Source of the DNA: a virus | Lineage: Duplodnaviria > Heunggongvirae > Uroviricota > Caudoviricetes | Virus record (IMG/VR): IMGVR_UViG_3300044712_002452 | Coordinates: 75,336 to 139,335 of that record | Reading direction: 5' to 3' (one strand) | DNA length: 64,000 nt | In this document: piece after piece, positions 1 to 64,000 of the stretch | Layout: the number at the start of each line of letters is the position of its first letter | Position numbering within the stretch: the first letter of the stretch is position 1 | Translations under genes and position numbers: made by a program | Notes under the pieces: generated by a model | The model's input: the letters and a program-made list of their open reading frames with translations, nothing else | The model's database searches: none | Told to the model about the DNA's origin: nothing

Positions 1-199
1 ATACTACATCTATTTTCATTTGATCGATAGTATCTCGGAGAACCGTTAAGAGTTCAATAACTTCTTTTTTCGCTTCTTCGTTTTTAAGCTCAACGGCATT
101 AGTCACCAACATTTCAAGGACTTGTTTAGAACCAGGTGTCAAATGCATTGTTTCAAAACCCAAATCGATGATTTTTTGAATAAACTGTTGTTCAGTCAT
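1..199 (-). CDS. hypothetical protein, partial (N-terminal part in window, gene continues past position 1)
   Basis: Minus-strand ATG at 199..197 gives MTEQQFIQKIIDLGFETMHL..., open to the window edge. The dNMP-kinase gene stop lies 5 nt upstream. Confidence 0.4.
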   Translation of the reverse strand, partial: MTEQQFIQKIIDLGFETMHLTPGSKQVLEMLVTNAVELKNEEAKKEVIELLTVLRDTIDQMKIDVV

Positions 200-203
200 G
201 ACG

Positions 204-965
204 TTAATTTTTCATTTTTAACAGATGCCTATGAACACCGGTTACTTGTGTATAAAGGTCTTTTAAAGAACCCGTGTTATCTATGTACAAATCAAATCTC
301 AAATGATCAATAGCTGTCTCGGATTCATGCTTTTGAGCATATTGATCACCGATGTTGCGATTGACCCGAAGCGTGAAGCTATTTTTTCGCTTTTTTACCG
401 CTTCGTATTCATTGGGAAAACGTAAATCCGAAATTATCCAATTAGGAAAATCACAATTAGCGTAATCAAAGTCATTTTCCGTATAGGATACTCTTTTTGA
501 AGGATTCAGGGCTAAGTATTGAGCAAACAATACATTCACCCAGGCGTCTTGATGCAAGTGATTCCGAATGGCATCAGTGCCCAGCTTTTGCAAGAATTCC
601 CGGTAGGTCATATTGCGCTTTTTTTCAAAAATTTTACCGGGAATTACGCGAAGCTCATCTGGGATATCCCATACTTCAGGTAAACTGGCTTTTTTGAATT
701 CCTGAGATTCAAAGCAAGATTCATCCACATTGAGCATCAGGGCCGCCACTTTTTTTACACCCGCCGCAAATTTTTTGATTACGAACGGGTTTTCTAAAGT
801 GCTATACGGGTCAATTCCCGTTTCCATTCGTTGTAAAGCATCCTGGTAGTCTTCATAACTGGGTTTTAAATTCAGATCAGGATTACTCAAATTAAAAAGA
901 TATTGTAGCATAGATGCCACGGTGTCTTTTCCGGATCCCATATATCCGGATATCGCAATAATCAT
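204..965 (-). CDS. P-loop kinase, deoxynucleoside-monophosphate kinase-like
   Basis: N-terminal Walker A, IAISGYMGSGKDT, resembles the T4 gp1 dNMP kinase start. 253 aa. Adjacent to dCTP deaminase. Confidence 0.55.
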   Translation of the reverse strand: MIIAISGYMGSGKDTVASMLQYLFNLSNPDLNLKPSYEDYQDALQRMETGIDPYSTLENPFVIKKFAAGVKKVAALMLNVDESCFESQEFKKASLPEVWDIPDELRVIPGKIFEKKRNMTYREFLQKLGTDAIRNHLHQDAWVNVLFAQYLALNPSKRVSYTENDFDYANCDFPNWIISDLRFPNEYEAVKKRKNSFTLRVNRNIGDQYAQKHESETAIDHLRFDLYIDNTGSLKDLYTQVTGVHRHLLKMKN

Positions 966-969
966 AGGT

Positions 970-1530
970 TTAATTTTTGAAGTTTAGATGCATTTTACTT
1001 TCTTGAACGCCCGTTTGATTGTGGTATTTACTACCGGTTTTTTGATCGTAGCTTTCTTCAATAACGCCTTCGACCCGAGCAAATTCCAGTTGGCAGATTT
1101 TCATGTTAGGGTACACTTTAATTGGAACGGTGGCCACCAATTCAAGCACTAATGAACCGGTAAAGCCGGGGTCAATAAAACCCGCCGTAACATGCACAAA
1201 TAGACCTAATCTACCCAATGAACTTTTTCCTTCTACTTTGGCCCGTATATTACCTTTTACGCCAATTTTTTCGTTGCAGGCGTAGAGATACACGTTACCG
1301 GGCTCCAGTATATACCCTTCGTCTGGAATAACGAATTCTTTACAAATATTTGGCTTCCGTGGATCCAGATGAGGTATTTTATCATCATTTTTTTGACGCA
1401 TGTAAACTTTAAATGCGGGCGCCAGGGTTAGATCTACGCTGCAGGGATTGATGTGGTCCAGATTTAAACCGTCAATAATGATATTGCCGGCCATGATTTC
1501 TTTTTTGATAATGGAGTCTGATAATATCAT
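970..1530 (-). CDS. dcd: dCTP deaminase (Dcd/dUTPase superfamily)
   Basis: 186 aa beginning MILSD.II. The GKSSLGRLG..H...GFIDPGF pattern is typical of Dcd. Confidence 0.7.
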   Translation of the reverse strand: MILSDSIIKKEIMAGNIIIDGLNLDHINPCSVDLTLAPAFKVYMRQKNDDKIPHLDPRKPNICKEFVIPDEGYILEPGNVYLYACNEKIGVKGNIRAKVEGKSSLGRLGLFVHVTAGFIDPGFTGSLVLELVATVPIKVYPNMKICQLEFARVEGVIEESYDQKTGSKYHNQTGVQESKMHLNFKN

Positions 1531-2189
1531 GATTTTGATTCGGTTAGGTTTGCACCCAATTTGTTTAAAAATGTGATTTTCTTCATCTTGTACGCTTTTG
1601 GAGCGGTTCTTTGTGGAGTAGACCCAGTTGGATCTGTATAGAATACAGTCACCAAACCGTTGATGTCGGCAAATTTTTCTACATACAAAGATTTTCGGGT
1701 AACTACTTCTTTAACTTTGATATGCGCTTGTTTAGGATCATTCAACAGGACAACGCTGCTTAGATTATGTTCTTTGATCCAATCGATTACCGCTTCTCCG
1801 TGCCGCCCATTAATGATAGCATTGGTAGCTGTTTGTTGACTCAGCTTTTCAAAAGATATCCAAAAATTGAGATCATAAGAACCGCTTCGCAATGTTGAAC
1901 AAACCGGATTATTGGCATTTACACCATAATGATAATCCACTAAAATCATGAGTCCGCTTGGATCGCTATAGCCATTAAGAATATCAATTTTTATTTTTCC
2001 GACTCCCGGTATTTTGCTGATGGCGGTATAAGATCCATCGTGCATGTTCAAAATTTGCAAATCGCTATAAGTTTTTAATAGCTTGGTATGTTTTTCAAAA
2101 AAAGATTTATCGTTCGTAAATTCTTCAGCTTTTTTATAAGCCGATTTGAAAAGATTACGAACTTGATCTTTGGAAGAATATGTATCCAT
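1527..2189 (-). CDS. hypothetical protein in nucleotide-metabolism cluster
   Basis: 220 aa ORF translationally coupled to dcd (4-nt overlap). No recognisable motif. Confidence 0.5.
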   Translation of the reverse strand: MDTYSSKDQVRNLFKSAYKKAEEFTNDKSFFEKHTKLLKTYSDLQILNMHDGSYTAISKIPGVGKIKIDILNGYSDPSGLMILVDYHYGVNANNPVCSTLRSGSYDLNFWISFEKLSQQTATNAIINGRHGEAVIDWIKEHNLSSVVLLNDPKQAHIKVKEVVTRKSLYVEKFADINGLVTVFYTDPTGSTPQRTAPKAYKMKKITFLNKLGANLTESKS

Positions 2190-2210
2190 AGTTCATTTGA
2201 TTTTGTGAGT

Positions 2211-2426
2211 TTAACGCCAGATTTCAGTATTGTCGGATTTGGACTTTAATTTGATTAAACCTAATTGTTTCAGCTTATCAACTGTAGCTTTTTTTAGCTG
2301 AACGGGTTTGTCATAATCACTGTGTAACATATAGGATTTTTTTTCATTTTCACAGGTAATATGGATTTCGTGATCCCATAATAGTTTATCCAGTATTCGA
2401 AGCTGCTCGTTTGATAAAATAGACAT
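2211..2426 (-). CDS. hypothetical small protein
   Basis: 71 aa ORF in the same-strand gene array. Confidence 0.35.
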   Translation of the reverse strand: MSILSNEQLRILDKLLWDHEIHITCENEKKSYMLHSDYDKPVQLKKATVDKLKQLGLIKLKSKSDNTEIWR

Positions 2427-2429
2427 ATA

Positions 2430-2669
2430 CTACGTTTGTGATTTTTTAATGAGCCTTTTAACCAAGTCTTTAAAAGAGTTTCGACTTTTTCTACCGTAGC
2501 GTCTTTTATCATCACCGATTTTTTCAAGCTTAGCTTCCAAATTGTTGAAGAGTTCAATTCCGGATTGAGCTTCTTCTTTGCTATTCCATTCTAAAGCGTC
2601 GTTTAAATCAAATTTCGAGTATTCAATAGCCGCAGCTAATAAACGCGCTTCATCTTTTGTGATGTTCAT
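2430..2669 (-). CDS. hypothetical small protein
   Basis: 79 aa ORF, tightly packed. Confidence 0.4.
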   Translation of the reverse strand: MNITKDEARLLAAAIEYSKFDLNDALEWNSKEEAQSGIELFNNLEAKLEKIGDDKRRYGRKSRNSFKDLVKRLIKKSQT

Positions 2670-2679
2670 AAAATAATAT

Positions 2680-3105
2680 TTACAACGTTTTCAGTCTTTC
2701 CAATACATCTTTCCCAGTATGTCCATCAAAAGGATATTTTGCTGATTCGACTTCGGGTATTTTGAACAAATCCCAATCTTTTGCTTCGTAATGGTTAGAT
2801 ATTTGCCCTGTTGGAAGCATAGCGACAACAATAAACCACCCACCACCAAAACAAAGTTCACCGTCATGGTGTTTCCAAGACTTGTGTACATCATACATAG
2901 GTTGTTCTATGCTCCCATCAGGTTGATTGGTTCTGAATTTTGCCCACTCGTTGAATAGTGCAGCATTGTACACTTTTCTAAACTCATATAATTCGTCAAA
3001 AGTGTGATACCCGTCTGAAATTTTACCTTTCAAACCACCAACGCCTAAGCTATCGACTTCTCTTTGAACATTTGCCAAAAGTGTTTCTCTTAAATATTCA
3101 AGCAT
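2680..3105 (-). CDS. hypothetical protein
   Basis: 141 aa ORF. Confidence 0.45.
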   Translation of the reverse strand: MLEYLRETLLANVQREVDSLGVGGLKGKISDGYHTFDELYEFRKVYNAALFNEWAKFRTNQPDGSIEQPMYDVHKSWKHHDGELCFGGGWFIVVAMLPTGQISNHYEAKDWDLFKIPEVESAKYPFDGHTGKDVLERLKTL

Positions 3106-3107
3106 AT

Positions 3108-3350
3108 TTATATATTTTGCTCAGTTTTACAATACGGTATTCTTTTGAAGTTTAAATAACCTTTGGGTTTGTTCCAAATAAGCCCGATATAACCGGCGTA
3201 ATACCCCCAACAAACACCTATACCTAAAATCAAAACTTTACCAACCGCCGCTTTAACAAAAAATAGATATGGAGTAATTGCAAAATCTTCTTTATTTGTT
3301 CGGGTATCTTGAAACCCGCCAGTAAATTCAGGGGTGTACGGTTTGCTCAT
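3108..3350 (-). CDS. small membrane protein
   Basis: 80 aa with a hydrophobic helix, VLILGIGVCWGYYAGYIGLIW. Confidence 0.4.
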   Translation of the reverse strand: MSKPYTPEFTGGFQDTRTNKEDFAITPYLFFVKAAVGKVLILGIGVCWGYYAGYIGLIWNKPKGYLNFKRIPYCKTEQNI

Positions 3351-3403
3351 TTTCTTGCTTTTAATGATTTGAATTAGTTATTCAATACCCTTCCAACGTT
3401 GCT

Positions 3404-4012
3404 CTATAATAGGGTTAACAATTCGGGGTTCTCGTGAATGTTGCCGATGACTTCGGCATTTTCTTCTTTGGTCTCATTTCTATAATGCTCAAGTGTTTGC
3501 TTTAATGATTTTATGGCACCCATCAAAGAAGGTAATCTCATAGCTGCCAGTCTTCCAAGGTTAGCCAGTTCTTTATCAGTCCACTTTTTGTCAAACAATT
3601 TTTGAGGTGCGCGCTCTTGCCAAAACTTAGGTATATCCGGGTAATTCCCCGGCTTGTAGAGATACAGTCCAGCAAAAGCGGGGATCTTCTCTAGCGCTAC
3701 ATCTTTGAGGCTATCTGGCACGGCGTATGAAAAGTATTTGAGTCTGCCAAAGTATAGCTCTATGCCTGTCTTGCCGTTATAGAATACTTCGTTTATTCGT
3801 GCATGATGCTTTTTCTTAAAGTCTGCAAGCAAATCTGACCTACTTACCTTTATTTCGTAGCAATGAGCATATCCTGAATTGGTTACGGCTAGCACATCAG
3901 CCTCAAAGCTTACCAAGCCGCTTATCTCTGTTACATTTGGCACTATGATAGTAGACCTGATTTTATAGCTTCCCATGATAGCCAGCTCTATATCTAAACA
4001 ATTCACTTTCAT
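3404..4012 (-). CDS. PD-(D/E)XK nuclease-like protein
   Basis: EADVLAV...CYEIKVSRSDL matches the D...E-x-K core of the restriction-endonuclease-like fold (MmcB-like). Confidence 0.45.
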   Translation of the reverse strand: MKVNCLDIELAIMGSYKIRSTIIVPNVTEISGLVSFEADVLAVTNSGYAHCYEIKVSRSDLLADFKKKHHARINEVFYNGKTGIELYFGRLKYFSYAVPDSLKDVALEKIPAFAGLYLYKPGNYPDIPKFWQERAPQKLFDKKWTDKELANLGRLAAMRLPSLMGAIKSLKQTLEHYRNETKEENAEVIGNIHENPELLTLL

Positions 4013-4027
4013 AACTCTATTTTAGAA

Positions 4028-4453
4028 TTAACACCAATAACTGATTTTCCAATAATACCCGTTGTTTAAAGGGAAAAGTAAATACCCTGAATAATTATCT
4101 TCACAAGCCCCGGTTTTTTGCCAAACTAAACTGTGAAACTCACCATTATCATCTTGCCTCATGTAATCAATATCTTCTCCAAAAAGTACAGAATAAGAGA
4201 CATCACCTTTTATTTTGTAGAAATCGTGACTTGGATAAAAACAACTTTTATAATCTGATTTTTCAACTTGCACATAACCTTCGTGTTTCCATTCAATGCC
4301 ATCAAGTTCCATTAAATCAAAGTCGTAGTTAATATGCTTTTTTACAAATTCGATAGCTTCTTCGTTTAACTTGGCGATACGCTCATATTCGATTTTCATG
4401 GTTTGGTGAAATTCAGACAAAGCTTTTTCAACTTGTTCTTTTGTGGGTGTCAT
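4028..4453 (-). CDS. hypothetical protein
   Basis: ORF 4028..4501. The start is probably the internal Met of MTPTKEQ, which avoids a long overlap. Confidence 0.4.
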   Translation of the reverse strand: MTPTKEQVEKALSEFHQTMKIEYERIAKLNEEAIEFVKKHINYDFDLMELDGIEWKHEGYVQVEKSDYKSCFYPSHDFYKIKGDVSYSVLFGEDIDYMRQDDNGEFHSLVWQKTGACEDNYSGYLLFPLNNGYYWKISYWC

Positions 4454-4457
4454 AACT

Positions 4458-4766
4458 CTATTTTGTTTTAAACTGAGAAAAATCGAGTGTAGGGTTTGCA
4501 ATTTCTATTTCACTCTCACTTAAACGCCATTTATCTCCATTTTCATTTTGACACAAAAAACTGTTTTGTAATTCATCACAGTCAATTATTTTCACAATTT
4601 CTTCTATATCAAACCCATGTGCGCTTATACAATCTGTTACAATTACTATCATTCCGATTTCAAATTTTTTCCTTTTCTCATTCACCAATTCCAGTAGCCG
4701 ACTGAAAGATATTTGCTCACTCTCATACTCATTCAGCCATTGTCTTAGTTGTGTTGCTGTTATCAT
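4458..4766 (-). CDS. hypothetical protein (MITATQL N-terminus)
   Basis: ATG at 4766 overlaps the TGA stop of the upstream small gene (ATGA). The -1 frame stays open upstream to 4832. Confidence 0.45.
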   Translation of the reverse strand: MITATQLRQWLNEYESEQISFSRLLELVNEKRKKFEIGMIVIVTDCISAHGFDIEEIVKIIDCDELQNSFLCQNENGDKWRLSESEIEIANPTLDFSQFKTK

Positions 4767-5002
4767 TCGGATAATAGTTTGTTGTTTTGCAATATTTTTT
4801 TTCTTTCCCATCCTCCATTTGGCCTTTGACATTTACTACATTTGCATTTGCCTATAACAAATCTGCCGCATCCAATAGCGTATGTATAGCCTGCATCAAT
4901 TCTTTGTTGATACCAACCTTTATCTATCCAAGATTGCAATGTTGATGGCTTTACTATTCTTGTAGTACCTGAATAATTAACTAGTTGTGTTGCTGTTATC
5001 AT
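4746..5002 (-). repeat. 21-bp direct repeats TAGTTGTGTTGCTGTTATCAT (4746-4766 and 4982-5002) flanking the small Cys-rich gene
   Basis: Exact 21/21 match. Each copy encodes MITATQL at the start of a gene. Confidence 0.7.
4763..5002 (-). CDS. small Cys-rich zinc-ribbon-like protein, paralog A
   Basis: C-terminus WIDKGWYQQRIDAGYTYAIGCGRFVIGKCKCSKCQRPNGGWERKK. About 80% identical to the protein at 41815..42045. Start is either MITATQL (5002) or MKK (5026). Confidence 0.5.
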   Translation of the reverse strand: MITATQLVNYSGTTRIVKPSTLQSWIDKGWYQQRIDAGYTYAIGCGRFVIGKCKCSKCQRPNGGWERKKILQNNKLLSE

Positions 5003-5528
5003 TTGCTTTAGGTTTGATTTTTTCATTTACTTTTTTGATTATCGCCTCACCGAGATACTTTCGATATATCTCGGCTGTGGCTTGTCGGTTGGCATCCGCA
5101 GCCGCAGCAGCCCTCGCAGCCCACGAAGCAGCACTCGCAGCACTCGCAGTAGCCCACGAAGCAGCACTCGCAGCCCTCGCAGCCCAATCAGCAGCCGCAG
5201 TAGCCATCGTAGCCCCCCACGAAGCAGCACTCGCAGCAGCCATCGCCTCTTGCAATTCACGCTCTGTCGCTTTTCCTTCACCGTATGCTATGGCTGTATC
5301 TACGGCTTTTAGACTTCGTTCATCTTTCATTAGGTGTCTAACCGTGTTCGCAGCGTGTCCTGCGGCTAAGCATCTTAGTTGCATTGGCAGTTCTAATTTA
5401 TCTGCCAACCACCCCATCCAGTATCCTCTCTCGCACTCTTGTACTGCTTGCTCTATGGTTTTTTCGCCCACCCATTTACGGGCTTCGGAACAGGCGTTTA
5501 ATTCGGTTAGTAATTGTTGTAAATTCAT
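4977..5528 (-). CDS. hypothetical protein with Ala/Ser/Trp-rich tandem repeat
   Basis: 183 aa. Residues about 95-150 are imperfect AASAASWA repeats, encoded by 33-bp tandem DNA repeats at about 5100-5250. Confidence 0.5.
   Translation of the reverse strand: MNLQQLLTELNACSEARKWVGEKTIEQAVQECERGYWMGWLADKLELPMQLRCLAAGHAANTVRHLMKDERSLKAVDTAIAYGEGKATERELQEAMAAASAASWGATMATAAADWAARAASAASWATASAASAASWAARAAAAADANRQATAEIYRKYLGEAIIKKVNEKIKPKANDNSNTTS
5100..5250 (-). repeat. imperfect 33-bp tandem repeats (about 4 units) inside CDS 4977..5528
   Basis: Unit CACGAAGCAGCACTCGCAGC(A/C)CTCGCAG(T/C)AGCC starts at about 5122, 5155, 5185 and 5219. Confidence 0.6.
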
Positions 5529-5604
5529 TGTCCTTCTTTTTTCAGGTTAATAAATCCCTCTGTTGGGGGTTCAATCGGGTCGGGGTGGATGGAGTGTAGT
5601 TCTG

Positions 5605-6000
5605 CTAGAGCATAACTGTAATAAGATTGCCAAAACTTACCCCCCCCGAAAAACTCATAATTATTCCCGTTTGATTTTCATGAAATTTCGCCCAGTAATA
5701 CTTTCCCTCTACCCCCTCAAACGGCTTAGGTTCGGGGAGCAGGATGAGGTCGTATTCGCTTTTTATGCCTTGTTTACAATAATACCCATTATTACCTACG
5801 GGAACAGACTTGAAATTGCCTTCTTCGGTAACGTAGAAAATCACTCCCCGCTTCTCAAAATACTTCCACTCCACAGGCTTTCCCGTTCCCCTTTGCGCCA
5901 CCCTTTCAGGCTGCTTCAGTGCAATTTGAAGGTCAAAGTCAATGCACTCTTGTTGCGGTTCAATTGAGCCTAATCCTTCGTTTAGTCCTTCGTATGCCAT
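5605..6000 (-). CDS. hypothetical protein
   Basis: 131 aa ORF. Confidence 0.45.
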   Translation of the reverse strand: MAYEGLNEGLGSIEPQQECIDFDLQIALKQPERVAQRGTGKPVEWKYFEKRGVIFYVTEEGNFKSVPVGNNGYYCKQGIKSEYDLILLPEPKPFEGVEGKYYWAKFHENQTGIIMSFSGGVSFGNLITVML

Positions 6001-6011
6001 ATTATTTGTTT

Positions 6012-6320
6012 TTATAAACGGAAATATATATCTCTTAAAACTGCATCTATTTCAGAAGATTTTCCTTTTAAAGAGTTTAATAACAATTGAATATCTTCAA
6101 GCTCCTTTTTTGGGAGAAAAACAATTTCAGCTTTAAAAGTTATTATATCAGGGTGACGACTTTCATCTCGTTCAATAAAATTTTCACCAAGATCCTCAGA
6201 CAGCTTCTTGACTAGAGAATTGATTATTTCTTTTTTTATAATTTTTTCTCTATCACCTTTATGTAAATTAAGGTGCTCAAAACTTTGAGTATTTATTTGG
6301 TATTCGGCTTTTAGTCTCAT
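6012..6320 (-). CDS. hypothetical protein
   Basis: 102 aa ORF. Confidence 0.4.
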   Translation of the reverse strand: MRLKAEYQINTQSFEHLNLHKGDREKIIKKEIINSLVKKLSEDLGENFIERDESRHPDIITFKAEIVFLPKKELEDIQLLLNSLKGKSSEIDAVLRDIYFRL

Positions 6321-6388
6321 AAACTATGTTTTATAAATGTATTCTTTAAGTCTTCCTATTTCTAGGGCAACCAGTTCATGAATGGGTG

Positions 6389-6820
6389 TCATTTCGTTTT
6401 ATTTAGTTGGTTTAAAATATGATTTCTGCATATTTCTACAACACGTTTACAGTCAACTATATCAAACATGCCTATATGACAATATTTTTCATTTATACCC
6501 ATTTCTTTTGATAGCCATAAATAGGCTTTTTTACGATTGGTGACATCGGGTATATATTGAGGCCAAATACGATTAATTAATGATGTTTTGGCAATTTGGT
6601 CAAAGTAATAATGAGCTTCTTTTTTAGCTTCTCGCAGTTCTTTATTGGCCACAATTCCTAAAGCTGTATCGGTTCCTTTATGAACTCCAACGTAAGCATC
6701 ACAACTTCGGCACAAATAAATCATTCCATAGCTTTTACCGTATATGCAACTACTATCCACGTATTCTGTTGGTCGGTTGCAATAATGGCATATTTTTCCA
6801 CTGATGATATCGGAGTTCAC
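6389..6820 (-). CDS. zinc-ribbon protein
   Basis: CHYCNRP...CRSCDAY, two CxxC pairs. Confidence 0.45.
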   Translation of the reverse strand: MNSDIISGKICHYCNRPTEYVDSSCIYGKSYGMIYLCRSCDAYVGVHKGTDTALGIVANKELREAKKEAHYYFDQIAKTSLINRIWPQYIPDVTNRKKAYLWLSKEMGINEKYCHIGMFDIVDCKRVVEICRNHILNQLNKTK

Positions 6821-6845
6821 AGAATTAATTTAAAATGAGAAAAAA

Positions 6846-6866
6846 GGGGGGGAACTAAGCCCCCCG
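6846..6866 (-). terminator. rho-independent terminator
   Basis: GGGGGGGAACTAAGCCCCCC, then a T-run on the minus strand. Confidence 0.55.
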
Positions 6867-6873
6867 ATTTACT

Positions 6874-7092
6874 TTAAGCCGTTGCTGCTTTTACGGCCCA
6901 CATTGCGGCTTCTTCATAAGCTGTTTGCGCCAATGATGCTAACCGACCGTCTTTTTCCTTCAATTCTTCGCAAAGGTTGATTAGTTCAGCACTTTTTTGC
7001 TTAATCTTGTCAACAACTCCATCCGAAGAAGGATTGAAAGTTGTTCTTACTCTTTGCTCGCCGATACTGTTGGCTTTAATTTTATCGCTCAT
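6874..7092 (-). CDS. hypothetical small protein
   Basis: 72 aa ORF followed (in transcript direction) by a strong terminator hairpin at 6846-6866. Confidence 0.4.
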   Translation of the reverse strand: MSDKIKANSIGEQRVRTTFNPSSDGVVDKIKQKSAELINLCEELKEKDGRLASLAQTAYEEAAMWAVKAATA

Positions 7093-7323
7093 AACCTTTA
7101 GGGTTTTTTAAGGTCGCCCAAACCTGGATGATTAAATTCTGGAATTATCAATGTCTTTTTCTTTTTTGTATTTCTTTTTCCATTTTCTCAGATCATATAG
7201 AATAAAACCTGATAGCAAGGCTAATGTGGTGCACAAGTAAAACACAATGATTTGAGAAGATTCAGAACCAATAAAAGGTTCAGTTATCGGAGTTTCCATT
7301 TTCGTCAATTTTGAGTTTAAGGT

Positions 7324-7713
7324 TTAGGTTTTAGGTACCGTATGCTTTTTGTAAAACTCTTCCAACGTAGTAATCAATTCATCGTAGAGTCCAATTGGAC
7401 ATTGAAATACCAATTCTTGCAGCATCATTACATCACCCAAATGAGTCAAATTGCTCACTGAATCCCGAATCAGCCGGCGATCATCGCTGGTGGCCAAAAT
7501 ATCCAAAACTTGTTCAACGGCTAAATTGGTTTTATGAGCCGCTTGATTGATTTTAGATTTATCAGTACCCGTAATATTGTGCAATACCGGAGTCCATTCA
7601 AGTCGGATCTGAATTGATTTAATAGTCAAAAGCAAGTAAGTAATTAACTGCGCCAGGTTGTCTTCAGTTTTAACCGAAGATGTGTACAATTCCATTTTGC
7701 TATTTGTGTTCAT
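7324..7713 (-). CDS. hypothetical protein
   Basis: 129 aa ORF. Confidence 0.4.
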   Translation of the reverse strand: MNTNSKMELYTSSVKTEDNLAQLITYLLLTIKSIQIRLEWTPVLHNITGTDKSKINQAAHKTNLAVEQVLDILATSDDRRLIRDSVSNLTHLGDVMMLQELVFQCPIGLYDELITTLEEFYKKHTVPKT

Positions 7714-7728
7714 TGGACAAAGGATGAA

Positions 7729-8142
7729 TTAATAAATGCCGATTTGATGACCCAGCTTTAACAGCAAATTGATTTGCTTGACAATTTGTTTGGGATGTTT
7801 TAACTGAGTACGAACGATTTCATGAATGATGAATAGAATTCGGTTTATCACCGTTTCATTGACATGAAAATCCGGATTTGGGTGATACAGCGTTGTAGAA
7901 TCCCAGCGTATGTCATGATAATAATACAGTACGTCAATAAGCAAACAAATAGTCCAGTTGATTTCTGTTTCTATTGCTGATTTAGGATCTAAAAATCTTA
8001 ATCCGCCAATTTGAATGATTGCTTTAAGGCTCAATTCTTCAAGCTTATACGGACCGATATTTTGTAAAAGATTTTCGGGTTTTAATCCGAGTGCGTATTC
8101 ATCATAGATCCGCAAATGTTTGGCATTTGAGATTGTTTCCAT
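7729..8142 (-). CDS. hypothetical protein
   Basis: 137 aa ORF. Confidence 0.4.
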   Translation of the reverse strand: METISNAKHLRIYDEYALGLKPENLLQNIGPYKLEELSLKAIIQIGGLRFLDPKSAIETEINWTICLLIDVLYYYHDIRWDSTTLYHPNPDFHVNETVINRILFIIHEIVRTQLKHPKQIVKQINLLLKLGHQIGIY

Positions 8143-8152
8143 AAGTTTTGTT

Positions 8153-10231
8153 TTAGTTGAATAAGCCGAGTTCTACTTGTTGGTAAACTTTCGATTTTTC
8201 AGGTTTGATGTTGGATAATTTCACCCCTTTTAAATCGGATATTTCTTTGTAGATATTGTTTCGATAAAATTCTAAATCCACTTGATAATCCGCCCAATTT
8301 TGGTGTTCCGGAATTTTATTTACTTCTAATTGTAGCAACTTGCCGGCATGCACTTGTAGCTTTCTTTCATCTTGAGTGTTTATTTTCACCAGCTTTTGGC
8401 CTTGACGAGACATATAATAACGTACCGTACTGGGCATTTTTTTAGGTTTATTCCGACTATCCCGCAGATCGTAGCTCCAGAGTTCCCAATCACCCGATGC
8501 CCGAACGGCGCCAATAAAATCGTAGATTTCTCGGATATCTGAGAGATAGGTTTCCACCGGAATACCGTGGATGAAATAAAAATAGACGGCTTTCGGAATA
8601 CACAGAAAACTTCGGTTCTTGTGCAGAACAGAAACCACTCCTTTTTCCATTTCATACCACTCAAAGCGACCTTTACACTTAGTAGCTTGATATGCCATTA
8701 AATCGTCAATTTGCTTAAAGCGATAGTGAGGATTGCTTTTACGGACTTTTTGATACTCTTCGACAGTTTTGCACTTTTTCCAATCAAATACCGCGATATA
8801 GCTGTTTACATCCCAGATAAGCATTTCTGCATATTCATCAAATTCTAGCACCAACTGGGTTTTTTCCTGCCAGGCGGCGCATATCTGATCATAGAGTGCT
8901 TTATACTTGCGTGGAATAGCAAACTCCATACCATCCGTATTTTGCATCAAAGGAATCGCTGCCGGAATCGCTAACATTAATTCTTCAAAAAGCATCATCA
9001 AGAGTAACTGGCCGTTCAGTGTTACGCGCATCCCTAATTCGGGATCATAAAGAAAGCTGGTGGCATCGATACTCAATCCAAAAGTGGCATTCAAAATGAT
9101 CTTGAGTACGTAATTGGTCGGGTCCGACTTAGGAATAGCAATTCGCTGCTCATAGAACCATTCATAAAGTTCATTGAACTCTTTTACCGGTAAATGTGCC
9201 GGTGCCCATTTATTTCGAATGATCAAATTCGGATAATAGGATTTTACATCCAACGTGGCAATAAAGTATTCATCGTTTATCCGGTAATGGCCCGGACGCG
9301 CTCCGTGTACACCACCTAATGCAAATTTGATATCAGATCCGTGAAGATTGGTTTTAAATGAATACTTTTTTTCTCGTTCTTCTTTAGTCAACTGAACCGT
9401 GTAGTCAATTACAAGATTGCTAAACCATTTGTGTACAGCTTGAAACTCGGGAGTTTTAAAAGACACATAGGGTAAAATGATGTCTTTAGCTATTACTTTA
9501 TCCCGGGGAGTCCGTTTTTGTTTGAGTACCTTTTTAGATATCTTCAACTTTTCAGACAAGAAATGCAAAAATAGTTCTTTGCTGATACGGGGTTCAGAAG
9601 CATTCATCAAATTGATACCGTACTTGTGTGTCAAGCTTTGGCGCAAATGAATCTGCTCTTTACTTTTTTGCATGATAAACTTTGTACTCTCTACATCATT
9701 TATGCAGTACTCATCGACGATTTGTATGTCTTCCCAAGTATGAATTTCAGTATCGTGGTGAATTGGCATGGGTTGAAGATTTCTCCAGCCAGTCGCAAAT
9801 TGTAACCATTTAAGCGACACCATTTTTTGATCCCAATGATTCATTTTCATCAAATCGATGTGTCGAATCGGAAAATCCCTGGGGCTATGTAATCGGTATT
9901 CTTTTTTCCGAGATCGTTCAATGTGTTCTGCGGCCATTTTAGCCATCACTCGGGCAATGGTATCACCATCGGGTTCATCTATTAACCTGGTTCCTTCGAG
10001 CGTTAAATCCTGGAGCATATCGCAGACAAGCTGCATATCAAACTCTTCACCATTGAAATCAACCAACCAACCGTTTTGTTGAATCAATTCTCCTAAAAAA
10101 GCAATTAGCTTCGGGTAATCATTTCTCAATCGGTGAACTATGAAAACCTTTGTTTCATCACTCGATGTAGAAATAAACCGAGCCAAAAACAAATTTTTTA
10201 GGGTTTCAAAGTCAAACACCCATTGTTTCAT
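8153..10231 (-). CDS. DNA polymerase, family B
   Basis: Exo I VFDFET. Motif A LDVKSYYPNLII (DxxSLYPS-like). Motif B KIILNATFGLS (KxxxNSxYG-like). TDG in the motif C position. 692 aa. Confidence 0.7.
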   Translation of the reverse strand: MKQWVFDFETLKNLFLARFISTSSDETKVFIVHRLRNDYPKLIAFLGELIQQNGWLVDFNGEEFDMQLVCDMLQDLTLEGTRLIDEPDGDTIARVMAKMAAEHIERSRKKEYRLHSPRDFPIRHIDLMKMNHWDQKMVSLKWLQFATGWRNLQPMPIHHDTEIHTWEDIQIVDEYCINDVESTKFIMQKSKEQIHLRQSLTHKYGINLMNASEPRISKELFLHFLSEKLKISKKVLKQKRTPRDKVIAKDIILPYVSFKTPEFQAVHKWFSNLVIDYTVQLTKEEREKKYSFKTNLHGSDIKFALGGVHGARPGHYRINDEYFIATLDVKSYYPNLIIRNKWAPAHLPVKEFNELYEWFYEQRIAIPKSDPTNYVLKIILNATFGLSIDATSFLYDPELGMRVTLNGQLLLMMLFEELMLAIPAAIPLMQNTDGMEFAIPRKYKALYDQICAAWQEKTQLVLEFDEYAEMLIWDVNSYIAVFDWKKCKTVEEYQKVRKSNPHYRFKQIDDLMAYQATKCKGRFEWYEMEKGVVSVLHKNRSFLCIPKAVYFYFIHGIPVETYLSDIREIYDFIGAVRASGDWELWSYDLRDSRNKPKKMPSTVRYYMSRQGQKLVKINTQDERKLQVHAGKLLQLEVNKIPEHQNWADYQVDLEFYRNNIYKEISDLKGVKLSNIKPEKSKVYQQVELGLFN

Positions 10232-10326
10232 AGAAATAATAATTTGATGTGAAAAAAAAGGGTGATCTGGTAAATCACCCTTATAAACAGGAACACCTAC
10301 CTTGCATCTGAAAGGGTAGTGTATTT

Positions 10327-10881
10327 TTACACCTTTTTCAAAGATGTTTTAATCTCTGCCTTTTTTGCGGCTAATTCAGCAGCGGCTTTTTCGGCTGCAG
10401 CTTTTTCATCCGCTAATTTTTTCTCATACCGGGCCTGCATGATGGCTGTGGCTTCGGTTTTAAAGTCTGAATAAGTTTCTTCGGTTACTTCTTTGAGCGT
10501 TGCAAAATCAAAATTGAAAGTGTCTGGATTCATAGGCGTGACATACTTCATCAAAAACACTTGAATTTCTGAAGCATCGATGATTTGATACTCATCGTAG
10601 TTTTCAATTTCGGCATACTCTTTACGAGTACCTCGGCTGTCTGAAATTTCGTTACCGTAACTATCCAAAACATCCCGCAGGATTAAATTGCGTTTTTTGG
10701 TTTTTCCAACCAATACAAGCTTTTTGAAAATCGGATCGTAAAAGCCCTTTACAAAAGGACAATCATTGGATACCGGAATAAGGGTAAAAGATTCAAATGT
10801 GCGCTCCCAAATGGTTTTTACTGCGTACATCTGAAAGGGTGCCGGAGCAAGAAAAGGTCCCGGGGCAGTTGAATTAGACAT
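10327..10881 (-). CDS. hypothetical protein
   Basis: 184 aa. Two promoter-motif copies lie upstream at 10908-10939 and a terminator downstream at about 10254-10282. Confidence 0.5.
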   Translation of the reverse strand: MSNSTAPGPFLAPAPFQMYAVKTIWERTFESFTLIPVSNDCPFVKGFYDPIFKKLVLVGKTKKRNLILRDVLDSYGNEISDSRGTRKEYAEIENYDEYQIIDASEIQVFLMKYVTPMNPDTFNFDFATLKEVTEETYSDFKTEATAIMQARYEKKLADEKAAAEKAAAELAAKKAEIKTSLKKV

Positions 10882-10907
10882 AAAAATGGTTTGTAAATGT
10901 GGTTTAA

Positions 10908-10939
10908 TTCTACAAATATAGAATTGCCAAATCTACAAA
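10908..10939 (-). promoter_or_regulatory. two tandem TTTGTAGA(A/T)TT motif copies upstream of gene 10327..10881
   Basis: Minus strand reads TTTGTAGATTTGGCAATTCTATATTTGTAGAA. Confidence 0.45.
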
Positions 10940-10966
10940 CCAAATTTATATCTATAAAGTTAAACT

Positions 10967-11569
10967 TTATATTTCGGCAGCGGGATCCGCTTTGGATACT
11001 GCATTTTTTTTCAGTACTTCTGATCCAAAAGTCAACCCCCGGTAAGTCTCCCGATCCAGATCATACACATTGCACAGTTCTCCAACCTGTCGGATGATTG
11101 CTTCATCTACGTCGAGCAAAAAAGCGTACACGCCAAAGAATTGCTCCGGATAGATAAAAGTCTCCATATAAGCATATTCTCCCGAATTTGGACCGTAGTA
11201 ATACCGAATACGCTCTTTCAGGTGCGGAGATAGCTGAGAATACCGTCCGTCCAAAAACCGCCCCCAATCCCGCTCAAAGGATGTCATATCGTAGATATGC
11301 GCATGCCCGGTCTGCGTTAAAACCGTCTTTTCATACAATAGCGAGGCTTTGAGTACATGCTCTTCGTACAAAAGGAATTCGGGTGTATTGAGCTCAGGCA
11401 TTCGTTTGTCCACAACCAAAATCAAGCGGCAGTCTTCGGGTTTATAGTGTCCTTCCCAGGCAATAAAGCTGCTCAAACTGCGGACGTGCATGTTGTTTAC
11501 CGTACCGATCGCCGGTAGCAAAAAGCTCCGGCTCTTTTGAAAATACTTGCTGTAAGGTTTTGAAATCAT
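10967..11569 (-). CDS. hypothetical protein
   Basis: 200 aa ORF. Confidence 0.45.
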   Translation of the reverse strand: MISKPYSKYFQKSRSFLLPAIGTVNNMHVRSLSSFIAWEGHYKPEDCRLILVVDKRMPELNTPEFLLYEEHVLKASLLYEKTVLTQTGHAHIYDMTSFERDWGRFLDGRYSQLSPHLKERIRYYYGPNSGEYAYMETFIYPEQFFGVYAFLLDVDEAIIRQVGELCNVYDLDRETYRGLTFGSEVLKKNAVSKADPAAEI

Positions 11570-11593
11570 AGTGTTTTCGGGAGAGGTTTGTAA

Positions 11594-12682
11594 TCAGAGA
11601 ACTACCATCTTTTCAGCAAATTCGAAGGGTAAGTCAAATTGACGTTGTTTGTAATGGTAATCCGCTCTAAAAATCACTTCTTTTTTGAAGCGATCCTCCC
11701 ATTGTTTCAAAGTTTCAGAACGTACTTTGAAATTATAGGTGTTCAACAGATTATCGATCACCAGAAACGAAAAGCTGATTTCGTACCCTTTGCTCATTAG
11801 GTCTATGTGCTTGTAAGAAACAAGCAATTTGTACATAATGGCTTGTGCCCAATAGTTGTAGTTTTCCAACGATTCAACAAAATATTTCAATTCCCGGCCA
11901 ATGGTTTTCACATCGGTAATATGGATGATCTTTTTGTTGTGATCGATCACATAATTATCCAAAATACCTTTGATTCCAAACGCATAGTGCTTTAATTCGT
12001 AATTGATTTCTTGCTCATAAAAGCACTCGCGCCCTTCATTTTCGCTTTGATCCAAGCCCAGCAAAGTCATATACTCCGGAATGGCTTTGATTTTATCGAC
12101 TGCTTTACGGGCGTAACTGTCGATACCTTCATCGATTACGGTTTTACCCTGAGCCACCAACAAATAGTTCCAATAGGATTCATTGGCTGCACTCATCATC
12201 TTTTCCATTCTTTTGTCGTCACCGGTTTTGGCAACCACCCCGTTTTTATCGGCTTTATCGTCTTTAAGGGCTTGCCAATAGTCTAATTCGACCATTTTTT
12301 TGAGCATCAGCGCGCGGTAGCTGTACAAAGTGATCACGCCTTGATTGGTTTTACGCACTGAATCATTGTAGGCTTCATAAGCCGCATCTATTACCGCTTT
12401 GGCGTCACCGCTCGGTAAATTGGTCGGCATGACTACAAATTGCTTTCGATACTCATTTTCGGTGAGTAGTAAAGCGTGGATGGCTCTTCCGATTAACAAA
12501 TACCGGTCTTCTTTGATTTCTTTGAGTTTTAATACATACTCATCGAAAAAAGTCGCCGGGTTGTACAACAGTTTGCTCAATGAACTAAACGAAAAGAAAA
12601 ACTTTTTGGCAAAGAACTCTTCCGTTAAAATTCGGATTTCTTCTGGACTTAACTGTTCCCGTTTTGTAATCACTGTGGACAT
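11594..12682 (-). CDS. PD-(D/E)XK family exonuclease (recombination-type)
   Basis: IKGILDNYVIDHNKKIIHITDVKT matches the D...D/E-x-K core. 362 aa, sized like phage RecB-family exonucleases. Confidence 0.5.
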   Translation of the reverse strand: MSTVITKREQLSPEEIRILTEEFFAKKFFFSFSSLSKLLYNPATFFDEYVLKLKEIKEDRYLLIGRAIHALLLTENEYRKQFVVMPTNLPSGDAKAVIDAAYEAYNDSVRKTNQGVITLYSYRALMLKKMVELDYWQALKDDKADKNGVVAKTGDDKRMEKMMSAANESYWNYLLVAQGKTVIDEGIDSYARKAVDKIKAIPEYMTLLGLDQSENEGRECFYEQEINYELKHYAFGIKGILDNYVIDHNKKIIHITDVKTIGRELKYFVESLENYNYWAQAIMYKLLVSYKHIDLMSKGYEISFSFLVIDNLLNTYNFKVRSETLKQWEDRFKKEVIFRADYHYKQRQFDLPFEFAEKMVVL

Positions 12683-12744
12683 TGTGGTTGGTTTAAAATA
12701 GAAAAATCGCTTGGGTAGCGATTTTTATAGGTGAATAAATATTT

Positions 12745-13233
12745 TTAAATTCCTGGTTTCAGCATCAAATCGCGGCGGTAAAACTTACCCAAGATGTTAT
12801 CGTTGTAGCTTTCGTAAAACAATACGCCGTATTTGAACTGATAATAGATTTCGAAAAAAGTGAGTTGCTTTTTGGTCAGGCAGATTTGAAGAATTTCCCT
12901 TGAAAACTGTTCTTTACCTTGCTTTTTTACGTCTTCGATCAAAGCTGCAGCACTTCCGTAATAGTTTTTCCAGTTGCTTTCTTTACATACGGTTTTGTAG
13001 GATTTCCGACGTTTATCGGTAGATAGCTCTTTTTGAGAAAGAGCCACTTTGAGATTAGAAAACAAATTTTTTTTTCCGATGTAAAATTTCCCGGTTTGTA
13101 GATTTGTAATCTTGTATACAAAACCAAAAGGTTGAACCGGCGTACCAGGTACAACGCTATCCAAAATATTTGCTAAATCATTGATTATTAGAACAGGCTT
13201 ACCTTTATACATCCAAGAAAGTTGCTGACTCAT
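12745..13233 (-). CDS. GIY-YIG endonuclease (free-standing homing-endonuclease-like)
   Basis: FGFVYKITNLQTGKFYIGKK is a canonical GIY...YIG motif. Own promoter motifs at 13247-13261 and own terminator at 12703-12737. Confidence 0.7.
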   Translation of the reverse strand: MSQQLSWMYKGKPVLIINDLANILDSVVPGTPVQPFGFVYKITNLQTGKFYIGKKNLFSNLKVALSQKELSTDKRRKSYKTVCKESNWKNYYGSAAALIEDVKKQGKEQFSREILQICLTKKQLTFFEIYYQFKYGVLFYESYNDNILGKFYRRDLMLKPGI

Positions 13234-13247
13234 GTAATACGATATTT

Positions 13248-14330
13248 CTACAAATCTACAATAAAATGATTTATTTGTAGATTTATATTCATCGTTTTAT
13301 GAAGTTGATTCAAGAGTTCTTTACGACAAATAGAACGTTTGATTTTTTCGGTACATTCAGCCATATCTTTAATCTTAAATTGATCATTGGGTACCGGTGG
13401 TTTAAAAATGATAGGTAGTACATTCAATTCGGATCGGTATTTTTCCATGGCTTGCAGGCCGGCTGCATCCGTATCCAGTAACGTAAACACCCGATTGTTG
13501 TACCGTTGTTTTAAACCTATAATAACGGGTTCTCCCAGCAAAGTAGTTTCGCTATGTGGCGCTACGAAATCAATGCCCAGGTTTAGTTCACTCATGGCCA
13601 TTCCATCTTTGAGAGAAGCCATAATCAAACAAGACTTGTTGATTTCAGGATTGAGCTGGTCATATCCTTGCAAATAATCGAATATCTTGATGAATTTTCC
13701 TTGCGATTTACCAGGGCTGTAAATTTTGTACAATTCTCCGTTTTTGGTAAAATATCCATAAATCAATCCCGCTTGTTCAGATACCGCAAAATAGTCTTCG
13801 TATTTATTTTTGTTCACCATCACATAATAACTCAGAGGTCGAACATTAAACCGATCTAAAGTAGCGGAACTGATTTTTGGTTTGGACCAAAATTGAATAT
13901 CCAGGCTATTCCAAGAACGTACTTGATAGGCTGAGACTTCGTATTTACTTGAAACCGTGGCGTTTTCCGCTTTGGGTGTGATGGGTTTAACACAACCGCC
14001 GCTACTCAGATATTTTTGATAATCCTGGATGATGTATTGAATAGTTAACCCATAGGAAAACGAGTGACCGTATTGTTGTTCAAGTAAATAGCGCACAAGC
14101 TGAACATGATTGCCTTTTTTTCCGGTCGAAAAATCATTCCATCGCCATTTTTGAATATCCGTCGCAAAGAAAATAAACATGCTGGGTTCATTGTCACCGG
14201 CATTAAAAAGGCTTTTCATCCTGGCCGTTTTCCCTTCGATAAGGGGTTCATCTAATCCGCAATATTGTTCATAAACCCAAGTTTCCGGTACTTCATCTAT
14301 ACTTAAAATGACGTGTTGTAACTGTAGCAT
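13248..14330 (-). CDS. DNA primase, TOPRIM domain
   Basis: TOPRIM-like E...DxD: LGIDFVAPHSE...VFTLLDTDAAG. Sits next to the DnaB-like helicase. Confidence 0.5.
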   Translation of the reverse strand: MLQLQHVILSIDEVPETWVYEQYCGLDEPLIEGKTARMKSLFNAGDNEPSMFIFFATDIQKWRWNDFSTGKKGNHVQLVRYLLEQQYGHSFSYGLTIQYIIQDYQKYLSSGGCVKPITPKAENATVSSKYEVSAYQVRSWNSLDIQFWSKPKISSATLDRFNVRPLSYYVMVNKNKYEDYFAVSEQAGLIYGYFTKNGELYKIYSPGKSQGKFIKIFDYLQGYDQLNPEINKSCLIMASLKDGMAMSELNLGIDFVAPHSETTLLGEPVIIGLKQRYNNRVFTLLDTDAAGLQAMEKYRSELNVLPIIFKPPVPNDQFKIKDMAECTEKIKRSICRKELLNQLHKTMNINLQINHFIVDL

Positions 14331-14348
14331 CTGTTGAGCATTTAGAAC

Positions 14349-14389
14349 GGAAAAAAGAGCTCTTAGTGAGTTTTACCCCACTAAGAGCT
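14349..14389 (-). terminator. rho-independent terminator
   Basis: 13-bp stem AGAGCTCTTAGTG/ACTAAGAGCT, followed on the minus strand by CTTTTTTCC. Confidence 0.55.
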
Positions 14390-14416
14390 ACTTTTAAAAT
14401 AATGAATATTCCGTGA

Positions 14417-15304
14417 TTACAACAATTCAAAATCCGGCGCCGGCGTCCAGCCACCTACGGGTTCAGGGGCACTATCTTGTTGCGGATAGAGCATGTTTCC
14501 GGAAGATTGCGGAGCGGCTGCAGGCTGTGGAAACTGCGGATGCGGGGCAGTACCCACTTGACTAGCGGCTGCGGCCACAGCTTGTCTAAACGCGGGTGCC
14601 GGTGCCGCGGCTTGAGCCACACTGGCGTTGGGATCATTAGCTGCAGCAGTGCCCGCCGGAACCTTTACATACAAGTGACTTTTGTTCTTGTCTAAAGGAT
14701 GGGTTGGCAAATAATCCGCAACTTTTCTTGGATTAGCGGTAACCGGCTCGAAAGCAACAGCTGATTGCTTCCAACTGGGCAGATGCAAGTAGTACACTTC
14801 ATGACCATTTTGATTTACCGTTTGTGTACCACAAAGCAACCAATACAACCAGTTGTTTTGATCTTTTAGGATCACACGGTTAAATTCTCTGATCAAATCC
14901 GCGATCGTGCCTGCTTGCAATGAAATCACTTGATCTTCTTTACCCAAAGCTTTACCCAAAGTCCGGAGCGCTTTTTGAGTACTGGTAGTCACAAAGTATT
15001 CTCTACCTTCTGACACTTTATCTTCAAAAGCAAAAGCCGAGTACTTTACCCGAGAACTGCGCCCTTTGAAACGACCCAAACTTTCATTGTCTTTGTCAAT
15101 AAACCATCCTTCAAAAGACGGATCGGTTTCAGGTTGACCTTCCAAAAGCAAAATCAGGTCATAGGTACCTTCTTTAAAGCTCGGTTCCAAGCTTATCTGA
15201 CGAAGGTTAGCGATTACGTTTCCGGGGTGCAAGCTTTTAGGAATAAAAGACGATTCCGTTTTGATTTCATCCCAATTAGACAACTTGTTTGTTACATTCG
15301 ACAT
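14417..15304 (-). CDS. putative ssDNA-binding/annealing protein with disordered Pro/Gln/Ala-rich C-terminal tail ending DFELL
   Basis: Structured N-terminal about 200 aa, then a low-complexity tail. The C-terminal tip ...GGWTPAPDFELL is like SSB-family partner-binding tails. Located in the recombination module. Confidence 0.35.
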   Translation of the reverse strand: MSNVTNKLSNWDEIKTESSFIPKSLHPGNVIANLRQISLEPSFKEGTYDLILLLEGQPETDPSFEGWFIDKDNESLGRFKGRSSRVKYSAFAFEDKVSEGREYFVTTSTQKALRTLGKALGKEDQVISLQAGTIADLIREFNRVILKDQNNWLYWLLCGTQTVNQNGHEVYYLHLPSWKQSAVAFEPVTANPRKVADYLPTHPLDKNKSHLYVKVPAGTAAANDPNASVAQAAAPAPAFRQAVAAAASQVGTAPHPQFPQPAAAPQSSGNMLYPQQDSAPEPVGGWTPAPDFELL

Positions 15305-15352
15305 ACGATTGTGATTTACGATTTACGATTGATTTTTTTTGATTCTTTTTTG

Positions 15353-16357
15353 TTAAGAAAAATCCACTTCCGGGAAGATTTGATTCCAATAGGTTTCACC
15401 TTTCCCGAATAGATTTCCTTCGGCGTCAGCGATATCGCCGTTTTCATCGGTTTGATGCAAGTCAGCGATTTTGATGATTTTACCACCTAAATGACGCGGG
15501 CGAGCATCCAAATCCGTTTCGTCTCTTTTCTGAAAGTCAAGAAATACACCTTTGTCATTACGCACACAAATAGCAATAGCGGGAGCGTGGGCAGTGAATA
15601 TGGTGGGAAGCGCCCCTTCCAAGGCAAGGTCAACGGTCGAAATTTCTTCATCGGTTTTCTTGAGTACCGATTTTTTCATTTTGATATGACCGTTGTAAAT
15701 AATGAACGGAGCCGCGTTCTTTTCAATAAAGTTTTTGATGTTTTCCAATGCTGAGCGGATGTGTTTGGCTCCACCGTAATTATCCGCTTTGCGAATGTCT
15801 GCTTTGATTTTGTTGGGATCTGTGACAAAGTAATTAAACTCCGCCAGCGCTGCTCCATCGACCATGTTTTTAAAATGAGTCAATGTGTCAATTACAAATA
15901 CTGGAAACTTCATTTGATTGATTAATTCCACCAGCGCTTTGTAAGTATCCGGTGAACGGTCTTGTTCAAGCTGATCATACAAAGCTTCAAATTTGCTCAT
16001 ATGATTTACTTTGCGCAATTCCTGCACCACTTCGTACAAAGGCGTTGGAATAAAAGCACCGGTTTTGGTAATCATGTAAGGCGCCGGCAATTTTCCGGTA
16101 GCATCCGGAATTACCCGTGTCAATGACACCACGTTGTTGGCTTTAAAATAAGCCGTTCCCCCTTCACAATCCCCTATGAGAATTTTAGGTACATTGACCA
16201 TATTATCTGTTTTTCCTGTCTTGGGAAAAGAGATAATCACCATACTACGCGGCGACTTTAAAAAAGCATCCGCACTTTGAACCAAATTACCTTCATTATC
16301 CAAAGGCAATCTTCGATACACCGGCGGTTTAGCTGCCGGAGACACAGTTGTTGACAT
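15353..16357 (-). CDS. RecA-like P-loop ATPase (AAA_24/Sak4-like)
   Basis: Walker A IISFPKTGKTD and Walker B VFVIDTLTH. Acidic C-terminus ...EVDFS. Confidence 0.5.
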   Translation of the reverse strand: MSTTVSPAAKPPVYRRLPLDNEGNLVQSADAFLKSPRSMVIISFPKTGKTDNMVNVPKILIGDCEGGTAYFKANNVVSLTRVIPDATGKLPAPYMITKTGAFIPTPLYEVVQELRKVNHMSKFEALYDQLEQDRSPDTYKALVELINQMKFPVFVIDTLTHFKNMVDGAALAEFNYFVTDPNKIKADIRKADNYGGAKHIRSALENIKNFIEKNAAPFIIYNGHIKMKKSVLKKTDEEISTVDLALEGALPTIFTAHAPAIAICVRNDKGVFLDFQKRDETDLDARPRHLGGKIIKIADLHQTDENGDIADAEGNLFGKGETYWNQIFPEVDFS

Positions 16358-16367
16358 TTTTCTTTTT

Positions 16368-17063
16368 TTACGTGTTTTCTCTAATTAATTGATTAATCCA
16401 TGATTTACCGGAGATCGGTTTGCGAAACATTATCGCCATTAGATCTCGGGCTGAAAGTGAATGCATCGGCATATCAACCATATCATATGCCTGTGCATTC
16501 TGTGGAATCTCGTTAACCTGGGGTTTCGGATCCACGGTTTTTTTAACTGGCCCTAATTCCGAAAAAGGGGTTATTTTAAGCAATTCCAACGGATCCTGTG
16601 GAGGACTGGGTGATGGAGACTTAAACTGATTCGGTAAAACAGGGGATGGTGCCGGAGAGGGGGTAGGAATCGATGCTACCGGAGCAGCATTGTTCACCAG
16701 GCCTAACTGCCAGATAATTTTCAATTCTTCAACCGGGAAAAAATACCGTTCGTTGTGTGAAGGGAGCTCGTTGATGTAATAGGGTGAATACGGAAGAAAA
16801 TACAGTTTTCGGTCTTCATCCAAAGGTTCATAATTGTTCCGTAAAAATTCAATGTACAAATTTTTCCCACCGGTCAATTCACTTTTAAAAAGTCCGATAA
16901 CCCGTTTTCCATTGAAATTTTGCGGTATTTTACCTAAAAGCTGATATTCGCTACCTGGGTAACCGGCCGCATGTTCTTCGATGGTACGGGCATAATATTT
17001 TTCCATCTCAAGCAAACGCTCATACCGATAGGTTTTTAAATCGACAGGGTTTAAGTTACTCAT
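16368..17063 (-). CDS. hypothetical protein with Pro-rich linker
   Basis: 231 aa. Central PSPAPSPVLPNQFKSPSPSPPQDP stretch. Confidence 0.45.
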   Translation of the reverse strand: MSNLNPVDLKTYRYERLLEMEKYYARTIEEHAAGYPGSEYQLLGKIPQNFNGKRVIGLFKSELTGGKNLYIEFLRNNYEPLDEDRKLYFLPYSPYYINELPSHNERYFFPVEELKIIWQLGLVNNAAPVASIPTPSPAPSPVLPNQFKSPSPSPPQDPLELLKITPFSELGPVKKTVDPKPQVNEIPQNAQAYDMVDMPMHSLSARDLMAIMFRKPISGKSWINQLIRENT

Positions 17064-17072
17064 AAAAATAAT

Positions 17073-18143
17073 TTACGGCTGATTTAAAATTTGTGACATG
17101 CTCAAAGGTTTGAAATTTCCTAAAGGCATATTTGCTGAAAAAGCTTGATTGTGCAGATTGGATGCATTTTTTTGATTCTGCGCAATTTGAGCAGCCAAGT
17201 ATTTAGGATCATCTAATGGGTCGTATTCTACCATGCGCATATTGTGAAAATGAGCATCCAAAAAGAACATATCGATTGCACCGTTCCGCATTTTATTGAC
17301 GTGCACGGCAATGGTGTTATTAGTCACTGGGTATTTATGCGGTCCGTATTCTTTGATAGAGTGCTTACCCGGCCGGTTTAACATCAACAGCATATCGGTA
17401 TGCATCAATAAAGCGTCTGATCCGTACAAATCGGAATCCAACAAATAGTTTCCGGCACTGGCATTTTTTAATCGATCGCTGGATTCTGAATTTCGGTTTA
17501 ACTGAGAAAGTACAAAGAAGATCACCGGATAACGGCGTTTCATACGGGTCAAAGCTTCACCGAGTTTATGCAAAATCAACATATTGTCAGTATCGGTACC
17601 GTTTTTCAAAAACAACAAAGCATGGTCAATGGTGACAATCATAGGCTTATTGTAAGCTTTAAAGAAATCATCTACCATTTTTTCAAAATTGGCCACCGTT
17701 TTAGGGTCTTGCGCTACGTAGATATGCTCATACGAACGGTTAATCATGTAATGTTCTGCTGCTTTGAGATCCACATCATCCAATCGAACCCCTTTGGCAC
17801 TGGCCAGCTCTTGAATCGATTTACCAATTCCTGCACTGATGTCTCGTAAACCCATGGTTCGATAAATCATTTCCCATTGACAATCCAAAACCGCAAAATC
17901 CTGACCCGGATTTAACGCAAAAGCAGATCGGGTAAACTGATTGACAAATAGAGTTTTTCCGGTACCGGGTCGAGCACCTAATACGTTGATAGTATTCCAC
18001 TCAACCCCATCAATACCCAAATTATTCAAAGTCGGCCAAGGTGTCAATAAAGACTTAATATGACCGTCGCGCCGCCCCATAATGTAAGCGAGCGATTCTT
18101 TATAGACATCTGAAATATGTACCCAATCTGCAACAGGAAGCAT
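17073..18143 (-). CDS. replicative helicase, DnaB-like RecA-fold C-terminal domain
   Basis: Walker A LGARPGTGKT. DnaB H3/H4-like LLDSDLYGSDALLMHTDMLLMLNR. Arg finger MRNG. Confidence 0.7.
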   Translation of the reverse strand: MLPVADWVHISDVYKESLAYIMGRRDGHIKSLLTPWPTLNNLGIDGVEWNTINVLGARPGTGKTLFVNQFTRSAFALNPGQDFAVLDCQWEMIYRTMGLRDISAGIGKSIQELASAKGVRLDDVDLKAAEHYMINRSYEHIYVAQDPKTVANFEKMVDDFFKAYNKPMIVTIDHALLFLKNGTDTDNMLILHKLGEALTRMKRRYPVIFFVLSQLNRNSESSDRLKNASAGNYLLDSDLYGSDALLMHTDMLLMLNRPGKHSIKEYGPHKYPVTNNTIAVHVNKMRNGAIDMFFLDAHFHNMRMVEYDPLDDPKYLAAQIAQNQKNASNLHNQAFSANMPLGNFKPLSMSQILNQP

Positions 18144-18147
18144 ATTA

Positions 18148-18333
18148 TTATTTTAAATATATTTTATGTACCTCACGTTCAAAAAAATAAAATAGAGAAA
18201 CAATAAAATCAATTACAACCATTTCCCAAATTTTGAGTTTTCCGCCTAAAAGCATATTGATTATCGTAAAAGCCGCGACGGAAAATATAATCGAGTTCAA
18301 TAATATAAGAACCGCTCGTTTTAAATAATTCAT
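18148..18333 (-). CDS. small membrane protein
   Basis: 61 aa, two hydrophobic segments. Confidence 0.35.
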   Translation of the reverse strand: MNYLKRAVLILLNSIIFSVAAFTIINMLLGGKLKIWEMVVIDFIVSLFYFFEREVHKIYLK

Positions 18334-18536
18334 TCTTGGTCAATTAAAGATGTGTAATCGGGTTCAGTGGCCAGCCAATACTTGAATTCAGCTACTTGGA
18401 TTTCAGGTTTAAACTGATGTCCTAATTTTTCTTTGGCGTACTTGTGATAAGCTTCCCGAATTTTGGTCTTTTTAAATCCGTATTCGTCACTCATTAAAGT
18501 CACCAAATCTTCAGGGATTTCTAAGATGATGTTCAT
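18330..18536 (-). CDS. hypothetical small protein
   Basis: 68 aa, translationally coupled to neighbours. Confidence 0.35.
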   Translation of the reverse strand: MNIILEIPEDLVTLMSDEYGFKKTKIREAYHKYAKEKLGHQFKPEIQVAEFKYWLATEPDYTSLIDQE

Positions 18537-19126
18537 GAAAAAAATGGACTTTGGGTGTTTTTTAAAATAGTAGTCAGCGTTAAAGTGTGAACGGCTTGAA
18601 TTTTTGCGTCTTCGTACCCATTATGAATCGGTTTGGGTACATAGATTTCAGAATCGAACAAACTCGTCAGTGTTCGGTAACACATTTCGTTTCTAAATTC
18701 CCATGGAAGCGGTTGATCCGGCTGATATTTATCGTAGTACGATTTCAATAAGCGTAAATCGAAACTGGGTGATTTAGCCCATAAATAAGTTGATTCCATC
18801 GGGTGCATATTTAAAAATGCCCGAAATTCCGATAGCTGCAAATTATTCACATTGGATATATGCAGGGATTCAAGATATTCTTCTTTGAGCTTTTTGGCAT
18901 CTTTACCAATCCACCAAGCTAAGGTATCCAAACCCATAGTAAAACCATCTTTAAGGCTTTCCCGAACATTGAGTTTTCGATTAAAATTCGCTATCGGGTC
19001 CAGTTTGTTTTCTTTGATAGAAAATCCAACTGCCCCAATTTCAGTAATAATGGCTCCAGGTTTGTTGTCCAAAGTTTCAATGTCTACCATGATATGGTGA
19101 CCTTCCAAAAGTTTTTTACTTAGCAT
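18533..19126 (-). CDS. DEDD-family 3'-5' exonuclease (DnaQ-like)
   Basis: Exo I IMVDIETLD and Exo III H-x4-D, HNGYEDAK. Confidence 0.6.
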   Translation of the reverse strand: MLSKKLLEGHHIMVDIETLDNKPGAIITEIGAVGFSIKENKLDPIANFNRKLNVRESLKDGFTMGLDTLAWWIGKDAKKLKEEYLESLHISNVNNLQLSEFRAFLNMHPMESTYLWAKSPSFDLRLLKSYYDKYQPDQPLPWEFRNEMCYRTLTSLFDSEIYVPKPIHNGYEDAKIQAVHTLTLTTILKNTQSPFFS

Positions 19127-19743
19127 GATTGGTGTTGATTTAAAAGAATTTGTTGAACGTTTTCAGGTAATTCGTGTGGATACTGACCGTCTAAGATTCG
19201 TTGATACATATCGGCCAGCGGACTAATAATGGATTTACTGTCTTTGTCGTGTCGTAGTATAAAATACTGCGAACAATGACTAAAAGCAAAATCTTCCTGC
19301 GTTTTGATTTCCAGATACCAGGCTGTAGCCAGTAAAATGATATCCCATTCTACCATAGAGGTAAACATGGTAAAAAAGCTTTGAAAGGTTTTTTTGAGAA
19401 TCAGCGCCGGCTGCCGAGCATATTTACCACTGTCCAATAATTTTGCAGGCCACATCATCCGATAATATTCAATTAAAGCATCTGGAATTTCAATATCCGA
19501 AGGTTTCTTAGCTTTTGGCTTTTTGACTTTAATAGGCGGTGCCGGGAAGAGCTGACTTAACGCCAACTCCCCCTGTTCCGTAATGGAAGCACCTTGCATC
19601 AGACCCTTGTTTACCAAGGCGGCATACTCTTTATTAATGTCAATATCTAAGGGTTGAACTCTTTCTTTATAACACAACATCAGATAAATCTGGTTGGGTG
19701 TTAATTTGAAGGGTTTCGCACTTAGCAGAAATTTCTTTAGCAT
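19120..19743 (-). CDS. hypothetical protein
   Basis: 207 aa. Start uncertain; it may be the internal Met near 19680. Confidence 0.4.
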   Translation of the reverse strand: MLKKFLLSAKPFKLTPNQIYLMLCYKERVQPLDIDINKEYAALVNKGLMQGASITEQGELALSQLFPAPPIKVKKPKAKKPSDIEIPDALIEYYRMMWPAKLLDSGKYARQPALILKKTFQSFFTMFTSMVEWDIILLATAWYLEIKTQEDFAFSHCSQYFILRHDKDSKSIISPLADMYQRILDGQYPHELPENVQQILLNQHQSC

Positions 19744-20344
19744 ACAGGATTTCCAACTCTGTTAAGATTCTTTCGTAGATATTTTGGATAATAGGCTCTT
19801 CTTGGATCCAATCAGACCCAATCTGTAAATTGTGAATAACGGTACTGTGATCCCGGGGTTTCCGAAAGGAATTACCCAATTCTTTGAGTGAAGTAACCGA
19901 ACTGTACGTATGCGCAATCATAGCAAAACAATAGCGATAGTACAGGTATTCTCTTTCCCGATTGTAAGCCGTGACCATAATAGGGTTCAATCCATCTTGT
20001 GCAGCAATTTTTTCAACGATATCTCGAACTTGTTTGACCGGAAAGTGTTTTCTCGGTAATTCGGTCATTTTGTACCAAACTTCAGGGGCAATTCCGACTT
20101 TTTCAAAGAAAGCTTTTTTAAATTCACGGATCATTTTATCCGCCATGATGCGCTGATATTCACGGACTTCAGCCAGTTCAATATTGGTCAATTTGTCGGG
20201 ATCCGTTTTGAGTTTTTTAAACGAAAGCTCGTATTTAGGAATTCGTTCTTCTCGAGCCATTTTTACTTGATCCTGATAGTTTTGTCGTTGGTACCCTCTT
20301 CCGGGTACAAAAACCCGTTTTTTTCGTGTTCGGTGTAAGGTCAT
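19667..20344 (-). CDS. DnaA C-terminal (domain IV) DNA-binding domain homolog
   Basis: REYLYYRYCFAMIAHTYSSVTSLKELGNSFRKPRDHSTVIHN aligns with E. coli DnaA domain IV, R..ARQ.AMAL....[20 protein letters not shown]. ATG at 20344 verified; the promoter motif at 20391-20401 lies upstream. Confidence 0.6.
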   Translation of the reverse strand: MTLHRTRKKRVFVPGRGYQRQNYQDQVKMAREERIPKYELSFKKLKTDPDKLTNIELAEVREYQRIMADKMIREFKKAFFEKVGIAPEVWYKMTELPRKHFPVKQVRDIVEKIAAQDGLNPIMVTAYNREREYLYYRYCFAMIAHTYSSVTSLKELGNSFRKPRDHSTVIHNLQIGSDWIQEEPIIQNIYERILTELEILYAKEISAKCETLQINTQPDLSDVVL

Positions 20345-20390
20345 GGGGCATATTTTACTGATTGATAGATTAATTTTGTATATTTTATTA

Positions 20391-20425
20391 AGTCTACAAA
20401 TGTAACGGGTTATATTTGTAGAATT
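20391..20425. promoter_or_regulatory. divergent promoter pair carrying TTTGTAGA motif in both orientations
   Basis: AGTCTACAAATG faces the minus gene whose start is 20344. TATATTTGTAGAATT faces the plus gene whose start is 20466. TATATTTG matches the Bacteroidetes -7 element TAnnTTTG. Confidence 0.55.
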
Positions 20426-20465
20426 ATTTTTTTCACTTATTTTTTTTTGTCCAATACCTAATTCT

Positions 20466-20798
20466 ATGAGCGTGAATAACTTAACTGGATTTAAAGCTTG
20501 GTTGACTCCGGTTATCGGAAGTGTACTGTGGTTTTTTATTTGGAGAGATTTATCAGAGCTACGCAGCGATGTAAAAATTCTCTTAGAAAACAAAACCGAA
20601 TCCAGTGGAGAGATTAAAATACTCAAAGAAGATATGCAGCGGGTAAAGGACCGATTGTGGTACAATCCTTCTTCACAAACCCCAGTTTCACAGACGGCTT
20701 TTATCAATACACCCGATAATGCGCGTCAAAAAGGGCCTATGTATCCAAAATGTCGCAAAGGCTATGCGGCATTCATCCATAAAGAAGATGAAGATTAA
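20466..20798 (+). CDS. membrane protein, first gene of lysis cassette (holin-like candidate)
   Basis: N-terminal TM VIGSVLWFFIW. Sits directly upstream of spanin and lysozyme. The promoter motif TATATTTGTAGAATT lies 45 nt upstream. Confidence 0.4.
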   Translation: MSVNNLTGFKAWLTPVIGSVLWFFIWRDLSELRSDVKILLENKTESSGEIKILKEDMQRVKDRLWYNPSSQTPVSQTAFINTPDNARQKGPMYPKCRKGYAAFIHKEDED

Positions 20799-20818
20799 TC
20801 CTTATAAATCAATCAACT

Positions 20819-21478
20819 ATGAAAACCATTCAATTATTTAAGTCTACTTTGAAAACCACTATTCCCAATCTGATGATTGGGCTTTCACTTTTAATGTTTG
20901 CTCTATGGGTACTGGCATCCGGGTGTCAAACGGCTGTAAAAAAAGTTTTGCGGGATCCTGAAAAGTTCAATCAAGTCGCAGATGAAGTGTTTCGTAGGGG
21001 TTTATGCGTCAATGATACGATCGTAACCTACGATACTTCTGGCTACCGAGTGGTTTTTGACACGATTTATACAATTTCTGATACAGGTAGGATTTCTTTA
21101 GAAGGGTTTATTCCAATGATTAACACGGATTCAAGAGATTTTATGAAGCCTGGGGAATTACTTTACAAGCCGGCGGCTACTCCAAAACCGGTTATTCGAA
21201 CCGTTTATCGAGATCGTGATATTATTAAAACACTGACAGTCAAAGACCAAAAAGAACTGGAAACCGCTAAAAAAGACCATGCTAAAGAAATATCCGTGTT
21301 AGAAAAGCGAAAAAATGCCGAGATCAACGCTTTAACGGCAGAACTCAAGCATGTGCGCGGGGTACTCCGAAAGACATCGCTGGTATTATATCCTTTGCTG
21401 ATACTTATATTGATTTGGGGCGGTATTCGGCTTTATCGATTTATTGCTAAGCTGAGCATTCCGGTACCTTTCATTTAA
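20819..21478 (+). CDS. unimolecular-spanin-like lipoprotein
   Basis: Signal peptide plus lipobox LASGC at the N-terminus, and a C-terminal TM LVLYPLLILILIWGGIRLY. Located between holin-like gene and endolysin. Confidence 0.45.
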   Translation: MKTIQLFKSTLKTTIPNLMIGLSLLMFALWVLASGCQTAVKKVLRDPEKFNQVADEVFRRGLCVNDTIVTYDTSGYRVVFDTIYTISDTGRISLEGFIPMINTDSRDFMKPGELLYKPAATPKPVIRTVYRDRDIIKTLTVKDQKELETAKKDHAKEISVLEKRKNAEINALTAELKHVRGVLRKTSLVLYPLLILILIWGGIRLYRFIAKLSIPVPFI

Positions 21479-21489
21479 TACATATCCTT

Positions 21490-21954
21490 ATGAAAGCCAG
21501 TGAAAAAGGGTTAAATCTAATCAAAGAGTTCGAAGCTTTTCGATCTAAAGCCTATTTGTGCCCAGCAGGCGTACCCACCATTGGATATGGTAGCACTTTA
21601 TGGCCAGACGGTAAAAAAGTACGTTTGGGGGAAACAATCACCCTGGATGGAGCTTTAAAGCTACTGAGTATAGAAGCCACGTTCAAAGGTGCTGAAATTC
21701 TAAAATACCTGCATCCTACTCAAATCAATCAGAATCAGTTTGATGCTCTGGTTTCATTTGTATTTAATGTAGGGGTGAAGAATTTTCAAATTTCAAACTT
21801 GGCTCAAAAAGTCAAGAAGAATCCGAACAATCCGCTTATTCGGAATGAATTCATGCGCTGGAATAAACATCGGGATCCTAAAACCCGCCAACGTATAGTA
21901 AGTCGGGGGTTAACTCGCCGGCGAGGGCGAGAAGCCGATTTATACTTCAGTTGA
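21490..21954 (+). CDS. endolysin, T4-type lysozyme (GH24)
   Basis: GLNLIKEFEAFRSKAYLCPAGVPTIGYG matches the GH24 catalytic Glu region and the PTIGYG signature. Confidence 0.85.
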   Translation: MKASEKGLNLIKEFEAFRSKAYLCPAGVPTIGYGSTLWPDGKKVRLGETITLDGALKLLSIEATFKGAEILKYLHPTQINQNQFDALVSFVFNVGVKNFQISNLAQKVKKNPNNPLIRNEFMRWNKHRDPKTRQRIVSRGLTRRRGREADLYFS

Positions 21955-21961
21955 AAATAAA

Positions 21962-21992
21962 AATCCCCGGTGTAAAAGCCGGGGATTTTCGT
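21962..21992. terminator. bidirectional terminator between convergent lysozyme and CobT-like genes
   Basis: AAAAATCCCCGG-TGTAAAAG-CCGGGGATTTT. Confidence 0.6.
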
Positions 21993-24172
21993 TAAATCAC
22001 ATACCCATTTTTATCAATGTTTCGAATACGGTTTCCATCGAACACACAAATTTGACCTCGGGATTGATACTCTTCAACGTTTTTAAAATCGCTGAAATCA
22101 GATCCCGGTAATCCGATAAAATAAGCGTGTGGTGAATAGTAGCATAAATCACTTTCGGCATCGGTAATCACGATACTATTACGCTTGGTTCGCAAAATAT
22201 TGCGCAATACGTCATCCATATTAGTACCATAATTTCCGTCACTGACACTGATTACATTGATCAAATTGAGCTTAACCTCTCTTACATCATCACCAAAAAC
22301 GAATAGTTCTTGAATCAACTCACGTTTAAACAATTTGAATAGCAGGGTTTTGGCAAACATGATCCGCGACATACCAATCGAATGTATTTCATGCCCCATC
22401 GATCCTGAAATATCAATGTAGACATCAATTTTACCTCTTTTGAACTGTTCACGATTTTGGATATCTTCTATGAAGCCGGCGCGAAGTACGGGATGTAGAT
22501 AATGCAAATTTTGGGTATTGTGCAATCGACCTTTTTCAATGAAACCTTCGTAAACCGGTTTACTTAGAGACGAAAAGTAATTCAAAGACTTGTTGAGCAA
22601 GTTTTTGATCAAATTAACGACTTGTTTATCGTTCATTTGTATCTCTGAAAGCTGATTTACCAATTCTTTTATGTGATTTGGGTCATAGGTTTTCAATTCT
22701 TGTGCGGCAGAACGAACAGTATTTGAACCTATATTTTTAAAGGATTCATCCAAATCCGATTTATCATGCATCTTAGATATGTTCTTAAATTCTTCTTTAA
22801 GATCATTATCCAGTTTTTCAAACAAAGGCTTTACAATCGGATTATTTATAAACTCATCCAAAGATTTTGAAAACGGATCAATTAAATCGTTACCCAAACC
22901 CTGGCCCGATTGTTCAGCTTGATTATCAGCGGGTGAATCTCCCATTTCATGAGGATTTGTATCGGCATCTTCACTGTCACCTTCTTGATCGCCGTCTCCG
23001 GTTTGTGTAGAATCACCTGAATCACCAGAATCACCTGAATCATCATCAGACCCATCATCAGAAGCATTATCAGATTCCTCATCGTAGTCATCATTGACGT
23101 CTTCATCGGAGTTTCCGTCAGCATCGGTATCTGAACTATCGTTACTTTGATCGTTTTGATCTGAATCGTTTTGACCAGGTAAATCCATTTCAATCGGGTC
23201 TTCACCATCACCGTCCGATTCATCGAAATCATCAAAATCCATTTGCATTTCGCTTTCAGAATCCCGGCTTTCGTCTCCATCTTCGCCCGGTTGATCAGAT
23301 TCACCGTTTTCATCGGATGGATTTGAAGAATCTGAAGTATCTGCAGGCATCTGATTATCCAAACCGTCTTGTGAGTCATTTGAATTCGATTGATGATCGC
23401 CGGAATCATCATTTTTTGACGTTTCCTCAGAATCATTGTCCGATGAATCATCGGATTGAGGTTTGGGTTGTTTAGGATTAGACTCTTGCGCTTTTTTTTG
23501 TTTTTCTAGTTTCCGAATTTCTTTTTTTGCTTTGTCTTTTGCCTTTTCTACACTTTCATCCGATATATTCTTGTTTTCTTTGATTTTTTTCAATAATTCT
23601 TTGATTTCTTCAGCTAAGTCTTGATTAGATTGACTTATAGACTCATCCAATTGAATCAAGGATATAAAAAACTTCAGATAAGTAGTTTTTACTGAAAAAA
23701 GTGAGAACAAGCTATTCGAATGGGTCATGATTTTCAAACTGGGCTCATTCATTTTCTGAAGAAAACTAAAAGCTGCTTGATTGGTTGGACATCGATTGGC
23801 AAAATGCATATTGGAAAGCTTGTTGTAAAACATATTCCACATATCATAGTGAAATGAGTTTTGAAAGCTTTTTTCGTATAAAACTCCAATTTGATTCACT
23901 TTTTTTTTTATTCTCGCACTGTTTTCTTGGGGAAAAATTTTTGTTAAATCATTAAGCAACAAACCTTCGTAATTGCGAAAATAACTGTCTAACCCTTTTT
24001 GAATACTTTTTCGCACCATTATGCCGGGAGCAGGTCTAACCAACTGTGGATTTAGATCCGCTTTCATTCGAATGCGACTCATGAAATCAAATGTTTTGAC
24101 TTGATGAATCGGTTCGTTTTCAATCAAACTTTGATTGTTAAGTTTGGATTTAATTAATGCCGTTGTTGTCAT
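21992..24172 (-). CDS. vWA-domain protein, CobT-like, with long acidic low-complexity tract
   Basis: C-terminal MIDAS motif DISGSM (vWA). Central region of about 200 aa is mostly D/E/S/N. The start is probably the internal Met MTTTALIK, because ORF start 24208 lies inside a terminator hairpin. Confidence 0.55.
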   Translation of the reverse strand: MTTTALIKSKLNNQSLIENEPIHQVKTFDFMSRIRMKADLNPQLVRPAPGIMVRKSIQKGLDSYFRNYEGLLLNDLTKIFPQENSARIKKKVNQIGVLYEKSFQNSFHYDMWNMFYNKLSNMHFANRCPTNQAAFSFLQKMNEPSLKIMTHSNSLFSLFSVKTTYLKFFISLIQLDESISQSNQDLAEEIKELLKKIKENKNISDESVEKAKDKAKKEIRKLEKQKKAQESNPKQPKPQSDDSSDNDSEETSKNDDSGDHQSNSNDSQDGLDNQMPADTSDSSNPSDENGESDQPGEDGDESRDSESEMQMDFDDFDESDGDGEDPIEMDLPGQNDSDQNDQSNDSSDTDADGNSDEDVNDDYDEESDNASDDGSDDDSGDSGDSGDSTQTGDGDQEGDSEDADTNPHEMGDSPADNQAEQSGQGLGNDLIDPFSKSLDEFINNPIVKPLFEKLDNDLKEEFKNISKMHDKSDLDESFKNIGSNTVRSAAQELKTYDPNHIKELVNQLSEIQMNDKQVVNLIKNLLNKSLNYFSSLSKPVYEGFIEKGRLHNTQNLHYLHPVLRAGFIEDIQNREQFKRGKIDVYIDISGSMGHEIHSIGMSRIMFAKTLLFKLFKRELIQELFVFGDDVREVKLNLINVISVSDGNYGTNMDDVLRNILRTKRNSIVITDAESDLCYYSPHAYFIGLPGSDFSDFKNVEEYQSRGQICVFDGNRIRNIDKNGYVI

Positions 24173-24232
24173 TTTACAATAGTTGAAAAAAGAGCCGATT
24201 GAACTCAATCGGCTCTTTTATGTGATTGATTA

Positions 24233-25375
24233 TTAAACCGTAAACTGATCCGGTACATGGTTTACACCAACTTGTAGCTTACTGGCCATTTCATCGGCAA
24301 TTTTGCTGACATACAGAGCAATCTCATCTACTTCTTCTTCTGTGATGCTGTTGCTAAACTTCAACTTTTGAATTTCATCACCGATTTTAGTAAATTCAAG
24401 ATTTAGCTCTTCCTGGGTTTTGAACGTATAGATCATTTCAGCCATTTGCATCAGCTTCTTCATAGAAGCGCTGTACAAATCATCCACAATTTGAGTGGCG
24501 GCTTCTTTATTGATCATGATCTCGGTCGTTTTTACCACGGCATCTCGCATGGAACAAGACCAAATTTTGGCGATATTCCGTATCAAAGTAGGGGTATAGG
24601 TAAGCGTTCGATCCGAGCAATGATCATATCCGACCTTCAAAAAAGCTTTCAAGTGATCTTTTTGCAATTTTTGATTCACTTCGGTTTTATTGGGTACACC
24701 TAAAATAAAGTGATTTCGATTGCTGCGATCACCGTTCAGCAGGTATTTTTCCATGACATCTTCGTTCAGGCGCTCTACATTGTATTTGAGCACAAATCGA
24801 TCCCAAAACGGATTTTTGCCATCCGATTCATCCGCCGGAATTTCATTGACTGCCGCGACAAAGAGTTTCCATTTACAAGGTATTTTGTCTTTACCGTTGA
24901 AAAGAAAACGTTCGTTCATAACGCCCAGCAGCGCATTTCTGATTTCACTGCTACCTTTATCGATCTCATTGATCACAATTACTTCGGCTTCTGTGATAGG
25001 AGCCAAATGTTGAAACTTGTTTTCGGTCAGCAATTTTTCCAAATCGATCGTACCTTTTACGGCACTTTGATTGGTACCTTCATCAGTTTCCAGAATAAAC
25101 ACGGATTTATTAAACCCCCGCATGGCATTTTCTATGGCCGGCCGGTCAACCGGATTGATGCCGCGTAAAGCATAAGATTTAGCGTAATCCAAAATGGCCC
25201 GGGTTTTAGCGGTTCCCGGATCACCAATTAGTAACAAAGGTAAAGAACAGGCTTCAGCTAAAGCCAACATGCGAAATACTTCTTCTTTACCAACCAGGTT
25301 CGAGTGTATGCTACGCATATCCTGAACGGGTTCTGAAGTCAAAATAGTGGGTTTTGGTGCGATTGTTTCTTGCAT
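24233..25375 (-). CDS. MoxR-family AAA+ ATPase, CobS-like
   Basis: Walker A LLLIGDPGTAKT, Walker B VIVINEID. 380 aa. Confidence 0.65.
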   Translation of the reverse strand: MQETIAPKPTILTSEPVQDMRSIHSNLVGKEEVFRMLALAEACSLPLLLIGDPGTAKTRAILDYAKSYALRGINPVDRPAIENAMRGFNKSVFILETDEGTNQSAVKGTIDLEKLLTENKFQHLAPITEAEVIVINEIDKGSSEIRNALLGVMNERFLFNGKDKIPCKWKLFVAAVNEIPADESDGKNPFWDRFVLKYNVERLNEDVMEKYLLNGDRSNRNHFILGVPNKTEVNQKLQKDHLKAFLKVGYDHCSDRTLTYTPTLIRNIAKIWSCSMRDAVVKTTEIMINKEAATQIVDDLYSASMKKLMQMAEMIYTFKTQEELNLEFTKIGDEIQKLKFSNSITEEEVDEIALYVSKIADEMASKLQVGVNHVPDQFTV

Positions 25376-25395
25376 TTTTCTTTTTTTATGAACGT

Positions 25396-25875
25396 TTACA
25401 GTAATTCAAATCCTTCGATTTCACCCTGATCGGTATCGTCTTGGGAAGGTGTGCCCGCAATAGGCGGAAGGAAACCGGAATTTTCATTTGAATTTTCAGG
25501 CGATAGATCAGTTTCCAAATTCGCTTGTTTAGCTTCGATATCCGGCAGTTGTTCGGTATGGGCACTGAGATCCACCTCATCCAAAGCTTTAGCGCTACGT
25601 TTAGTGCCTTGTGTAACAATGGTCGGTTTATCGATTTCTGTGGGTTTGATTTCTTCCAATCCATTAGAAGGGGTATCATCCACCAACAAAAATTTGACTT
25701 CCGCGGGTTTCAGGTCTTTAAGCAAGGGATGACTAAAGAAGATTTTGGCTTCTTTATCGGTCATTCCGTACTTTTTCTGGATGCTGCCAAAGCCGACATC
25801 ATCTTGTTGAAATTTTACCATGCCGGCTTCTAAGTCCGATACGATCTGACTGAGGGTAATTTTAATTTGAGCCAT
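25396..25875 (-). CDS. hypothetical protein with acidic C-terminal tail ending EGFELL
   Basis: ATG at 25875 verified (MAQIKITL). The ORF-track start 26076 overlaps the upstream gene. The C-terminus shares the FELL tip with the 14417..15304 protein. Confidence 0.45.
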   Translation of the reverse strand: MAQIKITLSQIVSDLEAGMVKFQQDDVGFGSIQKKYGMTDKEAKIFFSHPLLKDLKPAEVKFLLVDDTPSNGLEEIKPTEIDKPTIVTQGTKRSAKALDEVDLSAHTEQLPDIEAKQANLETDLSPENSNENSGFLPPIAGTPSQDDTDQGEIEGFELL

Positions 25876-25903
25876 GATTGTTTCTTTGGTTTTGAACGTG
25901 TGA

Positions 25904-26704
25904 TTAAATAGCAGGAGCTGAAGCTGGTTGATAGAAGCTGATCGCGCTGAAGGGGTCTTTGCTGATGAGCTGTTCGTTGATTCGGGTAAATAATCGGTCC
26001 GGGTTCCAGCCACTATTTGCATAAGTTGCTCCAACGAGTGGGTGTGTTCGAGTAAAGACGGTGTGCTTGGTTTCATCGATGTACACAGTTAATGTTTGCG
26101 CTTTAGCCCCCAGGAAAACGAAAATCAATCCGTCTTTCCGGCTTGAAAGCTCATGTAATAAATAGGCGATAAAAGGCTGCCAGATTTCGGCATGGGTGTG
26201 GTGTTTACCGATTTCTACCGTCAATGGATAATTTAACAGTAACACGCCTTGTTTTGCCAAATAAGTCAAATCTTGAGCATACTTAAACTCTTCTTCCGGA
26301 ATGATTTCGCCCAAAGCGTCTGTACGAACGCCCATCATAAATTGCTGCAGGGCCAAATGAGGTTCATTTTCAGGAAAATTGCTGCAGCTAAAAAGCATAC
26401 CGTCCGACTGATTGGGTAAATTATAGGGGTCGTTTCCAACAATTACCACCTTGAGTTGGTCGATCGGACAGTTTTCAAAAGCTGCAAAAGTGGTTTTTAA
26501 AGGCGGCGTAAACCGTTTTCCACTCACAGACAAAGACTGCAGAGATTTCAAAATTTGAACCATTTCATCACTGAAAAGGAACGTTTTCAAGAAATCCCGC
26601 CATCCGGAAGCCGTTAGTTTATCAGCTAATTTGGCAGCTATGTCTTTAAAATACTGCGGATTGGTGCTAGGCGCGGCGGGCGCTACGGGAGTTTGTGTCT
26701 TCAT
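25904..26704 (-). CDS. uracil-DNA glycosylase superfamily protein (family-1-like)
   Basis: VVIVGNDPY...SDG resembles the UNG GQDPYH water-activating loop. THPLVGA resembles HPSPLS. Confidence 0.5.
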   Translation of the reverse strand: MKTQTPVAPAAPSTNPQYFKDIAAKLADKLTASGWRDFLKTFLFSDEMVQILKSLQSLSVSGKRFTPPLKTTFAAFENCPIDQLKVVIVGNDPYNLPNQSDGMLFSCSNFPENEPHLALQQFMMGVRTDALGEIIPEEEFKYAQDLTYLAKQGVLLLNYPLTVEIGKHHTHAEIWQPFIAYLLHELSSRKDGLIFVFLGAKAQTLTVYIDETKHTVFTRTHPLVGATYANSGWNPDRLFTRINEQLISKDPFSAISFYQPASAPAI

Positions 26705-26710
26705 TTTTTA

Positions 26711-26727
26711 TTTATATTTGTAGAATT
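26711..26727 (+). promoter_or_regulatory. promoter, TATATTTGTAGAATT
   Basis: 27 nt upstream of the ATG at 26743. A TTTG lies about 18 nt further upstream. Confidence 0.5.
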
Positions 26728-26742
26728 AACAAAACGATTAAT

Positions 26743-27081
26743 ATGTCTACTGTACAAGTGATTAAACCGGAAACCATCTTATCTGTAGAGATTTCTGGCT
26801 ATATGTTGCAAAAACTGCAAGGGAACTTATTGAGCTTCTATAATGCTTTACCTGCTGAAAAACAAAAGGCTCTTCAAGAGATTCTTTCAGATGAAAAACG
26901 CATTTTAGAAGACCAAGATGAAACGCTGGATATAGCGGTCAATTTGATGGCCATCATTACGGCAGCCGAAGAATATGCTCGTGAAAAAGGATTAATTGTA
27001 GAAGAAGAATTTATCATTCCTGACCCAGAATTGGAAAACTCCGATTTGAAACAAAATCCATCCACTGTTGAACAATCGTAA
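26743..27081 (+). CDS. hypothetical protein
   Basis: Start MSTVQV, 27 nt downstream of the TATATTTGTAGAATT promoter motif. Confidence 0.45.
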   Translation: MSTVQVIKPETILSVEISGYMLQKLQGNLLSFYNALPAEKQKALQEILSDEKRILEDQDETLDIAVNLMAIITAAEEYAREKGLIVEEEFIIPDPELENSDLKQNPSTVEQS

Positions 27082-27418
27082 TCATCATTGAAATTTGTTC
27101 TTTTGAACAGTTTTTAAACGATACTAATTCTTCATCACCGGTTTGATTGATTTCAATTAACCCGGTCCTTTTTTTCAACTCTTCTTTGATATCTTCTACT
27201 GAATTACCGGTTTCCATTGATAACTCACGGATGCTTTTGTACAACTTGTTAATGTGAGCCCTGGAAACATTTGAACCGGTAGATAATTGCATATTTACTT
27301 CAACTTGATCCCCCAGCGATAAAGCCTTTTTGAACGCATCATAAAGGACTTTATCTTTGGGGGTTTCAGGCACCATTCCGATATCCGTCTTCTTCATTTT
27401 GAATGTAACTTTTGACAT
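27014..27418 (-). CDS. hypothetical protein
   Basis: 134 aa. Its 3' end overlaps the convergent plus-strand gene by about 68 nt. Confidence 0.4.
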   Translation of the reverse strand: MSKVTFKMKKTDIGMVPETPKDKVLYDAFKKALSLGDQVEVNMQLSTGSNVSRAHINKLYKSIRELSMETGNSVEDIKEELKKRTGLIEINQTGDEELVSFKNCSKEQISMMITIVQQWMDFVSNRSFPILGQE

Positions 27419-27427
27419 CGTGTGGTT

Positions 27428-28735
27428 TTAAAGTTGAACTTCAGTCTGCTGCAGCGCAGGATTGGTAATAAAGCCTTGACCGTACACGTATTGTTCACCC
27501 GTTGCACACGGTATAGCGTGGCTAACAGGCAATCCATAACAATCGGTGATGCGGTTGGTTTTAGGATAAAAATGATAGATCTTTTCAGAATTGAAATCTT
27601 TGAAAGCGTTTTCACACCAGATTTCATCGATCGTATTATCATAACAAAACACATGCAGCAAAGAAGTAAAAGCTGGATCCATTCGCAAAAACCGACCTAA
27701 GCGCTGTGAACTTTGCCTTTCATTGGAATACGCATGCAAAACGATGCCTTCTCGAAGGTTTTTAAAATTCATCCCTTCTTTGAGCTGGGCAATACTGACT
27801 AGGATGCGGTTGTTACCATCTTCAAAGCTTTTCAGATTGCTTTTTTGATCTTGCGCCGTCATACCTGAATGGTAAATAGCGCTGCCGGCATATTCAGCCA
27901 AATGATTAGCTTGATCTTTGGTATTAACAAACACCAAAGTTTTGTCCTTCATGTTACGCAACACAAATTTGGCATAGTTTAATTTGGATTCATATCCCAG
28001 TAGTGCACTCAATCGATAGATTCGCAAATTTTCCAGTTGCTTTTCCTTTTCATTACTGAAAATCAGCAATTTTTTAGCTGACTCTCTTTTTTCCAATTCT
28101 AGCTCGTTGATCTTGTTAGTAAAATACTCGTAGTTCTGCTTTTCTGAAATATTGAACGTTTGGCTGTTTTGCCCACGAATGGCGATATAAGGCCGTGTAC
28201 CCAAGGGAATGTGATGGATCAAGATGCGATAATCGTTTAAAACATCTTTTTGAATCGCATTATCGGTTTTGTATTCATACATCACCGGCGCATAGGTGTT
28301 CACCATATACCCTTTGTCGCTGGTTTTGTAACGCGGCGCCGAACCGGTCAGTCCTAAAATCGGACCGCCGTATTGAGCCAAAATGAAATCATGACTATCT
28401 TTTACCAACGAATGAATTTCATCCAAATAAAGCTTTTTGTAATCGCTTAGTTTGGTTTTGGATAAAGAGCGATAAGTCACAAAATCAATGGCTTTCAATA
28501 GATATTCATAGCCGTGTTCCAGCGCATCGGTTTTCCAGGTATCGATAATAGCAATTTTAGGAATCACCACCAAAAATCGACTGTCGGAGTTGTAATTCCG
28601 AGCCATGTCTTTAATTCCCAACAAGGTTTTTCCGCCACCCATCGTGATCGCAGCGGTGCATCGGTAATTTTGAGCAATAACAGCTAAGGCTTCTTCTTGA
28701 ATCTTGGTTTTAATAGCAGCAGTTAAATGGCTCAT
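27428..28735 (-). CDS. SF2 DEAD/DEAH-box helicase (UvsW-like size)
   Basis: Motif I ITMGGGKT, motif II LYLDEIHS, motif III LGLTGS, motif VI QRLGRFLR. Confidence 0.7.
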   Translation of the reverse strand: MSHLTAAIKTKIQEEALAVIAQNYRCTAAITMGGGKTLLGIKDMARNYNSDSRFLVVIPKIAIIDTWKTDALEHGYEYLLKAIDFVTYRSLSKTKLSDYKKLYLDEIHSLVKDSHDFILAQYGGPILGLTGSAPRYKTSDKGYMVNTYAPVMYEYKTDNAIQKDVLNDYRILIHHIPLGTRPYIAIRGQNSQTFNISEKQNYEYFTNKINELELEKRESAKKLLIFSNEKEKQLENLRIYRLSALLGYESKLNYAKFVLRNMKDKTLVFVNTKDQANHLAEYAGSAIYHSGMTAQDQKSNLKSFEDGNNRILVSIAQLKEGMNFKNLREGIVLHAYSNERQSSQRLGRFLRMDPAFTSLLHVFCYDNTIDEIWCENAFKDFNSEKIYHFYPKTNRITDCYGLPVSHAIPCATGEQYVYGQGFITNPALQQTEVQL

Positions 28736-28737
28736 GT

Positions 28738-29235
28738 TTAATTGTAGTTAAATGAATTAACGTTTTCGATGATATTTCGCAGAGAATTATCTCGATTCTC
28801 AAATTTGTTTTTAACGGCCATCCGACGGTACAATTCTTTTTGGGTACGACTACCGTATTCGCTATTGAATAAAGCTTTCAAAGCTTGGTACTGTTTGTCA
28901 ATTTGATTGTATCGGCCCTGCAGATTTTTTAATTGAGAATGGGTCTTTGATAACTCCAATTTTTTGTGATTGAGTTCAGTTTCATAGCTTTCCAACTGAT
29001 TCACCAATACATGATTGCGGGCATCTAATTTGATGTTTTCAGTCATCAAATTTTCAATCTGAGCTTCTTTTTCGACACAAATAGATCGAAAATATTCACT
29101 GAGTTCAATGTAATACTTTAGGTTTTCCACATAGCTCACTGAAACCAACTGACGATTATAAATCGTAAAGTGATTCAGCGTGATCCATTCGATCAACTTA
29201 CAAAAAAGGTGACTGATTTTCTTTTTCATTTTCAT
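28738..29235 (-). CDS. coiled-coil hypothetical protein
   Basis: ORF 28738..29442 overlaps the HNH gene. Start is probably the internal MKMKKK. Confidence 0.4.
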   Translation of the reverse strand: MKMKKKISHLFCKLIEWITLNHFTIYNRQLVSVSYVENLKYYIELSEYFRSICVEKEAQIENLMTENIKLDARNHVLVNQLESYETELNHKKLELSKTHSQLKNLQGRYNQIDKQYQALKALFNSEYGSRTQKELYRRMAVKNKFENRDNSLRNIIENVNSFNYN

Positions 29236-29647
29236 TGTTTGAGTTAATAGATAACCGAGAAGCAGACAATTCGAGAATAGTGGCTTCTTTGGGATGTTCT
29301 TCGATCCAATCGTGACAGCTTCGGCAGACTGGTTTCCAGGTGTTTGTAGCCAGTAAGTATATTCCTCTACCGCGGGCGTGATGAACGTCCGTAGCCTGGT
29401 AGGTACAAACTGGTAATTGGGCACAACAGATTTGGTTTTCATCTTTTGAAAAAAAATCGGTTCTGAGTTCTAAATAAAGTTTGTCTTCCTCGATTTTTTT
29501 GACTCCTTTGGGGGCAATCGATTTAACCGGATTTTTTTTCAACCAGCAAGGCTGACAATACTTTTCACGACCTTTGGATTTCCAAATTCTGCGAGGCTTT
29601 TGACAGCCATCGCAGAATTTTAGTTTGACCCCTACAGTAGTACTCAC
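29198..29647 (-). CDS. HNH endonuclease
   Basis: CDGCQKP...CQPCW zinc knuckle, plus HHARGRG...CRSCHDWIEEH (HNH His-Me finger). Confidence 0.55.
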   Translation of the reverse strand: MSTTVGVKLKFCDGCQKPRRIWKSKGREKYCQPCWLKKNPVKSIAPKGVKKIEEDKLYLELRTDFFSKDENQICCAQLPVCTYQATDVHHARGRGIYLLATNTWKPVCRSCHDWIEEHPKEATILELSASRLSINSNNENEKENQSPFL

Positions 29648-29650
29648 GCT

Positions 29651-30175
29651 TTAAAAGTTTACTTTGTCAATATCGATATCGGATTCTTTAGGATCATTTT
29701 TAGGCGTCGGCTCTTTTCTTTTGGATTTGCCGCCACCCACCGGCGTAAGCACGGGTTTAATGGGCGCACCGTTGTTTGAGTCATAACCGTTGTAATTTCC
29801 GTCATTGTTGTATCCGTTTTTTCGATTTTGGACGCAGATTTCACACTGGCATTTACCTACATGGGCCAGTTCTGGTTCGGCTTCTGCAATCAACTCACCA
29901 TAAGGTCCGAGGATTTCCAAAATCTCACCCGTGATATTGATTTCTTCTACCAAGTCCTGCTTCTTTTTTTCGATCAAATTGCGGGAACCGCTCAAACTGA
30001 TTTCAATTGAATCCAAATTGATTTTATCCAGTTTGACTTTCAATCGATCAGAAGCTATTTTCATCTCTGAAACCGTGTTGAGCAAAAACATCAGGTGTTT
30101 ATTGGATAAGCCACCGAAAGGTTTTTGGTTTTCTGATTTTTGTGTATCCATATTACTGTAGTTTACCGCCGGCAA
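29651..30175 (-). CDS. hypothetical protein
   Basis: 174 aa with a Gly/Asn-rich C-terminal region. Confidence 0.4.
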   Translation of the reverse strand: MPAVNYSNMDTQKSENQKPFGGLSNKHLMFLLNTVSEMKIASDRLKVKLDKINLDSIEISLSGSRNLIEKKKQDLVEEINITGEILEILGPYGELIAEAEPELAHVGKCQCEICVQNRKNGYNNDGNYNGYDSNNGAPIKPVLTPVGGGKSKRKEPTPKNDPKESDIDIDKVNF

Positions 30176-30731
30176 TAGCGGGATGATGAAGGAAAAGTTT
30201 GTTTTTGGTGAATATGCGCACCAGCATTTTTTCAGTGATACCCAGTTGTCGGTAATTGAACCGGGAAGCCGCTAAATCGCTGGCATGCATACGATCGGTG
30301 ATCGTGATTAAAGGTGAGTCTTCTTTTACTGTGTGATAAGCCAAAAACATCAAATAAGCATCAACCCATTTGATTAAATGGCTACGCTTTAAATTTTGCA
30401 GAATTTCCCGGGCTTTGATGTAGCGTACTTTGATTTCGTACTGCATCATTAAAGGGAGTGAATTGAAAAACTGCAGATCATAAGCGTGCATACCGTAAAG
30501 CAGCGCTTTCATTACCGGCGGATGGCTGTTTTTAAGATCTCGTACCGGAGGTAAAAGATTTTCATCCATGGGCCGTGAATGCAAGTAACACAACTGTTGA
30601 TCACTGTTTTCCCCATAAAAAGTAGTAAACCGGGATGTCACATGGACACAAGCCAGGGTTTTTTGTTTTTGGGGTTTACTAGCTACAGAGCGAAGGGATT
30701 TCTTCGCTGGTGCGAGTGTTTGTGGGCTCAT
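30153..30731 (-). CDS. hypothetical protein
   Basis: 192 aa ORF. Confidence 0.45.
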   Translation of the reverse strand: MSPQTLAPAKKSLRSVASKPQKQKTLACVHVTSRFTTFYGENSDQQLCYLHSRPMDENLLPPVRDLKNSHPPVMKALLYGMHAYDLQFFNSLPLMMQYEIKVRYIKAREILQNLKRSHLIKWVDAYLMFLAYHTVKEDSPLITITDRMHASDLAASRFNYRQLGITEKMLVRIFTKNKLFLHHPAIAGGKLQ

Positions 30732-30857
30732 TTTTGTTAAATTGAGGGTGTAAAAATAAAGGAATATGTAGATTTATTTGTCAATTTACAGATTTATTTG
30801 TAGAATAAAGACAACAAAAAGCCGCTTGGTGTAAGCGGCCTGTAAATGACAAAGGGA

Positions 30858-31193
30858 TTATTCGCAATCTCCGGTATTCAGTTCTTCAAACTGATCATCT
30901 TCACTGGGAGATTCCTGAGAAAAGTCGTCGGCTGGTATTTCGTCTATATCTTCGAAAGAGGGGAGTTGTTTTTTGATTTCAGCCGGTATCTGAGAACGAA
31001 CCGAAGTGAGAGAAGAGCTGGCAAAAGGGTCGTTGATGTGGTCGCCGGCGTTGATGCTCATCAAATATTGATAATCTAAATCTTCCATATCTAAGTAAAT
31101 GGAAATTGGAATATCAATACAGTTTCCATTGGGTAAACTGACTATGGCCATAAAGGGTAAGGATATTGAATAACATAATGGATTACTATCCAA
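30858..31193 (-). CDS. small highly acidic protein (DNA-mimic / anti-restriction candidate)
   Basis: C-terminal half is D/E-rich: FEDIDEIPADDFSQESPSEDDQFEE. The annotated start appears to be TTG. Terminator hairpin at 30818-30840. Confidence 0.45.
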   Translation of the reverse strand: MDSNPLCYSISLPFMAIVSLPNGNCIDIPISIYLDMEDLDYQYLMSINAGDHINDPFASSSLTSVRSQIPAEIKKQLPSFEDIDEIPADDFSQESPSEDDQFEELNTGDCE

Positions 31194-31261
31194 AGTTATT
31201 TATTCTACAAATTAAAGATCAAACTTTACTCTTAATATGGTTATAAGTCAGCTACATATGG

Positions 31262-31468
31262 CTAAACGGTTGAAAAAGCTTCCGGTTTAGAACTTTTTAG
31301 ATGTTCAAATACCTGTTTCCAGTACATTTTTCGTTCGGCGGCCAGGTCCAAATTCAATTTTTCTTTCAATTCTGCGATCTCCCGGCGCAGTTGTTGATTT
31401 TCGGAAGTCAAACGAATCATATGGTTGTGAATGATTTGTTCTTGACTTAAAGGTGGAACCAAAGTCAT
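31262..31468 (-). CDS. small coiled-coil protein
   Basis: 68 aa, heptad-like ENQQLRREIAELKEKL. Confidence 0.35.
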   Translation of the reverse strand: MTLVPPLSQEQIIHNHMIRLTSENQQLRREIAELKEKLNLDLAAERKMYWKQVFEHLKSSKPEAFSTV

Positions 31469-31565
31469 GTGTTTAAGGTTTGATAAGGTTTAATAAAAAA
31501 CCCGGAACAAAACGCAGCAAAGCGCTTTATTTCCGGGCGGTATAAGAAAGGTAAGCAGAGGATAT

Positions 31566-31937
31566 TTAATAATCGATCACAATGCGATTTTGGTCGATGT
31601 TGATGGCTTTAGCCCCGCGGATCCGAATGCTACAGTTTCCGATTTGAAATTCACTGACATCTTTTAAAGGCGAAATCACCGGTTTACTGACAGGCGCAGG
31701 CTCAGGGGTTACCGTTTTGTCTTGAATGAGTTCAAAAATACGAGAACCGGCTGATTTTTTGAATGGAGCGCCTCGGTGAACCTGGGGCAATCGCAATCCA
31801 TCTTTTTTCCATAACCCCTTGTAATAATGAACCGTAGATACCGCGATTCCCATTCGGTCCGCGATTTCTTGAGGGGTTATAGATTGTTCAACCAGCTTTC
31901 TGATTTGACCCAATTCTTCAGGATTAAGTCGTTTCAT
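31566..31937 (-). CDS. helix-turn-helix DNA-binding protein
   Basis: ITPQEIADRMGIAVSTVHYY is an HTH. Promoter motif variant at 31959-31970, terminator at 31503-31543. Confidence 0.55.
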   Translation of the reverse strand: MKRLNPEELGQIRKLVEQSITPQEIADRMGIAVSTVHYYKGLWKKDGLRLPQVHRGAPFKKSAGSRIFELIQDKTVTPEPAPVSKPVISPLKDVSEFQIGNCSIRIRGAKAINIDQNRIVIDY

Positions 31938-32004
31938 GTTAGTTCATTTGAAGTCTTAAAATAGCAATTCTACATAAATATAGTGTAATTCTATAACAAA
32001 CGTG

Positions 32005-32565
32005 TTAATTTGTCGTTTTGTTTAGAAATACATGCTGGATTTGAAGATATTTTTTAAGTCTTCCATACAGTTCATCCGTTGGTTTTTGGGTAAAATACTC
32101 GTTTCCGTAGATCATTTCTTCTTTGCTTTCTTCCCAACGTTTAAGGGTTCGCATGTGTTTCCAGGTATCATCGAGTTCATGAATTTGCGGGTATTTGCCC
32201 ACCGGCTCAAAATACTGAAACAGCAAGGTTTTATGGTTACGCCCGATATCAATGATAATATTTTTTTTCGGATCCGTGGCGTGAATCAAATGCAGCCAGG
32301 CATGGTTGTATTCTACGTATCTACCTTTTTGTTGGTCTTCAAATTCACCATGAAAAATGCGGGTTTCTTTGTATCCGGATTGATTTCCGGGAAACAATAT
32401 GATTTCATCGATCAGTAAAGCTGTGAGAAAAGCCGTTTGCCGGCAGCAATTTCGTTGCCATTCGTTAAAATGAACCGGATTGTAATGGTGAAACATTTCA
32501 GTGATAGAAGGTTTCACGACATAAAAAAGCAAGGTTTTTAATTTTTCAAATTGTTCAGTAGTCAT
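32005..32565 (-). CDS. hypothetical protein
   Basis: 186 aa ORF. Confidence 0.45.
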   Translation of the reverse strand: MTTEQFEKLKTLLFYVVKPSITEMFHHYNPVHFNEWQRNCCRQTAFLTALLIDEIILFPGNQSGYKETRIFHGEFEDQQKGRYVEYNHAWLHLIHATDPKKNIIIDIGRNHKTLLFQYFEPVGKYPQIHELDDTWKHMRTLKRWEESKEEMIYGNEYFTQKPTDELYGRLKKYLQIQHVFLNKTTN

Positions 32566-32587
32566 AAAAAAGGTTTAAAATAAAAAC

Positions 32588-32612
32588 CCCGGACCAGGAA
32601 TAGTCCGGGGGA
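32588..32612 (-). terminator. terminator of tmRNA gene
   Basis: CCCCGGAC-caggaatagt-CCGGGGG, followed on the minus strand by TTTTTATTTT. Confidence 0.55.
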
Positions 32613-32634
32613 ACAACACCATTAAAAAACTCCG

Positions 32635-33143
32635 TGGAGCCGGGGGGAGTCGAACCCCCGTCTTGATAAGAATCCCCATTAGCATACTCTTACGTGCGTA
32701 GTACTGAAGTGTCCACCGCGCTACCTTCCGGCTTTGCTTTGTCTGTATTCTTCTGCACCGTAGTTAGGGCTGCTGGTTAAAGCAACCTCCACCACCAACT
32801 TTTGAGAAAAGCTGGAAAACGAATCGGAGTTAGCCTATCCGATAACCAGATTGTATGCCGAATCTCACGGCGCAACTTCGGTACTATTAGTTTGGCGTAC
32901 GCCACTCTCCCTACCAATCTGTATATAGTTTTGCGACTTTCTGTTCCACCACTGTCGCCGCGGGATCGCAAATTAAGCTGCTACAGCTTCATTCTGGAAG
33001 ATGCTTGCCAAGATGGCTTCACCTTCAGCGATGCGGGAAATCTTTGATTTGCCGTTTATAGAATTCCATGGATTGCAGGCACATGGCGCCCTTACACGAT
33101 GCTAACGTTGATCACGAATCAATCAAATTCCAAAGTCGGCCCC
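32635..33143 (-). ncRNA. ssrA: tmRNA (ssrA)
   Basis: On the minus strand the 5' end GGGGCCGACUUUGGAAUUUGAUUGAUUCGUG parallels the E. coli tmRNA 5' end. The 3' end GACGGGGGUUCGACUCCCCCCGGCUCCA has a T-arm plus acceptor, and the 7-bp acceptor pairs GGGGCCG/CGGCUCC. An internal reading frame ends ...QNEAVAA-UAA, like YALAA. A rho-independent terminator follows at 32588-32612. Length about 509 nt; 5' end is less certain. Confidence 0.6.
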
Positions 33144-33156
33144 GTTTAAATCCGGA

Positions 33157-33600
33157 TTAATTCAATCCGGATTCTAATTGAAATGCGTCCATACGACCCA
33201 ATATGAAACAAAAGCATTCCAGCGTCATTTCACGCACATGGGAAGTATGGTATTCAGCATATTGTGGATTGACTTGAACCAAGAAATATACATTGGCCAA
33301 GTCTATCATTTCTTGATACTGCGTAAGACTCATTACCATTTCTAAACAACCAATTCCATAGTACAAATACTTCAAATTGTGAGCAGATTGATACTTTGGA
33401 TTGGATTCAAATTCACGCATAATCGCCTCGATATCAGGTTTGATAATCTCGGTTGGATTGGACCCAATGGGTACAGATTTTGGATTCAGAAAATTGGATT
33501 CAAAAAAATGAACAAAAAGCGTTCGGTAAATTTCTACTTGTAAGTCTTCTTTTGAAAAATGGCATACTTCTTGCAATTTTTCTTCAATCGGTTGAGTCAT
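33157..33600 (-). CDS. hypothetical protein
   Basis: 147 aa ORF. Confidence 0.45.
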   Translation of the reverse strand: MTQPIEEKLQEVCHFSKEDLQVEIYRTLFVHFFESNFLNPKSVPIGSNPTEIIKPDIEAIMREFESNPKYQSAHNLKYLYYGIGCLEMVMSLTQYQEMIDLANVYFLVQVNPQYAEYHTSHVREMTLECFCFILGRMDAFQLESGLN

Positions 33601-33640
33601 AAGGTTAATTAACTATCGGTTTATAATTGGGGTTTATTTA

Positions 33641-34132
33641 TTAGGACAAGGAAGTTTGGTTTTGTGGCAGCAAGTATAGGTAAGCATAGCTCATATCAAC
33701 TACATATTGAATGTTCTGAGTGCTATTCCATTGCTGAAAAGCTTCATTTACATGCTCCATGGCTTCAATTAAAGTCCATTGGTTTACTTTAACCAAATGA
33801 GCTAATACGTGAGGCATTCTACCGTTGATATGGGCCAGTCCGGCATGTTTAACTTGATGGCACTCAGGACAAAGGGCTATAACGCCCGTCAGGGTTTGGA
33901 TTCGTTTTTCATGATCGATTTCCCATTTTTCGTGGCATTCGACCGGATGATTTCGACCCTGATTTTTACCATTGTCGTCGCAGATTTCGCACACATAACC
34001 GGCATTGCGATAACAGTTTTTACGAACATAATCCCATTCTAAAGCGCTTAATTCTTTTCGTAAATTGATGTATTGGGTTTTTGCCGGTACCAGCTCACAA
34101 ACAAGTTTAGGTAGGTTATTTGGGTACTGCAT
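33641..34132 (-). CDS. Cys/His-rich zinc-finger protein (HNH-like)
   Basis: CEICDDNG...HPVECHEKWEIDHE...ALCPECHQVKH. Confidence 0.45.
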   Translation of the reverse strand: MQYPNNLPKLVCELVPAKTQYINLRKELSALEWDYVRKNCYRNAGYVCEICDDNGKNQGRNHPVECHEKWEIDHEKRIQTLTGVIALCPECHQVKHAGLAHINGRMPHVLAHLVKVNQWTLIEAMEHVNEAFQQWNSTQNIQYVVDMSYAYLYLLPQNQTSLS

Positions 34133-34440
34133 GTCGGATAATTATTGGTTTAAGGTTGTCAAATATATATGCTTTATAGATATATCGTTGTAATTTGTAG
34201 ACATTTATTTTTTCTCCAAAAAGTAGATTTAATCTCCAAAATACAACCTGTTTTTCTGGATGTTTAAACATCTATTTGTTCAAAAAATTCTAATAGATTG
34301 ATTTTGACACAATTGAAAATTGAATTTCTTGCACAGAATCGAAAAATTTTAAAACCTACAAGAATACATTTTGAAGATTTAAACCTGAATTTGAGGGAAA
34401 AAAGTCTTTTTCGGATATCAAATTGCCTAAATCAAATTTT

Positions 34441-34698
34441 TTAAAACGCAAGTTCATCTTGCCGTTTGTATGCATCAGGATCTGCGATTTCTTCTTCGAA
34501 TTGTTTTTTTAACCGGGCCGTATCGGCATTAAGTTCTTCCAGTTTACCAGTTAACAAATCGATATTCCAGATTTCAGGGGTTTCAGTAGATACGGGATCT
34601 GACAAATACAGGGATTCATTGTGCATTTTTAAACACAAAGCCGACAGTTCAGCTGATTTAGCTGCGACACATAATAAGGGATGGGGGAGTTGACTCAT
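34441..34698 (-). CDS. hypothetical protein
   Basis: ORF 34441..34812. Start is probably the internal MSQLPHP. Confidence 0.3.
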   Translation of the reverse strand: MSQLPHPLLCVAAKSAELSALCLKMHNESLYLSDPVSTETPEIWNIDLLTGKLEELNADTARLKKQFEEEIADPDAYKRQDELAF

Positions 34699-35050
34699 GG
34701 CGTAAATTTTGAGAATTAGAGATTTTTGTATCGATCGCGGGCATTGATGTCCAGCGGTTGATCTTTGCCGGCAACAAGCGCAGCGTAAATCCAAATGAAC
34801 AACCCTGCGCATAAAATAGTACCCGTTAATAAGTATTTAAGTTCCATAGGTGCTTTTTTTTGAATTGAAAGAATCTGAAACTTTGGTTTTTTGGGCGTTT
34901 TGTGCCCGGCGGTTGCGCCAGTCTATGCCGTATATAATATACCACAGGGCGCCGAGTAATGCAATCTTCATTTGGAGAGTTTTAGTCTACGAATATAAAT
35001 AAATCTACACAATAAATATGTAGATTTATTTAATTTTTTTTTGAAACGCG

Positions 35051-35542
35051 TTACAGCCGTCCTTCATCGGCAAAGCTGAAATAACTTGATTCTGTTAGAA
35101 TGATATGATCCAGCAATTGAATATCCAGTAATTTACCGGCGTCTTTGATTTTTGAAGTCAGTGATTGGTCGGCTTGACTGGGTGATAAATTTCCGCTGGG
35201 GTGATTGTGACAAATAGCCAAAGCAGTAGCGTTACAAAGCAATGCTTGTGCGTACAGCAATCGGGGATCCATTACGGTACCTGTGACGCCACCGGTGCTT
35301 AAGCAAGTGTATCCAACCATTGTATTTGCCCGATTGAAAAATATAGCATAAGCGCATTCCTGGATATTAATTAGATCCTGATCGAAAATCATTCTAAAAA
35401 GCTCAACTAAAAAAGGGCTTGTGTTAACCGTAGACAAATTGCCGTATTTTGCAAATTCTTCCATGAAGCAATTCTCTGATTTTAAAGAAAGCTTTTTGAA
35501 TAACTTGGATTCCAGCATAGATTCATCGAATATTAAAGTGCT
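35051..35542 (-). CDS. RadC-like JAB/MPN domain protein
   Basis: JAMM motif HNHPSGNLSPSQAD. Start is probably the internal Met (ORF track 35617). Confidence 0.65.
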   Translation of the reverse strand, partial: STLIFDESMLESKLFKKLSLKSENCFMEEFAKYGNLSTVNTSPFLVELFRMIFDQDLINIQECAYAIFFNRANTMVGYTCLSTGGVTGTVMDPRLLYAQALLCNATALAICHNHPSGNLSPSQADQSLTSKIKDAGKLLDIQLLDHIILTESSYFSFADEGRL

Positions 35543-35625
35543 CATAATTGATTGATTTGTTGTAAAAAAAAGAGCCTGCAGAGCATAATTGCTGGCAGGC
35601 TCAAACACCAAAACCAAAATAGATA

Positions 35626-36066
35626 CTATAGTTCTTTGCGATTGTAGAGTTTAGCGAAATCAGAAACAATCGTAAACACTGCTTGAATTTCTTCTTCAAA
35701 TACGTCGGTATAAAGAGTCTCAAAAGAGTTTTTGTAAGCCGGCGTTATTCGACAATGATAGCCTTTTGCCATAGAATCGTACAGTGTATCAAACTCATCT
35801 ACTTTTTCCAAACTGCAAATGAATTTTTTGGCTTCCGCCAACCAGTTCAAATCTGAGTCGAAGTACAAATTACTCAATAATTTTTTTTCAACGTATTTTT
35901 TATCGTTTGATCCGCAACTCCAAGTTTTTGATTTATGATATAGATTGTAACAAGTTCCCTTGTAATAAACCGGAGTATTGACAAGGCTGAACCATTCTTC
36001 TATCTTAAAAACACCAAGCATCAAAGATATTTGCTTATTGCGTTCTTGTATTTCTTGTTGTTTCAC
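35626..36066 (-). CDS. hypothetical protein
   Basis: 146 aa. Terminator at 35578-35605. Confidence 0.45.
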   Translation of the reverse strand: MKQQEIQERNKQISLMLGVFKIEEWFSLVNTPVYYKGTCYNLYHKSKTWSCGSNDKKYVEKKLLSNLYFDSDLNWLAEAKKFICSLEKVDEFDTLYDSMAKGYHCRITPAYKNSFETLYTDVFEEEIQAVFTIVSDFAKLYNRKEL

Positions 36067-36433
36067 GTTCTTTAAGTTTAGTTATTAACTCTTGTTTTTG
36101 TTCCGGAGAAAGTATAAAACCGTTGTAAGAAATCTTTAAATGGTTCACACTTCCAAACTGTTTTACAAATAGTAAAAATCCTCCCGCCCCAGTCATAGCA
36201 TGTCCTATTCGTACACTAAACACATCACCTTCGTGATATATAGTAACGTCAGGTTCTTTACCATCAAAAAACTCTTTCATAGCTTCTCTCAGATCTTGCT
36301 CTGTAAAAGAAAGATTCTTCTTTTTTCTCTTTTCTTTTGGCAACAACTTCCATAGTACGTAACCAAAAAAAGCTGCACCAATAAGTATTCCAGTAAATAC
36401 TCCAATAGTTGTAAGTATTAATACATCGTTCAT
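36035..36433 (-). CDS. membrane-anchored hypothetical protein
   Basis: N-terminal TM ILTTIGVFTGILIGAAFFGYVLW. Confidence 0.4.
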   Translation of the reverse strand: MNDVLILTTIGVFTGILIGAAFFGYVLWKLLPKEKRKKKNLSFTEQDLREAMKEFFDGKEPDVTIYHEGDVFSVRIGHAMTGAGGFLLFVKQFGSVNHLKISYNGFILSPEQKQELITKLKERETTRNTRTQ

Positions 36434-36458
36434 TACTCAGGGGATTTAAAATTAAAAA

Positions 36459-36791
36459 TCAGGGTTTTCTGTCAACTATAACCATTCCCATTTCAGGATG
36501 ATATTGAATCGCACATTGATACTCCGCAGCTAATTGATAAAACTTTTCAAGAAACTCTTTATGCTTTTCGTTGATCGTATTTTTATCTAGTTCAATTTTT
36601 TGACTTTCTAAACCGGCCCGACGTAAACCTATCTCAATGCCGCGTTTAATGCCTAAATGCCATGTACTTCTCATGTCATTTTTGGTGTATTTTGTTGTTC
36701 CAAAAATTAAACCTAAAATACCATCGCTTTCTGTGAAAGATATATCACCGCTTATTTCTTCTTTAAAGATTTTATTAATTCGTAAGTCCAT
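36459..36791 (-). CDS. hypothetical protein
   Basis: 110 aa ORF. Confidence 0.4.
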   Translation of the reverse strand: MDLRINKIFKEEISGDISFTESDGILGLIFGTTKYTKNDMRSTWHLGIKRGIEIGLRRAGLESQKIELDKNTINEKHKEFLEKFYQLAAEYQCAIQYHPEMGMVIVDRKP

Positions 36792-37360
36792 TACTTGTAG
36801 TTTAGGATTTGAAAATTATCATCTACTTCAATGATTGAAATATGACTTAAGCTTTCTATGAACTGCTCTTTGTTAGGATAGTACTTAGAGTTGGCATGCG
36901 CCATTCCAGCTAAAAATGTTTTTTCCAAATCTTCTTGAGTGTATTCATTTGGGTTTGATTTCCAACCTTTTTTGAAAGCTTTAAAAAATTTCCTAAAACC
37001 AAAAATACCTCTATTACCTACGATACTTGCTCTTTTCTCGTCATCTTTATTCAAAGGTTCTTTGTATTGAGATAGTGCTAGTTTTTCAACATATTTATCC
37101 AAATTAATAACTGGTGTATCTTGAAAAAGAGATATACTTTGTGCAACTATTTTGCTTCCGGCATCTTCGTCAGCAACCCAATAAATAAGTATATCTGATT
37201 CAACAGGTCGGTATGTTTTATTTCCCTGTTTTAAGAAAGTTTTGTTGGTAATTTTTTTCATGCTATACTTTTTTCCAGTGAATGTTTTCGAGTCCAATAA
37301 GATCGTCAATTTCTTCAACATAGACTTCCCATACCAACCTTCTATTTTCACCGTTATCAT
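36791..37360 (-). CDS. hypothetical protein
   Basis: 189 aa ORF. Confidence 0.45.
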   Translation of the reverse strand: MITVKIEGWYGKSMLKKLTILLDSKTFTGKKYSMKKITNKTFLKQGNKTYRPVESDILIYWVADEDAGSKIVAQSISLFQDTPVINLDKYVEKLALSQYKEPLNKDDEKRASIVGNRGIFGFRKFFKAFKKGWKSNPNEYTQEDLEKTFLAGMAHANSKYYPNKEQFIESLSHISIIEVDDNFQILNYK

Positions 37361-37493
37361 CAGATATCATTACCTGTTGAGCATCTGACACAGTAAAAGT
37401 ATCAAGTTTCAAAGTAGCTATTTTGATAAACGCATCTTTAGATAATAGTTCGTACCCTGCGCTTAATAATTTGATTTTATCTCCGGTTTTCAT
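37263..37493 (-). CDS. hypothetical small protein
   Basis: 76 aa. Overlaps the upstream gene by about 98 nt, so the true start is unclear. Confidence 0.3.
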   Translation of the reverse strand: MKTGDKIKLLSAGYELLSKDAFIKIATLKLDTFTVSDAQQVMISDDNGENRRLVWEVYVEEIDDLIGLENIHWKKV

Positions 37494-37531
37494 ATCAAAT
37501 GCTTTAAAATGTGATCAAATGCCGTTGAAAA

Positions 37532-37753
37532 CTATAATTTTTCAAGCTCCGCTTTTATGGTGCACCAGTAGTTTGTCTTTTCAGAACTCTCGGCATTATC
37601 GGCTAGAAGTACTACGGCTACTAAAGCGGATTTTTTAGCAATGCTTTTATTTACCAGGTAAATATTTACCGGGTTGCCATCAGCATCAGTCGCCTCTTTT
37701 ACAAAATGTCGAAACTTATCCCGAAAAGCTATGGCTTGTTCTTTTAAAGTCAT
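37532..37753 (-). CDS. hypothetical small protein
   Basis: 73 aa ORF. Confidence 0.35.
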   Translation of the reverse strand: MTLKEQAIAFRDKFRHFVKEATDADGNPVNIYLVNKSIAKKSALVAVVLLADNAESSEKTNYWCTIKAELEKL

Positions 37754-38133
37754 ATCAGATGTTTTAGAATGTGATCAAATGCTGCGGAATAAGCTTCTTG
37801 TGGTGAATTTGGTGAGTCATAATTAGCTGCAATAACTTCCCATCTGGGAATAATAGTGTCACTTTTTTTGTGAAACTGTGTCCAAAATTCGCCTTTATAA
37901 TTTTGTTCGCATGATATAAAAATACCGTGATTAACTCTCAACCATTCAACAACTTGGTGTTGTTCAGGTATTGAGTAATAAGGTACTTCAGATTGGTAGT
38001 GATTCCAATCATAAGTATCCCAAAAAAATTCTGCATCAGGTAGACATAATGGCAAAATTGTTTCATCTCCAATTTTTGCAGATTTCTGTCTATATGCTAA
38101 CGTAGGTACATCAAATCCTTTTTCTTTAAGCAA
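37750..38133 (-). CDS. hypothetical protein
   Basis: 127 aa ORF. Confidence 0.45.
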   Translation of the reverse strand: MLKEKGFDVPTLAYRQKSAKIGDETILPLCLPDAEFFWDTYDWNHYQSEVPYYSIPEQHQVVEWLRVNHGIFISCEQNYKGEFWTQFHKKSDTIIPRWEVIAANYDSPNSPQEAYSAAFDHILKHLI

Positions 38134-38190
38134 TTTTGCTTGTTAAAGTGTTACGTAATGTGCCATAATTATTTATTTTTTTTTGATTGA

Positions 38191-38260
38191 AGCATGTCAG
38201 GGAATCGAACCCCGCTATTAGTCACCCGCCCAATAATCATCATCCAAGACGAACATGCTG
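38191..38260 (-). other. tRNA-like 70-nt element (T-arm plus acceptor-like 3' end; not a canonical tRNA)
   Basis: Minus strand AGCAUGU...CGGGG-UUCGAUU-CCCUG-ACAUGCU-U has a terminal 7-bp pairing and a GGGGUUCGAUUCCC T-arm, but no canonical D or anticodon arms. Confidence 0.25.
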
Positions 38261-38324
38261 AAAAAAAGACCATTCAGGAGAGTAAATACCAACCCGAATG
38301 GTCATTTAAAATTGTGATACCCGG

Positions 38325-39128
38325 TTAATTAACCGTTTTTAGTAAAGACACCGGCGCGTTTCCGTATAACGGTGTTTTCCCATCCCATTTTTCAATAAAC
38401 TGCTGCTGAAGTAACTGAGGTGTGATACCGCTACTTCGAATTTTGTTTTGCTCAGCTTGGAGCATTTCAAGTTCATTTCTTTTACGCTGCTCTAAAATTT
38501 GTTGATCCAGTACACTGACGTTCGTATTGACTTCATTTCGACTATCGATCTTGGCTTTTACTTTTTCGCTGAAATCCAAATTAGCGGAAAACGTAATCAA
38601 TTCAAGACCTTTGTTTTTAAATGACTCTTTTACTAAATCTTGGATCCGTTGTTCAAACTTTAGCGAGCCACCGTTGGCCATTAAGGTATCAGTAGTATAT
38701 TTTCGGCTTTCTTCTTTAATCAAATCGTATATGTGAGGTTCCAGTACTTTATCTTCCAAAGCTTCCATAAATGAATCGTTGCTACCTAACCGGGCGTTTT
38801 GAAATACTACGTCAACGGCTGCGGACTCAATGATCTTGTAACTGTACAAAGGTTTTGCTGTGAATTCGGTATTATCGGCTGCTTTAAGATGCAATACACT
38901 TTCTCCAAAATTGGCTCTTTGTTCAAAAGCAGGTACTTGAAATAATTCAGATCCCGGAGCAATCGTGTTCACTCGTCCTTTTTCTACTGTGTAATCAGAT
39001 TTTGATTTACCGTAGTTTGACATCAGAACACCGTAATAGTTTGGTGCAACCCGTTCACAAGAAGTGAAGGATACCATTGAAATACAAAGTGCTAATAAGG
39101 TAATAGCTACCGTTCGAAATTTTCGCAT
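38325..39128 (-). CDS. lipoprotein, possibly SPFH/band-7-like
   Basis: Signal peptide plus lipobox FTSC. 267 aa. Terminator hairpin at 38265-38300. Confidence 0.45.
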   Translation of the reverse strand: MRKFRTVAITLLALCISMVSFTSCERVAPNYYGVLMSNYGKSKSDYTVEKGRVNTIAPGSELFQVPAFEQRANFGESVLHLKAADNTEFTAKPLYSYKIIESAAVDVVFQNARLGSNDSFMEALEDKVLEPHIYDLIKEESRKYTTDTLMANGGSLKFEQRIQDLVKESFKNKGLELITFSANLDFSEKVKAKIDSRNEVNTNVSVLDQQILEQRKRNELEMLQAEQNKIRSSGITPQLLQQQFIEKWDGKTPLYGNAPVSLLKTVN

Positions 39129-39133
39129 AATGC

Positions 39134-39304
39134 TTATTGGTTTTTGTTATTAGAAAAATAGTTGATGAAATGGTTAACGATGAAAATAATGCCGAATACT
39201 CCGACACCGATTCCAATCCAAGGATGGGCACGATTAAATAACCATCCGCAGAATCCAATAAAAGCCAGGATTCCAATGACTGTAAATGCACTTTTCAGAA
39301 ACAT
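39134..39304 (-). CDS. small membrane protein (56 aa, not in ORF track frame)
   Basis: MFLKSAFTVIGILAFIGFCGWLFNRAHPWIGIGVGVFGIIFIVNHF has two TM helices. Confidence 0.35.
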   Translation of the reverse strand: MFLKSAFTVIGILAFIGFCGWLFNRAHPWIGIGVGVFGIIFIVNHFINYFSNNKNQ

Positions 39305-39334
39305 TTGTTTTGTTGGTTTTAAATTAAAAAATAG

Positions 39335-39518
39335 TACCGAGGACAGGATTCGAACCTGTATGCCGCACTTCTAGCATTTATCATTTCTGCCGACTTTCCA
39401 ATCCTAAGTAGGTCAGAATCTAGTTGTCCCACTGACTAATGGCTTTCATCAGATTTTTAATGCTTAGGGTATGGGGTGCTGCTGAATCTCATGCGTCTAC
39501 CAATTTCGCCACCTCGGC
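39335..39518 (-). tRNA. tRNA-Leu-like gene interrupted by an about 120-nt insertion
   Basis: 5' part GCCGAGGUGGCGAAAUUGGUAGACGCAUGAGAUUCAG matches the canonical tRNA-Leu start (acceptor, D-arm, CAG in the anticodon-loop position). 3' part ACAGGUUCGAAUCCUGUCCUCGGUA is a T-arm plus the acceptor CCUCGGU, complementary to GCCGAGG. The two parts are 184 nt apart. Confidence 0.4.
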
Positions 39519-39668
39519 ATATCTAATGTTTTGTAATCCTTTTGTGCGATTAAATCCACAAGCCTCGCAAGCATATTAAGCTCACCTTCCTTACAAAACA
39601 CTAGAACGTAAATTCCCCAATATTTAAAGGAGTCATAATTTTTTGCGCCATGTAATTTAGTTTTGGTT

Positions 39669-40187
39669 TTAAAAATCATGCGGTGTCAGCAACTTAATCC
39701 AATTATCCAATAATCTGCAGATTTCAGTTTTTGTTGCCTCATCTGTCAGGTGATGCTTTTGAAACTTTTCATATTTATCTAATAGATTTTTTGGAGCTTG
39801 TTTGTAAGTAATATGCTCATAGTAAATTAAAGTACTCTTCAAATTTCCGGTTCTTACCGAGTTCATCATACACGCTAAATCGTTTGAAATACTTTTATAT
39901 TTTTTTGAATTATTATCAAAAACTAAATAAGGTATATCATAAAGCGGTACCGATTCTTTATCAATTTTCCAAAGCTCTTTAAGTTTTTCGTCTGGTACAA
40001 ATCCCAGAATAGCAGCTCCGCCTAAACAAGCTGTACATGCCAAATTACCCTTCAGACTTAACCATGTAAGCATATAAAACTTAAAGCCGTGTTTGTCCAA
40101 CCGTTTAACGTCTTGTTTTACGGATTCCAGTAGTTCACATATGGTAAACTCTCCAATATTATCTAAAGTCATAATTCTTTGTGCCAT
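39669..40187 (-). CDS. hypothetical protein (MAQRIMTLDNIGEF N-terminus)
   Basis: 172 aa. Its first about 16 codons and 20-nt upstream region are duplicated at 39600-39668. Confidence 0.5.
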   Translation of the reverse strand: MAQRIMTLDNIGEFTICELLESVKQDVKRLDKHGFKFYMLTWLSLKGNLACTACLGGAAILGFVPDEKLKELWKIDKESVPLYDIPYLVFDNNSKKYKSISNDLACMMNSVRTGNLKSTLIYYEHITYKQAPKNLLDKYEKFQKHHLTDEATKTEICRLLDNWIKLLTPHDF

Positions 40188-40264
40188 GTAATTTGGTTTT
40201 GGTGTAAAAAAAAATATGAAACAAATGAGTTCTGTACAGTTTGCACAGAACTCATTGAAAACGA

Positions 40265-40468
40265 TCAGTTTTCAGATTCCCAATAACAAACAGCTTCATC
40301 TTTTTTAAATGTGAAATTTTTCACAAGATAAAAACCTCTGTAGGGGCTTTTATCTTCATTTGGCAATCTGATAGACAAATTGGTATTATCTGAAAATCCG
40401 TTACTAAAAGTGAAATTGGTTTCACTTTTCACGATCATTCCAGTTGATAATTGAGCATAGTATGCCAT
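40265..40468 (-). CDS. hypothetical small protein
   Basis: 67 aa. Terminator hairpin at 40227-40257. Confidence 0.4.
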   Translation of the reverse strand: MAYYAQLSTGMIVKSETNFTFSNGFSDNTNLSIRLPNEDKSPYRGFYLVKNFTFKKDEAVCYWESEN

Positions 40469-40479
40469 AACGGTTGGTT

Positions 40480-40836
40480 TTAAAATTCTGGTTTATCGAC
40501 ACTTTCTTGATATTGTTTTCTGACCAATTCAGCCATATTCAATTTCAAGCGATCATTTTCTTTTTTCAACTCTTCGATTCGTTTTAACGGTTCGGCATTT
40601 GCGCCGGCGCCTGCCCATACCGAAACAATTTCTACTTTCTCATCGGTATCTACGTTGATAAAACCAATGTGTGTGATCATGGGTCGGTTTTCATCAGCTA
40701 CTTTTAAAATCATTTTAAACAAATCCACCAAAGGATTCAATATATCCGTTCTGGTGAGCGATGGGTTTTTGAAAAAATAGATTCCGATAGAAATTGCATT
40801 GACTATACGCCAATAAAAGTTTTTGATTTTCTGCAT
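40480..40836 (-). CDS. hypothetical protein
   Basis: 118 aa with a C-terminal coiled coil. Confidence 0.45.
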   Translation of the reverse strand: MQKIKNFYWRIVNAISIGIYFFKNPSLTRTDILNPLVDLFKMILKVADENRPMITHIGFINVDTDEKVEIVSVWAGAGANAEPLKRIEELKKENDRLKLNMAELVRKQYQESVDKPEF

Positions 40837-40861
40837 GACGGTTGATTTGTGAATTTTGGTT

Positions 40862-41065
40862 TTAAGTTTTCCATTTGATGCGGAAGATGGCGGTGTCTTG
40901 TTTGTCTATGCCAGGCCGTAGAATATTTGGGCACATTACAACTGCACCGATAGATGCATAATTACTAACCATTATGTCTTGTATCTCCCTTTCTTCGCCT
41001 TTGTATGTTTCTGTATCGTCTATTATTCGATACCCCGGCTTCATGTCTTGTATTGGGTAGCTCAT
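40862..41065 (-). CDS. hypothetical small protein
   Basis: 67 aa ORF. Confidence 0.35.
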   Translation of the reverse strand: MSYPIQDMKPGYRIIDDTETYKGEEREIQDIMVSNYASIGAVVMCPNILRPGIDKQDTAIFRIKWKT

Positions 41066-41077
41066 GGGTGGTAGTTT

Positions 41078-41821
41078 TTAACTTTTATCGATCACAATGA
41101 TTTTACCCCCTACTAAAGTTCCACTGTTTTTGAAAGCGCCTTTTTCGATATCAATAACGGTGGCGTTTAAATCGATCATTGAACTTCTGAAATCAATTTG
41201 CTTTTTTTGACTTCCAAAAGTCCAACTTTCAGAAGTAATACAAACTAACCGACCGCCATCGGCAAGACAGTTATACATCATTTTAAGATGATCAATGTCT
41301 TGGTTATTGGTGAAAGGCGGATTAGCAATGATTTTGGTGTACTTTTTACCGGCATGCTGCAAAAAATCCGCACCGATTAAGTTGAAACGCAATCCGCTTT
41401 TATTCAAAACGATTTGGTTTACATCCATCAGTTCGTAACAATCGGGTACGACATCACAAACTTTATTGATTGCTTTTATGATGGCTCCTTGGCCGGCGCT
41501 GGGTTCCAAAATGGTATCCGTAGGCTTCAAATCCGCTAATTGAACCAATTGGTCCGCCAAAAAATCGGGTGTAGCAAAAAATTGAAACTCTTTTTTCAAA
41601 TTTCTTTGTTCGCCATTGGCTATTTGGGCCAGTAAATCCGAAGGATCTTTTTGAAATACGAATCCAGCGGTTTTCCCACCTTTCCATTTACCCCCAATAA
41701 GTTCTAAAGATTTAGCCACTTCCAGGTATAACTTGCGGTCTAATTGACCCGCAGGTAGTTTTACGATAGATCCGTCTACAGTACAATTTTGCAGTACGGC
41801 TTCTTTTGTGGTCATCAGCAT
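41078..41821 (-). CDS. DNA N6-adenine methyltransferase (orphan, gamma-type motif order)
   Basis: AdoMet motif I ILEPSAGQGAI, then catalytic motif IV IIANPPF. Start MLMTTKE overlaps the stop of the upstream small gene. The -1 frame is open upstream to 41920. Confidence 0.7.
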   Translation of the reverse strand: MLMTTKEAVLQNCTVDGSIVKLPAGQLDRKLYLEVAKSLELIGGKWKGGKTAGFVFQKDPSDLLAQIANGEQRNLKKEFQFFATPDFLADQLVQLADLKPTDTILEPSAGQGAIIKAINKVCDVVPDCYELMDVNQIVLNKSGLRFNLIGADFLQHAGKKYTKIIANPPFTNNQDIDHLKMMYNCLADGGRLVCITSESWTFGSQKKQIDFRSSMIDLNATVIDIEKGAFKNSGTLVGGKIIVIDKS

Positions 41822-42045
41822 GTAATTTTGTTGTTTTGCAATACTTTTTTTCTTTCCCAGCCACCATTGGGCCGAGAGCACCGGCTGCAGGCACACGGAT
41901 CGATCGTAAACCGACCGCATCCCAGGTTATATCGATAGCCGGCGTCAATGCGCTGTTGGTACCATCCTTTGTCAATCCAAGATTGAAGGGTACATGGTTT
42001 TAGAACGCGGGTGACGCCGGCGTAATGAGTGGGAGAGTTCATCAT
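41815..42045 (-). CDS. small Cys-rich zinc-ribbon-like protein, paralog B
   Basis: WIDKGWYQQRIDAGYRYNLGCGRFTIDPCACSRCSRPNGGWERKK. Paralog of 4763..5002. Confidence 0.5.
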   Translation of the reverse strand: MMNSPTHYAGVTRVLKPCTLQSWIDKGWYQQRIDAGYRYNLGCGRFTIDPCACSRCSRPNGGWERKKVLQNNKITC

Positions 42046-42344
42046 TGTTCAAGGCTTTGGTTTTCTAAAACGGTTTGCTCTGACTCATTTTGGCTCATGT
42101 CAGAAAGCGTTTGAAAACCCATTCCACAAACCATATGAAAGCCGGTTTCATCTTCAATCACATCGCCTACGCTGGTACTACGGCATGGATTTTCCAAATT
42201 CCAGTGTAATACAAAATTTTGACTCATACGGAAAGCGTCATCTAATGATTCAGCTTCTACGGTTCCCACAAATTCACGGGGTTGATCAGCGACAGGCATA
42301 AAACGGTTTTCACCGGTGGCGTGCCAAATACGATAAGTTTTCAT
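42042..42344 (-). CDS. hypothetical protein
   Basis: 100 aa ORF. Confidence 0.4.
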   Translation of the reverse strand: MKTYRIWHATGENRFMPVADQPREFVGTVEAESLDDAFRMSQNFVLHWNLENPCRSTSVGDVIEDETGFHMVCGMGFQTLSDMSQNESEQTVLENQSLEQ

Positions 42345-42577
42345 GATTGGTGTTTTAGTGATTCAAAAAATGATTTTCCTGAAAAATTGTAATCCTTCCA
42401 GGTCCATTTTGTCTCACCGTTTATTTCAGTTTTCATGGGCAATTTGACGGTGTTGCTATATGTGCTTATCATGATAATATCGTTTCCGTCATCGAGCAAT
42501 TTTTCAACCATTTTTATAGGAAAACTACCCTGAAAAAGCATTATTGAACCGTCGGTTCGATTTAAAATCTGGTACAT
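42341..42577 (-). CDS. hypothetical small protein
   Basis: 78 aa ORF. Confidence 0.4.
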   Translation of the reverse strand: MYQILNRTDGSIMLFQGSFPIKMVEKLLDDGNDIIMISTYSNTVKLPMKTEINGETKWTWKDYNFSGKSFFESLKHQS

Positions 42578-42591
42578 AGTGAGAGTTTAGG

Positions 42592-43083
42592 TTAATACCG
42601 AAAACTGGTAAAATGGATGATTCCGCCGGTTGTTACTTTTTGTCCTACTTTAAACCAATCGGCAAAGTCGTGTAATGTGAGACCGTCGTTTTTTGCGATT
42701 TCGATCGGAGATACGTAGACTACATTTCGCGTAATTTCAGGATAAATAGATATTTTATCATGGCTCATCCCGTATTCGTCGATTCTAACCCGTTGAATTC
42801 CGATGTCGTGCTCTTTTGTTAAGCGCTCAATTTCGAACTGAGGTGAATTATACGGAGCGCCCGACCACTGGCGGAGGGATATTTCGGCCAGGCCTTTTCG
42901 CACTTCAATAATGCGTTTCCGCCAAAGTTCATAGTTTTCCCGGATCGTGTGAATTTTTTCACGGCGCGCAATTTTCTCCGCGAAATACGTGGGATTGCCA
43001 GCTTGAGAGTGTTTAGTTGGGAATTTTTTTGATATAATTAGAACAAATGTTTTCATGATTGGTGTTTTAATAGTGAACTCCAC
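42592..43083 (-). CDS. hypothetical protein
   Basis: 163 aa ORF. Confidence 0.45.
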   Translation of the reverse strand: MEFTIKTPIMKTFVLIISKKFPTKHSQAGNPTYFAEKIARREKIHTIRENYELWRKRIIEVRKGLAEISLRQWSGAPYNSPQFEIERLTKEHDIGIQRVRIDEYGMSHDKISIYPEITRNVVYVSPIEIAKNDGLTLHDFADWFKVGQKVTTGGIIHFTSFRY

Positions 43084-43285
43084 GCATTTCTACGCAGAGT
43101 TCACCAAATTATTTAATCGTGGTCATAATAATTACAATCCACAACTGTGTACCCTTGACCCCAAGCTATGTTACAAGCTTGTTTTCTGTTTTGAGCAGAA
43201 ATATCCAACACACACCTTCCATTTGGTGTATAAACACCTACGTTATAAGAATACATTTTGAATGATTTTAATGGTGACGTTATTT

Positions 43286-43612
43286 TTACAATAATTCAGT
43301 TGCGGCGTAACCCATTATTTGATCCAATGAGCCCATTTTGCAAAATCCGTCTTTGAATTGGATAGCAAAATTTTGTGAACCAAAGCGAATAGTGTCTTCA
43401 AATACTACTACTACTTTGTTATCCATATAGCGGGTTCTTGAAAGAACGTTTTCAATTTCTGAAAACACTTTTCTTGGAACACCGACGCATTCCCTGAATT
43501 TCATTTGGGCTGTTTCATATGGAAAATACCCAACGGCATTGAAGCCTGAAAAATTGATAGGTTCTTCAAATTTGATGAAACTCTTTTTTTGCATGATTGC
43601 ACTTAATAGCAT
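43286..43612 (-). CDS. hypothetical protein
   Basis: 108 aa ORF. Confidence 0.4.
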   Translation of the reverse strand: MLLSAIMQKKSFIKFEEPINFSGFNAVGYFPYETAQMKFRECVGVPRKVFSEIENVLSRTRYMDNKVVVVFEDTIRFGSQNFAIQFKDGFCKMGSLDQIMGYAATELL

Positions 43613-43818
43613 AAATCAGTGTTTTAATGGTTAAAAATGATTCCGCGGGCGAAAAAAAAACAGCTATAGATCCGGTGGCTTAACGTGGTGATTACTCAAC
43701 TTGGTAATCACATTTCAAAGAACTAAGCTCTTTCACGCTGTCGATTTGACTATCCGACTTTCAAGGCTCTCGGTTTTATTGAGCCGCTTTACTATAGCTG
43801 TTAAACTGCTCCGATTTC

Positions 43819-44175
43819 TTATTTAGGAAGCCGGCTTTCAATTTGTTCTAGCGTGTAATGATTTATCACTTCGAAAAAGTGGTCGATTTTTTGCTGATCA
43901 TAAAGATTTCGTCCACGGCCAAGCTTGTTTATTTCTTCGGTTATAATCCCGTGTTTTTGATCGATTACAATCCCGTGCGTATGATCAATTTTTTCGATAA
44001 ATGCCGACGCGGCCTTGCGAATTTCGGCGATTTCTGATCCGGCATTCTTTATGTAGTATTGCTTTCCGGAGGTTTTAATTGTTCGCACGGCGCGTTCGAT
44101 CCGATCTTCAATTTCTTCGATGATTTCAGAAGTGCTAAATTCTTCGAGATCGATATCAACATTGATATTTGCCAT
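43819..44175 (-). CDS. hypothetical protein
   Basis: 118 aa ORF. Confidence 0.4.
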   Translation of the reverse strand: MANINVDIDLEEFSTSEIIEEIEDRIERAVRTIKTSGKQYYIKNAGSEIAEIRKAASAFIEKIDHTHGIVIDQKHGIITEEINKLGRGRNLYDQQKIDHFFEVINHYTLEQIESRLPK

Positions 44176-44192
44176 AGTCCAAGATTAGAAGG

Positions 44193-44420
44193 TTAAGAAA
44201 TGGTTCTGTTTATGTAAACATTAAAAATTATCGAACCTACACCCGGAACATCTAAATGCGGGCTGACTTTATCAATAATCTCCAGACAGGCATCATGAAT
44301 TACCAGAAGCTCTGTTTTGCTCTCAGTCAGTAGCTTTTCATCAGTGCTATCGTTTAAGGTTTTGCTATGGTACTCAGCTCGCTCATTGATAGCGTCGAAC
44401 AGGGTTTTTAAGTCGTACAT
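44193..44420 (-). CDS. hypothetical small protein
   Basis: 75 aa ORF. Confidence 0.35.
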   Translation of the reverse strand: MYDLKTLFDAINERAEYHSKTLNDSTDEKLLTESKTELLVIHDACLEIIDKVSPHLDVPGVGSIIFNVYINRTIS

Positions 44421-44474
44421 TGGTTTTGGGTTTATATGATAAATTTTATTTTCAGCCGGCGGGCGTATAATTGA

Positions 44475-44714
44475 TTAAATGATTCCGGCCTCTTCGAGTT
44501 CATCGATCCTGAACATTGGGAGCGAATCAAATTTAGAGGACACTTTGGACACCGGATCGGCAAGAGCTATAACGTCGCTCCCCGCAATAATATCTCTTGC
44601 AAGGTCTTCTGTTGCAACAAGAACGCGATGCATTTCGCCGAATTTTATTAACCGAGCGGCGGTTTCTCCAGGCATTTCGATTTCAATCGTAATAGTGACT
44701 TTTTTGTTTTCCAT
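44475..44714 (-). CDS. hypothetical small protein
   Basis: 79 aa ORF. Confidence 0.35.
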   Translation of the reverse strand: MENKKVTITIEIEMPGETAARLIKFGEMHRVLVATEDLARDIIAGSDVIALADPVSKVSSKFDSLPMFRIDELEEAGII

Positions 44715-44796
44715 TATTTTAGTGTTTGAATTATAGTTTGGGATTTATGCCCAGCGCGGGCGGTGTATACCCTTATGCTTCACTTTCTCTTTCACC

Positions 44797-45042
44797 TTAA
44801 ACTGATACAGCTTTATCATCACTTACATATAACACTATAGCTGAAGTCATAAGATCAGCATCAAAATCACGGTACACCTTAATAAACTTATCTTCATCGT
44901 CTACAAGAACCCTAACATCTACTTTACCACAGATTTTAATCCTTCCTAAGTAAAAAGGAAATGATAGATCATGTGTAGACATAAGCCTATTACAATAAGC
45001 TTTACACCATTCAGGACTATAAACAGATTTAGCAGTATACAT
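44797..45042 (-). CDS. hypothetical small protein
   Basis: 81 aa ORF. Confidence 0.35.
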   Translation of the reverse strand: MYTAKSVYSPEWCKAYCNRLMSTHDLSFPFYLGRIKICGKVDVRVLVDDEDKFIKVYRDFDADLMTSAIVLYVSDDKAVSV

Positions 45043-45310
45043 CGTCCAGTAGTTTTGATTCGTTTTAATCTGAATATTAATTTCAGACTATATATGATTT
45101 AGCCATATATGCAGCCCCTATAACATGAATAACTCTGCAAATATAGATTTATTTCGGAGATTAAGAAGATACCCGTTTTTTTGTTCCCCCATACACACTC
45201 GCACACGATTGATTGTGAGATTTCTTAGGGGATATGTATGTATGTTCCACGAAATCGTGTGATTTCAGGTTTCAAGATGAGCCGTGGGCGCAGCTTTGGA
45301 AAAAAATAAG

Positions 45311-45345
45311 GGTTTCACGGTGTCTATGTTTTCCGTGAAACCCTT
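45311..45345 (-). terminator. terminator ending the GC-rich island transcript
   Basis: GGGTTTCACGG-tgtctatgttttc-CGTGAAACCC, an 11-bp stem. The minus strand follows with TTATTTTTTTCC. Confidence 0.55.
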
Positions 45346-45608
45346 ATAATCATTGAATAATTGCGAGATGGCACACGCAAGATGAGCCACCAGCGCGGGT
45401 TTAGATAATACTGCGTACTCCTTGTGGGGTTGCGCAGTGGTAAAGTGGCACACGGGATACCCTGAAGATGCGGTACGATGTGCGCACGATAGTTGAGCGA
45501 AGCAATTGCAAGTATGCAATGCTCGCTAATAAAACCCGCCTGCAAGGCTACGCAACGCTGGACGAAGCGTTACGTAGCTTTAGACTTGCTGCGGGGTCCG
45601 ATTGGGCA

Positions 45609-46268
45609 CTATGCGCCGGCTTCGGTAAGCTTTGCCATTGCTTCTTTTTTGGCTTTCAACTCCTGCGCGCGGAGCATTCTTTGCTCCTGCAGGTTCACCT
45701 TGGCTTTGGCTTCGATGTCCACGTTGAATGCGCGGGCTTCAGCCTTGTAGGTGGCGCTGGTTTCCATGGCTGCCATGGCTGCTCTACCGAAGCTCCATTG
45801 ACCTACGACGTCGCCGTTCTTGTTCAGGGTCTGCCCTGTCAAGTAACCGTACAGCTCTTTCTGCGGGAAGCGGTCGTCGTACTTCTGACCCGTTTCAGGG
45901 TTTACGCGACCTTCGGAAACGGCTTTCAATTTGAACACCGTACCCGCCAAGCTGTCGAGCAACGTATCGTCGTCTACGTTCAGCTTGTTGTTCTTCATTC
46001 GCAACGCTGATGCGTGGATGTCGAGCGTCTTGCTCACAATGTTACCGTCAACCACGGCTTCGATTAGAAAGCGCTTGTGGTCTTGATAGCCGGTTTCCAC
46101 GTAAGCGAGAATCTTGAAGCTCTCGACTACGCCTTCTTGGCTGGCATTAGGGTCGGGTGATGACCCTGCGGCTGCGGCGGCTGCTTCTGCAGCTTCCCGG
46201 GCTTTCTTTTGAGCGGCGGTCTCTGCTGCGAATAATTTTCTGACACTGGCTGCTTTTGCTTGTTGCAT
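45609..46268 (-). CDS. hypothetical protein encoded in GC-rich island
   Basis: 219 aa, Ala/Lys-rich termini. Codon usage and GC are clearly higher than in the surrounding genes. ATG at 46268 verified. Confidence 0.5.
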   Translation of the reverse strand: MQQAKAASVRKLFAAETAAQKKAREAAEAAAAAAGSSPDPNASQEGVVESFKILAYVETGYQDHKRFLIEAVVDGNIVSKTLDIHASALRMKNNKLNVDDDTLLDSLAGTVFKLKAVSEGRVNPETGQKYDDRFPQKELYGYLTGQTLNKNGDVVGQWSFGRAAMAAMETSATYKAEARAFNVDIEAKAKVNLQEQRMLRAQELKAKKEAMAKLTEAGA

Positions 46269-46304
46269 AGCTTTTACAATTTAAAATGATAAATAAAAGA
46301 GTAC

Positions 46305-46320
46305 GGACCTTATTCTTTAA
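46305..46320 (-). promoter_or_regulatory. GACCTTATTCTTTAA motif, copy 1 of 4
   Basis: 37 nt upstream (in the minus sense) of the gene whose start is 46268. Other copies at 46531-46546, 47675-47690 and 48168-48180. Confidence 0.4.
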
Positions 46321-46645
46321 TTTTTCGAAGAAAAATTAGAGAAGAAAATACGGCGAACGATCCCGTAACAAATGTGCTCTCCAGCCCGGTGTTCTGTTCA
46401 CCCAAAACATAAAGCTCCCCTTTTTAGCTCACGCCTGCCGGAGCACAACACACAGATACGCTCAGTTTACTCACGATCACACCGCTCGCGGTGTACGTTA
46501 GTTTCTCACTAAAGCGTTACTACAGAACAAGAACCTTATTCTTTAAACTTACAACGTAAGTTTAGTGGAGAATCTGTGTGAACGATCGGAGTGTGGGTTG
46601 AGGTAAAGAAACGCCCCGAATGGTTAGTTCGGAGCGTTTGGGTGA

Positions 46646-47011
46646 TTATAGTGCGACTTCTATTAGCGCTTCTTGTTCAGCTATCGCCGGCATACCTTCA
46701 AGGGTTTTGCGATAGTCGGTTACCAATACTGTTTGCGTACCTGGAATCACGGCTTCAAAGGTTTCGCTGCCGTCGGGGTGTTGGAATCGAAACTCAGCGT
46801 AGGTAATTTCGTGATTCAGCTCGGAGATATACGCCCGCTTGATTTCTAAGCCTACGATTTGGAATTGCTTATCCTTTAGTTTTTTACTGGAATTAAAATG
46901 ATGCATTAATCCGGCTAATAAAGCGTTTCCAAAATCATTACCTGGAATATTAAGTTCCGCTGCATTGTAATACCCTGTTTCAGCAAATTGATTGCTTTTA
47001 AGTACTGACAT
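46646..47011 (-). CDS. hypothetical protein
   Basis: 121 aa ORF. Confidence 0.45.
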   Translation of the reverse strand: MSVLKSNQFAETGYYNAAELNIPGNDFGNALLAGLMHHFNSSKKLKDKQFQIVGLEIKRAYISELNHEITYAEFRFQHPDGSETFEAVIPGTQTVLVTDYRKTLEGMPAIAEQEALIEVAL

Positions 47012-47084
47012 TGTATTTGATTGAGAGTTTAAAAATTAGGATGAAAAAAAAGCGGCACCGAAATAATATCGATGCCGCTGTGAG

Positions 47085-47654
47085 TTAAAACGGAAAGTCG
47101 TCGTCTTCAGCCTGATTGGACGGATTAGCAACGGGCTTGGGAGTCATTGAATTCGCATTCTTAGCCGCCTTTTGAGTAGCTCTATGATGCTCATTCAATT
47201 CTCGCATTTGCGTTGTTTCCAAAGACTTTTCAACTTGCTTGATACCGTACGCATCGACCAGGGCTAAAAAGCTGTCGGATGGTGTGATGATATCAATGGT
47301 TCGATTGTCGAAGGTCCAAATCGTAACGGGTCCGCCGAACTTGGAAAGCTTTTTTCCTTCGATGTACTCGTTCAAATCTTTAACGGGTTCGGAGTTAAAG
47401 ACTTTTACTTCGCCGCCTTTGCTGATGTACTCGAAAGAAATGGTTTCCAAAAGCTCGATGTGGGTGCCTTGACCGAACTTGAGCAATGCCGCCGAAGTAA
47501 TGGGAAGATTACCCAAATAACGACGAATGGTGGAAACGTGCAGCTTGACGTCGAATTGTTTCTCGCCCGCAATCGCGCGAAAAATAAAAAAGATACCGTC
47601 GTTGCTGAAATTGCGTAAAAACGCTTTGAGTGTGAAACCTGTGAACTTGTGCAT
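47085..47654 (-). CDS. hypothetical protein with SSB-like acidic C-terminal tip (..AEDDDFPF)
   Basis: ATG at 47654 verified (MHKFTGF). The C-terminal DDDFPF closely resembles the bacterial SSB DDDIPF tip. Terminator at 47051-47079. Confidence 0.45.
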   Translation of the reverse strand: MHKFTGFTLKAFLRNFSNDGIFFIFRAIAGEKQFDVKLHVSTIRRYLGNLPITSAALLKFGQGTHIELLETISFEYISKGGEVKVFNSEPVKDLNEYIEGKKLSKFGGPVTIWTFDNRTIDIITPSDSFLALVDAYGIKQVEKSLETTQMRELNEHHRATQKAAKNANSMTPKPVANPSNQAEDDDFPF

Positions 47655-47769
47655 AACTGTGTATTTTAGTGTGCGACCCTTATTCTTTAAGCAGCAACTT
47701 GTTGCGCTTAGTTGAAACCCAGCGATTAAAAAACATTGCACTGTATCACTACAATGCAATGTGCTTGGA

Positions 47770-48051
47770 TTAAAACGCAATGCGTGGCGCATCACCGCTC
47801 AAGTCCATAAAGAATGTACCTGAGTTGCCCCGAACATTAAACTTTAATCCTGAACCGTCTTCAAACTCAATCATTTGAATCGGTTCATTCATCAACTGTG
47901 ATGCAGCCCGAATGCCTGCAATCATCGCTTCTGGTGTCATACCTGGTTTGTCTTTCATAATCCTTATTTTAATGGATGAATAAACGTGCAAAACATTCCC
48001 GTATCGGTTGTAAAGACCAATACGGAAATGTGAAAGGGTCGAAGCGGGCAT
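47770..48051 (-). CDS. hypothetical protein
   Basis: 93 aa. Preceded by a 27-aa hydrophobic peptide ORF at 48056..48139. Confidence 0.4.
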   Translation of the reverse strand: MPASTLSHFRIGLYNRYGNVLHVYSSIKIRIMKDKPGMTPEAMIAGIRAASQLMNEPIQMIEFEDGSGLKFNVRGNSGTFFMDLSGDAPRIAF

Positions 48052-48454
48052 AGCATTACGCTTTATCCCACTGCAGGGCTTCGGCTAATAGCACCAAAAC
48101 GCCGTACATAAAGACGTACTTTTTCATTGTACTCTTCATTTAAGTGAAACAATACGAACCTGTCAACGACCTTATTCTTTCAAGGCTCAACTTGTTGAGA
48201 CTTGAGTTACAGACATTGACCATAACTTTCCTAAAAAATCCTAAGCATTTGGTTTTCCCGGCAAACGGGCGCACGATTGGTTTGAAGGGTAGGGGGTAGG
48301 CCCCAAACATTTTTACCCCGGGGGGCTTTTTACTAGGTACCCCACACTGACTGGGGATTACAAAATTTTTCGGGGTAAAATTTTTTTTGGGGTGGTGAAA
48401 TAAAAAAGAGCTTCTTTTTGGGAAGCCCTTTTTCGGTGGTTGGTTTTCAGTTGA

Positions 48455-49252
48455 TCATAGGGAAATATCTTCTTTGTCCTGATTGGGATTTGAGATCAGG
48501 TTGCTGGGTAGGTATTGTGGATCGGCTTGTCCGGTGGTTTTATCGAACCATTCTTTGAGTCCGTAGTATCGGGTATCGCTAAAGAGTATGATGCTGTTCA
48601 GGGTACCGGCCAGTAGCTTTTGTCTTTTAGTATAGGCTTTTGGGTGTTTGAGCATATGCTCCGTTACGCGGCACATTTTATTCAGGCTCTTTTCCAGGCG
48701 GTATAGTTTGGAATGAAGGCTTCCGCCTCCTTGGGTGGGTTGGCTCAGGTGTTCGTTGAGTTCCGGGTATTGGGTGGTTACGATGCTCAGGATGTCTAAG
48801 GACGACATCATGATACCGCGTTCTTTGATGATCTTGTATAAGATGGATCCGTAGTAAAAGCGGGATTTGGTTTTGATGTCATTGAGTTCGGCTTGTACGA
48901 CGGCTATGTTGATATCCGGTGATGGGTTTGGAAGGTTGTCGGTTTCCGCCGGTTCGGTAGGGGGTACCGGACCGCAAGATTCAGTCGGTTCGTTTTTGGG
49001 TGTTTGTTCGGATGTGGTGGTAGGTATTTGCTTGGATGCGGCGATCAGGGCATTTCGGATTACGGTTGCCAGTTGCAGCTCACCATTTAACGCCTGGCTG
49101 CGGGCAATCAGGGGATTTATCAAATAGTCGATTTCTTGGATTTCCGTTTTCAGGGTGTCTATCTGCGCGTTGACTTTTTTTAAGACAAACCGAAACTCTT
49201 CGGGCGATGATTGATGGGGATGCTCACAAGCGGTAAATTTTGAAGTATTCAT
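48455..49252 (-). CDS. hypothetical protein (last minus-strand gene before the switch region)
   Basis: 265 aa with a predicted coiled coil. Promoter motifs at 49275-49300. Confidence 0.5.
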   Translation of the reverse strand: MNTSKFTACEHPHQSSPEEFRFVLKKVNAQIDTLKTEIQEIDYLINPLIARSQALNGELQLATVIRNALIAASKQIPTTTSEQTPKNEPTESCGPVPPTEPAETDNLPNPSPDINIAVVQAELNDIKTKSRFYYGSILYKIIKERGIMMSSLDILSIVTTQYPELNEHLSQPTQGGGSLHSKLYRLEKSLNKMCRVTEHMLKHPKAYTKRQKLLAGTLNSIILFSDTRYYGLKEWFDKTTGQADPQYLPSNLISNPNQDKEDISL

Positions 49253-49274
49253 GTTTTATACTTTAGGTGGAAAC

Positions 49275-49350
49275 AAATCTACAACTTAAATCTACATTTC
49301 CAAATTTATTTGTAGAATAATTTTGCGGTTTCAATTTAGTTTGTAGATTT
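49275..49350. promoter_or_regulatory. cluster of four TTTGTAGA-family motifs (two per orientation) at the edge of the switch region
   Basis: AAATCTACAAC and AAATCTACATTT on the minus side. TTTGTAGAATAA and TTTGTAGATTT on the plus side. Confidence 0.45.
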
Positions 49351-49418
49351 GCATCCAGCAATCGTGGGAGCTTAACCGGGGGCGGTTGAGATCCTTTATG
49401 TTGGGGTACAAGTTTCGT

Positions 49419-49452
49419 TAATTTTGTGTTTTAGGGACCGACCTGCGTTTTT
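49419..49452 (+). terminator. plus-strand rho-independent terminator inside the non-coding switch region
   Basis: GACCTGCG-ttttta-CGCGGGTC then TTTTTTTTG. No plus-strand CDS lies upstream of it. Confidence 0.5.
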
Positions 49453-50251
49453 ACGCGGGTCTTTTTTTTGCCTAAAAATCAAGTCTCTAAAATAATTTTG
49501 TAGATATAAAAACCGTTTGTAGATTTGTTGCCCAACATAGGATTGTTTATCAATCCATCGGTTGATGTATGTTCGGCTGCGCTATCGCCCCCGCTTTAAA
49601 ACTTGGTGACAAGTAGGGTTACGGGAATTCGGTAGGGTACCCGATGTCGGTTCTGCCGGCGCTTAAAGCACAAATTGAGGTACGTAAAATCCATGGGTCT
49701 GCTTTGATTAAAACATTATTCAAGGTTCGTTTCGGGGGAAACTAAGATTCATCTCTTGTAAAGGTTCACGGGTAAAACCGGGAACGGACAAACAAACTCT
49801 CTGAGGCTTTAAGGGTATATCAACCGCTGATCAAGCAACCGGGAAAAATTAAACCCGGTTGCTTTATACCAGGAGCGAACCCGCTCGTGTTAACCCTCGG
49901 TATATACTTCTTACAATAGGTCTTGTATGTTTTGAGTAAGGTTAGAAAAATTGACTGTATCCTTCGAATGTACTTGCTTTCAGGACCTATCCCACGCACG
50001 CACACGCGTAAGCACCCATTCCAATCGTAAAAATTTTTCCCCGCCGGCATGGGCCGGACATAAAAAAGCCCCAAGATAAATAGCTCGGGGCGTATGGTGA
50101 TATCCTGAACTTCACCATTGACCTACAACAAAAATAAAAAAATAAATGTAGGAAAGAAAATTAATTCGCTTTTTATTGTAGATATATTTTGTAGATTAAA
50201 ATACTATTTGTATGTTCGTATTATCTATTCTCTGAATTCAAGTTAAAATCC

Positions 50252-50524
50252 ATGTCTAATACAAACCAACCTACGCAAGATCAGGCTGCCGATTCAAAAG
50301 TCAGTTTTGAACAGCAGTGTGCGCGTTTGGATCAGCAAATAGCTTTGCTATCGCGTATGAGCCAAATAGCCAAAGAAAAATCCCTGATCGAAGAATATCG
50401 AGTTAAAGAATTACGGGCGCGGATAGAATACATCCACTATACGCAGCCTAATCCTGAAGATCAGGATGCTAAAAAAACCGATGAGAAACCAACCGAAAAT
50501 CCAAACCCTACGCCTGAATCATGA
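50252..50524 (+). CDS. hypothetical protein (first plus-strand late-module gene)
   Basis: 90 aa. Promoter motifs at 50177-50201. Confidence 0.4.
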   Translation: MSNTNQPTQDQAADSKVSFEQQCARLDQQIALLSRMSQIAKEKSLIEEYRVKELRARIEYIHYTQPNPEDQDAKKTDEKPTENPNPTPES

Positions 50525-50934
50525 GCCAAATTGTTAGTCTAAAAAAAGAACTTTCCCGTTTTGATACCGTGGAATTGCAAATTATCGTCTTGACAGCCTT
50601 GGATAAAGTGCGCTTGTCAGCCGGGGAAATCACCTGTTTGACGTATCTGGCCATAGCTCAGCATGATTGCAAGCCGGGCGAAGAATTGCTAATATCTGAA
50701 TTTTCAGATTACATCAAAAACGAAGAGCAGTTTTCTTCTCATATGGTGGTTCGCAATATTTTCACTTCGCTGATTCGAAAAGGATACGTCCATCCGGATC
50801 CGGCCAGGTCCAAAAAGAAATTGCGCATGACCGATAAACTCGCGCTGGGCGCGTCTTCCGTGTGTATGCTCGATTACAAGTTTAAAACTTCACCCAACCG
50901 TGCTGTCACCCAAGAAACCCAAAGCGCGAACTAA
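50521..50934 (+). CDS. hypothetical protein
   Basis: 137 aa, translationally coupled. Confidence 0.45.
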   Translation: MSQIVSLKKELSRFDTVELQIIVLTALDKVRLSAGEITCLTYLAIAQHDCKPGEELLISEFSDYIKNEEQFSSHMVVRNIFTSLIRKGYVHPDPARSKKKLRMTDKLALGASSVCMLDYKFKTSPNRAVTQETQSAN

Positions 50935-51298
50935 ATTGTTTGCGCAGCAACGAAACCTGACTGAACAACAAGCGCAAGCTTTGGTGAACGGGCTTTTTGA
51001 CAACGTTCGAAAAAAAATGAGTAACTTATCCTATCCGGCAATTCAACTCAATGGGTTGGGTATTTTTTCTGTGCGGGAAGCACCTTTACGAAAGCAGTAC
51101 AGAAAAGCCATGGAGTTAATTCAAAAACATCCCAAGCCAAAAGGGTTGGTTTATCATCATGTGCAAAAAGCCAAAGACGATGCGGGCATTTTAGGATCCT
51201 GTATTGAACAAATCAATCAGGAACGAAAAAGAGCTTCGGCCATCAAAGAAAAAAAGAAAAGCTATGAACAAAGAAAGTCTGATACAGATTTGGGCTAA
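50900..51298 (+). CDS. HU/IHF-like DNA-binding protein candidate
   Basis: LTEQQAQALVNGLFDNVRKKMS...AIQLNGLGIFSVRE resembles the HU pattern L.GFG.F.VRER. Lys-rich tail. Confidence 0.35.
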   Translation: MLSPKKPKARTKLFAQQRNLTEQQAQALVNGLFDNVRKKMSNLSYPAIQLNGLGIFSVREAPLRKQYRKAMELIQKHPKPKGLVYHHVQKAKDDAGILGSCIEQINQERKRASAIKEKKKSYEQRKSDTDLG

Positions 51299-51605
51299 AA
51301 AAAATATGATCCTGGAAGGGATCAAAAACAATATCTTCAAAAAAGAAGATGTGGAAATCATCGCCCGGGAACGAATGGAAATCTGTCGAACCAACACTTG
51401 TGGGTTTTATGATTCCCAAGGGATTTCTGAAAAAGTAATCGTCAAAGGGGTTCCTTCTTGCGCCCACTGCGGGTGCAATCTGGGTATCGCTACCCGTTCG
51501 CTGGCGTATAGCTGCCCGGTGGGAAAGTGGGAGCGGGTGCTGACCGATATGGAAGAAGCCTATTTGAATGAGAAATTGATGATGGGCAAACCTGAGAGTT
51601 TGTAG
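51264..51605 (+). CDS. Cys-rich small protein
   Basis: CRTNTCGFYD...CAHCGCNL...SCP. Start is probably MNKESL. Confidence 0.4.
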   Translation: MNKESLIQIWAKKNMILEGIKNNIFKKEDVEIIARERMEICRTNTCGFYDSQGISEKVIVKGVPSCAHCGCNLGIATRSLAYSCPVGKWERVLTDMEEAYLNEKLMMGKPESL

Positions 51606-51714
51606 CTTTAATTTTGTACATTCGCAGAAGGTACTGGTAATACCGTTATACTGCAAACAGGAAATACTGAATCGCATCTTCAAAGGGTAGTTGTTAAACC
51701 AACAACAAACCCGC

Positions 51715-52560
51715 ATGGCTATAAAATTCATTGCTGACAATCACAGTTACGTAAGTACGGATGGCGCTGGCATCAACTGGCTTTCGGCTACCACTTTTGT
51801 GTCGGCTTTTAAACAACCCTTTGACGCCAAAGGAACGGCAGAAAAAGTCGTACGAAAAAAAGCCTCCAAATGGTACGGCCTTAAACCTGATGAAGTGATT
51901 GCGCTCTGGGATAAAGAATCCAAACGAGCCACCGATTTAGGTACTTTTTACCACAATGAACGGGAGCGGGATATCTGCGCTTCTGAAACCATTTCCTTTG
52001 GGGGCTTTGATGAACTCCCCGTCATCAAACCGTTGAACGGTGAAACGGGTGAAAAGCTGGCGCCGGAACAAAAACTGGACCCAGGCATTTATCCGGAGCA
52101 TTTTGTGTACCTCAAATCCGCCGGCCTCTGCGGTCAAAGCGATATGTGCATTGTCACACCGGACAAGAAAGTTCATATTGTCGACTACAAAACCAATAAA
52201 AGCATTGACATGCAAAGCTTTAAAAATTGGGATGGAACGAGCAAAAAGATGAAGTTTCCGGTGAGTCATTTGGACGATTGCAATTTTAACCACTACGCCC
52301 TGCAGCTTTCGCTGTATATGTTCGTAGTCTTGAAACACAACCCTTTGCTCAACCCGGGCACGCTGACTTTACATCATATTTTGTTTGAAGAAAGCGGGCG
52401 GGATCAATACGATTACCCCATCACGCGCAGGCTCGCCGATGGTTCACCCATTGTAAAAGATGTGGTGCCGTATTCATTGCCGTACCTGAAATCTGAAATC
52501 ATCCAGATGATGCAGCACTATAAGGCATTTCCCGAAGAAATCCGTAACGCAAAAAAATAA
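51715..52560 (+). CDS. PD-(D/E)XK nuclease family protein
   Basis: QSDMCIVTPDKKVHIVDYKT matches the D...D-x-K core. Confidence 0.5.
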   Translation: MAIKFIADNHSYVSTDGAGINWLSATTFVSAFKQPFDAKGTAEKVVRKKASKWYGLKPDEVIALWDKESKRATDLGTFYHNERERDICASETISFGGFDELPVIKPLNGETGEKLAPEQKLDPGIYPEHFVYLKSAGLCGQSDMCIVTPDKKVHIVDYKTNKSIDMQSFKNWDGTSKKMKFPVSHLDDCNFNHYALQLSLYMFVVLKHNPLLNPGTLTLHHILFEESGRDQYDYPITRRLADGSPIVKDVVPYSLPYLKSEIIQMMQHYKAFPEEIRNAKK

Positions 52561-52731
52561 CCAGCATGCAACATTTTATCATTTGTTCGGTACCTGGATT
52601 CATTATTGATCTTTTGCTCACTTGCTTTATTGTTTACCTGACCTGGGATTTTTTAAATAACTCGAACGACAACGAACCGCCGGCATCCGGTAGCGGATTA
52701 AGCGTGGGGTAATAAAATCATCATTCGACCT

Positions 52732-53250
52732 ATGTTAATCAAACTATTTACCGTAGAAAACTCAATAGTAATACCCACCGAGCATTGCTATTCTTTGCCA
52801 ACCCTACGGCGAATTATGGATAAGTACCCGGAAGACTATATGAAAGTCTACGCTTTTCTCTTTTACATGACTTGCCCCAATCCGGATCTGAATCCTTTTT
52901 TTAACATGCCGGAAACCGATCGGGAAGAAATGGTGCTCAAAGAACTGAATTGTTCAGGCTTTACTTCTGAAGATGATGAAGTCCAGGAAGGACTCAGGCT
53001 TTGTGAAAAGCTTTATGAAACCCTAACTGTTCGAGCCTACAAAGGATTTAAGACTATGATTGATCGACTGGCCTTGTACATGGAAACCACGTCTATCGAA
53101 CATGGAAAAGACGGAAACCTGACAGCGTTGGTCAATGCCGCCAAAAACTTTGATGCTATTCGACAATCCTTCAAGGGTGTTGAAAACGACCTGAAAGAAG
53201 AACAGCAAGCGCTGGTGCGCGGCGGGCAAGAGATTGCCTACGATATGTAA
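52732..53250 (+). CDS. hypothetical protein (small terminase candidate by position)
   Basis: 172 aa, two genes upstream of TerL. No motif support. Confidence 0.35.
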   Translation: MLIKLFTVENSIVIPTEHCYSLPTLRRIMDKYPEDYMKVYAFLFYMTCPNPDLNPFFNMPETDREEMVLKELNCSGFTSEDDEVQEGLRLCEKLYETLTVRAYKGFKTMIDRLALYMETTSIEHGKDGNLTALVNAAKNFDAIRQSFKGVENDLKEEQQALVRGGQEIAYDM

Positions 53251-53281
53251 TTTTATTTGTTATCCTTTTATATTCTATTTT

Positions 53282-53668
53282 ATGCAAAACCTTAGTTATT
53301 TAGCGCACTTGATGGAAAACACGCAGCCGTTTTTTGACGTGCTTCCTGAAATGGGCAACGGTAAGCTTTTTATGCGACACCACGATTCAGAAAAAAAACT
53401 GAATGAGCAGAACTTGATGGGTACCGTTTTAGAAATTGAAATCGGTATCGATATACCTGATACGCAAGAATCTTTTGTGCTTATTAAAGAATCGTATATC
53501 CGTAATGACAATGATTTGGGAATGACTGACCTTGAAATTTTGGATCAGATAGCTTCTAAAATCATCATTGACAATTTCCGGTTTGCCATGGCTCAACAGG
53601 TTGTGATGCGACGCAAAGCAGCTTTAGAATCAAGTGTTTTGGTAGATAAACCAATGGTTGGACAGTAA
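53282..53668 (+). CDS. hypothetical protein
   Basis: Start MQNLSYL. Immediately upstream of TerL. Confidence 0.4.
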   Translation: MQNLSYLAHLMENTQPFFDVLPEMGNGKLFMRHHDSEKKLNEQNLMGTVLEIEIGIDIPDTQESFVLIKESYIRNDNDLGMTDLEILDQIASKIIIDNFRFAMAQQVVMRRKAALESSVLVDKPMVGQ

Positions 53669-53705
53669 AAGTCCAATGAGCCTTATATACTAAGGATTAA
53701 CCATT

Positions 53706-53720
53706 AATCCTTATCCTATG
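53706..53720 (+). promoter_or_regulatory. late-gene start-context motif AATCCTTATCCTATG
   Basis: The same motif abuts the ATG of terL (53718), the portal gene (55958, ATATCCTATG), the capsid gene (60176) and the gene at 63812. Confidence 0.45.
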
Positions 53721-55943
53721 AATCCTATCCTAACTGCGGCGGCAACGCCGTTTAAAGAAGTGCCGTATCTGGATGCCGATACCGGCATTTGGTCCACTCG
53801 ACTTTTTGACACCCGAGAACATTTTGTTTCCTTTCTCTGGTCTTGTTTCAAAGAACCGGGCAAATATGAGTTCGATCAGTCCGTTTTTAATATCAATGAA
53901 GAAGGCCGGAAATTTCAAGCCCGTAATTATTACACTTCACTGGTTCCCAAAACCAAAGACTGGAAGCATTACTGGGATACCCAAAAGCTTCGCTCCCGTC
54001 AAGGGGTCGTTTTAACCCACCAAGGGAAGACCTGGTATTTTACGCGGGATTACTACATGTGGTTGAACTTCTTACCCATCTACCACAAAGAAAAAAAGGT
54101 GTTTGCTTTTCCGGCTATTCGAGACGTTCAATATCATATTGCGCTATTCGAAACGATCGCTGAATACACTTTTAAGCATGTGGTATTGCTTAAAAAACGG
54201 CAGATTGCCTCTTCTTATTTCCACGCCGGCAAGCTCATCAACGGCTTTTGGTTTGAAGAAGGATTTGTGGGTAAGATGGGTGCTTCGCTTAAAGACTACA
54301 TCAATGAAAAAGGTACTTGGCTGTTTTTAAACGAATACTCCAACTTTCTCAACACCCACACGGCTTGGTACCGGCCTATGAATCCGGGAAAAGTGTTTGC
54401 TTGGGTGCAGCAAGTAGAAGTCAAAAACAACGGGCGTACGCAAACGCGCGGTTTGAAATCCCGCATTTCGGGTATGTCTTTTGAAAAAGACCCGACCAAT
54501 GGTGTAGGTGGACCTTGTACTTTTTTCTTCCATGAAGAAGGGGGTATTGCGCCACAAGCCGATACTACTTATGAGTTCATTCGACCCGCTATGCAGGATG
54601 GATTTATCACAACCGGTCTATTTGCTTTAGCGGGTTCAGTGGGTGATCTGGATCAATGTAAGCCGCTGGAAAAATACTTGAAGAACCCAATGGGGAACGG
54701 ATTTTTAGGGGTGGAAACAGATCTCTTTAATTCCAAAGGGGAACGCCGGGTATGCGGTTTGTTTATTCCCGAACAGTGGGGTATGCCGCCATTCATTGAC
54801 CCATATGGAAACTCCATGGTGAAAGAAGCCTTGGAAGCCATTATGGAACAACGGGCGGAATGGAAAAAAGACTTGGAGCCGCAGGAATATCAACTGCGGA
54901 TTTCGCAGGGGCCCATTAACATTGAAGAAGCCTTTGCTACCCGAAAGCTCTCCAAATTTCCGGCACATATCCTGCAAGCCGAAATTCAAAAAATAGAAGA
55001 CAAGACTTATCCCACTGAATACCTGGAACTCTACCGAACCGAACAAAACAAGATTCAGGCGCGTACCAGCCGGCGAACGCCGATCGTGGATTTTCCCATC
55101 AGTGCCAAAACCGAAAACAAAGAAGGGGTGCTAGTAGTGCACGAGCGGCCGGTGGAAAATGCGCCTTGGGGAAGCTACTATGCATCCATTGACCCGGTAG
55201 GTGAAGGTAAAACCACAACCTCGGATTCGCTTTGTACTATTTACGTTTACCGGGTTCCGACCGAAGTAGCGGTGTACCGCTCGGATGGCTCGCTCAATCA
55301 CACCCGTATTGATGGGGATTATGTGGTCGCGCATTGGTGCGGACGTTACGATGATATCAAAGACACCCACGAAATGCTGGAAATGATCATTGAGTGGTAC
55401 AATGCTTGGGCGCTAGTGGAAGCCAACGTCAGCTTGTTTATCAATTACATGATCACCCAGAAAAAGCAAAAATACTTGGTACCCAAAGACCAGATTGTTT
55501 TCTTAAAAGAACTGAGTGCCAACCAATCGAGCTATCAGGATTACGGATGGAAAAACACCGGCACTTTTTTCAAAACCAATTTGCTGAGTTATCTCATTGA
55601 GTTTATCAAAGAAGTGGTGAACAACGACTTTGACGAAAACGGAAAGGTAATAGAAGCCAGTAAAAAATTTGGGGTTTGCCGGATTCGAGATAAAATGGCT
55701 TTGGTAGAAGCCCTGGCTTATCAGGATGGACTCAACGTGGACCGATTGGTGGCACTGGCCGCTCTGATTGCTTTTGTCAAATTGCAGACTGCCAACCGAG
55801 GTTACAAGAAAATCAAAGAGTATGAAACCCCTTTGGTAGATACTCAAAAAAAGGCTAATTTATTAGTAAGGCAACCTTTTCGAAATCTGGAACGTGGGCG
55901 ATCCACGCAGGGTATTCGTAGACGACCTTTCAAAAATTTATAA
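53718..55943 (+). CDS. terL: terminase large subunit
   Basis: Deviant Walker A VLTHQGKT (T4 gp17 has SRQLGKT). C-terminal RNaseH-like nuclease motifs YASIDPVGEG and WALVEANVS. Gene order TerL-portal-scaffold-MCP. Confidence 0.65.
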   Translation: MNPILTAAATPFKEVPYLDADTGIWSTRLFDTREHFVSFLWSCFKEPGKYEFDQSVFNINEEGRKFQARNYYTSLVPKTKDWKHYWDTQKLRSRQGVVLTHQGKTWYFTRDYYMWLNFLPIYHKEKKVFAFPAIRDVQYHIALFETIAEYTFKHVVLLKKRQIASSYFHAGKLINGFWFEEGFVGKMGASLKDYINEKGTWLFLNEYSNFLNTHTAWYRPMNPGKVFAWVQQVEVKNNGRTQTRGLKSRISGMSFEKDPTNGVGGPCTFFFHEEGGIAPQADTTYEFIRPAMQDGFITTGLFALAGSVGDLDQCKPLEKYLKNPMGNGFLGVETDLFNSKGERRVCGLFIPEQWGMPPFIDPYGNSMVKEALEAIMEQRAEWKKDLEPQEYQLRISQGPINIEEAFATRKLSKFPAHILQAEIQKIEDKTYPTEYLELYRTEQNKIQARTSRRTPIVDFPISAKTENKEGVLVVHERPVENAPWGSYYASIDPVGEGKTTTSDSLCTIYVYRVPTEVAVYRSDGSLNHTRIDGDYVVAHWCGRYDDIKDTHEMLEMIIEWYNAWALVEANVSLFINYMITQKKQKYLVPKDQIVFLKELSANQSSYQDYGWKNTGTFFKTNLLSYLIEFIKEVVNNDFDENGKVIEASKKFGVCRIRDKMALVEALAYQDGLNVDRLVALAALIAFVKLQTANRGYKKIKEYETPLVDTQKKANLLVRQPFRNLERGRSTQGIRRRPFKNL

Positions 55944-55957
55944 TCCGGAGATATCCT

Positions 55958-58735
55958 ATGAGAGTACTCAATGCGCTGCAAATCAAAAATGGAGTCGGTG
56001 TCGGTCAAAGACGCTCCGGTACAACTTTGCTTACCCGACCCCTAAACTTCGTATCTGAAACGGAGAAAGATGAAGACTGGGCTATGGATCACATGGACTG
56101 GCTGGAAGAAGAAGGTATCAATCAGATTCGGCGTAAAGCGCCCAGCATGCTCAAAAAGTATCGATTGGCGCAAGGGGTGATTGATCGCAGCGATTATATT
56201 CCCGATGAATCCTGTAATGAGCATGCGGAACTCATTGACTTGCTCACCCGCAACGAAGAAAACACACCCAGCAAACTAAAATTCTATCCCATCATACCCA
56301 ATGTGATGCGGATCCTGCTTACCGAATTTGCCAAACGTCGATCCAAATTAGAGTTTCGGGCCATTGATACTTTATCTCAAAACGAGATCATCCGCAAAAA
56401 GACCAGTGAAATTGAAGAAGTCTTGATGTCAGAAGCTTACCAGAAGCAGCTTTTGTCGATGATGGAAATGGGTTATCAGCCGGATGATGAAGAAGTGGTA
56501 CAAGCCCTTAGTGCGGACAATTTAAAAAAACTCCCTGAAATTGAAGAGTATTACCGCCGGGATTATAAAAGCGACTATGAACTCTGGGCCAATGTCCAGC
56601 ATGCCGCAGATGTCGAGCGTTTTTGTTTTGATGAAAAAGAATTAATCGCTTACGGTGATTACCTGACAGTTGGAGAACAATATTGGCATTACCGGATGAT
56701 GGAAGACGACTATGAAGTGGAACTCTGGAATCCGGTGTTTACGTTTTCGCATAAAAGCGTCGACAAAAAATATGTGAGCGAAGGCAATTTTGTCGGAAAT
56801 ATTCAGCTCATGCCTTTTGCAGATGCCATTGACGCCTATGGTTATTTGATGGGTGACATGGATTTTGAAGATATGGAGCAACGCAATTTCCGGCACGTTT
56901 CGGGAAATAGCAATCTGTACAGCTCTAACACCCAAAATGACGGGTCGATGTACGACAGTTCCAAGTCTTATGAATGGAATACCAATCTGCCGGGCGTGGC
57001 CATGCGCCAATACTTAGATGCCCGCGGACGGTTTAACTCTTCGGATTTTATGGATGAGATTATCAATGGTTCCGGATACCAGGATCCCTTTGATACTTAT
57101 TCCGAAGATTTGGTGCGGGTATCTACAATGTATTGGATCTCCCAGCGAAAAGTGGGTATTCTAACTGAACAGCTCGGGCCGGGCATGCCGGTGACTAAAC
57201 TTGTGACTGAACAATTTAGTGTTACCCATCAGCCTATTTACAATACCACGGTTTTCACTGAAAAAAGCGAACTCAATTTGGTGTATGGTCAGCACGTAAA
57301 CTGGTTCTGGATCAAAGACCTTTGGGGTGGCGTGAAGATTTCACCCAATATGGCACCGGCCCGGCTGCGTGGTAGCAATACTTCTTTTGAACCGATTTAC
57401 CTGGGTATCGATTCCAAGAAACCCAGTCGCATGCGGTTTCAACCCAAAGGATATTCCGGTAAATATTCGGTTTGTCTGCCAGTAGAAGGATTGACAGGTA
57501 CGGCCCGAAATTCGGAAATCCGCACGCCGGTCGATTTAATGACCCCTTCTCAACTGCAATTCAATATGGTCAATAACCAAATTGCAGATATCATGATCGA
57601 TGAGAAAGGACAAGTGATGTTGCTCGATCATAATGCTTTACCCAAAAATTCAATGGGTGAAGAGTGGGGGCATGGTAATTTGGCAAAAGCCTATGCGGCT
57701 ATGCAAGATTTTGGAATCTTGCCTTTGGATACCGTGATTTCCAATACCGAAAACGCTTTGAATTTCTCTCACTACCAGGTGTTGAATTTCGAAGAAACCA
57801 ATCGTTTGCTCGGTAGAATACAACTGGCCGCTTATTTCAAGCAAGAAGCTTATTCAACTCTGGGTATCAACCCGCAGCGTATTGGCGGTGAAACCGGCCG
57901 GCAAACAGCTAAAGGCGTAGAAGAAAACCTCAACGCTTCTTACAACCAAACGGAAACTTGGTTTATCGAACACTGTGATCATTTGATGCCTCGGGTTCAC
58001 CAAATGCGGACCAATTTTGCTCAATACTATCATTCATCTAAATCCAGTTTTCGACTGCAAGTACTGACTTCCAATAGTCAGCGCAAGATGTTTGAGTTCT
58101 CCGGCGAACAATTAAACGGGCGGGATATTCACGTGTACGCGGTTACCAAAAGCAATCGCCGGGAAACTATGCGTAAACTCGAGTCTTTGGCCATCAACAA
58201 CAATACGACCGGCGGATCCTTGAATGATTTGGGATCACTGATGAACGCAGAAAGCCTGATCGAAATGACGGATGCTCTGGCACGGATTGAACAAAAGCAA
58301 CAGGCGGCGCTGGAAGCTGAGCGTGCCCACGAAAAAGAAATTGAACAGATGCGCATGCAAGAGCAAGCCGCTATTCGGGATAAAGAACTGGCCCAAGAGA
58401 AACAAATTGCAGACGATAAAAACAAGACCGATATCATCACCAGCGAAATCAAAGCGGCGGGATATGGTTCTATGGAAGATATCAATGCCAATCAGCAAAG
58501 TGATTACCTGGATGCCCTTGACCGGATTCAGGCTTCCGAGCAGTACCGGGATACCATGGACTTTAAACGGGAGCAAGAGCGCAATAAGATTCAAGTGGCT
58601 AGAGAGCAACTGAACCAGAAAATGCAGGATCGTGCGAGCAAAGAGCGGATTGCTGACAAACAACTTCAGGTTGCACGTGAAAACAAAAACAAGTACGACG
58701 TAGAAAAAAAGAAAAAAGCTAACGCAAAAAAATAA
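55958..58735 (+). CDS. portal protein with Lys/Glu/Gln-rich coiled-coil C-terminal extension
   Basis: 925 aa, lies between TerL and scaffold. The last about 150 aa are a highly charged coiled coil. Confidence 0.5.
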   Translation: MRVLNALQIKNGVGVGQRRSGTTLLTRPLNFVSETEKDEDWAMDHMDWLEEEGINQIRRKAPSMLKKYRLAQGVIDRSDYIPDESCNEHAELIDLLTRNEENTPSKLKFYPIIPNVMRILLTEFAKRRSKLEFRAIDTLSQNEIIRKKTSEIEEVLMSEAYQKQLLSMMEMGYQPDDEEVVQALSADNLKKLPEIEEYYRRDYKSDYELWANVQHAADVERFCFDEKELIAYGDYLTVGEQYWHYRMMEDDYEVELWNPVFTFSHKSVDKKYVSEGNFVGNIQLMPFADAIDAYGYLMGDMDFEDMEQRNFRHVSGNSNLYSSNTQNDGSMYDSSKSYEWNTNLPGVAMRQYLDARGRFNSSDFMDEIINGSGYQDPFDTYSEDLVRVSTMYWISQRKVGILTEQLGPGMPVTKLVTEQFSVTHQPIYNTTVFTEKSELNLVYGQHVNWFWIKDLWGGVKISPNMAPARLRGSNTSFEPIYLGIDSKKPSRMRFQPKGYSGKYSVCLPVEGLTGTARNSEIRTPVDLMTPSQLQFNMVNNQIADIMIDEKGQVMLLDHNALPKNSMGEEWGHGNLAKAYAAMQDFGILPLDTVISNTENALNFSHYQVLNFEETNRLLGRIQLAAYFKQEAYSTLGINPQRIGGETGRQTAKGVEENLNASYNQTETWFIEHCDHLMPRVHQMRTNFAQYYHSSKSSFRLQVLTSNSQRKMFEFSGEQLNGRDIHVYAVTKSNRRETMRKLESLAINNNTTGGSLNDLGSLMNAESLIEMTDALARIEQKQQAALEAERAHEKEIEQMRMQEQAAIRDKELAQEKQIADDKNKTDIITSEIKAAGYGSMEDINANQQSDYLDALDRIQASEQYRDTMDFKREQERNKIQVAREQLNQKMQDRASKERIADKQLQVARENKNKYDVEKKKKANAKK

Positions 58736-58806
58736 TTTTTTGTAGAATTTGAAATTTATTCTACAAATGATTATATTATAATTGTAGATAAAACCAACTA
58801 TTTGAT

Positions 58807-60123
58807 ATGAGTCAAAATCAAAGCGGAGCATCCGTGGTGGTTCAGGCTGCCGACGACAACGTAATCGATGATTTGTTTAATTCCATGCCGGGGTCAGATA
58901 ACATCATCAACGATCCAGGAGCAGGCGATAATGGTCCAGATGATTTGACCGAACCAAAAAACTTGTTGAGTAAACCAACACCATCGGCTATTGATCAGAT
59001 TTTTGGAGACACCCCTCGGCCGGCAGCAGTGGTAAAAGGAACGGTAAGTACTGAAACGGACGAGTTGCTCAACGATATCACCGGAGATGCGTCAAATAAC
59101 TCAGATGAAAATGGGGGTGATCCTGACCAAAAAGATACCGGTGGAAAAACAGGTTCTAAAACACCGCTGGTGAATTTCATCAAAAAGGGAGTAGAAGCGG
59201 GAACCATGCAACCCTTTGATGATTACGATGCTGAAAAAAGTTCTTTGGATGAATACCTGGCTTCTTTGACCTATGCGGAATTAGAAGAGTTGTTGGAAGC
59301 CAATAGCAGTTTGGAAAAAACGCAACTGAAAGAAACGGTTGAAAAAGAGTTCTTGGAAAATTTGCCGCGTGAAATGCAGTACGCACTGCGCTACATCGCT
59401 GAAGGGGGTACGGATATGCAAACCTTGTTTGCTTCATTGGCTCAGGCTCAACAATTGACCAATTTGGATGTAAGCAACGCCGAACACCACAGCGAAATCG
59501 CCCGACAGTATTTGCACGCAACCAATTATGGTACGCCTGAAGAGATTGAGCAAGAAATTTCCGATTGGGAAAAAGCCGGGGTATTAAATCGGAAGGCTGC
59601 GCAGTTCAAACCGAAACTGGATGCCATGCAGGATCAAATCTTGCAGGACAAGGTGGCTGAACAAGCAAGAGCCAAACAGAAAGCAAAAGAGCAAACCGAG
59701 CTTTATTTTAATAATGTGTATGAGGCTTTAAAGCCCGGTCTGATTGGAGAAGTGAAGATTGATAAGCGCATGCAGCAGTCTTTGTATGATGGATTGACCC
59801 AGTTCAATTTCCCATCTAAAAGCGGGAAAATGACCAATGAGTTAGGTCACTTGATTGAAAAGCATCAGTTCGAAGAACCCAATTTGGCTTTGCTGGCCGA
59901 AGCCCAATGGTTACTCAGAGATCCGGAAGGATACCGAGCTGAATTGTTGAAACTGGGTTCCGCTAAATCGGCCGCTGAAGCGCAGCAAGAATTGAATAAA
60001 GAGCAGAGTCGAAAATTAGCGGGAAGTGGAAAAACCGCTGAGACAACCGGTAAGCCTGCCACCGTAGAAAAAAAGGTAAGCAAACCGGCGATCACCCGGT
60101 CGGTATTAAGCCGAAAGTTTTGA
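58807..60123 (+). CDS. scaffolding protein candidate
   Basis: 438 aa, acidic N-terminus and helical/coiled-coil content. Lies between portal and capsid genes. Confidence 0.45.
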   Translation: MSQNQSGASVVVQAADDNVIDDLFNSMPGSDNIINDPGAGDNGPDDLTEPKNLLSKPTPSAIDQIFGDTPRPAAVVKGTVSTETDELLNDITGDASNNSDENGGDPDQKDTGGKTGSKTPLVNFIKKGVEAGTMQPFDDYDAEKSSLDEYLASLTYAELEELLEANSSLEKTQLKETVEKEFLENLPREMQYALRYIAEGGTDMQTLFASLAQAQQLTNLDVSNAEHHSEIARQYLHATNYGTPEEIEQEISDWEKAGVLNRKAAQFKPKLDAMQDQILQDKVAEQARAKQKAKEQTELYFNNVYEALKPGLIGEVKIDKRMQQSLYDGLTQFNFPSKSGKMTNELGHLIEKHQFEEPNLALLAEAQWLLRDPEGYRAELLKLGSAKSAAEAQQELNKEQSRKLAGSGKTAETTGKPATVEKKVSKPAITRSVLSRKF

Positions 60124-60175
60124 TCTGAAAACCTATGAAAAATTATATTAATCAATAATCCTTAATCCTTATCCT

Positions 60176-61801
60176 ATGGCAACTCCCGTTCTTAATAACG
60201 GTATTTTCTTGCGGGAAGTTTCTTACGAAACTACCGCCCATGTGGATTCTTATCACCTCTACAACCTCATCGGGAAAGATGCCATGACGGATCTGGGTCC
60301 GGTAGAGTTGTTTGCCCACGCGCAAAAGGTAGAAATACCTTTGTATCAGATGGCAAGCTTTGGCGGTAAGAATGTCATCATGGTTCAAAACAGTCGTGGT
60401 GAATTCAAATGGGATATTCCCATTCTGCAAGATTTGCCAACGTTCATGGAAGACATCGAACCCGGTAACACCGAAAAGGGTCGTGATGGTAGCACCTTCA
60501 AAGTGAAAGTAAGCCGTCGGGCCTTCTCTCACGGAGATGTGTTTTCTTATGACAAATACAACGGTGTCGAAATTTACATCACCGATGAAGACATCCTGGA
60601 TGGTGGTGATAAAGCCGTGATTTACACGTGTCGCTTGGTCAACAACGACAACGCGAAGTTTCTGGACAACAAGTACATCAAGCATGGTACCAAGTTGTTC
60701 CGTAAGACTTCTGCCAAATCCGGCGAGTACGGTGAGAAGTTCTCTGATTTGGGTAACCAAACGGCCGGACACCGTGAGTACTACAACTATGTAGGGGGTG
60801 CCGAAGCACACTGTCATTTCCATATTTCGTCTAAGGCGGATATGATGGCAAAAGGTGGTTTGCTCAACAATGGCCGGGTGCCGGTAACGGAACTCTGGCG
60901 TTCATTCGACAGCAACTTGGATCCTTCCATCCGCAGCTTGGATGAAATGGCCAAAAAAATGGGTAAGGACTACATGAAAAAGTCTTACGAAAAAGGTACT
61001 CTGGTACGCAATTTCGTGACCACCATCGAATCCAAGTGTATTCAAAAAGTCGCCAACGACATCGAAAGTTACGCGATGTGGGGTCATGGTGGTCGTCTGC
61101 GTCAAGACGGGCCTGATGATTTCCGTTTGAGCGTAGGTCTTTGGAAGCAATTGGATAACGCCTGGAAGAAGAAGTATAACAAAGGTGCTTTCACCATGGA
61201 CTTCTTCAAGGGTGAAATTTTCAACTTCTTCGCAGGTCGCGTAAGTTTTGAAGGTCCGGATCCTAAGCGTAAACTGATCGTTCAAACCGGTATAGCGGGT
61301 ATGCGCGTAGTAAGTGCTGCCATCGAGCGTTATGCATTCGCTTCCAATCTGGTGATGAATGCTACGGAGCTGGGTGCGATCACCGGTAAGGGTATGAACC
61401 TAGACTTCGGTTTTGCGTTCACTTCTTTCACCATTCCGTATCTGGCAAACGTTCAGTTCGTATTGAACCCTGCTTTTGACAGCGTTCATACCAACGATAT
61501 TGAAAACCCGATCATTGACGGTCATCCGCTGAGCTCTTACAGCTTTGTGATCTTTGACGTTACCGATCAAGGTTCTGACAATATCTTCTTGCTCAAATGG
61601 GCGCATGACCATGAATTGAAGTGGTTCTACCAAAATGGTACCATGGACTACATGGGTCGTTCAACCGGATTTGCATCTACCGGCCTGTTCTCAGGTTACA
61701 AGGTGTATATGCAACAAACCATGCCGGCCATTTGGGTTAAAGACCCAACTCGCGTGTTGAAGATCGTGATGACCAATCCGATCACAGGCGGTTCACTGTA
61801 A
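60176..61801 (+). CDS. major capsid protein candidate
   Basis: 541 aa. Highly-expressed-gene codon bias (GGT/CGT/AAG). Followed by the strongest terminator in the window. Confidence 0.55.
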   Translation: MATPVLNNGIFLREVSYETTAHVDSYHLYNLIGKDAMTDLGPVELFAHAQKVEIPLYQMASFGGKNVIMVQNSRGEFKWDIPILQDLPTFMEDIEPGNTEKGRDGSTFKVKVSRRAFSHGDVFSYDKYNGVEIYITDEDILDGGDKAVIYTCRLVNNDNAKFLDNKYIKHGTKLFRKTSAKSGEYGEKFSDLGNQTAGHREYYNYVGGAEAHCHFHISSKADMMAKGGLLNNGRVPVTELWRSFDSNLDPSIRSLDEMAKKMGKDYMKKSYEKGTLVRNFVTTIESKCIQKVANDIESYAMWGHGGRLRQDGPDDFRLSVGLWKQLDNAWKKKYNKGAFTMDFFKGEIFNFFAGRVSFEGPDPKRKLIVQTGIAGMRVVSAAIERYAFASNLVMNATELGAITGKGMNLDFGFAFTSFTIPYLANVQFVLNPAFDSVHTNDIENPIIDGHPLSSYSFVIFDVTDQGSDNIFLLKWAHDHELKWFYQNGTMDYMGRSTGFASTGLFSGYKVYMQQTMPAIWVKDPTRVLKIVMTNPITGGSL

Positions 61802-61810
61802 TTCATCAAT

Positions 61811-61850
61811 GAAGTGTCGCAGCCTTAAACAAGCTACGGCACTTCATTTT
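61811..61850 (+). terminator. rho-independent terminator after major capsid gene
   Basis: GAAGTGTCGCAGC...GCTACGGCACTTC, 12/13-bp stem, followed by ATTTTAT. Confidence 0.6.
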
Positions 61851-61854
61851 ATAA

Positions 61855-61926
61855 AGCGGGGTAGAGCAGAGGTAGCTCGTTAGGCTCATAACCTAAAGGC
61901 CGGTGGTTCGATCCCATCTCCCGCTA
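61855..61926 (+). tRNA. tRNA-Met (CAT anticodon; elongator or Ile-lysidine type)
   Basis: Cloverleaf: acceptor AGCGGGG/TCCCGCT, D-arm GAGC-AGAGGTA-GCTC, anticodon arm TTAGG-CTCATAA-CCTAA, T-arm GGTGG-TTCGATC-CCATC. Confidence 0.75.
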
Positions 61927-61958
61927 CTGATTCGATAAACCAACACAACCACTTCACT

Positions 61959-62984
61959 ATGTCAAAGTCATTTGAAGAAATGATCAGCGATGATAAGCTG
62001 AGTCAGCCACAATCTGAAATTTTCATTCGTCCTTTTGTAGAAAAGGGTAAACTGAACATGGGGCTTGAACGATACGAGCAAGTTCTTTTTGAAGGCTGTT
62101 TTCACGAAGAAACTCTTTCTTGCTTAGAGTCAAACGGTATCAAGCGTTACTTGACCGGTCTTGACGAATTTGCCCCTGAAATCAAACGCTTACCTACGGA
62201 AGAGCGTGTAGCTAAAGTCAAACAAATTCGCGCAACGGTAGCGGAACTGGAAAAAGTGCTGGCCGGAAATGTGCTGGATGTAGAAAGTGCTGATTTTTGG
62301 AAAGATGTGCAAATTTTGACCCCTAAGAATTATGATTTTTGGGAAACGGTAAAAGTGAAATTGGGTAACGAGCCAACGTTACTGGATACCAACAATCCCA
62401 TCGATATCATCAAGTTGGCAGCCATCGAAGCCGGCGGATTCAGCATCATCGCCAAAGATTTGGAAACCGCCCGTAAAATGGCGATTGCCCCTAAATTTTA
62501 CCTGGACAAGCGAGAAGATACCGCCACTTATGTGACCGAGCCTAAAAAACTATACGGTCGTTGTCAATCAGAGCTAATGAAGCTCTACGATAAGATGCCC
62601 AACAAGATGTTCATGATCTGTAAGGTCTTTGATATCAACGGCACTCAGTTGAAAAAAACAACTTCTCCGGATGTCGTGTACAATTACTTGTACGATACGC
62701 TGGATGGTACGCGCGGTGAGTCCAGAAACCTGAATAAAACGCACACTATGTTTTTGGACTTGTGTGCGCAAAACATGGAAGTATTGACCATGCGGGCTAT
62801 TATTCGGGATGGATCCCACTGGAAAAAAGTGCACACCAAAGCTGACGGCTTTATTTACCATACGGCTACCAATACCATGATGGGTAAAAATCCCAGTGAC
62901 GTATTGGAGTTTTTGAAAAACCCGCTCAATGAAGCGGTGTTGCGTGAGCTGCAGGATGAAGTAGAGCAAATCTGGAAACGCTAA
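61959..62984 (+). CDS. hypothetical structural-module protein
   Basis: 341 aa ORF. Confidence 0.45.
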   Translation: MSKSFEEMISDDKLSQPQSEIFIRPFVEKGKLNMGLERYEQVLFEGCFHEETLSCLESNGIKRYLTGLDEFAPEIKRLPTEERVAKVKQIRATVAELEKVLAGNVLDVESADFWKDVQILTPKNYDFWETVKVKLGNEPTLLDTNNPIDIIKLAAIEAGGFSIIAKDLETARKMAIAPKFYLDKREDTATYVTEPKKLYGRCQSELMKLYDKMPNKMFMICKVFDINGTQLKKTTSPDVVYNYLYDTLDGTRGESRNLNKTHTMFLDLCAQNMEVLTMRAIIRDGSHWKKVHTKADGFIYHTATNTMMGKNPSDVLEFLKNPLNEAVLRELQDEVEQIWKR

Positions 62985-63003
62985 TTCAATTTGAATAACT
63001 GAT

Positions 63004-63714
63004 ATGACCATTCAACTTTTACAGATCAAGTTTCAACAGCGGCTTAACAAGCTGGCTTCTCAGGATTTCGACAATATTGAATCCTGGCAAATTGTTGAAG
63101 CTTATGATAAAGCCGAACTGCAAGTAGTTCGGGATCTGTTGGATGGAAAAACGCTTAAAAGAGATGGCCAAGGTTCGTCACTATTTTCGGTGACGGACCT
63201 TCAGCCTTTAATTACACCCAATCATACCTTAAACGGTACGGATCAGGGTGACTATTTTGTTTCTTTGCCCTTACCGGAAAATTTCATGCAGTGGGTGGAT
63301 GTTTCTGTAAAAGCCCAATCGGGTTGTTGCCCTGGAGAAAAAAGAAACCTTACTTGTTGGTTGGTACCGATTGAAAAAAAATCGTTGTGGGAAAAGGATG
63401 AATCCTTTAAAGCTAGTTTCTATTTTGCTGAAACCTTTGCATACCTGGCTTCCAATCAAATTCATATTTGTCAGCAAGATGAGTTTAAAGTGTGCGAAGC
63501 GGTTTTGTCATACTATCGCTTGCCCCGCGGGATTCAAATTGCCGGAACGATTTCTCCGTCTACCGGAAAAATGGCGATTAAAGACACGCTTCCCGAATTA
63601 AAAGATGATTTGGTAGAACTGATCATTGATCAAGCGGTGGCTATTATTGCAGCAGATACCGAGAATTGGAATCAAGCACAAAGAGCCGGTCAAAACGTAG
63701 CGCAACACGTGTAA
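63004..63714 (+). CDS. hypothetical structural-module protein
   Basis: 236 aa ORF. Confidence 0.45.
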   Translation: MTIQLLQIKFQQRLNKLASQDFDNIESWQIVEAYDKAELQVVRDLLDGKTLKRDGQGSSLFSVTDLQPLITPNHTLNGTDQGDYFVSLPLPENFMQWVDVSVKAQSGCCPGEKRNLTCWLVPIEKKSLWEKDESFKASFYFAETFAYLASNQIHICQQDEFKVCEAVLSYYRLPRGIQIAGTISPSTGKMAIKDTLPELKDDLVELIIDQAVAIIAADTENWNQAQRAGQNVAQHV

Positions 63715-63811
63715 AATATTTTTTTTCTAAAAATCAAAAGCCTTCTATTTTTTGATTATATTCTAATTGCAAGCTTTACTTAAACTTTTTATTTTATAAA
63801 ACCCTTATCCT

Positions 63812-64000
63812 ATGAGTCATTTTCCCAATGCGTTTAAAAAGGTTTTTGTTGTTACGGATTTCTTGAATGCCGGTGCAACTAAAACCCATCAACTGACTAA
63901 AAATCAGTTTGCGTTCTACGATTTCAATACTTGGGCCTTGGTGCCTACAGCCGAAGCTACTCAAGCCCAACACCCGTTGGTTCGTTTGGTAGCGGGTAAT
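63812..64000 (+). CDS. hypothetical protein, partial (continues past window end)
   Basis: ATG directly preceded by CCCTTATCCT. MSHFPNAFKKVFVVTDFLNAG... Confidence 0.4.
   Translation, partial: MSHFPNAFKKVFVVTDFLNAGATKTHQLTKNQFAFYDFNTWALVPTAEATQAQHPLVRLVAGN

Follow-up and report, generated by a model that had tools for sequence, protein, structure and literature searches.

The question that this locus raises is what a phage would do with a MoxR-class AAA+ ATPase and, directly beside it, a protein in which a long acidic tract precedes a C-terminal vWA domain. The two genes are adjacent on the minus strand of an uncultured crAss-like phage and were analysed within a stretch of 64,000 nucleotides, referred to here as the window (Table 1). 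An initial annotation had compared them with the cobaltochelatase pair CobS and CobT, while favouring a chaperone or remodeller over cobalamin synthesis, and a chaperone or remodeller role is the best-supported reading. MoxR-vWA pairs are established chaperone/co-chaperone systems, viruses included (PMC7159879, PMC7824862), and we put at about 0.6 the probability that this one works as a two-component chaperone or remodelling module specific to phages. It is a real chaperone pair, ordinary in kind, and an uncharacterised phage-only variant of a well-known kind. The CobS/CobT label holds at the superfamily level only, and the pair is very probably not a vitamin B12 enzyme.

Table 1. Features of the MoxR-vWA locus, in window coordinates
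Feature	Position	Strand	Basis
MoxR-class AAA+ ATPase gene, 380 aa	24233-25375	minus	Pfam bpMoxR/AAA_5, nearest solved protein RavA, motif conservation
Intrinsic-terminator-like hairpin between ATPase stop and vWA gene start	24186-24219	minus	sequence, fold, scan
vWA/MIDAS partner gene, 726 aa plus stop	21992-24172	minus	ORF, start-codon context, JGI call P0277, family search
Partner N-terminal half, residues 1-240	23453-24172	minus	
Partner acidic low-complexity tract, judged disordered, residues 241-430	22883-23452	minus	composition; variable equivalent linker in family
Partner helical stalk (predicted), residues about 431-575	22448-22882	minus	alignment A1; helices H206-H304 of P0126 model
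Partner C-terminal vWA domain, residues about 576-726	21995-22447	minus	
Second terminator hairpin, after vWA gene stop	21961-21988	minus	custom hairpin scan
Small conserved gene, 159 aa, directly upstream of ATPase	25396-25875	minus	relatives at same position, JGI call

Both open reading frames lie on the minus strand where they had been placed, the partner frame running from 21992 to 24208 and encoding 738 aa when it is read from a TTG codon. The ATPase belongs to the MoxR/AAA_5 class: its best-scoring Pfam model is bpMoxR (PF20030, 86.4 bits against a cut-off of 27), and AAA_5 scores 48.8 bits against a cut-off of 22. The nearest solved protein in a search of PDB sequences is RavA (E = 2e-8 with the single sequence, 1e-11 with a profile), which is also the only solved relative found by sequence. 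McrB, a clade that the initial annotation had raised as a competing assignment, is absent among the Pfam, NCBIfam, PHROG and PADLOC matches, bpMoxR, AAA_5 and RavA being found instead; PADLOC returned no match to the ATPase.

The motifs of the ATPase are a Walker A of GDPGTAKT (residues 51-58, 25202-25225), sensor-1 at N177, an Arg finger at R193 (FWDRF) and sensor-2 at R256 (SDRTL), and these are kept, together with the catalytic Glu, across 120 ATPase homologues. At the Walker B position the sequence is NEIDK (residues 136-140, 24956-24970), with Asn replacing the usual Asp. This residue, N136, falls opposite the Asp of LDEIW in the alignment with RavA and is Asn in all 120 homologues, so that instead of being a motor the ATPase may hydrolyse slowly or serve as a nucleotide-gated switch.

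The neighbouring protein was correctly described as a vWA protein; the vWA domain is C-terminal, and with the ATPase the protein forms the architecture class that also holds CobS and CobT. Its MIDAS site is made up of D587-x-S589-x-S591 (within DISGSM, 22397-22414), T650 and D671, all five residues being invariant in 129 sequences, and the structure model predicts a Rossmann-like vWA fold together with an all-alpha N-terminal half. The prediction for residues 1-47 is of very low confidence (pLDDT < 50); the all-alpha domain that is modelled after them ends in a Lys-rich helix (residues 191-240). Conserved positions in this domain are P47, D110 (invariant in 70/70), N131, K147 and T150, and the stalk carries conserved NYFSS and LHP motifs. 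The N-terminal half has no Pfam match and no recognisable relative. An unrelated enzymatic domain there, which had been considered beforehand, was not seen: the region is predicted to be all-helical, and an HExxH motif occurs in none of the 137 full-length members.

The partner matches no Pfam VWA family at E <= 1, its profile found nothing significant among PDB sequences, and the 70 family members scanned gave a single weak DUF2201 vWA-like match and no DUF2201_N match; judged on these searches, the family is too divergent for current VWA models. Weak Pfam matches of the partner to PPV_E2_N, DsrD and FliT, and a PHROG match to a 'major head protein', were rejected as being below threshold or on low-complexity sequence. 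One further model, phrog_1314, matches 21 of the 70 family members over the vWA half, a region for which its label 'HNH endonuclease' is probably wrong.

An exhaustive HMM search gave an uncurated partner family of 353 cluster representatives, and more than 900 relatives of the ATPase were found; all of the partner clusters and ATPase relatives come from uncultured phages. The exhaustive search was needed to see the family, because word-indexed searches with the full partner and with the alignment minus the tract each yielded just 4 matches among the 8000 candidates sharing most words, a list that we suspect was filled by low-complexity matches. Among 185,579 species genomes in cellular collections there were 3 matches, each of them on a MAG contig, and the family appears to be phage-specific and essentially absent from cellular genomes. 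The 50,697 phage records searched gave no match to the region by megablast and none to the vWA domain or to three family members by tblastn, so that no cultured relative of the partner turned up in this way. A search of the literature on crAss-like phages gave nothing relevant on MoxR or vWA genes.

Of 12 related loci examined, 11 (L001-L004 and L006-L012) have a bpMoxR ATPase called immediately upstream of the partner, the twelfth, L005, having just a 71-aa gene called at the ATPase position. The pair is found within the replication modules of two phage groups: the window also has SF2 helicase, UDG, DnaB, primase, exonuclease and DNA polymerase genes, and in the marine group it comes directly after a primase homologue. 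The small gene upstream of the ATPase encodes a protein with a folded-looking domain of ~70 aa at its N terminus and a tail that is acidic. No match to it was found in Pfam or PHROG; its counterparts at the corresponding place in L006, L009 and L011 share 27-35% identity with it. JGI also calls it at 159 aa, and its product is a possible third component of the module.

Between the two genes the initial annotation had placed a terminator hairpin at 24194-24222. The hairpin is real and canonical, with a 14-bp stem, a 4-nt loop and a T-run (AAAAGAGCCGATTG-AGTT-CAATCGGCTCTTTT followed by further T on the minus strand), and its position needed correction (Table 1). A 91-nt region here folds at -25.4 kcal/mol (z = -5.65), none of 200 shuffles folding as well, and the hairpin sequence occurs once in the window. 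A custom scan found just four perfect-stem, T-tailed hairpins in the 64 kb, among them this one and a second between the stop of the vWA gene and a convergent lysozyme gene, so that the vWA gene is bracketed. The built-in terminator scan detected neither, since part of the T-run in each is paired within the stem, and Rfam contains no known RNA family at either site. At the same intergenic position in relatives there are strong hairpins in L006 (z = -7.3) and L009 (z = -5.3), and none between the two genes of L011.

The hairpin had also been said to cover the annotated start of the partner gene. It does contain the TTG at 24208, which is probably not the real start: because the stem swallows this codon, the first ATG, at 24172, is the likely one, and the JGI gene call P0277 on the same contig starts there. 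Most likely the intergenic terminator would allow partial read-through of transcripts and leave the adaptor scarcer than the ATPase. Less adaptor than ATPase would be expected, because one or few adaptors would serve each hexamer. RavA is likewise more abundant than ViaA, with ~350 and ~90 molecules per cell, respectively (PMC3893208).

A poly-acidic tract of about 200 residues had been described in the partner, and a tract of 190 aa is indeed present. Its composition (54 D, 18 E, 32 S, 20 G, 16 N and 13 Q) makes it about 38% acidic low-complexity sequence rather than pure poly-acid; there are 72 D/E against 2 K/R, for a net charge of -70. The underlying DNA contains short repeats of 9-12 nt only, for example one coding GDSGDSGDS, and an alternative-frame ORF of 189 aa that overlaps the tract (22882-23451) most likely arises incidentally from the GAT-rich repeat. 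Among 115 full-length relatives an acidic run is present at the same position in 63 and absent in 52. Across the family the linker has a median length of 40 aa and a range of 0-211 aa, with just 4 relatives reaching 100 aa and that of the window partner being the second longest; in L011 the region is partly Q/P-rich. In our judgement the tract is disordered, and it is most likely a flexible spacer, by analogy with the D/E-rich region of Rea1, rather than a DNA mimic.

Four other explanations for the pair were weighed. Were it a viral cobaltochelatase, its genes would be auxiliary metabolic genes that hijack host CobN and raise cobalamin for replication. The architecture, a MoxR-clade AAA+ ATPase with a C-terminal vWA/MIDAS protein, is shared with CobS and CobT, viral cobST clusters are reported as widespread in tailed viruses, and cyanophage cobT is usually annotated as a peptidase (PMC8651126); a Foldseek comparison with viral models did return cyanophage 'metallopeptidase' vWA proteins at E = 3.5e-5, but at a TM score of about 0.2. 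The resemblance noted initially does not extend to families: neither protein matched a CobS or CobT family in Pfam and NCBIfam at E <= 1, nor did the 70 family members at E <= 0.01, the best matches being bpMoxR and RavA. No Prochlorococcus or Synechococcus phage was listed at E <= 1e-5 when the ATPase was searched by tblastn against the 50,697 phage records. The largest ORF in the window, at 925 aa, matches a portal family, so there is no CobN-sized candidate in the window, and we regard a cobaltochelatase role as extremely improbable. The tract had also prompted the proposal of a DNA-mimic or histone-like-binding function, for which we found no positive evidence. The tract would here be a polyanion that sequesters restriction enzymes or HU-like nucleoid proteins, with the ATPase recycling the complex; its charge and the position of the gene among DNA-metabolism genes would suit this, and some negative charge seems to be selected, because the acidic linker recurs in more than half of the relatives. 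The idea is weakened because the tract is a hypervariable linker, unconstrained in length and sequence and absent from many relatives, with a low-complexity D, S, G and N composition. Known DNA mimics such as Ocr and ArdA, in contrast, are folded and carry charges at fixed spacing. PADLOC gave no significant match (none to the ATPase and one weak match to the partner, E = 0.0078), and the invariant parts of the partner are the MIDAS residues and not the tract, all of which makes DNA mimicry improbable.

Two explanations remain. A virion-assembly chaperone would mature or extend a structural part, as do the MoxR ATPase p618 and the vWA protein p892 of Acidianus two-tailed virus (ATV) or as proposed for a MoxR-vWA pair of T4-like jumbo phages. 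Of the MoxR-vWA pairs of viruses, the only one studied experimentally acts in the development of the tail, as cited in PMC7824862 and PMC7159879, and the tblastn relatives of the ATPase in phage records include archaeal-virus MoxR ATPases, among them those of ATV and Sulfolobus monocaudavirus. Against this, both phage groups carry the pair inside replication modules, the genes for terminase, portal and capsid lie ~30 kb off on the other strand, and the jumbo-phage metallopeptidase domain is absent; a part in virion assembly is accordingly doubtful. A counter-defence decoy, in which a captured bpMoxR-type ATPase and its vWA partner jam host MoxR-vWA conflict systems, is favoured by the top Pfam match of the ATPase, to bpMoxR, which was defined on MoxR-vWA-beta-propeller conflict systems (PMC7159879). 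Neither the partner model nor the family Pfam scans showed a beta-propeller, VMAP or effector domain, however, and the PADLOC results are as poor for this as for mimicry. The near absence of the family from cellular genomes gives no hint that it was captured recently, an intact and invariant MIDAS site is what a working adaptor would be expected to have, and there is very little likelihood that the pair is a decoy.

For the chaperone module we propose the following mechanism. By homology, the ATPase would form a RavA-like AAA+ ring and the 726-aa partner would be its adaptor, whose invariant MIDAS metal site would grip an acidic residue on a client protein. ATP-driven movements of the ring would pass via the helical stalk, pulling or re-shaping the client. 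Because of its variability across the family and the Rea1 analogy, the tract would be a disordered spacer, free to vary in length, that joins the N-terminal helical domain to a stalk-plus-MIDAS head; more speculatively, it may hold the head away from DNA or itself occupy the MIDAS site. As the pair moves as a unit inside the replication modules of two phage groups, our best guess is that it acts in the replication or host-takeover phase, for example by assembling or recycling a phage or host protein complex, rather than in cobalt insertion; for the client itself a place in a replication module is weak evidence. A more specific version, which we consider a long shot, is a replication-phase protein-stripping machine in which the polyanionic spacer would draw basic DNA-bound host nucleoid or phage proteins, the MIDAS head would lock on, and the Asn-Walker-B ring would be the nucleotide-gated switch that removes them from DNA. 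If that were so, phage replication modules would own a dedicated chaperone whose acidic region expands and contracts between lineages.

MoxR-vWA pairs are widespread and their clients mostly unknown, while those of phages are usually annotated as CobS/CobT and tallied as metabolic genes in virome surveys. The present locus cautions against calling such pairs B12 genes, every CobS/CobT profile test having failed. Alone it opens no major unsolved question. As far as sequence comparison can tell, what is notable in this phage-only family is the combination of an invariant MIDAS, an unusual Walker B Asn and a freely variable acidic spacer, and the coupling of a MIDAS adaptor, with its disordered acidic tether, to an AAA+ ring could be studied here in a compact system of two proteins.

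Among known systems, RavA-ViaA of E. coli has the same two-gene operon layout, in which the MoxR ATPase comes first and the second protein joins an N-terminal domain to a vWA/MIDAS domain at the C terminus. The phage ATPase, however, scores 42 bits against the NCBIfam RavA equivalog cut-off of 681, the match to RavA spans the AAA+ core only (residues 23-221 of 380; 12-195 of the profile), the Walker B reads NE where RavA has DE, and no sequence kinship of the partner with ViaA was found in Pfam, NCBIfam or solved structures. Adjacent MoxR-clade ATPase and vWA genes are also the arrangement of the viral CobS/CobT clusters (PMC8651126) and of the T4-like/jumbo MoxR-vWA-metallopeptidase pair (PMC7824862), to which models in BFVD suggest a weak full-length structural resemblance; the phage partner family differs from the latter in having neither a DUF2201_N match nor HExxH. 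ATV p618 (MoxR) and p892 (vWA) are likewise a virus-encoded pair with a chaperone role, and the ATPases are 27% identical over 54% of the query (tblastn, E = 5e-7), whereas no similarity was found between p892 and the phage partner. ATV is moreover an archaeal virus whose pair the cited work links to extracellular tail development, and the present pair lies in a replication module. The bpMoxR conflict systems (Kaur et al. 2020) are alike in the ATPase (86 bits) and differ in the beta-propeller fused to the vWA protein and the attached effectors, both absent here.

Two comparisons bear on the linker. [quoted passage not shown] In Rea1 (midasin) the order is helical linker, D/E-rich flexible region and MIDAS (PMC6286127), which the layout of the partner matches, except that in the partner a helical stalk separates the acidic tract from the vWA domain. 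Rea1 is a eukaryotic protein of ~5000 aa in which six AAA+ modules are fused in one chain, whereas here the putative ring and its adaptor are encoded by separate phage genes.

The best-supported reading of the pair is a MoxR-vWA chaperone and co-chaperone. The ATPase scores above the Pfam cut-offs of both bpMoxR (86 bits) and AAA_5 (49 bits), and its match to the RavA equivalog is weak and confined to the core (42 bits, cut-off 681). Among solved structures, sequence searches recovered no relative other than RavA. RavA, YifB and Rex were the only NCBIfam models listed for the ATPase, CobS not being among them, and PADLOC gave no entry for it. Walker A, the catalytic Glu, the sensor-1 Asn, the Arg finger (FWDRF) and sensor-2 (SDRTL) are conserved. 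The Walker B Asp, which corresponds to the Asp of the RavA LDEIW motif, is replaced by Asn (NE[IV]DK) in 120/120 retrieved homologues, including relatives of only 38-39% identity from a different phage group; the ATPase itself has NEIDK at residues 136-140 (24956-24970, minus strand). Judged from sequence, an Asn at this position may lead to slow hydrolysis or switch-like behaviour.

About 85 of the 120 ATPase homologues (within the retrieved proteins P0006-P0124) have an acidic tail followed by a C-terminal x-Pro-Phe (NPF, DPF, SPF or LPF), which looks like a conserved docking motif; the window ATPase ends in PDQFTV (24233-24250). Many relatives, P0019, P0029 and P0038 among them, carry an extra N-terminal extension of 90-190 aa with the conserved motif RPSPT(D/E)SAT.Y..GT..GNDGN.W.V...GV.RW, which is absent from the window ATPase.

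The partner, a vWA/MIDAS protein, begins with a segment of very low prediction confidence (residues 1-47, pLDDT < 50), followed by an all-helical region with a Lys-rich helix at its end (~48-240), the acidic tract (241-430), a second helical region with conserved NYFSS and LHP motifs (431-575) and an alpha/beta domain (576-726). The tract contains 54 D, 18 E, 32 S, 20 G and 2 K/R in 190 aa, a net charge of -70. Both genes lie on the minus strand. The adjacent ATPase/vWA pair with an acidic tract described in the initial annotation is confirmed, and its interpretation there is partly supported. No enzyme signature was found in the N-terminal half of the partner: HExxH occurs in 0/137 family members, a domain scan of 70 members gave no match to this half, and a low-confidence stand-alone model returned only weak helical-bundle matches. 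An ORF in an alternative frame coincides almost exactly with the tract; it most likely arises from the stop-free, GAT-rich repeat and is no gene of its own.

The initial annotation also placed a terminator hairpin between the two genes, covering the annotated partner start. The hairpin is well supported: the 91-nt region has a folding energy of -25.4 kcal/mol (z = -5.65), which none of the shuffles matched, and TTG 24208 does fall within the hairpin stem. That TTG is probably not the actual start, as the JGI call on the same contig is a 726-aa product starting at the first ATG, 24172, which on this evidence we take as the start of the partner. A custom scan of the whole 64 kb found no more than four perfect-stem, T-tailed hairpins. 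All four are on the minus strand, and the vWA gene is bracketed by two of them. With only ~13 nt between the T-run of the intergenic hairpin and ATG 24172, any transcript of the partner gene has to cross the hairpin, a layout suggestive of attenuation. At the same intergenic position, 2/3 relatives tested likewise have a strong hairpin, of different sequence. The vWA gene and the lysozyme gene converge on the hairpin downstream of the former; this hairpin may work in both directions.

Coordinates of the ATPase/partner pair, the hairpins and other features of the window
Feature	Coordinates	Strand	Remarks
ATPase gene	24233-25375	-	380 aa; upstream gene of the pair
Partner ORF	TTG 24208 to 21992	-	ORF call; downstream gene of the pair
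Intergenic hairpin	24186-24219	-	perfect 14-bp stem + T-run; 24188-24219 in custom scan
Hairpin downstream of vWA gene	21961-21988	-	custom scan
Hairpin	10258-10282	-	custom scan
Hairpin	32587-32610	-	custom scan
Alternative-frame ORF	22882-23451	-	189 aa
Gene directly upstream of ATPase	25396-25875	-	159 aa
Two-gene cassette	20819-21954	+	219-aa ORF and phage lysozyme
Small ORF	26695-27081	+	between SF2 helicase block and UDG gene
Terminase large subunit	53718-55943		
Portal	55958-58735		
Major head protein	60176-61801		
tRNA-Met (CAT)	61855-61927	+	directly 3' of major head protein gene

The window is phage DNA, with genes for a terminase large subunit, portal and major head protein together with genes for a DNA polymerase, primase, DnaB-type helicase, exonucleases, UDG, SF2 helicase and lysozyme. 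The terminase shares only ~24% identity with those of crAss-like, Flavobacterium and Cellulophaga phages, and no GenBank phage matched the region at the DNA level, which together point to a divergent, uncultured crAss-like phage as the source. In view of the crAss-like terminase, its host is probably a member of the Bacteroidota. Public metagenome contigs of ~139 kb carry the same genes. The plus-strand cassette is set among minus-strand replication genes and its 219-aa product appears, by eye, to be membrane-anchored; in the related locus L011 a muramidase gene is likewise opposite in orientation, just past the vWA gene. The small plus-strand ORF has a counterpart in related loci L006-L011, where a small opposite-strand gene (87-95 aa) lies at the equivalent place.

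Searched exhaustively with a profile, 1.84 billion representative proteins yielded 353 relatives of the partner, ~420-790 aa long, 168 of them at E <= 1e-30. A scan of 185,579 cellular species genomes found three loci, every one on MAG contigs; the family is, in practice, phage-only. Of 70 family members, 21 matched the PHROG profile phrog_1314 over their vWA half, the match covering profile positions 134-384 of 394 (best E = 3.6e-13). The profile carries the label 'HNH endonuclease', which is probably wrong at least for these positions.

The initial annotation raised the possibility of a DNA-mimic or histone-like-binding function, of which the DNA-mimic idea gained no positive support and against which the variability of the tract counts. 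Using a net charge <= -10 in 40-aa windows as the criterion, an acidic run is present in 63 of 115 full-length relatives, with a median of 40 aa; only four have runs of at least 100 aa, the partner's own being second longest at 206 aa by this criterion. The runs examined lie in the same place, ~80-205 residues (mostly ~145-170) before the MIDAS motif. In L006 and L009 the equivalent of the tract is nearly absent, and at the linker position of the L011 protein (P0168, 7187-9523, 778 aa) ~100 Q/P-rich residues precede ~190 D/E-rich ones, suggesting that the spacer can vary in composition and length. The MIDAS residues are invariant across the family and the tract is not, a pattern we read as that of a disordered spacer in which charge would be under selection, and sequence and length would not.

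In 11/12 related loci the gene call immediately upstream of the partner is a bpMoxR ATPase; in L005, the exception, the only call there is a 71-aa gene. Relatives of the window phage keep the order SF2 helicase, small gene, UDG, small gene, ATPase, partner, while in a marine phage group the pair comes after a primase homologue (24% identity, E = 3e-10) in a module with DnaB, AAA_24, primase, exonuclease and RNR. The consistent pairing and these two replication-gene settings argue that the two genes travel as a unit within replication modules, and because of this context a virion-assembly role as in ATV, though possible, is rated lower. The comparison with CobS/CobT made in the initial annotation, which had itself suggested a possible chaperone or remodeller, holds for architecture, and the chaperone reading is supported. 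Membership was rejected: no CobS or CobT profile in Pfam or NCBIfam matched either protein of the pair, none matched 70 family members, the organism list of the ATPase tblastn search included no Prochlorococcus or Synechococcus phage, and no window ORF is CobN-sized, the largest being 925 aa. The 159-aa gene upstream of the ATPase keeps its position in related phages (27-35% identity). Its product combines a conserved ~70-aa domain (SQI..DL..G...DD.G.GSIQ.KY) with an acidic tail that closes on a hydrophobic motif; it matches nothing in Pfam or PHROG, and may belong to the module as a third component.

Both the layout of the partner and the pair as a whole have parallels. [quoted passage not shown] MoxR-vWA chaperone/co-chaperone pairs are an established kind of system (PMC7159879), with viral precedents in ATV p618/p892, a jumbo-phage MoxR-vWA-peptidase pair and 'CobST' clusters. 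The kind itself is already known, and what is new here is an uncurated, phage-specific variant of a two-component AAA+/MIDAS remodeller.

Follow-up and report, generated by a model that had tools for sequence, protein, structure and literature searches.

A long one-piece tmRNA gene in the genome of a crAss-like phage

The genome of a crAss-like phage encodes a complete one-piece tmRNA (ssrA), located at positions 33143..32635 on the minus strand of the stretch of DNA analysed here (64,000 nt; hereafter the window) and measuring 509 nt up to the discriminator base. The gene is genuine and complete, confirming an original prediction made from the same DNA. Judged by its conserved elements, it probably specifies a functional tmRNA of the Bacteroidota type that would rescue stalled ribosomes during infection. 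The finding extends tmRNAs to a crAss-like phage whose host is presumed to belong to Bacteroidota, a pairing that is unreported in the literature we searched and among GenBank phages.

The tmRNA gene and its carrier phage

The covariance-model check that had been proposed for this region came out positive. The Rfam tmRNA model RF00023 aligned over its full length (model positions 1-374) to window positions 33143..32632 on the minus strand, scoring 57.1 bits against a gathering threshold of 47 (E = 9.6e-20 for the whole window searched against all families and 9.9e-22 for the local region). This score is only 10 bits above threshold and less than half of the 124-137 bits reached by cellular Bacteroidota ssrA. 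The model for permuted two-piece tmRNAs (RF04321) gave 11.9 bits, also against a gathering threshold of 47, and the order of elements is the standard one. Each component named in the original prediction is present: the paired acceptor, the T-arm, an internal frame ending in ...NEAVAA-UAA and a terminator (Table 1). The interval first given, 32588-33143, for which no strand (minus) had been stated, resolves into the tmRNA gene (32635-33143) and its terminator.

ARAGORN, the other detector suggested, gave a divided answer, making no tmRNA call on the native sequence (window or local region) but calling the same gene once the 145-nt internal segment was trimmed to 60 nt or less. On the trimmed variants the 5' end was unchanged, the resume position was 91 and the tag was GKSKISRIAEGEAILASIFQNEAVAA, closed by a stop codon. 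An edit experiment placed the cut-off of the program at ~425-445 nt, with longer tmRNAs going unseen, and ruled out CCA status and tag length as causes of the miss; the native gene is therefore missed because it is too long, and we did not count this null result against it. After trimming, the two independent detectors agree on the boundaries, the resume codon and the tag. Gene callers left the interval empty, the only ORFs there being short and starting with TTG, and folds of the whole RNA and of the internal expansion were more stable than those of shuffled sequences (z about -2.5).

The carrier genome is circular and ~139 kb long. Its major capsid protein matches Pfam PF23898 (Crass_capsid); TerL, portal and capsid correspond to phrog_6681, phrog_6547 and phrog_11589, in that gene order, and the window also encodes a DNA polymerase, a primase and helicases. 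TerL is ~24% identical to the terminases of Crassvirales, and cultured relatives infect Flavobacterium, Cellulophaga and Azobacteroides. On these sequence grounds the genome is that of a crAss-like phage (Crassvirales or a related lineage), with Bacteroidota as the presumed host phylum. The tmRNA gene is co-oriented with its surroundings within the replication/early gene block.

Table 1 Features of the tmRNA gene and its surroundings (window coordinates; nt, position in the tmRNA; L128, locus of a temperate relative)
Feature	Position	Strand	Basis or detail
Upstream 147-aa ORF, same orientation as tmRNA	33157..33600	-	ORF call
12-bp hairpin, arms AAUCCGGAUU	33148..33174	-	Fold energy -14.7 kcal/mol
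Acceptor stem, 5' strand GGGGCCG (nt 1-7)	33137..33143	-	Fold, 7/7 pairs with nt 502-508
Helix H2, 5' strand (nt 20-50)	33094..33124	-	Composite fold pairs 31-50 with 447-473
PK1 (nt 53-78)	33066..33091	-	Stem enumeration; one stem also Rfam-aligned
Tag frame, resume GGC 33053-33051, stop UAA 32975-32973	32973..33053	-	Rfam alignment and ARAGORN on trimmed variants
Post-tag helices aligned to model H5, PK2 and PK3 (nt 172-270)	32874..32972	-	Rfam alignment and local folds
PK4-equivalent hairpin, closing stem nt 271-278/424-431	32713..32873	-	Rfam alignment
Expansion inside PK4 hairpin (nt 279-423, 145 nt)	32865-32721	-	Model has 24 nt there
Helix H2, 3' strand (nt 447-481)	32663..32697	-	Rfam and fold
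T-arm GGGGG-UUCGACU-CCCCC, 5-bp stem	32643..32659	-	Rfam, fold
Acceptor stem, 3' strand CGGCUCC (32642-32636), and discriminator A (A509)	32635..32642	-	Fold
Intrinsic terminator, 10-bp G+C-rich stem (32610-32587) then UUUUUAUUUU	32577..32610	-	Terminator scan
Downstream 186-aa ORF	32005..32565	-	tblastn, 38% identity to L128 2851-3369

Architecture of the RNA and comparison with cellular ssrA

The acceptor stem has 7 bp including a G3·U70 wobble, which is an alanine identity element. The T-arm sequence is identical to that of many ssrA genes from Bacteroidota and other bacteria, and CCA is not encoded at the 3' end, where the trailer reads CGG. Helix H2 totals ~23 bp, counting pairs 22-26/477-481 (UUGAU/AUCAA), which were read from the sequence in the register of the Rfam alignment. 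From single-sequence pairing, PK1 can be drawn as H-type (S1, 53-56/64-67; S2, 58-62/74-78), with 12 nt between its end and the resume codon.

The tag comprises 26 sense codons and ends in AVAA followed by UAA. Its first codon, GGC, sits at the consensus resume codon of the Rfam alignment, in the context AUAAAC-GGC compared with AUAAAU-GGC in Bacteroidota (Flavobacteriales). When the tmRNA body was shuffled, only 0.27% of shuffles gave a frame that, read from the fixed point, ran for at least 8 codons and ended Ala-Ala-stop. The ssrA tag of Caulobacter, a ClpXP degron, likewise ends in AVAA. In length the phage tag exceeds the model consensus by 15 codons (45 nt) and, at 26 aa, is roughly three times as long as the 8-9 aa usual in Bacteroidota; a helical-moment calculation on it was unremarkable.

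Beyond the tag, PK2-PK4 are each aligned by the model as one hairpin that folding also recovers. Three of the nine model pairs of H5 are non-canonical, and PK2 is shortened (16 nt versus 35). The 145-nt expansion folds into at least three hairpins (z-score -2.6). We rejected three identities for it: a riboswitch (no Rfam match; best wcaG, E 0.9), a mobile element (no repeat in the window or any compared locus) and a group I or II intron (the segment is too short). The overall length of about 509 nt had been flagged as long, with either the 5' boundary or an internal insertion to blame. That length is real, cellular tmRNAs with the same 3' end measuring 340-404 nt, and the 5' boundary is correct; the excess arises because the tag frame carries 45 extra nt and the 145-nt segment replaces 24. 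Both the long tag and the PK4 expansion are elaborations specific to this lineage.

Many cellular ssrA genes of Bacteroidota share with the phage gene an identical 28-nt T-arm/acceptor 3' end, and the likeness extends to the acceptor GGGGCCG with G3·U70, a GGC resume codon in an AUAAAx context and a Gly-first tag ending in AA. At the 5' end the phage reads GGGGCCGACUUUGGAAUUUGA and the closest Flavobacteriales/Bacteroidota ssrA reads GGGGCCGAUUUUGGAUUUGA. In our sample of cellular ssrA genes, tags that begin with Gly are nearly confined to Bacteroidota, and 16 of the 20 Bacteroidota genes with the same 3' end lack an encoded CCA, as does the phage gene. The resume context, the 5' end and the Gly-first tag thus fit the host phylum expected for a crAss-like phage. 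In contrast, the Bacteroidota genes are 370-404 nt long rather than 509 nt, specify tags of 8-9 aa (GE[TN]SYA[FLM]AA) rather than 26 aa and have no counterpart of the 145-nt PK4 expansion, and the body of the phage RNA has no detectable similarity to any cellular ssrA sampled.

This lack of similarity recurred in every collection searched. Local BLAST against 120 cellular loci with the same 28-nt 3' end revealed no similarity in the body, identity stopping no more than 3 nt beyond the 28-mer, a conserved T-arm/acceptor sequence that is present across several phyla. No relative was found by blastn against 50,697 GenBank phages, by exact patterns in IMG/VR (an 18-mer from the tag end and a 21-mer from the 5' end), by gapped acceptor/T-arm and 35-mer H2+TLD patterns in JGI metagenome contigs (a set without the source contig) or in 185,579 species genomes, making the tmRNA a singleton across these four collections.

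The terminator lies 24 nt past the tmRNA 3' end and has a fold energy of -19.0 kcal/mol. On the other side, 4 nt separate nt 1 of the tmRNA from the 12-bp hairpin, which takes in the stop codon of the upstream ORF and lacks a U-tract; once RNase P has cut, this hairpin probably forms the 3' end of the upstream mRNA. That 147-aa ORF, which has no Pfam or PHROG match and no relatives in IMG/VR, is probably co-transcribed with the tmRNA. Searches upstream of the tmRNA revealed no sigma-70-like promoter and, within 357 nt, no Bacteroidota TAnnTTTG motif, and no copy of the enriched phage motif TGTAGATTTAT adjoins the gene. The 186-aa ORF downstream has its sole homologue in L128; otherwise it matched only itself among 5.8 billion proteins, and nothing in IMG/VR.

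Function in infection and competing readings

To our knowledge, no experiment has established the function of any phage-encoded tmRNA. For this one the original prediction offered two roles, and we infer that the first, supplementing trans-translation, is the best reading. The RNA, for which we found no separate promoter, would be transcribed with the upstream genes and cut at G1 by host RNase P; the 3' trailer would be trimmed and host enzymes would add CCA, a step that must hold for most Bacteroidota ssrA too, because CCA is unencoded there. Host AlaRS would charge it with alanine via G3·U70 and, with host SmpB and EF-Tu, it would enter ribosomes that have stalled on mRNAs that are broken or lack a stop codon. 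Translation would resume at GGC and append A-GKSKISRIAEGEAILASIFQNEAVAA, the ribosome would be freed at UAA and the C-terminal AVAA would mark the product for host proteases. The benefit may be extra ribosome rescue where phage or host RNA-targeting defences destroy mRNAs, or where the supply of host ssrA fails.

Neither an integrase nor SmpB was found among the 74 scanned ORFs of the window and the genes of the 20 kb beyond its ends (83 kb in total). The absence of a phage SmpB there means that function would depend on the SmpB of the host, whichever species that is. The integrase was also missing from the locus where relatives keep theirs, in keeping with the earlier description of a tmRNA with phage genes around it and no integrase next to it, and the window contains no second copy of the tmRNA 3' end, even with 3 mismatches allowed. 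The second role originally offered, a remnant of ssrA-targeted integration, is not supported: the gene is full length, its 3' end is not duplicated, its flanks have no identity to cellular loci and real remnants in GenBank phages are 3' fragments of 30-90 nt, several of which lie at or under annotated integrase or attR features. Pseudomonas phages MR13 and MR15 and Moorella phage MCACPph1, for example, have the conserved T-arm/acceptor 3' end in common with the gene described here, which, unlike theirs, is complete and has neither a nearby integrase that we could find nor a duplicated end.

A historical link to an integration module is nevertheless conceivable. Related phages could be reached only through a helicase, at up to 45% identity, and none of them has a tmRNA within 10 kb of that gene, so the tmRNA appears dispensable for the lineage. 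In temperate relatives, an integrase and an attP-like sequence derived from a tRNA lie one gene away. In L128, homologues of the 186-aa gene and of a 123-aa HTH gene of the window flank the integrase; in L129, the HTH homologue comes after it; and in both phages a tRNA-derived sequence lies immediately upstream of the integrase. An inert relic, in which an ancestral temperate phage inserted into host ssrA, took up the whole gene through imprecise excision and later lost its integrase, leaving the ssrA to drift, would draw on this neighbourhood. The low Rfam score, odd tag length and 145-nt expansion could be taken for decay, and for another phage ssrA acquisition by way of a temperate intermediate has been suggested (PMC9004378). 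We nonetheless think this origin story unlikely to describe the present gene. All function-critical elements are intact, including an open 26-codon tag with a canonical AA-UAA ending, and the terminator has been retained. The attP-like sequences of the relatives derive from tRNA and not from ssrA, and the order found here is tmRNA, 186-aa gene, HTH gene, whereas the order expected from simple excision is 186-aa gene, ssrA, integrase. Because neither the body nor the flanks resemble any cellular ssrA, any capture must be old, yet the helices have not decayed.

A functional tmRNA might also have been repurposed, in which case the 26-aa tag and the structured 145-nt expansion would be marks of the new use and not neutral additions. 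Together with a polynucleotide kinase-phosphatase that the genome encodes at another site, it would act against RNA-targeting host defences, either adding a phage-specific peptide with a fate unlike that of the short degradation tag of the host or being regulated through the extra domain. We put this forward as a doubtful extension. The extra domain would be comparable to the glutamine riboswitch of the tmRNA of phage Melnitz, which may regulate likewise.

Interference with rescue, in which the phage RNA would compete for SmpB, EF-Tu and stalled ribosomes and thereby either block rescue or, to the advantage of the phage, swap the host degradation tag for a long peptide with another fate, seems improbable. 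The threefold tag length and the lack of a phage SmpB in the region searched are compatible with it, and molecules made of the tRNA-like domain alone (TLD-only), which inhibit tmRNA, perhaps through SmpB titration, are known, mycobacteriophage DS6A encoding one (PMC4131195); an unrelated viral contig, L002, has a similar TLD-only element of 81 nt. Unlike the DS6A type, however, the gene described here has PK1 and a tag frame within an mRNA-like domain, and a decoy would need neither PK1 nor a correctly positioned resume codon nor the canonical tag end AVAA-UAA, all of which are kept. Nothing in the sequence points to a different fate for tagged proteins.

We give very little weight to an active attP, in which the 28-nt block would be the crossover core for integration into host ssrA and the integrase would lie elsewhere in the genome. 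Many Bacteroidota ssrA genes have exactly this block at their 3' end, ssrA is a classic target of integration, GenBank phages carry 3' fragments of it at integrase or attR features and ~56 kb of the genome lies outside the 83 kb covered by the integrase search. However, a 3' fragment would suffice where a full 509-nt gene has been kept, the 83 kb without an integrase include the integrase locus of the relatives and the 28-mer is so universally conserved that identity is expected for any tmRNA with such an acceptor stem. A chance match, or a mis-annotated protein-coding or other RNA region, which the ARAGORN null and the 10-bit margin might suggest, is scarcely credible for an interval that gene callers leave empty, with E of 1e-19 over the full model and an ARAGORN miss that trimming reverses.

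Viral tmRNAs and their detection

In favour of the preferred reading, a tmRNA working in ribosome rescue, complete tmRNAs are on record in other lytic phages (PMC4131195, PMC9004378, PMC7162821). Phages with complete tmRNA genes include the mycobacteriophage Bxz1 group and Bacillus phage G (PMC4131195), huge phages, some of which also encode SmpB (PMC7162821), and Melnitz and the pelagimyophages, the Melnitz type being two-piece with a glutamine riboswitch (PMC9004378). Streptomyces phages Faust, Sham and TunaTartare also carry complete tmRNA genes. The gene described here resembles other phage tmRNAs in being a full-length ssrA with no sign of integration and the same proposed roles, and differs from them in host phylum and phage group (here Bacteroidota and crAss-like). 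Compared with Melnitz it is one-piece and lacks a riboswitch match; compared with those huge phages that encode SmpB, none was found in its 83 kb. In the literature we found no report of tmRNA as a feature of Crassvirales, and none of the deposited GenBank phages has a full-length tmRNA of the Bacteroidota type.

That tmRNA genes are uncommon in phages, as the original prediction had it, agrees with an ARAGORN-based count of 402 among 18,146 phage genomes (2.3%; PMC9004378). Phage surveys and annotation pipelines almost all rely on ARAGORN to find tmRNA (PMC7162821, PMC9004378, PMC13503771), and published frequencies such as this one are likely underestimates for that reason. Two further viral tmRNA lineages in IMG/VR are likewise missed by the program. 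Should the repurposed reading be true, long tmRNAs invisible to ARAGORN would form a systematically undercounted class in phages.

A second viral tmRNA lineage in IMG/VR, represented by L001 and L003-L005, has genes of 428-436 nt with an identical 29-aa tag ending in AA. These share with the crAss-like phage gene the acceptor stem and 28-nt 3' end, a long tag, an unencoded CCA and the ARAGORN miss; they differ in that body and tag are unrelated and the compared loci have no detectable proteins in common. The type of phage that carries the L003 locus did not emerge from its PHROG annotation. Across L001 and L003-L005 the tag is kept identical while the pseudoknot region diverges, so there is at least one further viral tmRNA lineage in which long tags are conserved. 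If functional, the long tags found here and in L001/L003 would offer a handle on whether phages alter the fate of rescued polypeptides.

Detection and anatomy of the tmRNA

The Rfam tmRNA model (RF00023) matched the minus strand of the window at 33143..32632 over the whole model, scoring 57.1 bits against a gathering score of 47 (E = 9.6e-20), and an Rfam rescan of the local region returned the identical match. By contrast, ARAGORN called no tmRNA in either the window or the local region, its sole call being a tRNA-Met elsewhere. We settled this conflict through in silico edits of the tmRNA sequence: when nt 279-423 (145 nt) were cut to 60 nt or fewer, ARAGORN called a tmRNA with an unchanged 5' end, the resume codon at nt 91 and the tag GKSKISRIAEGEAILASIFQNEAVAA followed by a stop, whereas adding CCA alone or shortening the tag alone gave no call. 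Because trimming restores the call and the other edits do not, the miss reflects an upper length limit of roughly 425-445 nt. Gene boundaries and tag are in agreement between two independent methods, Rfam and, on trimmed sequence, ARAGORN; in practice, this tmRNA is invisible to ARAGORN-based pipelines.

These results bear out the original prediction of a tmRNA-like gene, including its acceptor pairing (GGGGCCG/CGGCUCC), its T-arm, an internal ORF ending ...NEAVAA-UAA, with the same tag from both methods, and its own terminator, a 10-bp stem followed by a U-tract. The predicted interval (32588-33143) had included that terminator and is narrowed here to the gene proper. Its length of about 509 nt had raised doubts over the 5' boundary or an internal insertion; the boundary was correct, and the internal expansion is real.

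Coordinates of the tmRNA, its parts and features compared with it (tmRNA nt 1 is window position 33143)
Feature	Location	Strand	Remarks
tmRNA gene proper	window 32635-33143	(-)	RF00023; ARAGORN on trimmed variants
Acceptor stem	tmRNA nt 1-7/502-508	(-)	seven pairs, including G3·U70
Discriminator	A509		trailer CGG, hence CCA not encoded
T-arm	tmRNA nt 485-501
Helix H2	tmRNA nt 22-26/477-481 plus 31-50/447-473
PK1	tmRNA nt 53-56/64-67 and 58-62/74-78		drawable as an H-type pseudoknot from the single sequence
Resume codon GGC	tmRNA nt 91-93		context AUAAAC before GGC
TGTAGATTTAT sites	window 13250-13286, 30767-30777, 34999-35029, 49273-49296, others
tmRNA, viral contig L001	1659-2086	(+)
tmRNA, viral contig L003	4336-4771	(-)	identical tmRNA in L004 and L005
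Partial tRNA, related phage L128	3665-3724
Tyrosine integrase, L128	3816-4997
T-arm/acceptor fragment, related phage L129	~7008-7030
Tyrosine integrase, L129	7197-8333

The 3' edge of PK1 lies 12 nt upstream of the resume codon, and the tag frame holds 26 sense codons, closing with GCU GUA GCA GCU UAA. On the 3' side of the tag, RF00023 aligns H5, PK2, PK3 and PK4 with one hairpin for each; H5 contains three non-canonical pairs, PK2 is shortened (16 nt versus 35 in the model) and the PK4 hairpin is enlarged (145 enclosed nt versus 24). Of the surplus length, the tag frame contributes 45 nt and PK4 about 120 nt. The PK4 expansion has several predicted hairpins and is more stable than shuffled sequences (z −2.6); it matched no Rfam family and had no repeat copy elsewhere in the sequences compared. 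For the whole tmRNA the fold gave z −2.5, and the minimum-energy structure regains the acceptor stem, T-arm and H2.

Comparison with cellular and viral tmRNAs

A 28-nt T-arm/acceptor block occurs in identical copies in genomes of more than 120 species, many of them Bacteroidota (Flavobacteriales, Bacteroidales, Saprospiraceae and Chitinophagaceae) and others from Phycisphaerae, Clostridia and some Proteobacteria. Cellular ssrA genes with this block are 340-404 nt long, compared with 509 nt in the phage. Bacteroidota tags are 8-9 aa (G[END]xxYA[FLM]AA), with a GGC resume codon in the context AUAAAU or AUAACU. The phage 5' end and resume context are nearest to Flavobacteriales/Bacteroidota, and its unencoded CCA is shared with 16 of 20 Bacteroidota ssrA genes. 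However, the phage tmRNA body showed no resemblance to the cellular ssrA loci sharing the block, identity stopped before the flanks, and cellular ssrA scored 124-137 bits against RF00023 compared with 57 for the phage. Searches of GenBank phages, IMG/VR and JGI metagenomes found no relatives, leaving it a singleton. This combination points to a Bacteroidota-type tmRNA that either entered the phage lineage long ago or came from an unsampled host. Separately, ARAGORN reported implausible tags for five cellular, Flavobacteriales-type loci (L012, L024, L042, L045 and L113; for example, GTSKGWVRRPERNLLN..., starting near nt 234), and probably misplaces the resume point in ssrA genes of this subgroup.

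Four IMG/VR contigs of ~97 kb (L001 and L003-L005) carry tmRNAs of 428-436 nt that scored 68-81 bits with Rfam and were missed by ARAGORN. The L001 and L003 genes share one 29-aa tag with an AA end, DNNQVSANMATVGSLLNVNAPARTMRMAA, although their pseudoknot regions have diverged. This lineage is unrelated to the tmRNA of the window but has a long tag in common with it, so a long tag is not unique to our phage. The end of DNNQVSANMATVGSLLNVNAPARTMRMAA resembles Phycisphaerae tags (...FAPARMAA), which are 18-20 aa compared with 26 aa in the phage. In another, G+C-rich viral contig (L002, 7790-7870 (-)), an 81-nt match of 55.3 bits covered the tRNA-like domain only; lacking a tag region, it is comparable to the TLD-only element found in mycobacteriophage DS6A, a possible tmRNA inhibitor that would act through SmpB titration (PMC4131195).

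Knowledge of complete phage tmRNAs goes back to the mycobacteriophage Bxz1 group and Bacillus phage G (PMC4131195); such genes are also present in huge phages (PMC7162821), and an ARAGORN survey detected them in about 2.3% of phage genomes (PMC9004378). Our literature search turned up no paper describing tmRNA among the features of crAss-like phages. The 509-nt length, 26-aa tag and 145-nt PK4 expansion of the tmRNA in the window are notable quantitative oddities.

Integration and the origin of the gene

It is plausible that the tmRNA was acquired through an integration/excision intermediate. The nearest relatives, found through the helicase (identity at most 45%), match the window in the gene order of their replication modules. 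Next downstream of the tmRNA in the window is a 186-aa gene; its homologue in L128 stands on one side of a tyrosine integrase, and the homologue of the window's 123-aa HTH gene on the other. L129 likewise has its HTH homologue 3' of an integrase. A tRNA-derived attP-like sequence precedes the integrase in both, marking these relatives as temperate, and the tmRNA sits one gene from the position matching their attP/integrase module, which favors such a route. However, the attP-like sequences derive from tRNA and not from ssrA, and the genes do not stand in the order expected after simple excision. All four relatives lack a tmRNA within 10 kb of the helicase.

For the locus as it now stands, the remnant of ssrA-targeted integration that the original prediction entertained is countered by the complete gene, by a single tmRNA 3' end (no second copy with three mismatches allowed) and, in keeping with its statement that no integrase lies alongside, by finding no integrase among 74 window ORFs plus 20 kb past the window ends (~139-kb genome). 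The same regions yielded no SmpB. A positive control, in which GenBank phages were searched with Bacteroidota ssrA, recovered no full-length Bacteroidota-type tmRNA, only 3' fragments of 30-90 nt, several at or under integrase or attR annotations (Pseudomonas phages MR13 and MR15, and a Moorella phage); the remaining matches were part of complete Streptomyces phage tmRNAs. Integration history bears on the origin of the tmRNA, not its present function.

Genome context and putative function

DNA polymerase, exonuclease, primase, and DnaB-like and SF2 helicases are encoded on the minus strand of the window, and terminase, portal and major head protein on the plus strand. The capsid protein matches Pfam Crass_capsid, TerL is ~24% identical to Crassvirales terminases, and the hosts of cultured relatives are Flavobacterium, Cellulophaga and Azobacteroides. 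Since the window coordinates wrap around the ends of the source, JGI contig Ga0451577_0000178 (139,318 bp), the genome of ~139 kb is circular or terminally redundant. A tRNA-Met(CAT) at 61855-61927 (+) separates the major capsid gene from the following structural gene. At 39335-39518 (-), a tRNA-like gene (Rfam tRNA, 32.5 bits) is split by a large insertion; the intron mode of ARAGORN gave tRNA-Leu(CAA) with a weak anticodon stem and a 104-nt anticodon-loop insertion, below typical group I intron size. Within ORF 4987-5550 (+), in an otherwise minus-strand gene block, a degenerate tandem repeat (5089-5256 (+); periods 9, 12 and 21 nt) is GCA/GCC-rich and encodes an Ala-rich repeat protein.

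The tmRNA shares its orientation with neighboring genes. Upstream is a 147-aa gene with no homologue found, whose stop codon lies within a 12-bp hairpin ending 4 nt from G1; neither a sigma-70-like nor a Bacteroidota-type promoter motif was found upstream of the tmRNA. The motif TGTAGATTTAT (at most one mismatch) occurs at 13 sites versus 2 expected, mostly in intergenic gaps and often as inverted pairs, and probably serves the phage as a promoter or operator; the sites closest to the tmRNA, at about 35.0 and 30.8 kb, flank the gene block containing the tmRNA.

Because the elements for alanylation, SmpB/EF-Tu entry, frame setting, tagging and termination are all intact, the most likely reading, which we hold with fair confidence from sequence, is a working tmRNA. 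It would be co-transcribed with the upstream genes, released by RNase P and ended at its own terminator, with the host supplying RNase P, CCA-adding enzyme, AlaRS, SmpB and EF-Tu. A stalled product would gain A plus 26 residues and the C-terminus AVAA, which is a ClpXP degron in Caulobacter. Benefits proposed for other phage tmRNAs are that ribosomes are kept available and truncated proteins recycled (PMC9004378, PMC7162821). Counter-defence against RNA-cleaving systems may be a further role; other products of this genome are a polynucleotide kinase-phosphatase and an Acb2/Tad1-like sponge, whose genes do not adjoin the tmRNA.

The sponge candidate is a 72-aa ORF at 6874-7092 (-) whose Acb2/Tad1 hairpin domain (E = 1.8e-14) suggests that it may sequester cyclic-nucleotide immune signals. 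Past the left end of the window, the phage's own contig (L133) carries a ubiquitin-like conjugation set at 12235-17027 (PRTRC_E, Prok_Ub, Prok-E2_D and E1-like ThiF), followed by the polynucleotide kinase-phosphatase (AAA_33 plus HAD_PNKP), an RNA-repair enzyme, and has a 2271-aa ORF on the opposite strand.

Follow-up and report, generated by a model that had tools for sequence, protein, structure and literature searches.

A tRNA-Leu-like element without an anticodon arm in a crAss-like phage, and its relation to a family of phage elements with variable cores

Relation to described tRNA-shaped RNAs

A tRNA-shaped fold serves processing by RNase P and RNase Z as well as RNA stability in the t-elements, in mascRNA, in the TMERs of MHV68 and in the engineered 'tRNA scaffold', in which a foreign RNA takes the place of the anticodon arm. 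The phage element analysed here shows the same architecture as this scaffold. However, the systems named above belong to other organisms, share no homology with the element and include no multi-copy phage family, and processing by RNase P and RNase Z is, in the present case, a prediction. Species 1 and species 2 of phage T4 (rnaC and rnaD) provide a comparison among phages, as they are phage-encoded, non-decoding and located in a tRNA cluster on the strand of the tRNAs. RnaC, which lies within the T4 tRNA cluster, terminates in a T arm of canonical form (CCGGGUUCGAAUCCCGG), with a closure resembling an acceptor. To our knowledge, no function has been established for these two stable RNAs. Unlike the element studied here, to which they bear no sequence similarity, they have no leucine-type D arm, and they are present in one copy each in T4 rather than as a multi-copy family with interchangeable cores.

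With bacterial tRNA-Leu the element shares a 7-bp acceptor stem, A73, the D arm GGCGRAAUUGGUAGACGC with G18 and G19, the U8/A14 and A15–U48 equivalents and the T loop UUCGAAU. It departs from bacterial tRNA-Leu in having neither a closable anticodon stem nor a variable-arm hairpin, in the 133-nt gap between D and T arms, and in its terminal G1·U72 pair.

The element and its surroundings

The window, that is the whole stretch of 64,000 nucleotides that was analysed, belongs to a crAss-like phage and carries the element on its minus strand, where it is read 39518→39335 and a tRNA-Leu-type D arm is separated by 133 nt from a canonical T arm. The parts of the element, some of which recur in the family described below, are as follows:

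39335..39518, minus strand: entire element of 184 nt, tRNA-like (RNA position n = 39519 − n)
39512..39518, minus strand: acceptor 5' strand GCCGAGG, 7/7 pairs with 39336–39342
39493..39509, minus strand: leucine-type D arm GCG-AAAUUGGUAGA-CGC with G18 G19, identical to D arms of the family, e.g. at L029:4810
39360..39492, minus strand: core of 133 nt replacing anticodon and variable arms, without Rfam match and without homologue in the fetched loci or IMG/VR seed scans
39446..39452, minus strand: CUGAUGA heptamer, present in the sequence but without hammerhead model match
39343..39359, minus strand: T arm ACAGG-UUCGAAU-CCUGU, 17/17 identical to the most frequent family T arm
39335..39342, minus strand: acceptor 3' strand CCUCGGU plus discriminator A, no encoded CCA, trailer CUAUUUUUU

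A first-pass annotation of this DNA had noticed 5' and 3' parts of a tRNA-Leu with complementary acceptor strands, and these are indeed found on the minus strand: both the D and the T arm are present, and the acceptor GCCGAGG/CCUCGGU is paired at all seven positions, including the wobble pair G1·U72, and is followed by the discriminator A73. The reported split is real as well, but it measures 133 nt from D arm to T arm, or 104 nt if counted as an 'intron' by ARAGORN, rather than 119 nt. The first 37 nt of the element, through UUCAG of the anticodon loop, are ~88% identical to tRNA-Leu genes of E. coli. The Rfam tRNA model matches the element with 32.5 bits (gathering score 29), with a large internal insertion (E = 0.0064 over the full window, 5e-05 over a 501-nt region). 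A scan for T arms closed by a 7-bp acceptor returned three sites in the window, the element among them, as compared to 0–1 in each of 20 shuffled versions. Descent of the element from a tRNA-Leu-type gene is supported by these sequence comparisons. ARAGORN in default mode did not call the element, and the thermodynamic fold of the whole element is no better than that of shuffled sequences (z = −0.25). Identity with a tmRNA was rejected, as the Rfam tmRNA model matches the window at 33143→32632 only and the D stem of the element is intact; likewise, duplication of an integrase attachment site was rejected, the sequence of T arm plus acceptor 3' strand being single-copy in the window.

The core begins with A-UGAGA-UUCAG, which looks like a relic of the 5' strand and loop of an anticodon stem, and its final U occupies the equivalent of position 48. 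With a folding z-score of −0.39, it folds no better than shuffled sequence. BLAST against 192 fetched loci revealed no homologue of the core, and two core seeds scanned in IMG/VR produced one chance match in a coding region and nothing else. The only other copies of the locus, from JGI and from Logan, show 100% identity to it, so that this particular core is without comparative support; samples with the phage include JGI 3300042876 and SRR24010765.

The surroundings of the element comprise the following features:

38191..38259, minus strand: second tRNA-like element, 69 nt, detected by the T-arm scan, with a cloverleaf as MFE fold
38325..39304, minus strand: gene of a 56-aa membrane protein and band-7 (SPFH) gene (Pfam Band_7)
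39568..39597, minus strand: weak candidate for a Bacteroidota-type promoter, TTTG-N18-TAtgCTTG, ~50 nt upstream of the element
39601..39675, minus strand: putative degenerate 5' remnant of a 172-aa gene paralogue (upstream 20 nt, 16 codons and stop)
39669..40211, minus strand: 172-aa gene, including the original of the repeated start region (40144–40211), without Pfam family

The pair formed by the 56-aa and band-7 genes is thus bracketed by two tRNA-like elements. The second of these, 1.1 kb away on the same strand, has the acceptor AGCAUGU/ACAUGCU and the T arm CGGGG-UUCGAUU-CCCUG, together with non-canonical D and 'anticodon' arms; one seed scan found no relatives of it. At a distance of 66 nt, it follows the band-7 gene on its downstream side, where the relatives L008, L013, L029 and L033 carry family elements. 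A tmRNA gene (33143→32632) follows on the same strand at a distance of 6.2 kb, and the sole canonical tRNA of the window, at 61855, lies on the strand opposite to the element. The putative promoter deviates by one mismatch from TTTG-N17-21-TAnnTTTG, the exact form of which occurs nine times in the window with three expected; 39568..39597 may act as a promoter, but is a weak candidate.

Upstream of the element, positions 39608–39675 repeat positions 40144–40211 over 68 nt. This confirms the earlier observation that the start region of the neighbouring gene is duplicated, at 81–82% identity instead of the ~85% claimed. The 21-mer ACCAAAACYAAATTACATGGC is present exactly twice in the window and in none of 100 shuffled versions. 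The repeat copy reads ATG…TAG as MAQKIMTPLNIGEFTF* (39651→39601), and its GEFTF motif is also found in a 49%-identical homologue in locus L196 (GEFTFCEL). For the 172-aa protein itself, one distant homologue alone was retrieved among 5.8 billion proteins, at the end of its contig. From its sequence, the repeat is best read as what a deletion or cassette replacement left of a tandem paralogue, namely its 5' end, now decayed, and it is unrelated to the function of the tRNA-like RNA. The past insertion or recombination event at a tRNA that had been suspected from split tRNA and repeat together survives as a recombination or deletion remnant, but not in the form of a mobile intron or of a one-off insertion scar.

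A family of elements with a common frame

In uncultured phages, the frame AGUCAGG-UG-GCGGAAUUGGUAGACGC … U-ACAGGUUCGAAUCCUGU-CCUGACU-A surrounds unrelated cores. IMG/VR comprises at least 120 phage contigs with the 3' 26-mer of this frame, ACAGGTTCGAATCCTGTCCTGACTAC, and ~200 copies could be extracted, often several per genome, with elements ranging from 69 to 270 nt in length. The frame is almost invariant and 99.2% of cells pair in alignment A3, both being inflated, as most members were gathered by the exact 3' seed and pairing was required at extraction. Changes on both sides are seen at 8 of the 15 pairs. Values like these two were not attained by any of 500 shuffled alignments, and registers that were slid against each other paired at just 27–37%. 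Compensatory changes are also evident in recurring core types, e.g. GCGU/ACGC versus GUGU/ACAC. As judged from the alignment, these data show selection at the RNA level on the pairing of the frame. Moreover, loci that were found via the band-7 neighbour, and hence were not selected for the frame, contain at least 13 elements in which these D and T arms surround unrelated cores.

The commonest T arm accounts for 141 of 203 copies, and the rarer acceptor variants include AGCCAGG, AGUGCAA and AGUUGUG. As to the cores, not one 12-mer is shared among 152/183 of them, and k-mers present in all are lacking; no shared motif was detected across them, and neither CUGAUGA nor GAAA recurs in other cores. 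In the smallest members the place of the anticodon arm is taken, as seen by eye, by a small hairpin whose loop has 3–4 nt. Default ARAGORN calls just 45 of 202 members, with scattered anticodons.

The window element has the family T arm ACAGGUUCGAAUCCUGU preceded by U, identical in 17/17 bases, and a D arm UG-GCG(R)AAUUGGUAGA-CGC in the variant that is also present at L029:4810 and elsewhere. These arms are kept, although the neighbouring gene is at best ~70% identical at the DNA level to its nearest relatives. The core, too, conforms to the family, whose cores vary in length and sequence and form no anticodon arm, and its 133 nt fall within the family range. In contrast, the acceptor AGUCAGG/CCUGACU is replaced by GCCGAGG/CCUCGGU with pairing kept: four pairs differ, representing three compensatory double changes and one change from A-U to G·U. 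On account of this deviating acceptor sequence, the window copy may be an independent derivative of tRNA-Leu. The family model R1 matches the element as two separate halves, being unable to span the 133-nt insert, and detected no further copy in the window. Frames of the window type, 5' and 3', are absent from the IMG/VR scans; a metagenome scan for the 3' frame yielded mostly ordinary cellular tRNAs and one related element, L221:346-508, which combines the 3' acceptor strand and trailer of the window with a different core. Relatives, in which an uninterrupted tRNA-Leu had been proposed as a check, do share the D and T arms, but these enclose unrelated cores. A one-off insertion scar is also at odds with the ~200 elements of other phages in which these arms enclose unrelated cores at the same place.

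Elements of the family lie close to, and within arrays of, genuine tRNA genes. Those not more than 500 nt away from a genuine tRNA are located on its strand in 49/49 cases, 11 of them at a distance of 10 nt or less, and some are separated from the tRNA by just 4–10 nt. Neighbouring elements are co-oriented in all 71 pairs. These arrangements favour a tRNA-like production and processing of the RNAs. Arrays occur, for example, on the L062 and L115 contigs. In the array of locus L062, at least nine elements and five tRNAs are packed into ~3.8 kb with gaps of 50–300 nt. Clustering of 1,232 neighbouring ORFs revealed no consistent partner protein, the top family occurring in 12 of ~120 loci; T5orf172/GIY-YIG-like genes are found near elements in nine loci. 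The family seed was detected in 18 contigs only among the MAGs of 185,579 species genomes and in none of 50,697 GenBank records of cultured phages. Judging from these scans, the family is specific to phages. The hosts of these uncultured phages are probably Bacteroidota. Our literature search found no description of a tRNA-like family with the AGUCAGG frame; tRNA-like candidates from IMG/VR are noted, without further specification, in one survey (PMC10690425).

Alternative readings and possible role of the RNA

The core invites the view that a functional tRNA-Leu is interrupted by 104–133 nt which are removed by an unconventional splicing route. The tRNA-Leu(UAA) genes of cyanobacteria and plastids are likewise interrupted in or near the anticodon loop, by group I introns that measure at least ~200 nt, adopt a P1–P9 fold and are found by the Rfam group I model. 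The 5' half of the window element extends through UUCAG, and ARAGORN in intron mode proposes a tRNA-Leu(caa) with a 104-nt intron. However, the stem in this proposal consists of 2 Watson-Crick pairs and 1 G·U out of 5, and the call is non-discriminating, because on artificial splice variants ARAGORN accepted ~20 anticodon readings, some of them malformed with two or four bases. No strand able to close an anticodon stem was found in the core, and enumeration of all exon junctions gave at best 4/5 anticodon-stem pairs, leaving a 'variable region' of 45–54 nt; hence, no junction restores a complete anticodon stem together with a normal variable arm. A group I intron was rejected, as Intron_gpI has no match at E≤10 and the insert of 104–133 nt is shorter than the smallest group I introns known to us (~200 nt). 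Family members of 69–72 nt are, in addition, too small to accommodate an intron and an anticodon arm. Splicing is therefore very unlikely, and the non-canonical intron considered in the first-pass annotation finds no backing. That annotation had also raised a ribozyme-like insert, and the motifs on which it relied are all there: CUGAUGA at 39452–39446, several GAAA and a 4-bp UAGU/ACUA stem are found in the gap, CUGAUGA preceding GAAA as in a self-cleaving hammerhead within the tRNA. Still, we attach next to no credence to this option. The flanking AAGCC (after CUGAUGA) and GGAUUG (before GAAA) do not pair in register, as inspected by eye, so that no stem II and no three-helix junction are formed, and neither motif recurs in other cores. 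Hammerhead types I, II and III, HH9 and HH10 gave no match at E≤10 with permissive filters, and a scan of 39250–39750 against Rfam at E≤10 returned only tRNA and one chance miRNA match. The ribozyme reading of the core was rejected on these grounds.

Three further readings accept the tRNA ancestry or the frame but assign no role to the RNA product. The locus could be an inert, decaying tRNA-Leu(CAG) pseudogene that was disrupted just after the anticodon by insertion or rearrangement. This would account for UGAGA-UUCAG in the 5' half, resembling the 5' strand of an anticodon stem plus a CAG anticodon, for a core that is unstructured by z-score and without homologue, for the G1·U72 wobble pair and for the short direct repeat AGAUUCAG … AGAUUCUG noted by eye around part of the core; moreover, the gene fragment 80 nt upstream of the element indicates that the region has been rearranged. 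We nevertheless consider decay unlikely, given that no damage is seen in D arm, T arm, U48 or any of the seven acceptor pairs next to a gene with just ~70% DNA identity to its relatives, that hundreds of elements built alike carry compensatory changes, and that a second element lacking a canonical anticodon arm resides 1.1 kb away in synteny with relatives. Alternatively, the fold might merely punctuate a polycistronic transcript: RNase P and RNase Z, recruited by it, would separate the message of the 172-aa gene from that of the 56-aa/band-7 genes, in the manner of t-elements in plant mitochondria, a documented precedent (PMC1920247). The bracketing of the 56-aa/band-7 pair by two elements on the strand of the genes would fit, as would the small ORF-sized intervals between elements in L008 and L033 and the conservation of the frame alone, with cores varying freely. 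Dense arrays such as that in L062 leave little to punctuate, though, and RNase P and RNase Z need the acceptor/T minihelix, whereas the leucine-type D-arm sequence is conserved beyond the needs of these enzymes; accordingly, we regard pure punctuation as improbable, too. Finally, the conserved halves could act as DNA, serving as targets of recombination or homing endonucleases that shuffle cassettes between phages, with an incidental RNA fold. Stem sequences that are nearly invariant over many contigs, the T5orf172/GIY-YIG-like genes and the gene fragment adjoining the window element can be cited in favour, as can SegB, which cuts within tRNA regions of T4/T6 (PMC13096335). But stem variants change both strands together, which is expected of an RNA and not of a DNA site recognized by a protein, the acceptor of the window copy deviates at four pairs, and elements near tRNAs are all co-oriented with them, leaving a role at the DNA level with a very small share of probability.

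The reading we favour, to which we assign somewhat better than even chances, is that the window element encodes a small RNA that is tRNA-shaped but non-decoding and built on a tRNA-Leu chassis, as a member of the family or a close offshoot. From what is observed, namely the architecture, the family, the selection on pairing and the absence of an anticodon arm, we infer how such an RNA could be processed, stabilized, charged and used as a decoy. The conserved frame consists of the acceptor stem, A73, the leucine-type D arm, U48 and the T arm, and the insert is free to vary in sequence. In a tRNA, the 'elbow' and the acceptor/T minihelix are made of these very parts, and a self-contained insert stands in for anticodon and variable arms. 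Transcription would occur with or beside the neighbouring genes, followed by 5' cleavage through RNase P, 3' trimming by RNase Z or exonucleases and addition of CCA, with mature ends predicted at G39518 (5') and at A39335 plus CCA (3'). The outcome would be a stable L-shaped RNA that can be bound by tRNA-binding factors but not decoded by the ribosome, and that may even be leucylated, because LeuRS ignores the anticodon. Most likely it would act via its frame, either as a decoy or sponge that engages a factor binding or cleaving tRNAs, a role that is conjecture, or as a scaffold stabilizing the insert. More tentatively, and with chances that we place well below even, the elements could constitute a large leucine-type chassis class in uncultured phages, including the present crAss-like one, in which interchangeable structured modules stand in for anticodon and variable arms and whose RNAs mature like tRNAs, are never decoded and work as multicopy decoys or sponges. 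In this scenario, tRNA-targeting immunity or tRNA-binding host factors would be the targets, and the RNAs would perhaps be charged. Cleavage of type II tRNAs by defence systems has been described, as has the use of phage tRNAs as supplement or decoy (PMC13096335).

For phage biology, at least 200 phage genes that keep the recognition parts of a tRNA without the codon reader are of interest as they fit neither of two common accounts. [quoted passage not shown] The family suggests other uses of the tRNA shape, i.e. as decoys, sponges, processing handles or stabilized carriers of RNA modules. Gene finders miss such genes or label them as 'tRNA with intron' or 'pseudo-tRNA', which distorts phage tRNA counts and inferences on codon reassignment. 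Its short and nearly invariant frame makes the family readily searchable and accessible to testing. If the reading as a chassis class holds true, this class would be the natural equivalent of the engineered 'tRNA scaffold'.

Anatomy of the main element

On the minus strand, window positions 39518→39335 match the Rfam tRNA model with 32.5 bits (gathering score 29) and a long internal insertion; this 184-nt gene, the main element, is absent from the default ARAGORN output for the window. The first-pass annotation spoke of a tRNA-Leu 5' part, which is accurate, as E. coli tRNA-Leu genes are ~88% identical to the first 37 nt, through the anticodon-loop UUCAG. The gap does contain the CUGAUGA heptamer, more than one GAAA motif and the UAGU/ACUA stem that were likewise reported for it.

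Parts of the main element (RNA sense)
minus strand: acceptor 5' strand GCCGAGG, then UG
minus strand: D arm GCG-AAAUUGGUAGA-CGC
minus strand: core, 133 nt, from D arm to T arm
minus strand: T arm ACAGG-UUCGAAU-CCUGU
minus strand: acceptor 3' strand CCUCGGU, then discriminator A

The element is a tRNA-Leu-type frame with all L-shape and acceptor-end parts and without an anticodon arm. Scanning for a T arm plus 7-bp acceptor closure returned three sites in the window as compared to 0–1 in shuffled sequence. A weak Bacteroidota-type promoter match, TTTG-N18-TAtgCTTG, lies ~50 nt upstream and might conceivably be the promoter of the element. The core folds no better than chance (z = −0.39) and relatives of it were not found in any collection searched; all other copies of the locus are identical and hence carry no comparative information on core structure.

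An intron or a ribozyme-like insert had been proposed for the gap, and neither reading is supported. In intron mode, ARAGORN calls a tRNA-Leu(caa) with a 104-nt intron, whose anticodon stem has two Watson-Crick pairs and one G·U of five. However, among all artificial splice products of the element the program accepts 119 of 544, with ~20 different anticodon readings, indicating that its call is driven by the strong frame and does not speak for an intron. Direct enumeration of all exon junctions yielded none with a 5/5 anticodon stem; the best provide 4/5 pairs and leave 45–54 nt ahead of the T arm. When the 501-nt region was scanned against Rfam with permissive settings (E≤10), tRNA and chance miRNA matches were the only ones, with neither a hammerhead nor a group I intron, and by eye the bases needed for hammerhead stem II fail to pair in register.

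A phage family with a selected frame and variable cores

The window encodes a Crass_capsid protein, a DnaB-like helicase and a DnaA-like protein, and the phage is crAss-like. Bacteroidota-type promoter consensus sites occur nine times as compared to three expected. Three exact consensus matches (TTTG…TAGATTTG) fall within 250 nt, on both strands, at window 49274-49527, which looks like a divergent promoter region between two gene blocks.

Loci of relatives were fetched via homologues of the adjacent band-7 protein, so that this sample was not selected for the RNA. The same D and T arms surround differing centres in loci L008 (two elements), L013 (two), L033 (three), L052 (one) and L029 (at least five), and nearly all of these elements carry the acceptor AGUCAGG/CCUGACU. 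The 26-mer ACAGGTTCGAATCCTGTCCTGACTAC is present in at least 120 IMG/VR contigs; by contrast, 185,579 species genomes yielded no more than 18 MAG contigs with a 24-nt version, roughly half of these contigs being labelled Bacteroidota, and no family members were found among 50,697 GenBank phage records. From these loci and contigs, ~200 family elements of 69–270 nt were extracted, at least nine of them from a single 5-kb locus (L062), and many copies per genome are common. Rfam sees the elements as weak tRNA matches only (31–45 bits). With default settings ARAGORN accepts 45 of 202, the anticodons being scattered, and a few resemble real tRNAs, namely Lys(UUU) and Leu(UAA) with a long anticodon stem; the family thus appears to be a graded series from genuine phage tRNAs.

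To assess the frame, 48 distinct elements were aligned and scored on the tRNA pairing scheme. In this alignment, 99.2% of cells are paired and both-sided changes occur at 8 of 15 pairs, values that 0 of 500 shuffles reach, and slid registers pair just 27–37%. Since acceptor and D-stem pairing was demanded at extraction and an exact 3' sequence seeded most loci, both the share of paired cells and the constancy of the 3' half are partly built in; this does not hold for the double changes seen in the D stem and in variant acceptors. In addition, U directly precedes the T arm in 129 of 152 non-redundant cores and A or U directly follows the D arm in 127 of 152, which fits retention of tRNA tertiary contacts. 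The main element matches the family consensus at 17/17 T-arm bases, despite only ~70% DNA identity of the neighbouring gene to its nearest relatives. Its D arm is a variant found in the family, and its acceptor departs from that of the family at four pairs, of which three are double changes and one goes from A-U to G·U, yet has 7/7 paired. Taken together, pairing of the family frame is under selection, and the main element is a member or close kin of this large phage family.

No k-mer common to all 183 cores was found, and 152 of them share no 12-mer with any other core. On average the cores fold somewhat better than shuffles (mean z −0.96; 18% below −2). Eighteen small core groups recur between contigs, and some carry compensatory changes, e.g. 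GCGU/ACGC vs GUGU/ACAC or CAUACAAC/GUUGUAUG vs CAUAUAAU/GUUAUAUG, indicating that at least some cores are kept folded.

Three elements (L109:4837-5005, L115:4212-4392 and L139:3737-3918) bear a second insertion of ~60–80 nt within the D loop besides the central core. For L013:6217-6489, ARAGORN intron mode reports 'tRNA-Arg(tct)' with a 197-nt insert, long enough for a group I intron.

Genomic surroundings

Family elements are organised in arrays with tRNAs. All 49 elements within 500 nt of a genuine tRNA lie on its strand, 11 of them at a distance of ≤10 nt, and neighbouring element pairs are co-oriented in 71 of 71 cases with gaps of typically 50–300 nt. tRNA arrays are organised in this way, which speaks for co-transcription and for processing of the tRNA type. 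Across ~120 loci, no protein family is a constant neighbour.

Neighbours of family elements (about 120 loci)
large terminase: 12 loci
DUF932: 11 loci
T5orf172/GIY-YIG-like: 9 loci

Within one array of tRNAs and tRNA-like elements, L068:4124-4186 matches freshwater-1 RNA (RF02979) with 70.1 bits, just below the gathering score of 72.

Further RNA genes of the window
38259→38191, minus: second tRNA-like element, 69 nt, non-canonical cloverleaf fold
32632-33143, minus: tmRNA, 512 nt, Rfam RF00023, 57.1 bits (gathering score 47)

The second element lies just downstream of the band-7 gene, a site where relatives have family members. Its acceptor has 7 bp and its T arm is canonical, whereas the 'D' stem of 5 bp lacks the 8–9 linker and an 8-nt loop caps the 'anticodon' stem of 7 bp; a 22-nt seed retrieved no relatives from IMG/VR. 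The tmRNA, located 6 kb from the main element on the same strand, was missed by ARAGORN. Its tag frame (33053→32973, GKSKISRIAEGEAILASIFQNEAVAA*) is unusually long with 26 residues and has a typical …AVAA end.

The reported repeat of the neighbouring gene's start is real: 68 nt (39608–39675 and 40144–40211) are 81–82% identical, and a 21-nt core occurs twice in the window vs 0 in 100 shuffles. The copy starts exactly where the 172-aa gene has its stop codon and holds 20 upstream bases and 16 codons, then a stop. It reads GEFTF, as does the homologue at locus L196 (GEFTFCEL, 49% identical); the intact gene reads GEFTIC. The simplest reading of these sequences would be a tandem paralogue of which a decayed 5' end survives, the rest of the body having been lost either by deletion or by replacement with the segment now bearing the tRNA-like gene. 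The repeat is a record of a rearrangement, in keeping with the recombination event suggested earlier. Site-specific integration at the tRNA, as also suggested, gains no support from it because the tRNA 3' segment is unduplicated, with no second copy in the window.

Two cellular contigs (L197:1087-1263; L201:139-458) provide further cases: in one, the 3' T-arm and acceptor segment of a tRNA-Ser gene is repeated twice in tandem behind the gene, the pattern that integrative elements leave, and in the other a tRNA-Ser-like gene has an insert of ~250 nt. In the window, a 40-nt repeat (85% identity; 37490-37529 and 37750-37789), probably regulatory or gene-start sequence, is found directly upstream of two successive small genes on the minus strand, and a strong terminator-like hairpin (15 bp, then a T-rich tail; 40224-40256, minus) is located ~36 nt upstream of the start of the 172-aa gene.

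Proposed nature and precedents

The best interpretation of the feature is a tRNA-like, non-decoding RNA gene next to a gene-fragment remnant. Besides the intron and the ribozyme, rival readings take the main element for a dead tRNA-Leu gene, an mRNA-processing signal or a DNA-level recombination site. As a non-decoding RNA gene, it would be excised by RNase P and RNase Z, receive CCA and persist as a stable, tRNA-shaped RNA unable to decode. The RNA may also be leucylated, since what LeuRS recognizes is not the anticodon but A73 together with the tertiary core, and minimal tRNA-Leu substrates without anticodon and variable arms are still charged. The frame is probably the working part of the family RNA, as it is conserved, the cores share nothing and multiple copies per genome are frequent. 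As candidate roles, it could draw off a factor that binds or cleaves tRNAs, acting as a decoy or sponge, or it could be a carrier stabilising the insert. Recent work on defence systems that cleave the variable loop of type II tRNAs, an attack countered by phage tRNA dosage (PMC13096335), makes a decoy role plausible.

The closest natural precedent is T4 species 1 RNA (rnaC), which lies within the T4 tRNA cluster and has a canonical T arm and acceptor-like closure at its end. In its architecture the main element is also the counterpart of the engineered tRNA scaffold, and it bears a looser likeness to t-elements, mascRNA and herpesvirus TMERs. For Bacillus phage 0305phi8-36 (EF583821; L227:525-638), GenBank lists a 114-nt 'tRNA-like element … intron-containing Arg-tRNA, Cove score 22.4'. 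The same record annotates a 'pseudo tRNA', and both may represent non-decoding tRNA-like genes in a cultured phage. No Rfam family and, in the literature outside subscription journals, no paper describing the family was found; one survey speaks of tRNA-like candidates in IMG/VR without specifying them (PMC10690425). The finding is valuable above all as a route to this widespread phage RNA family.
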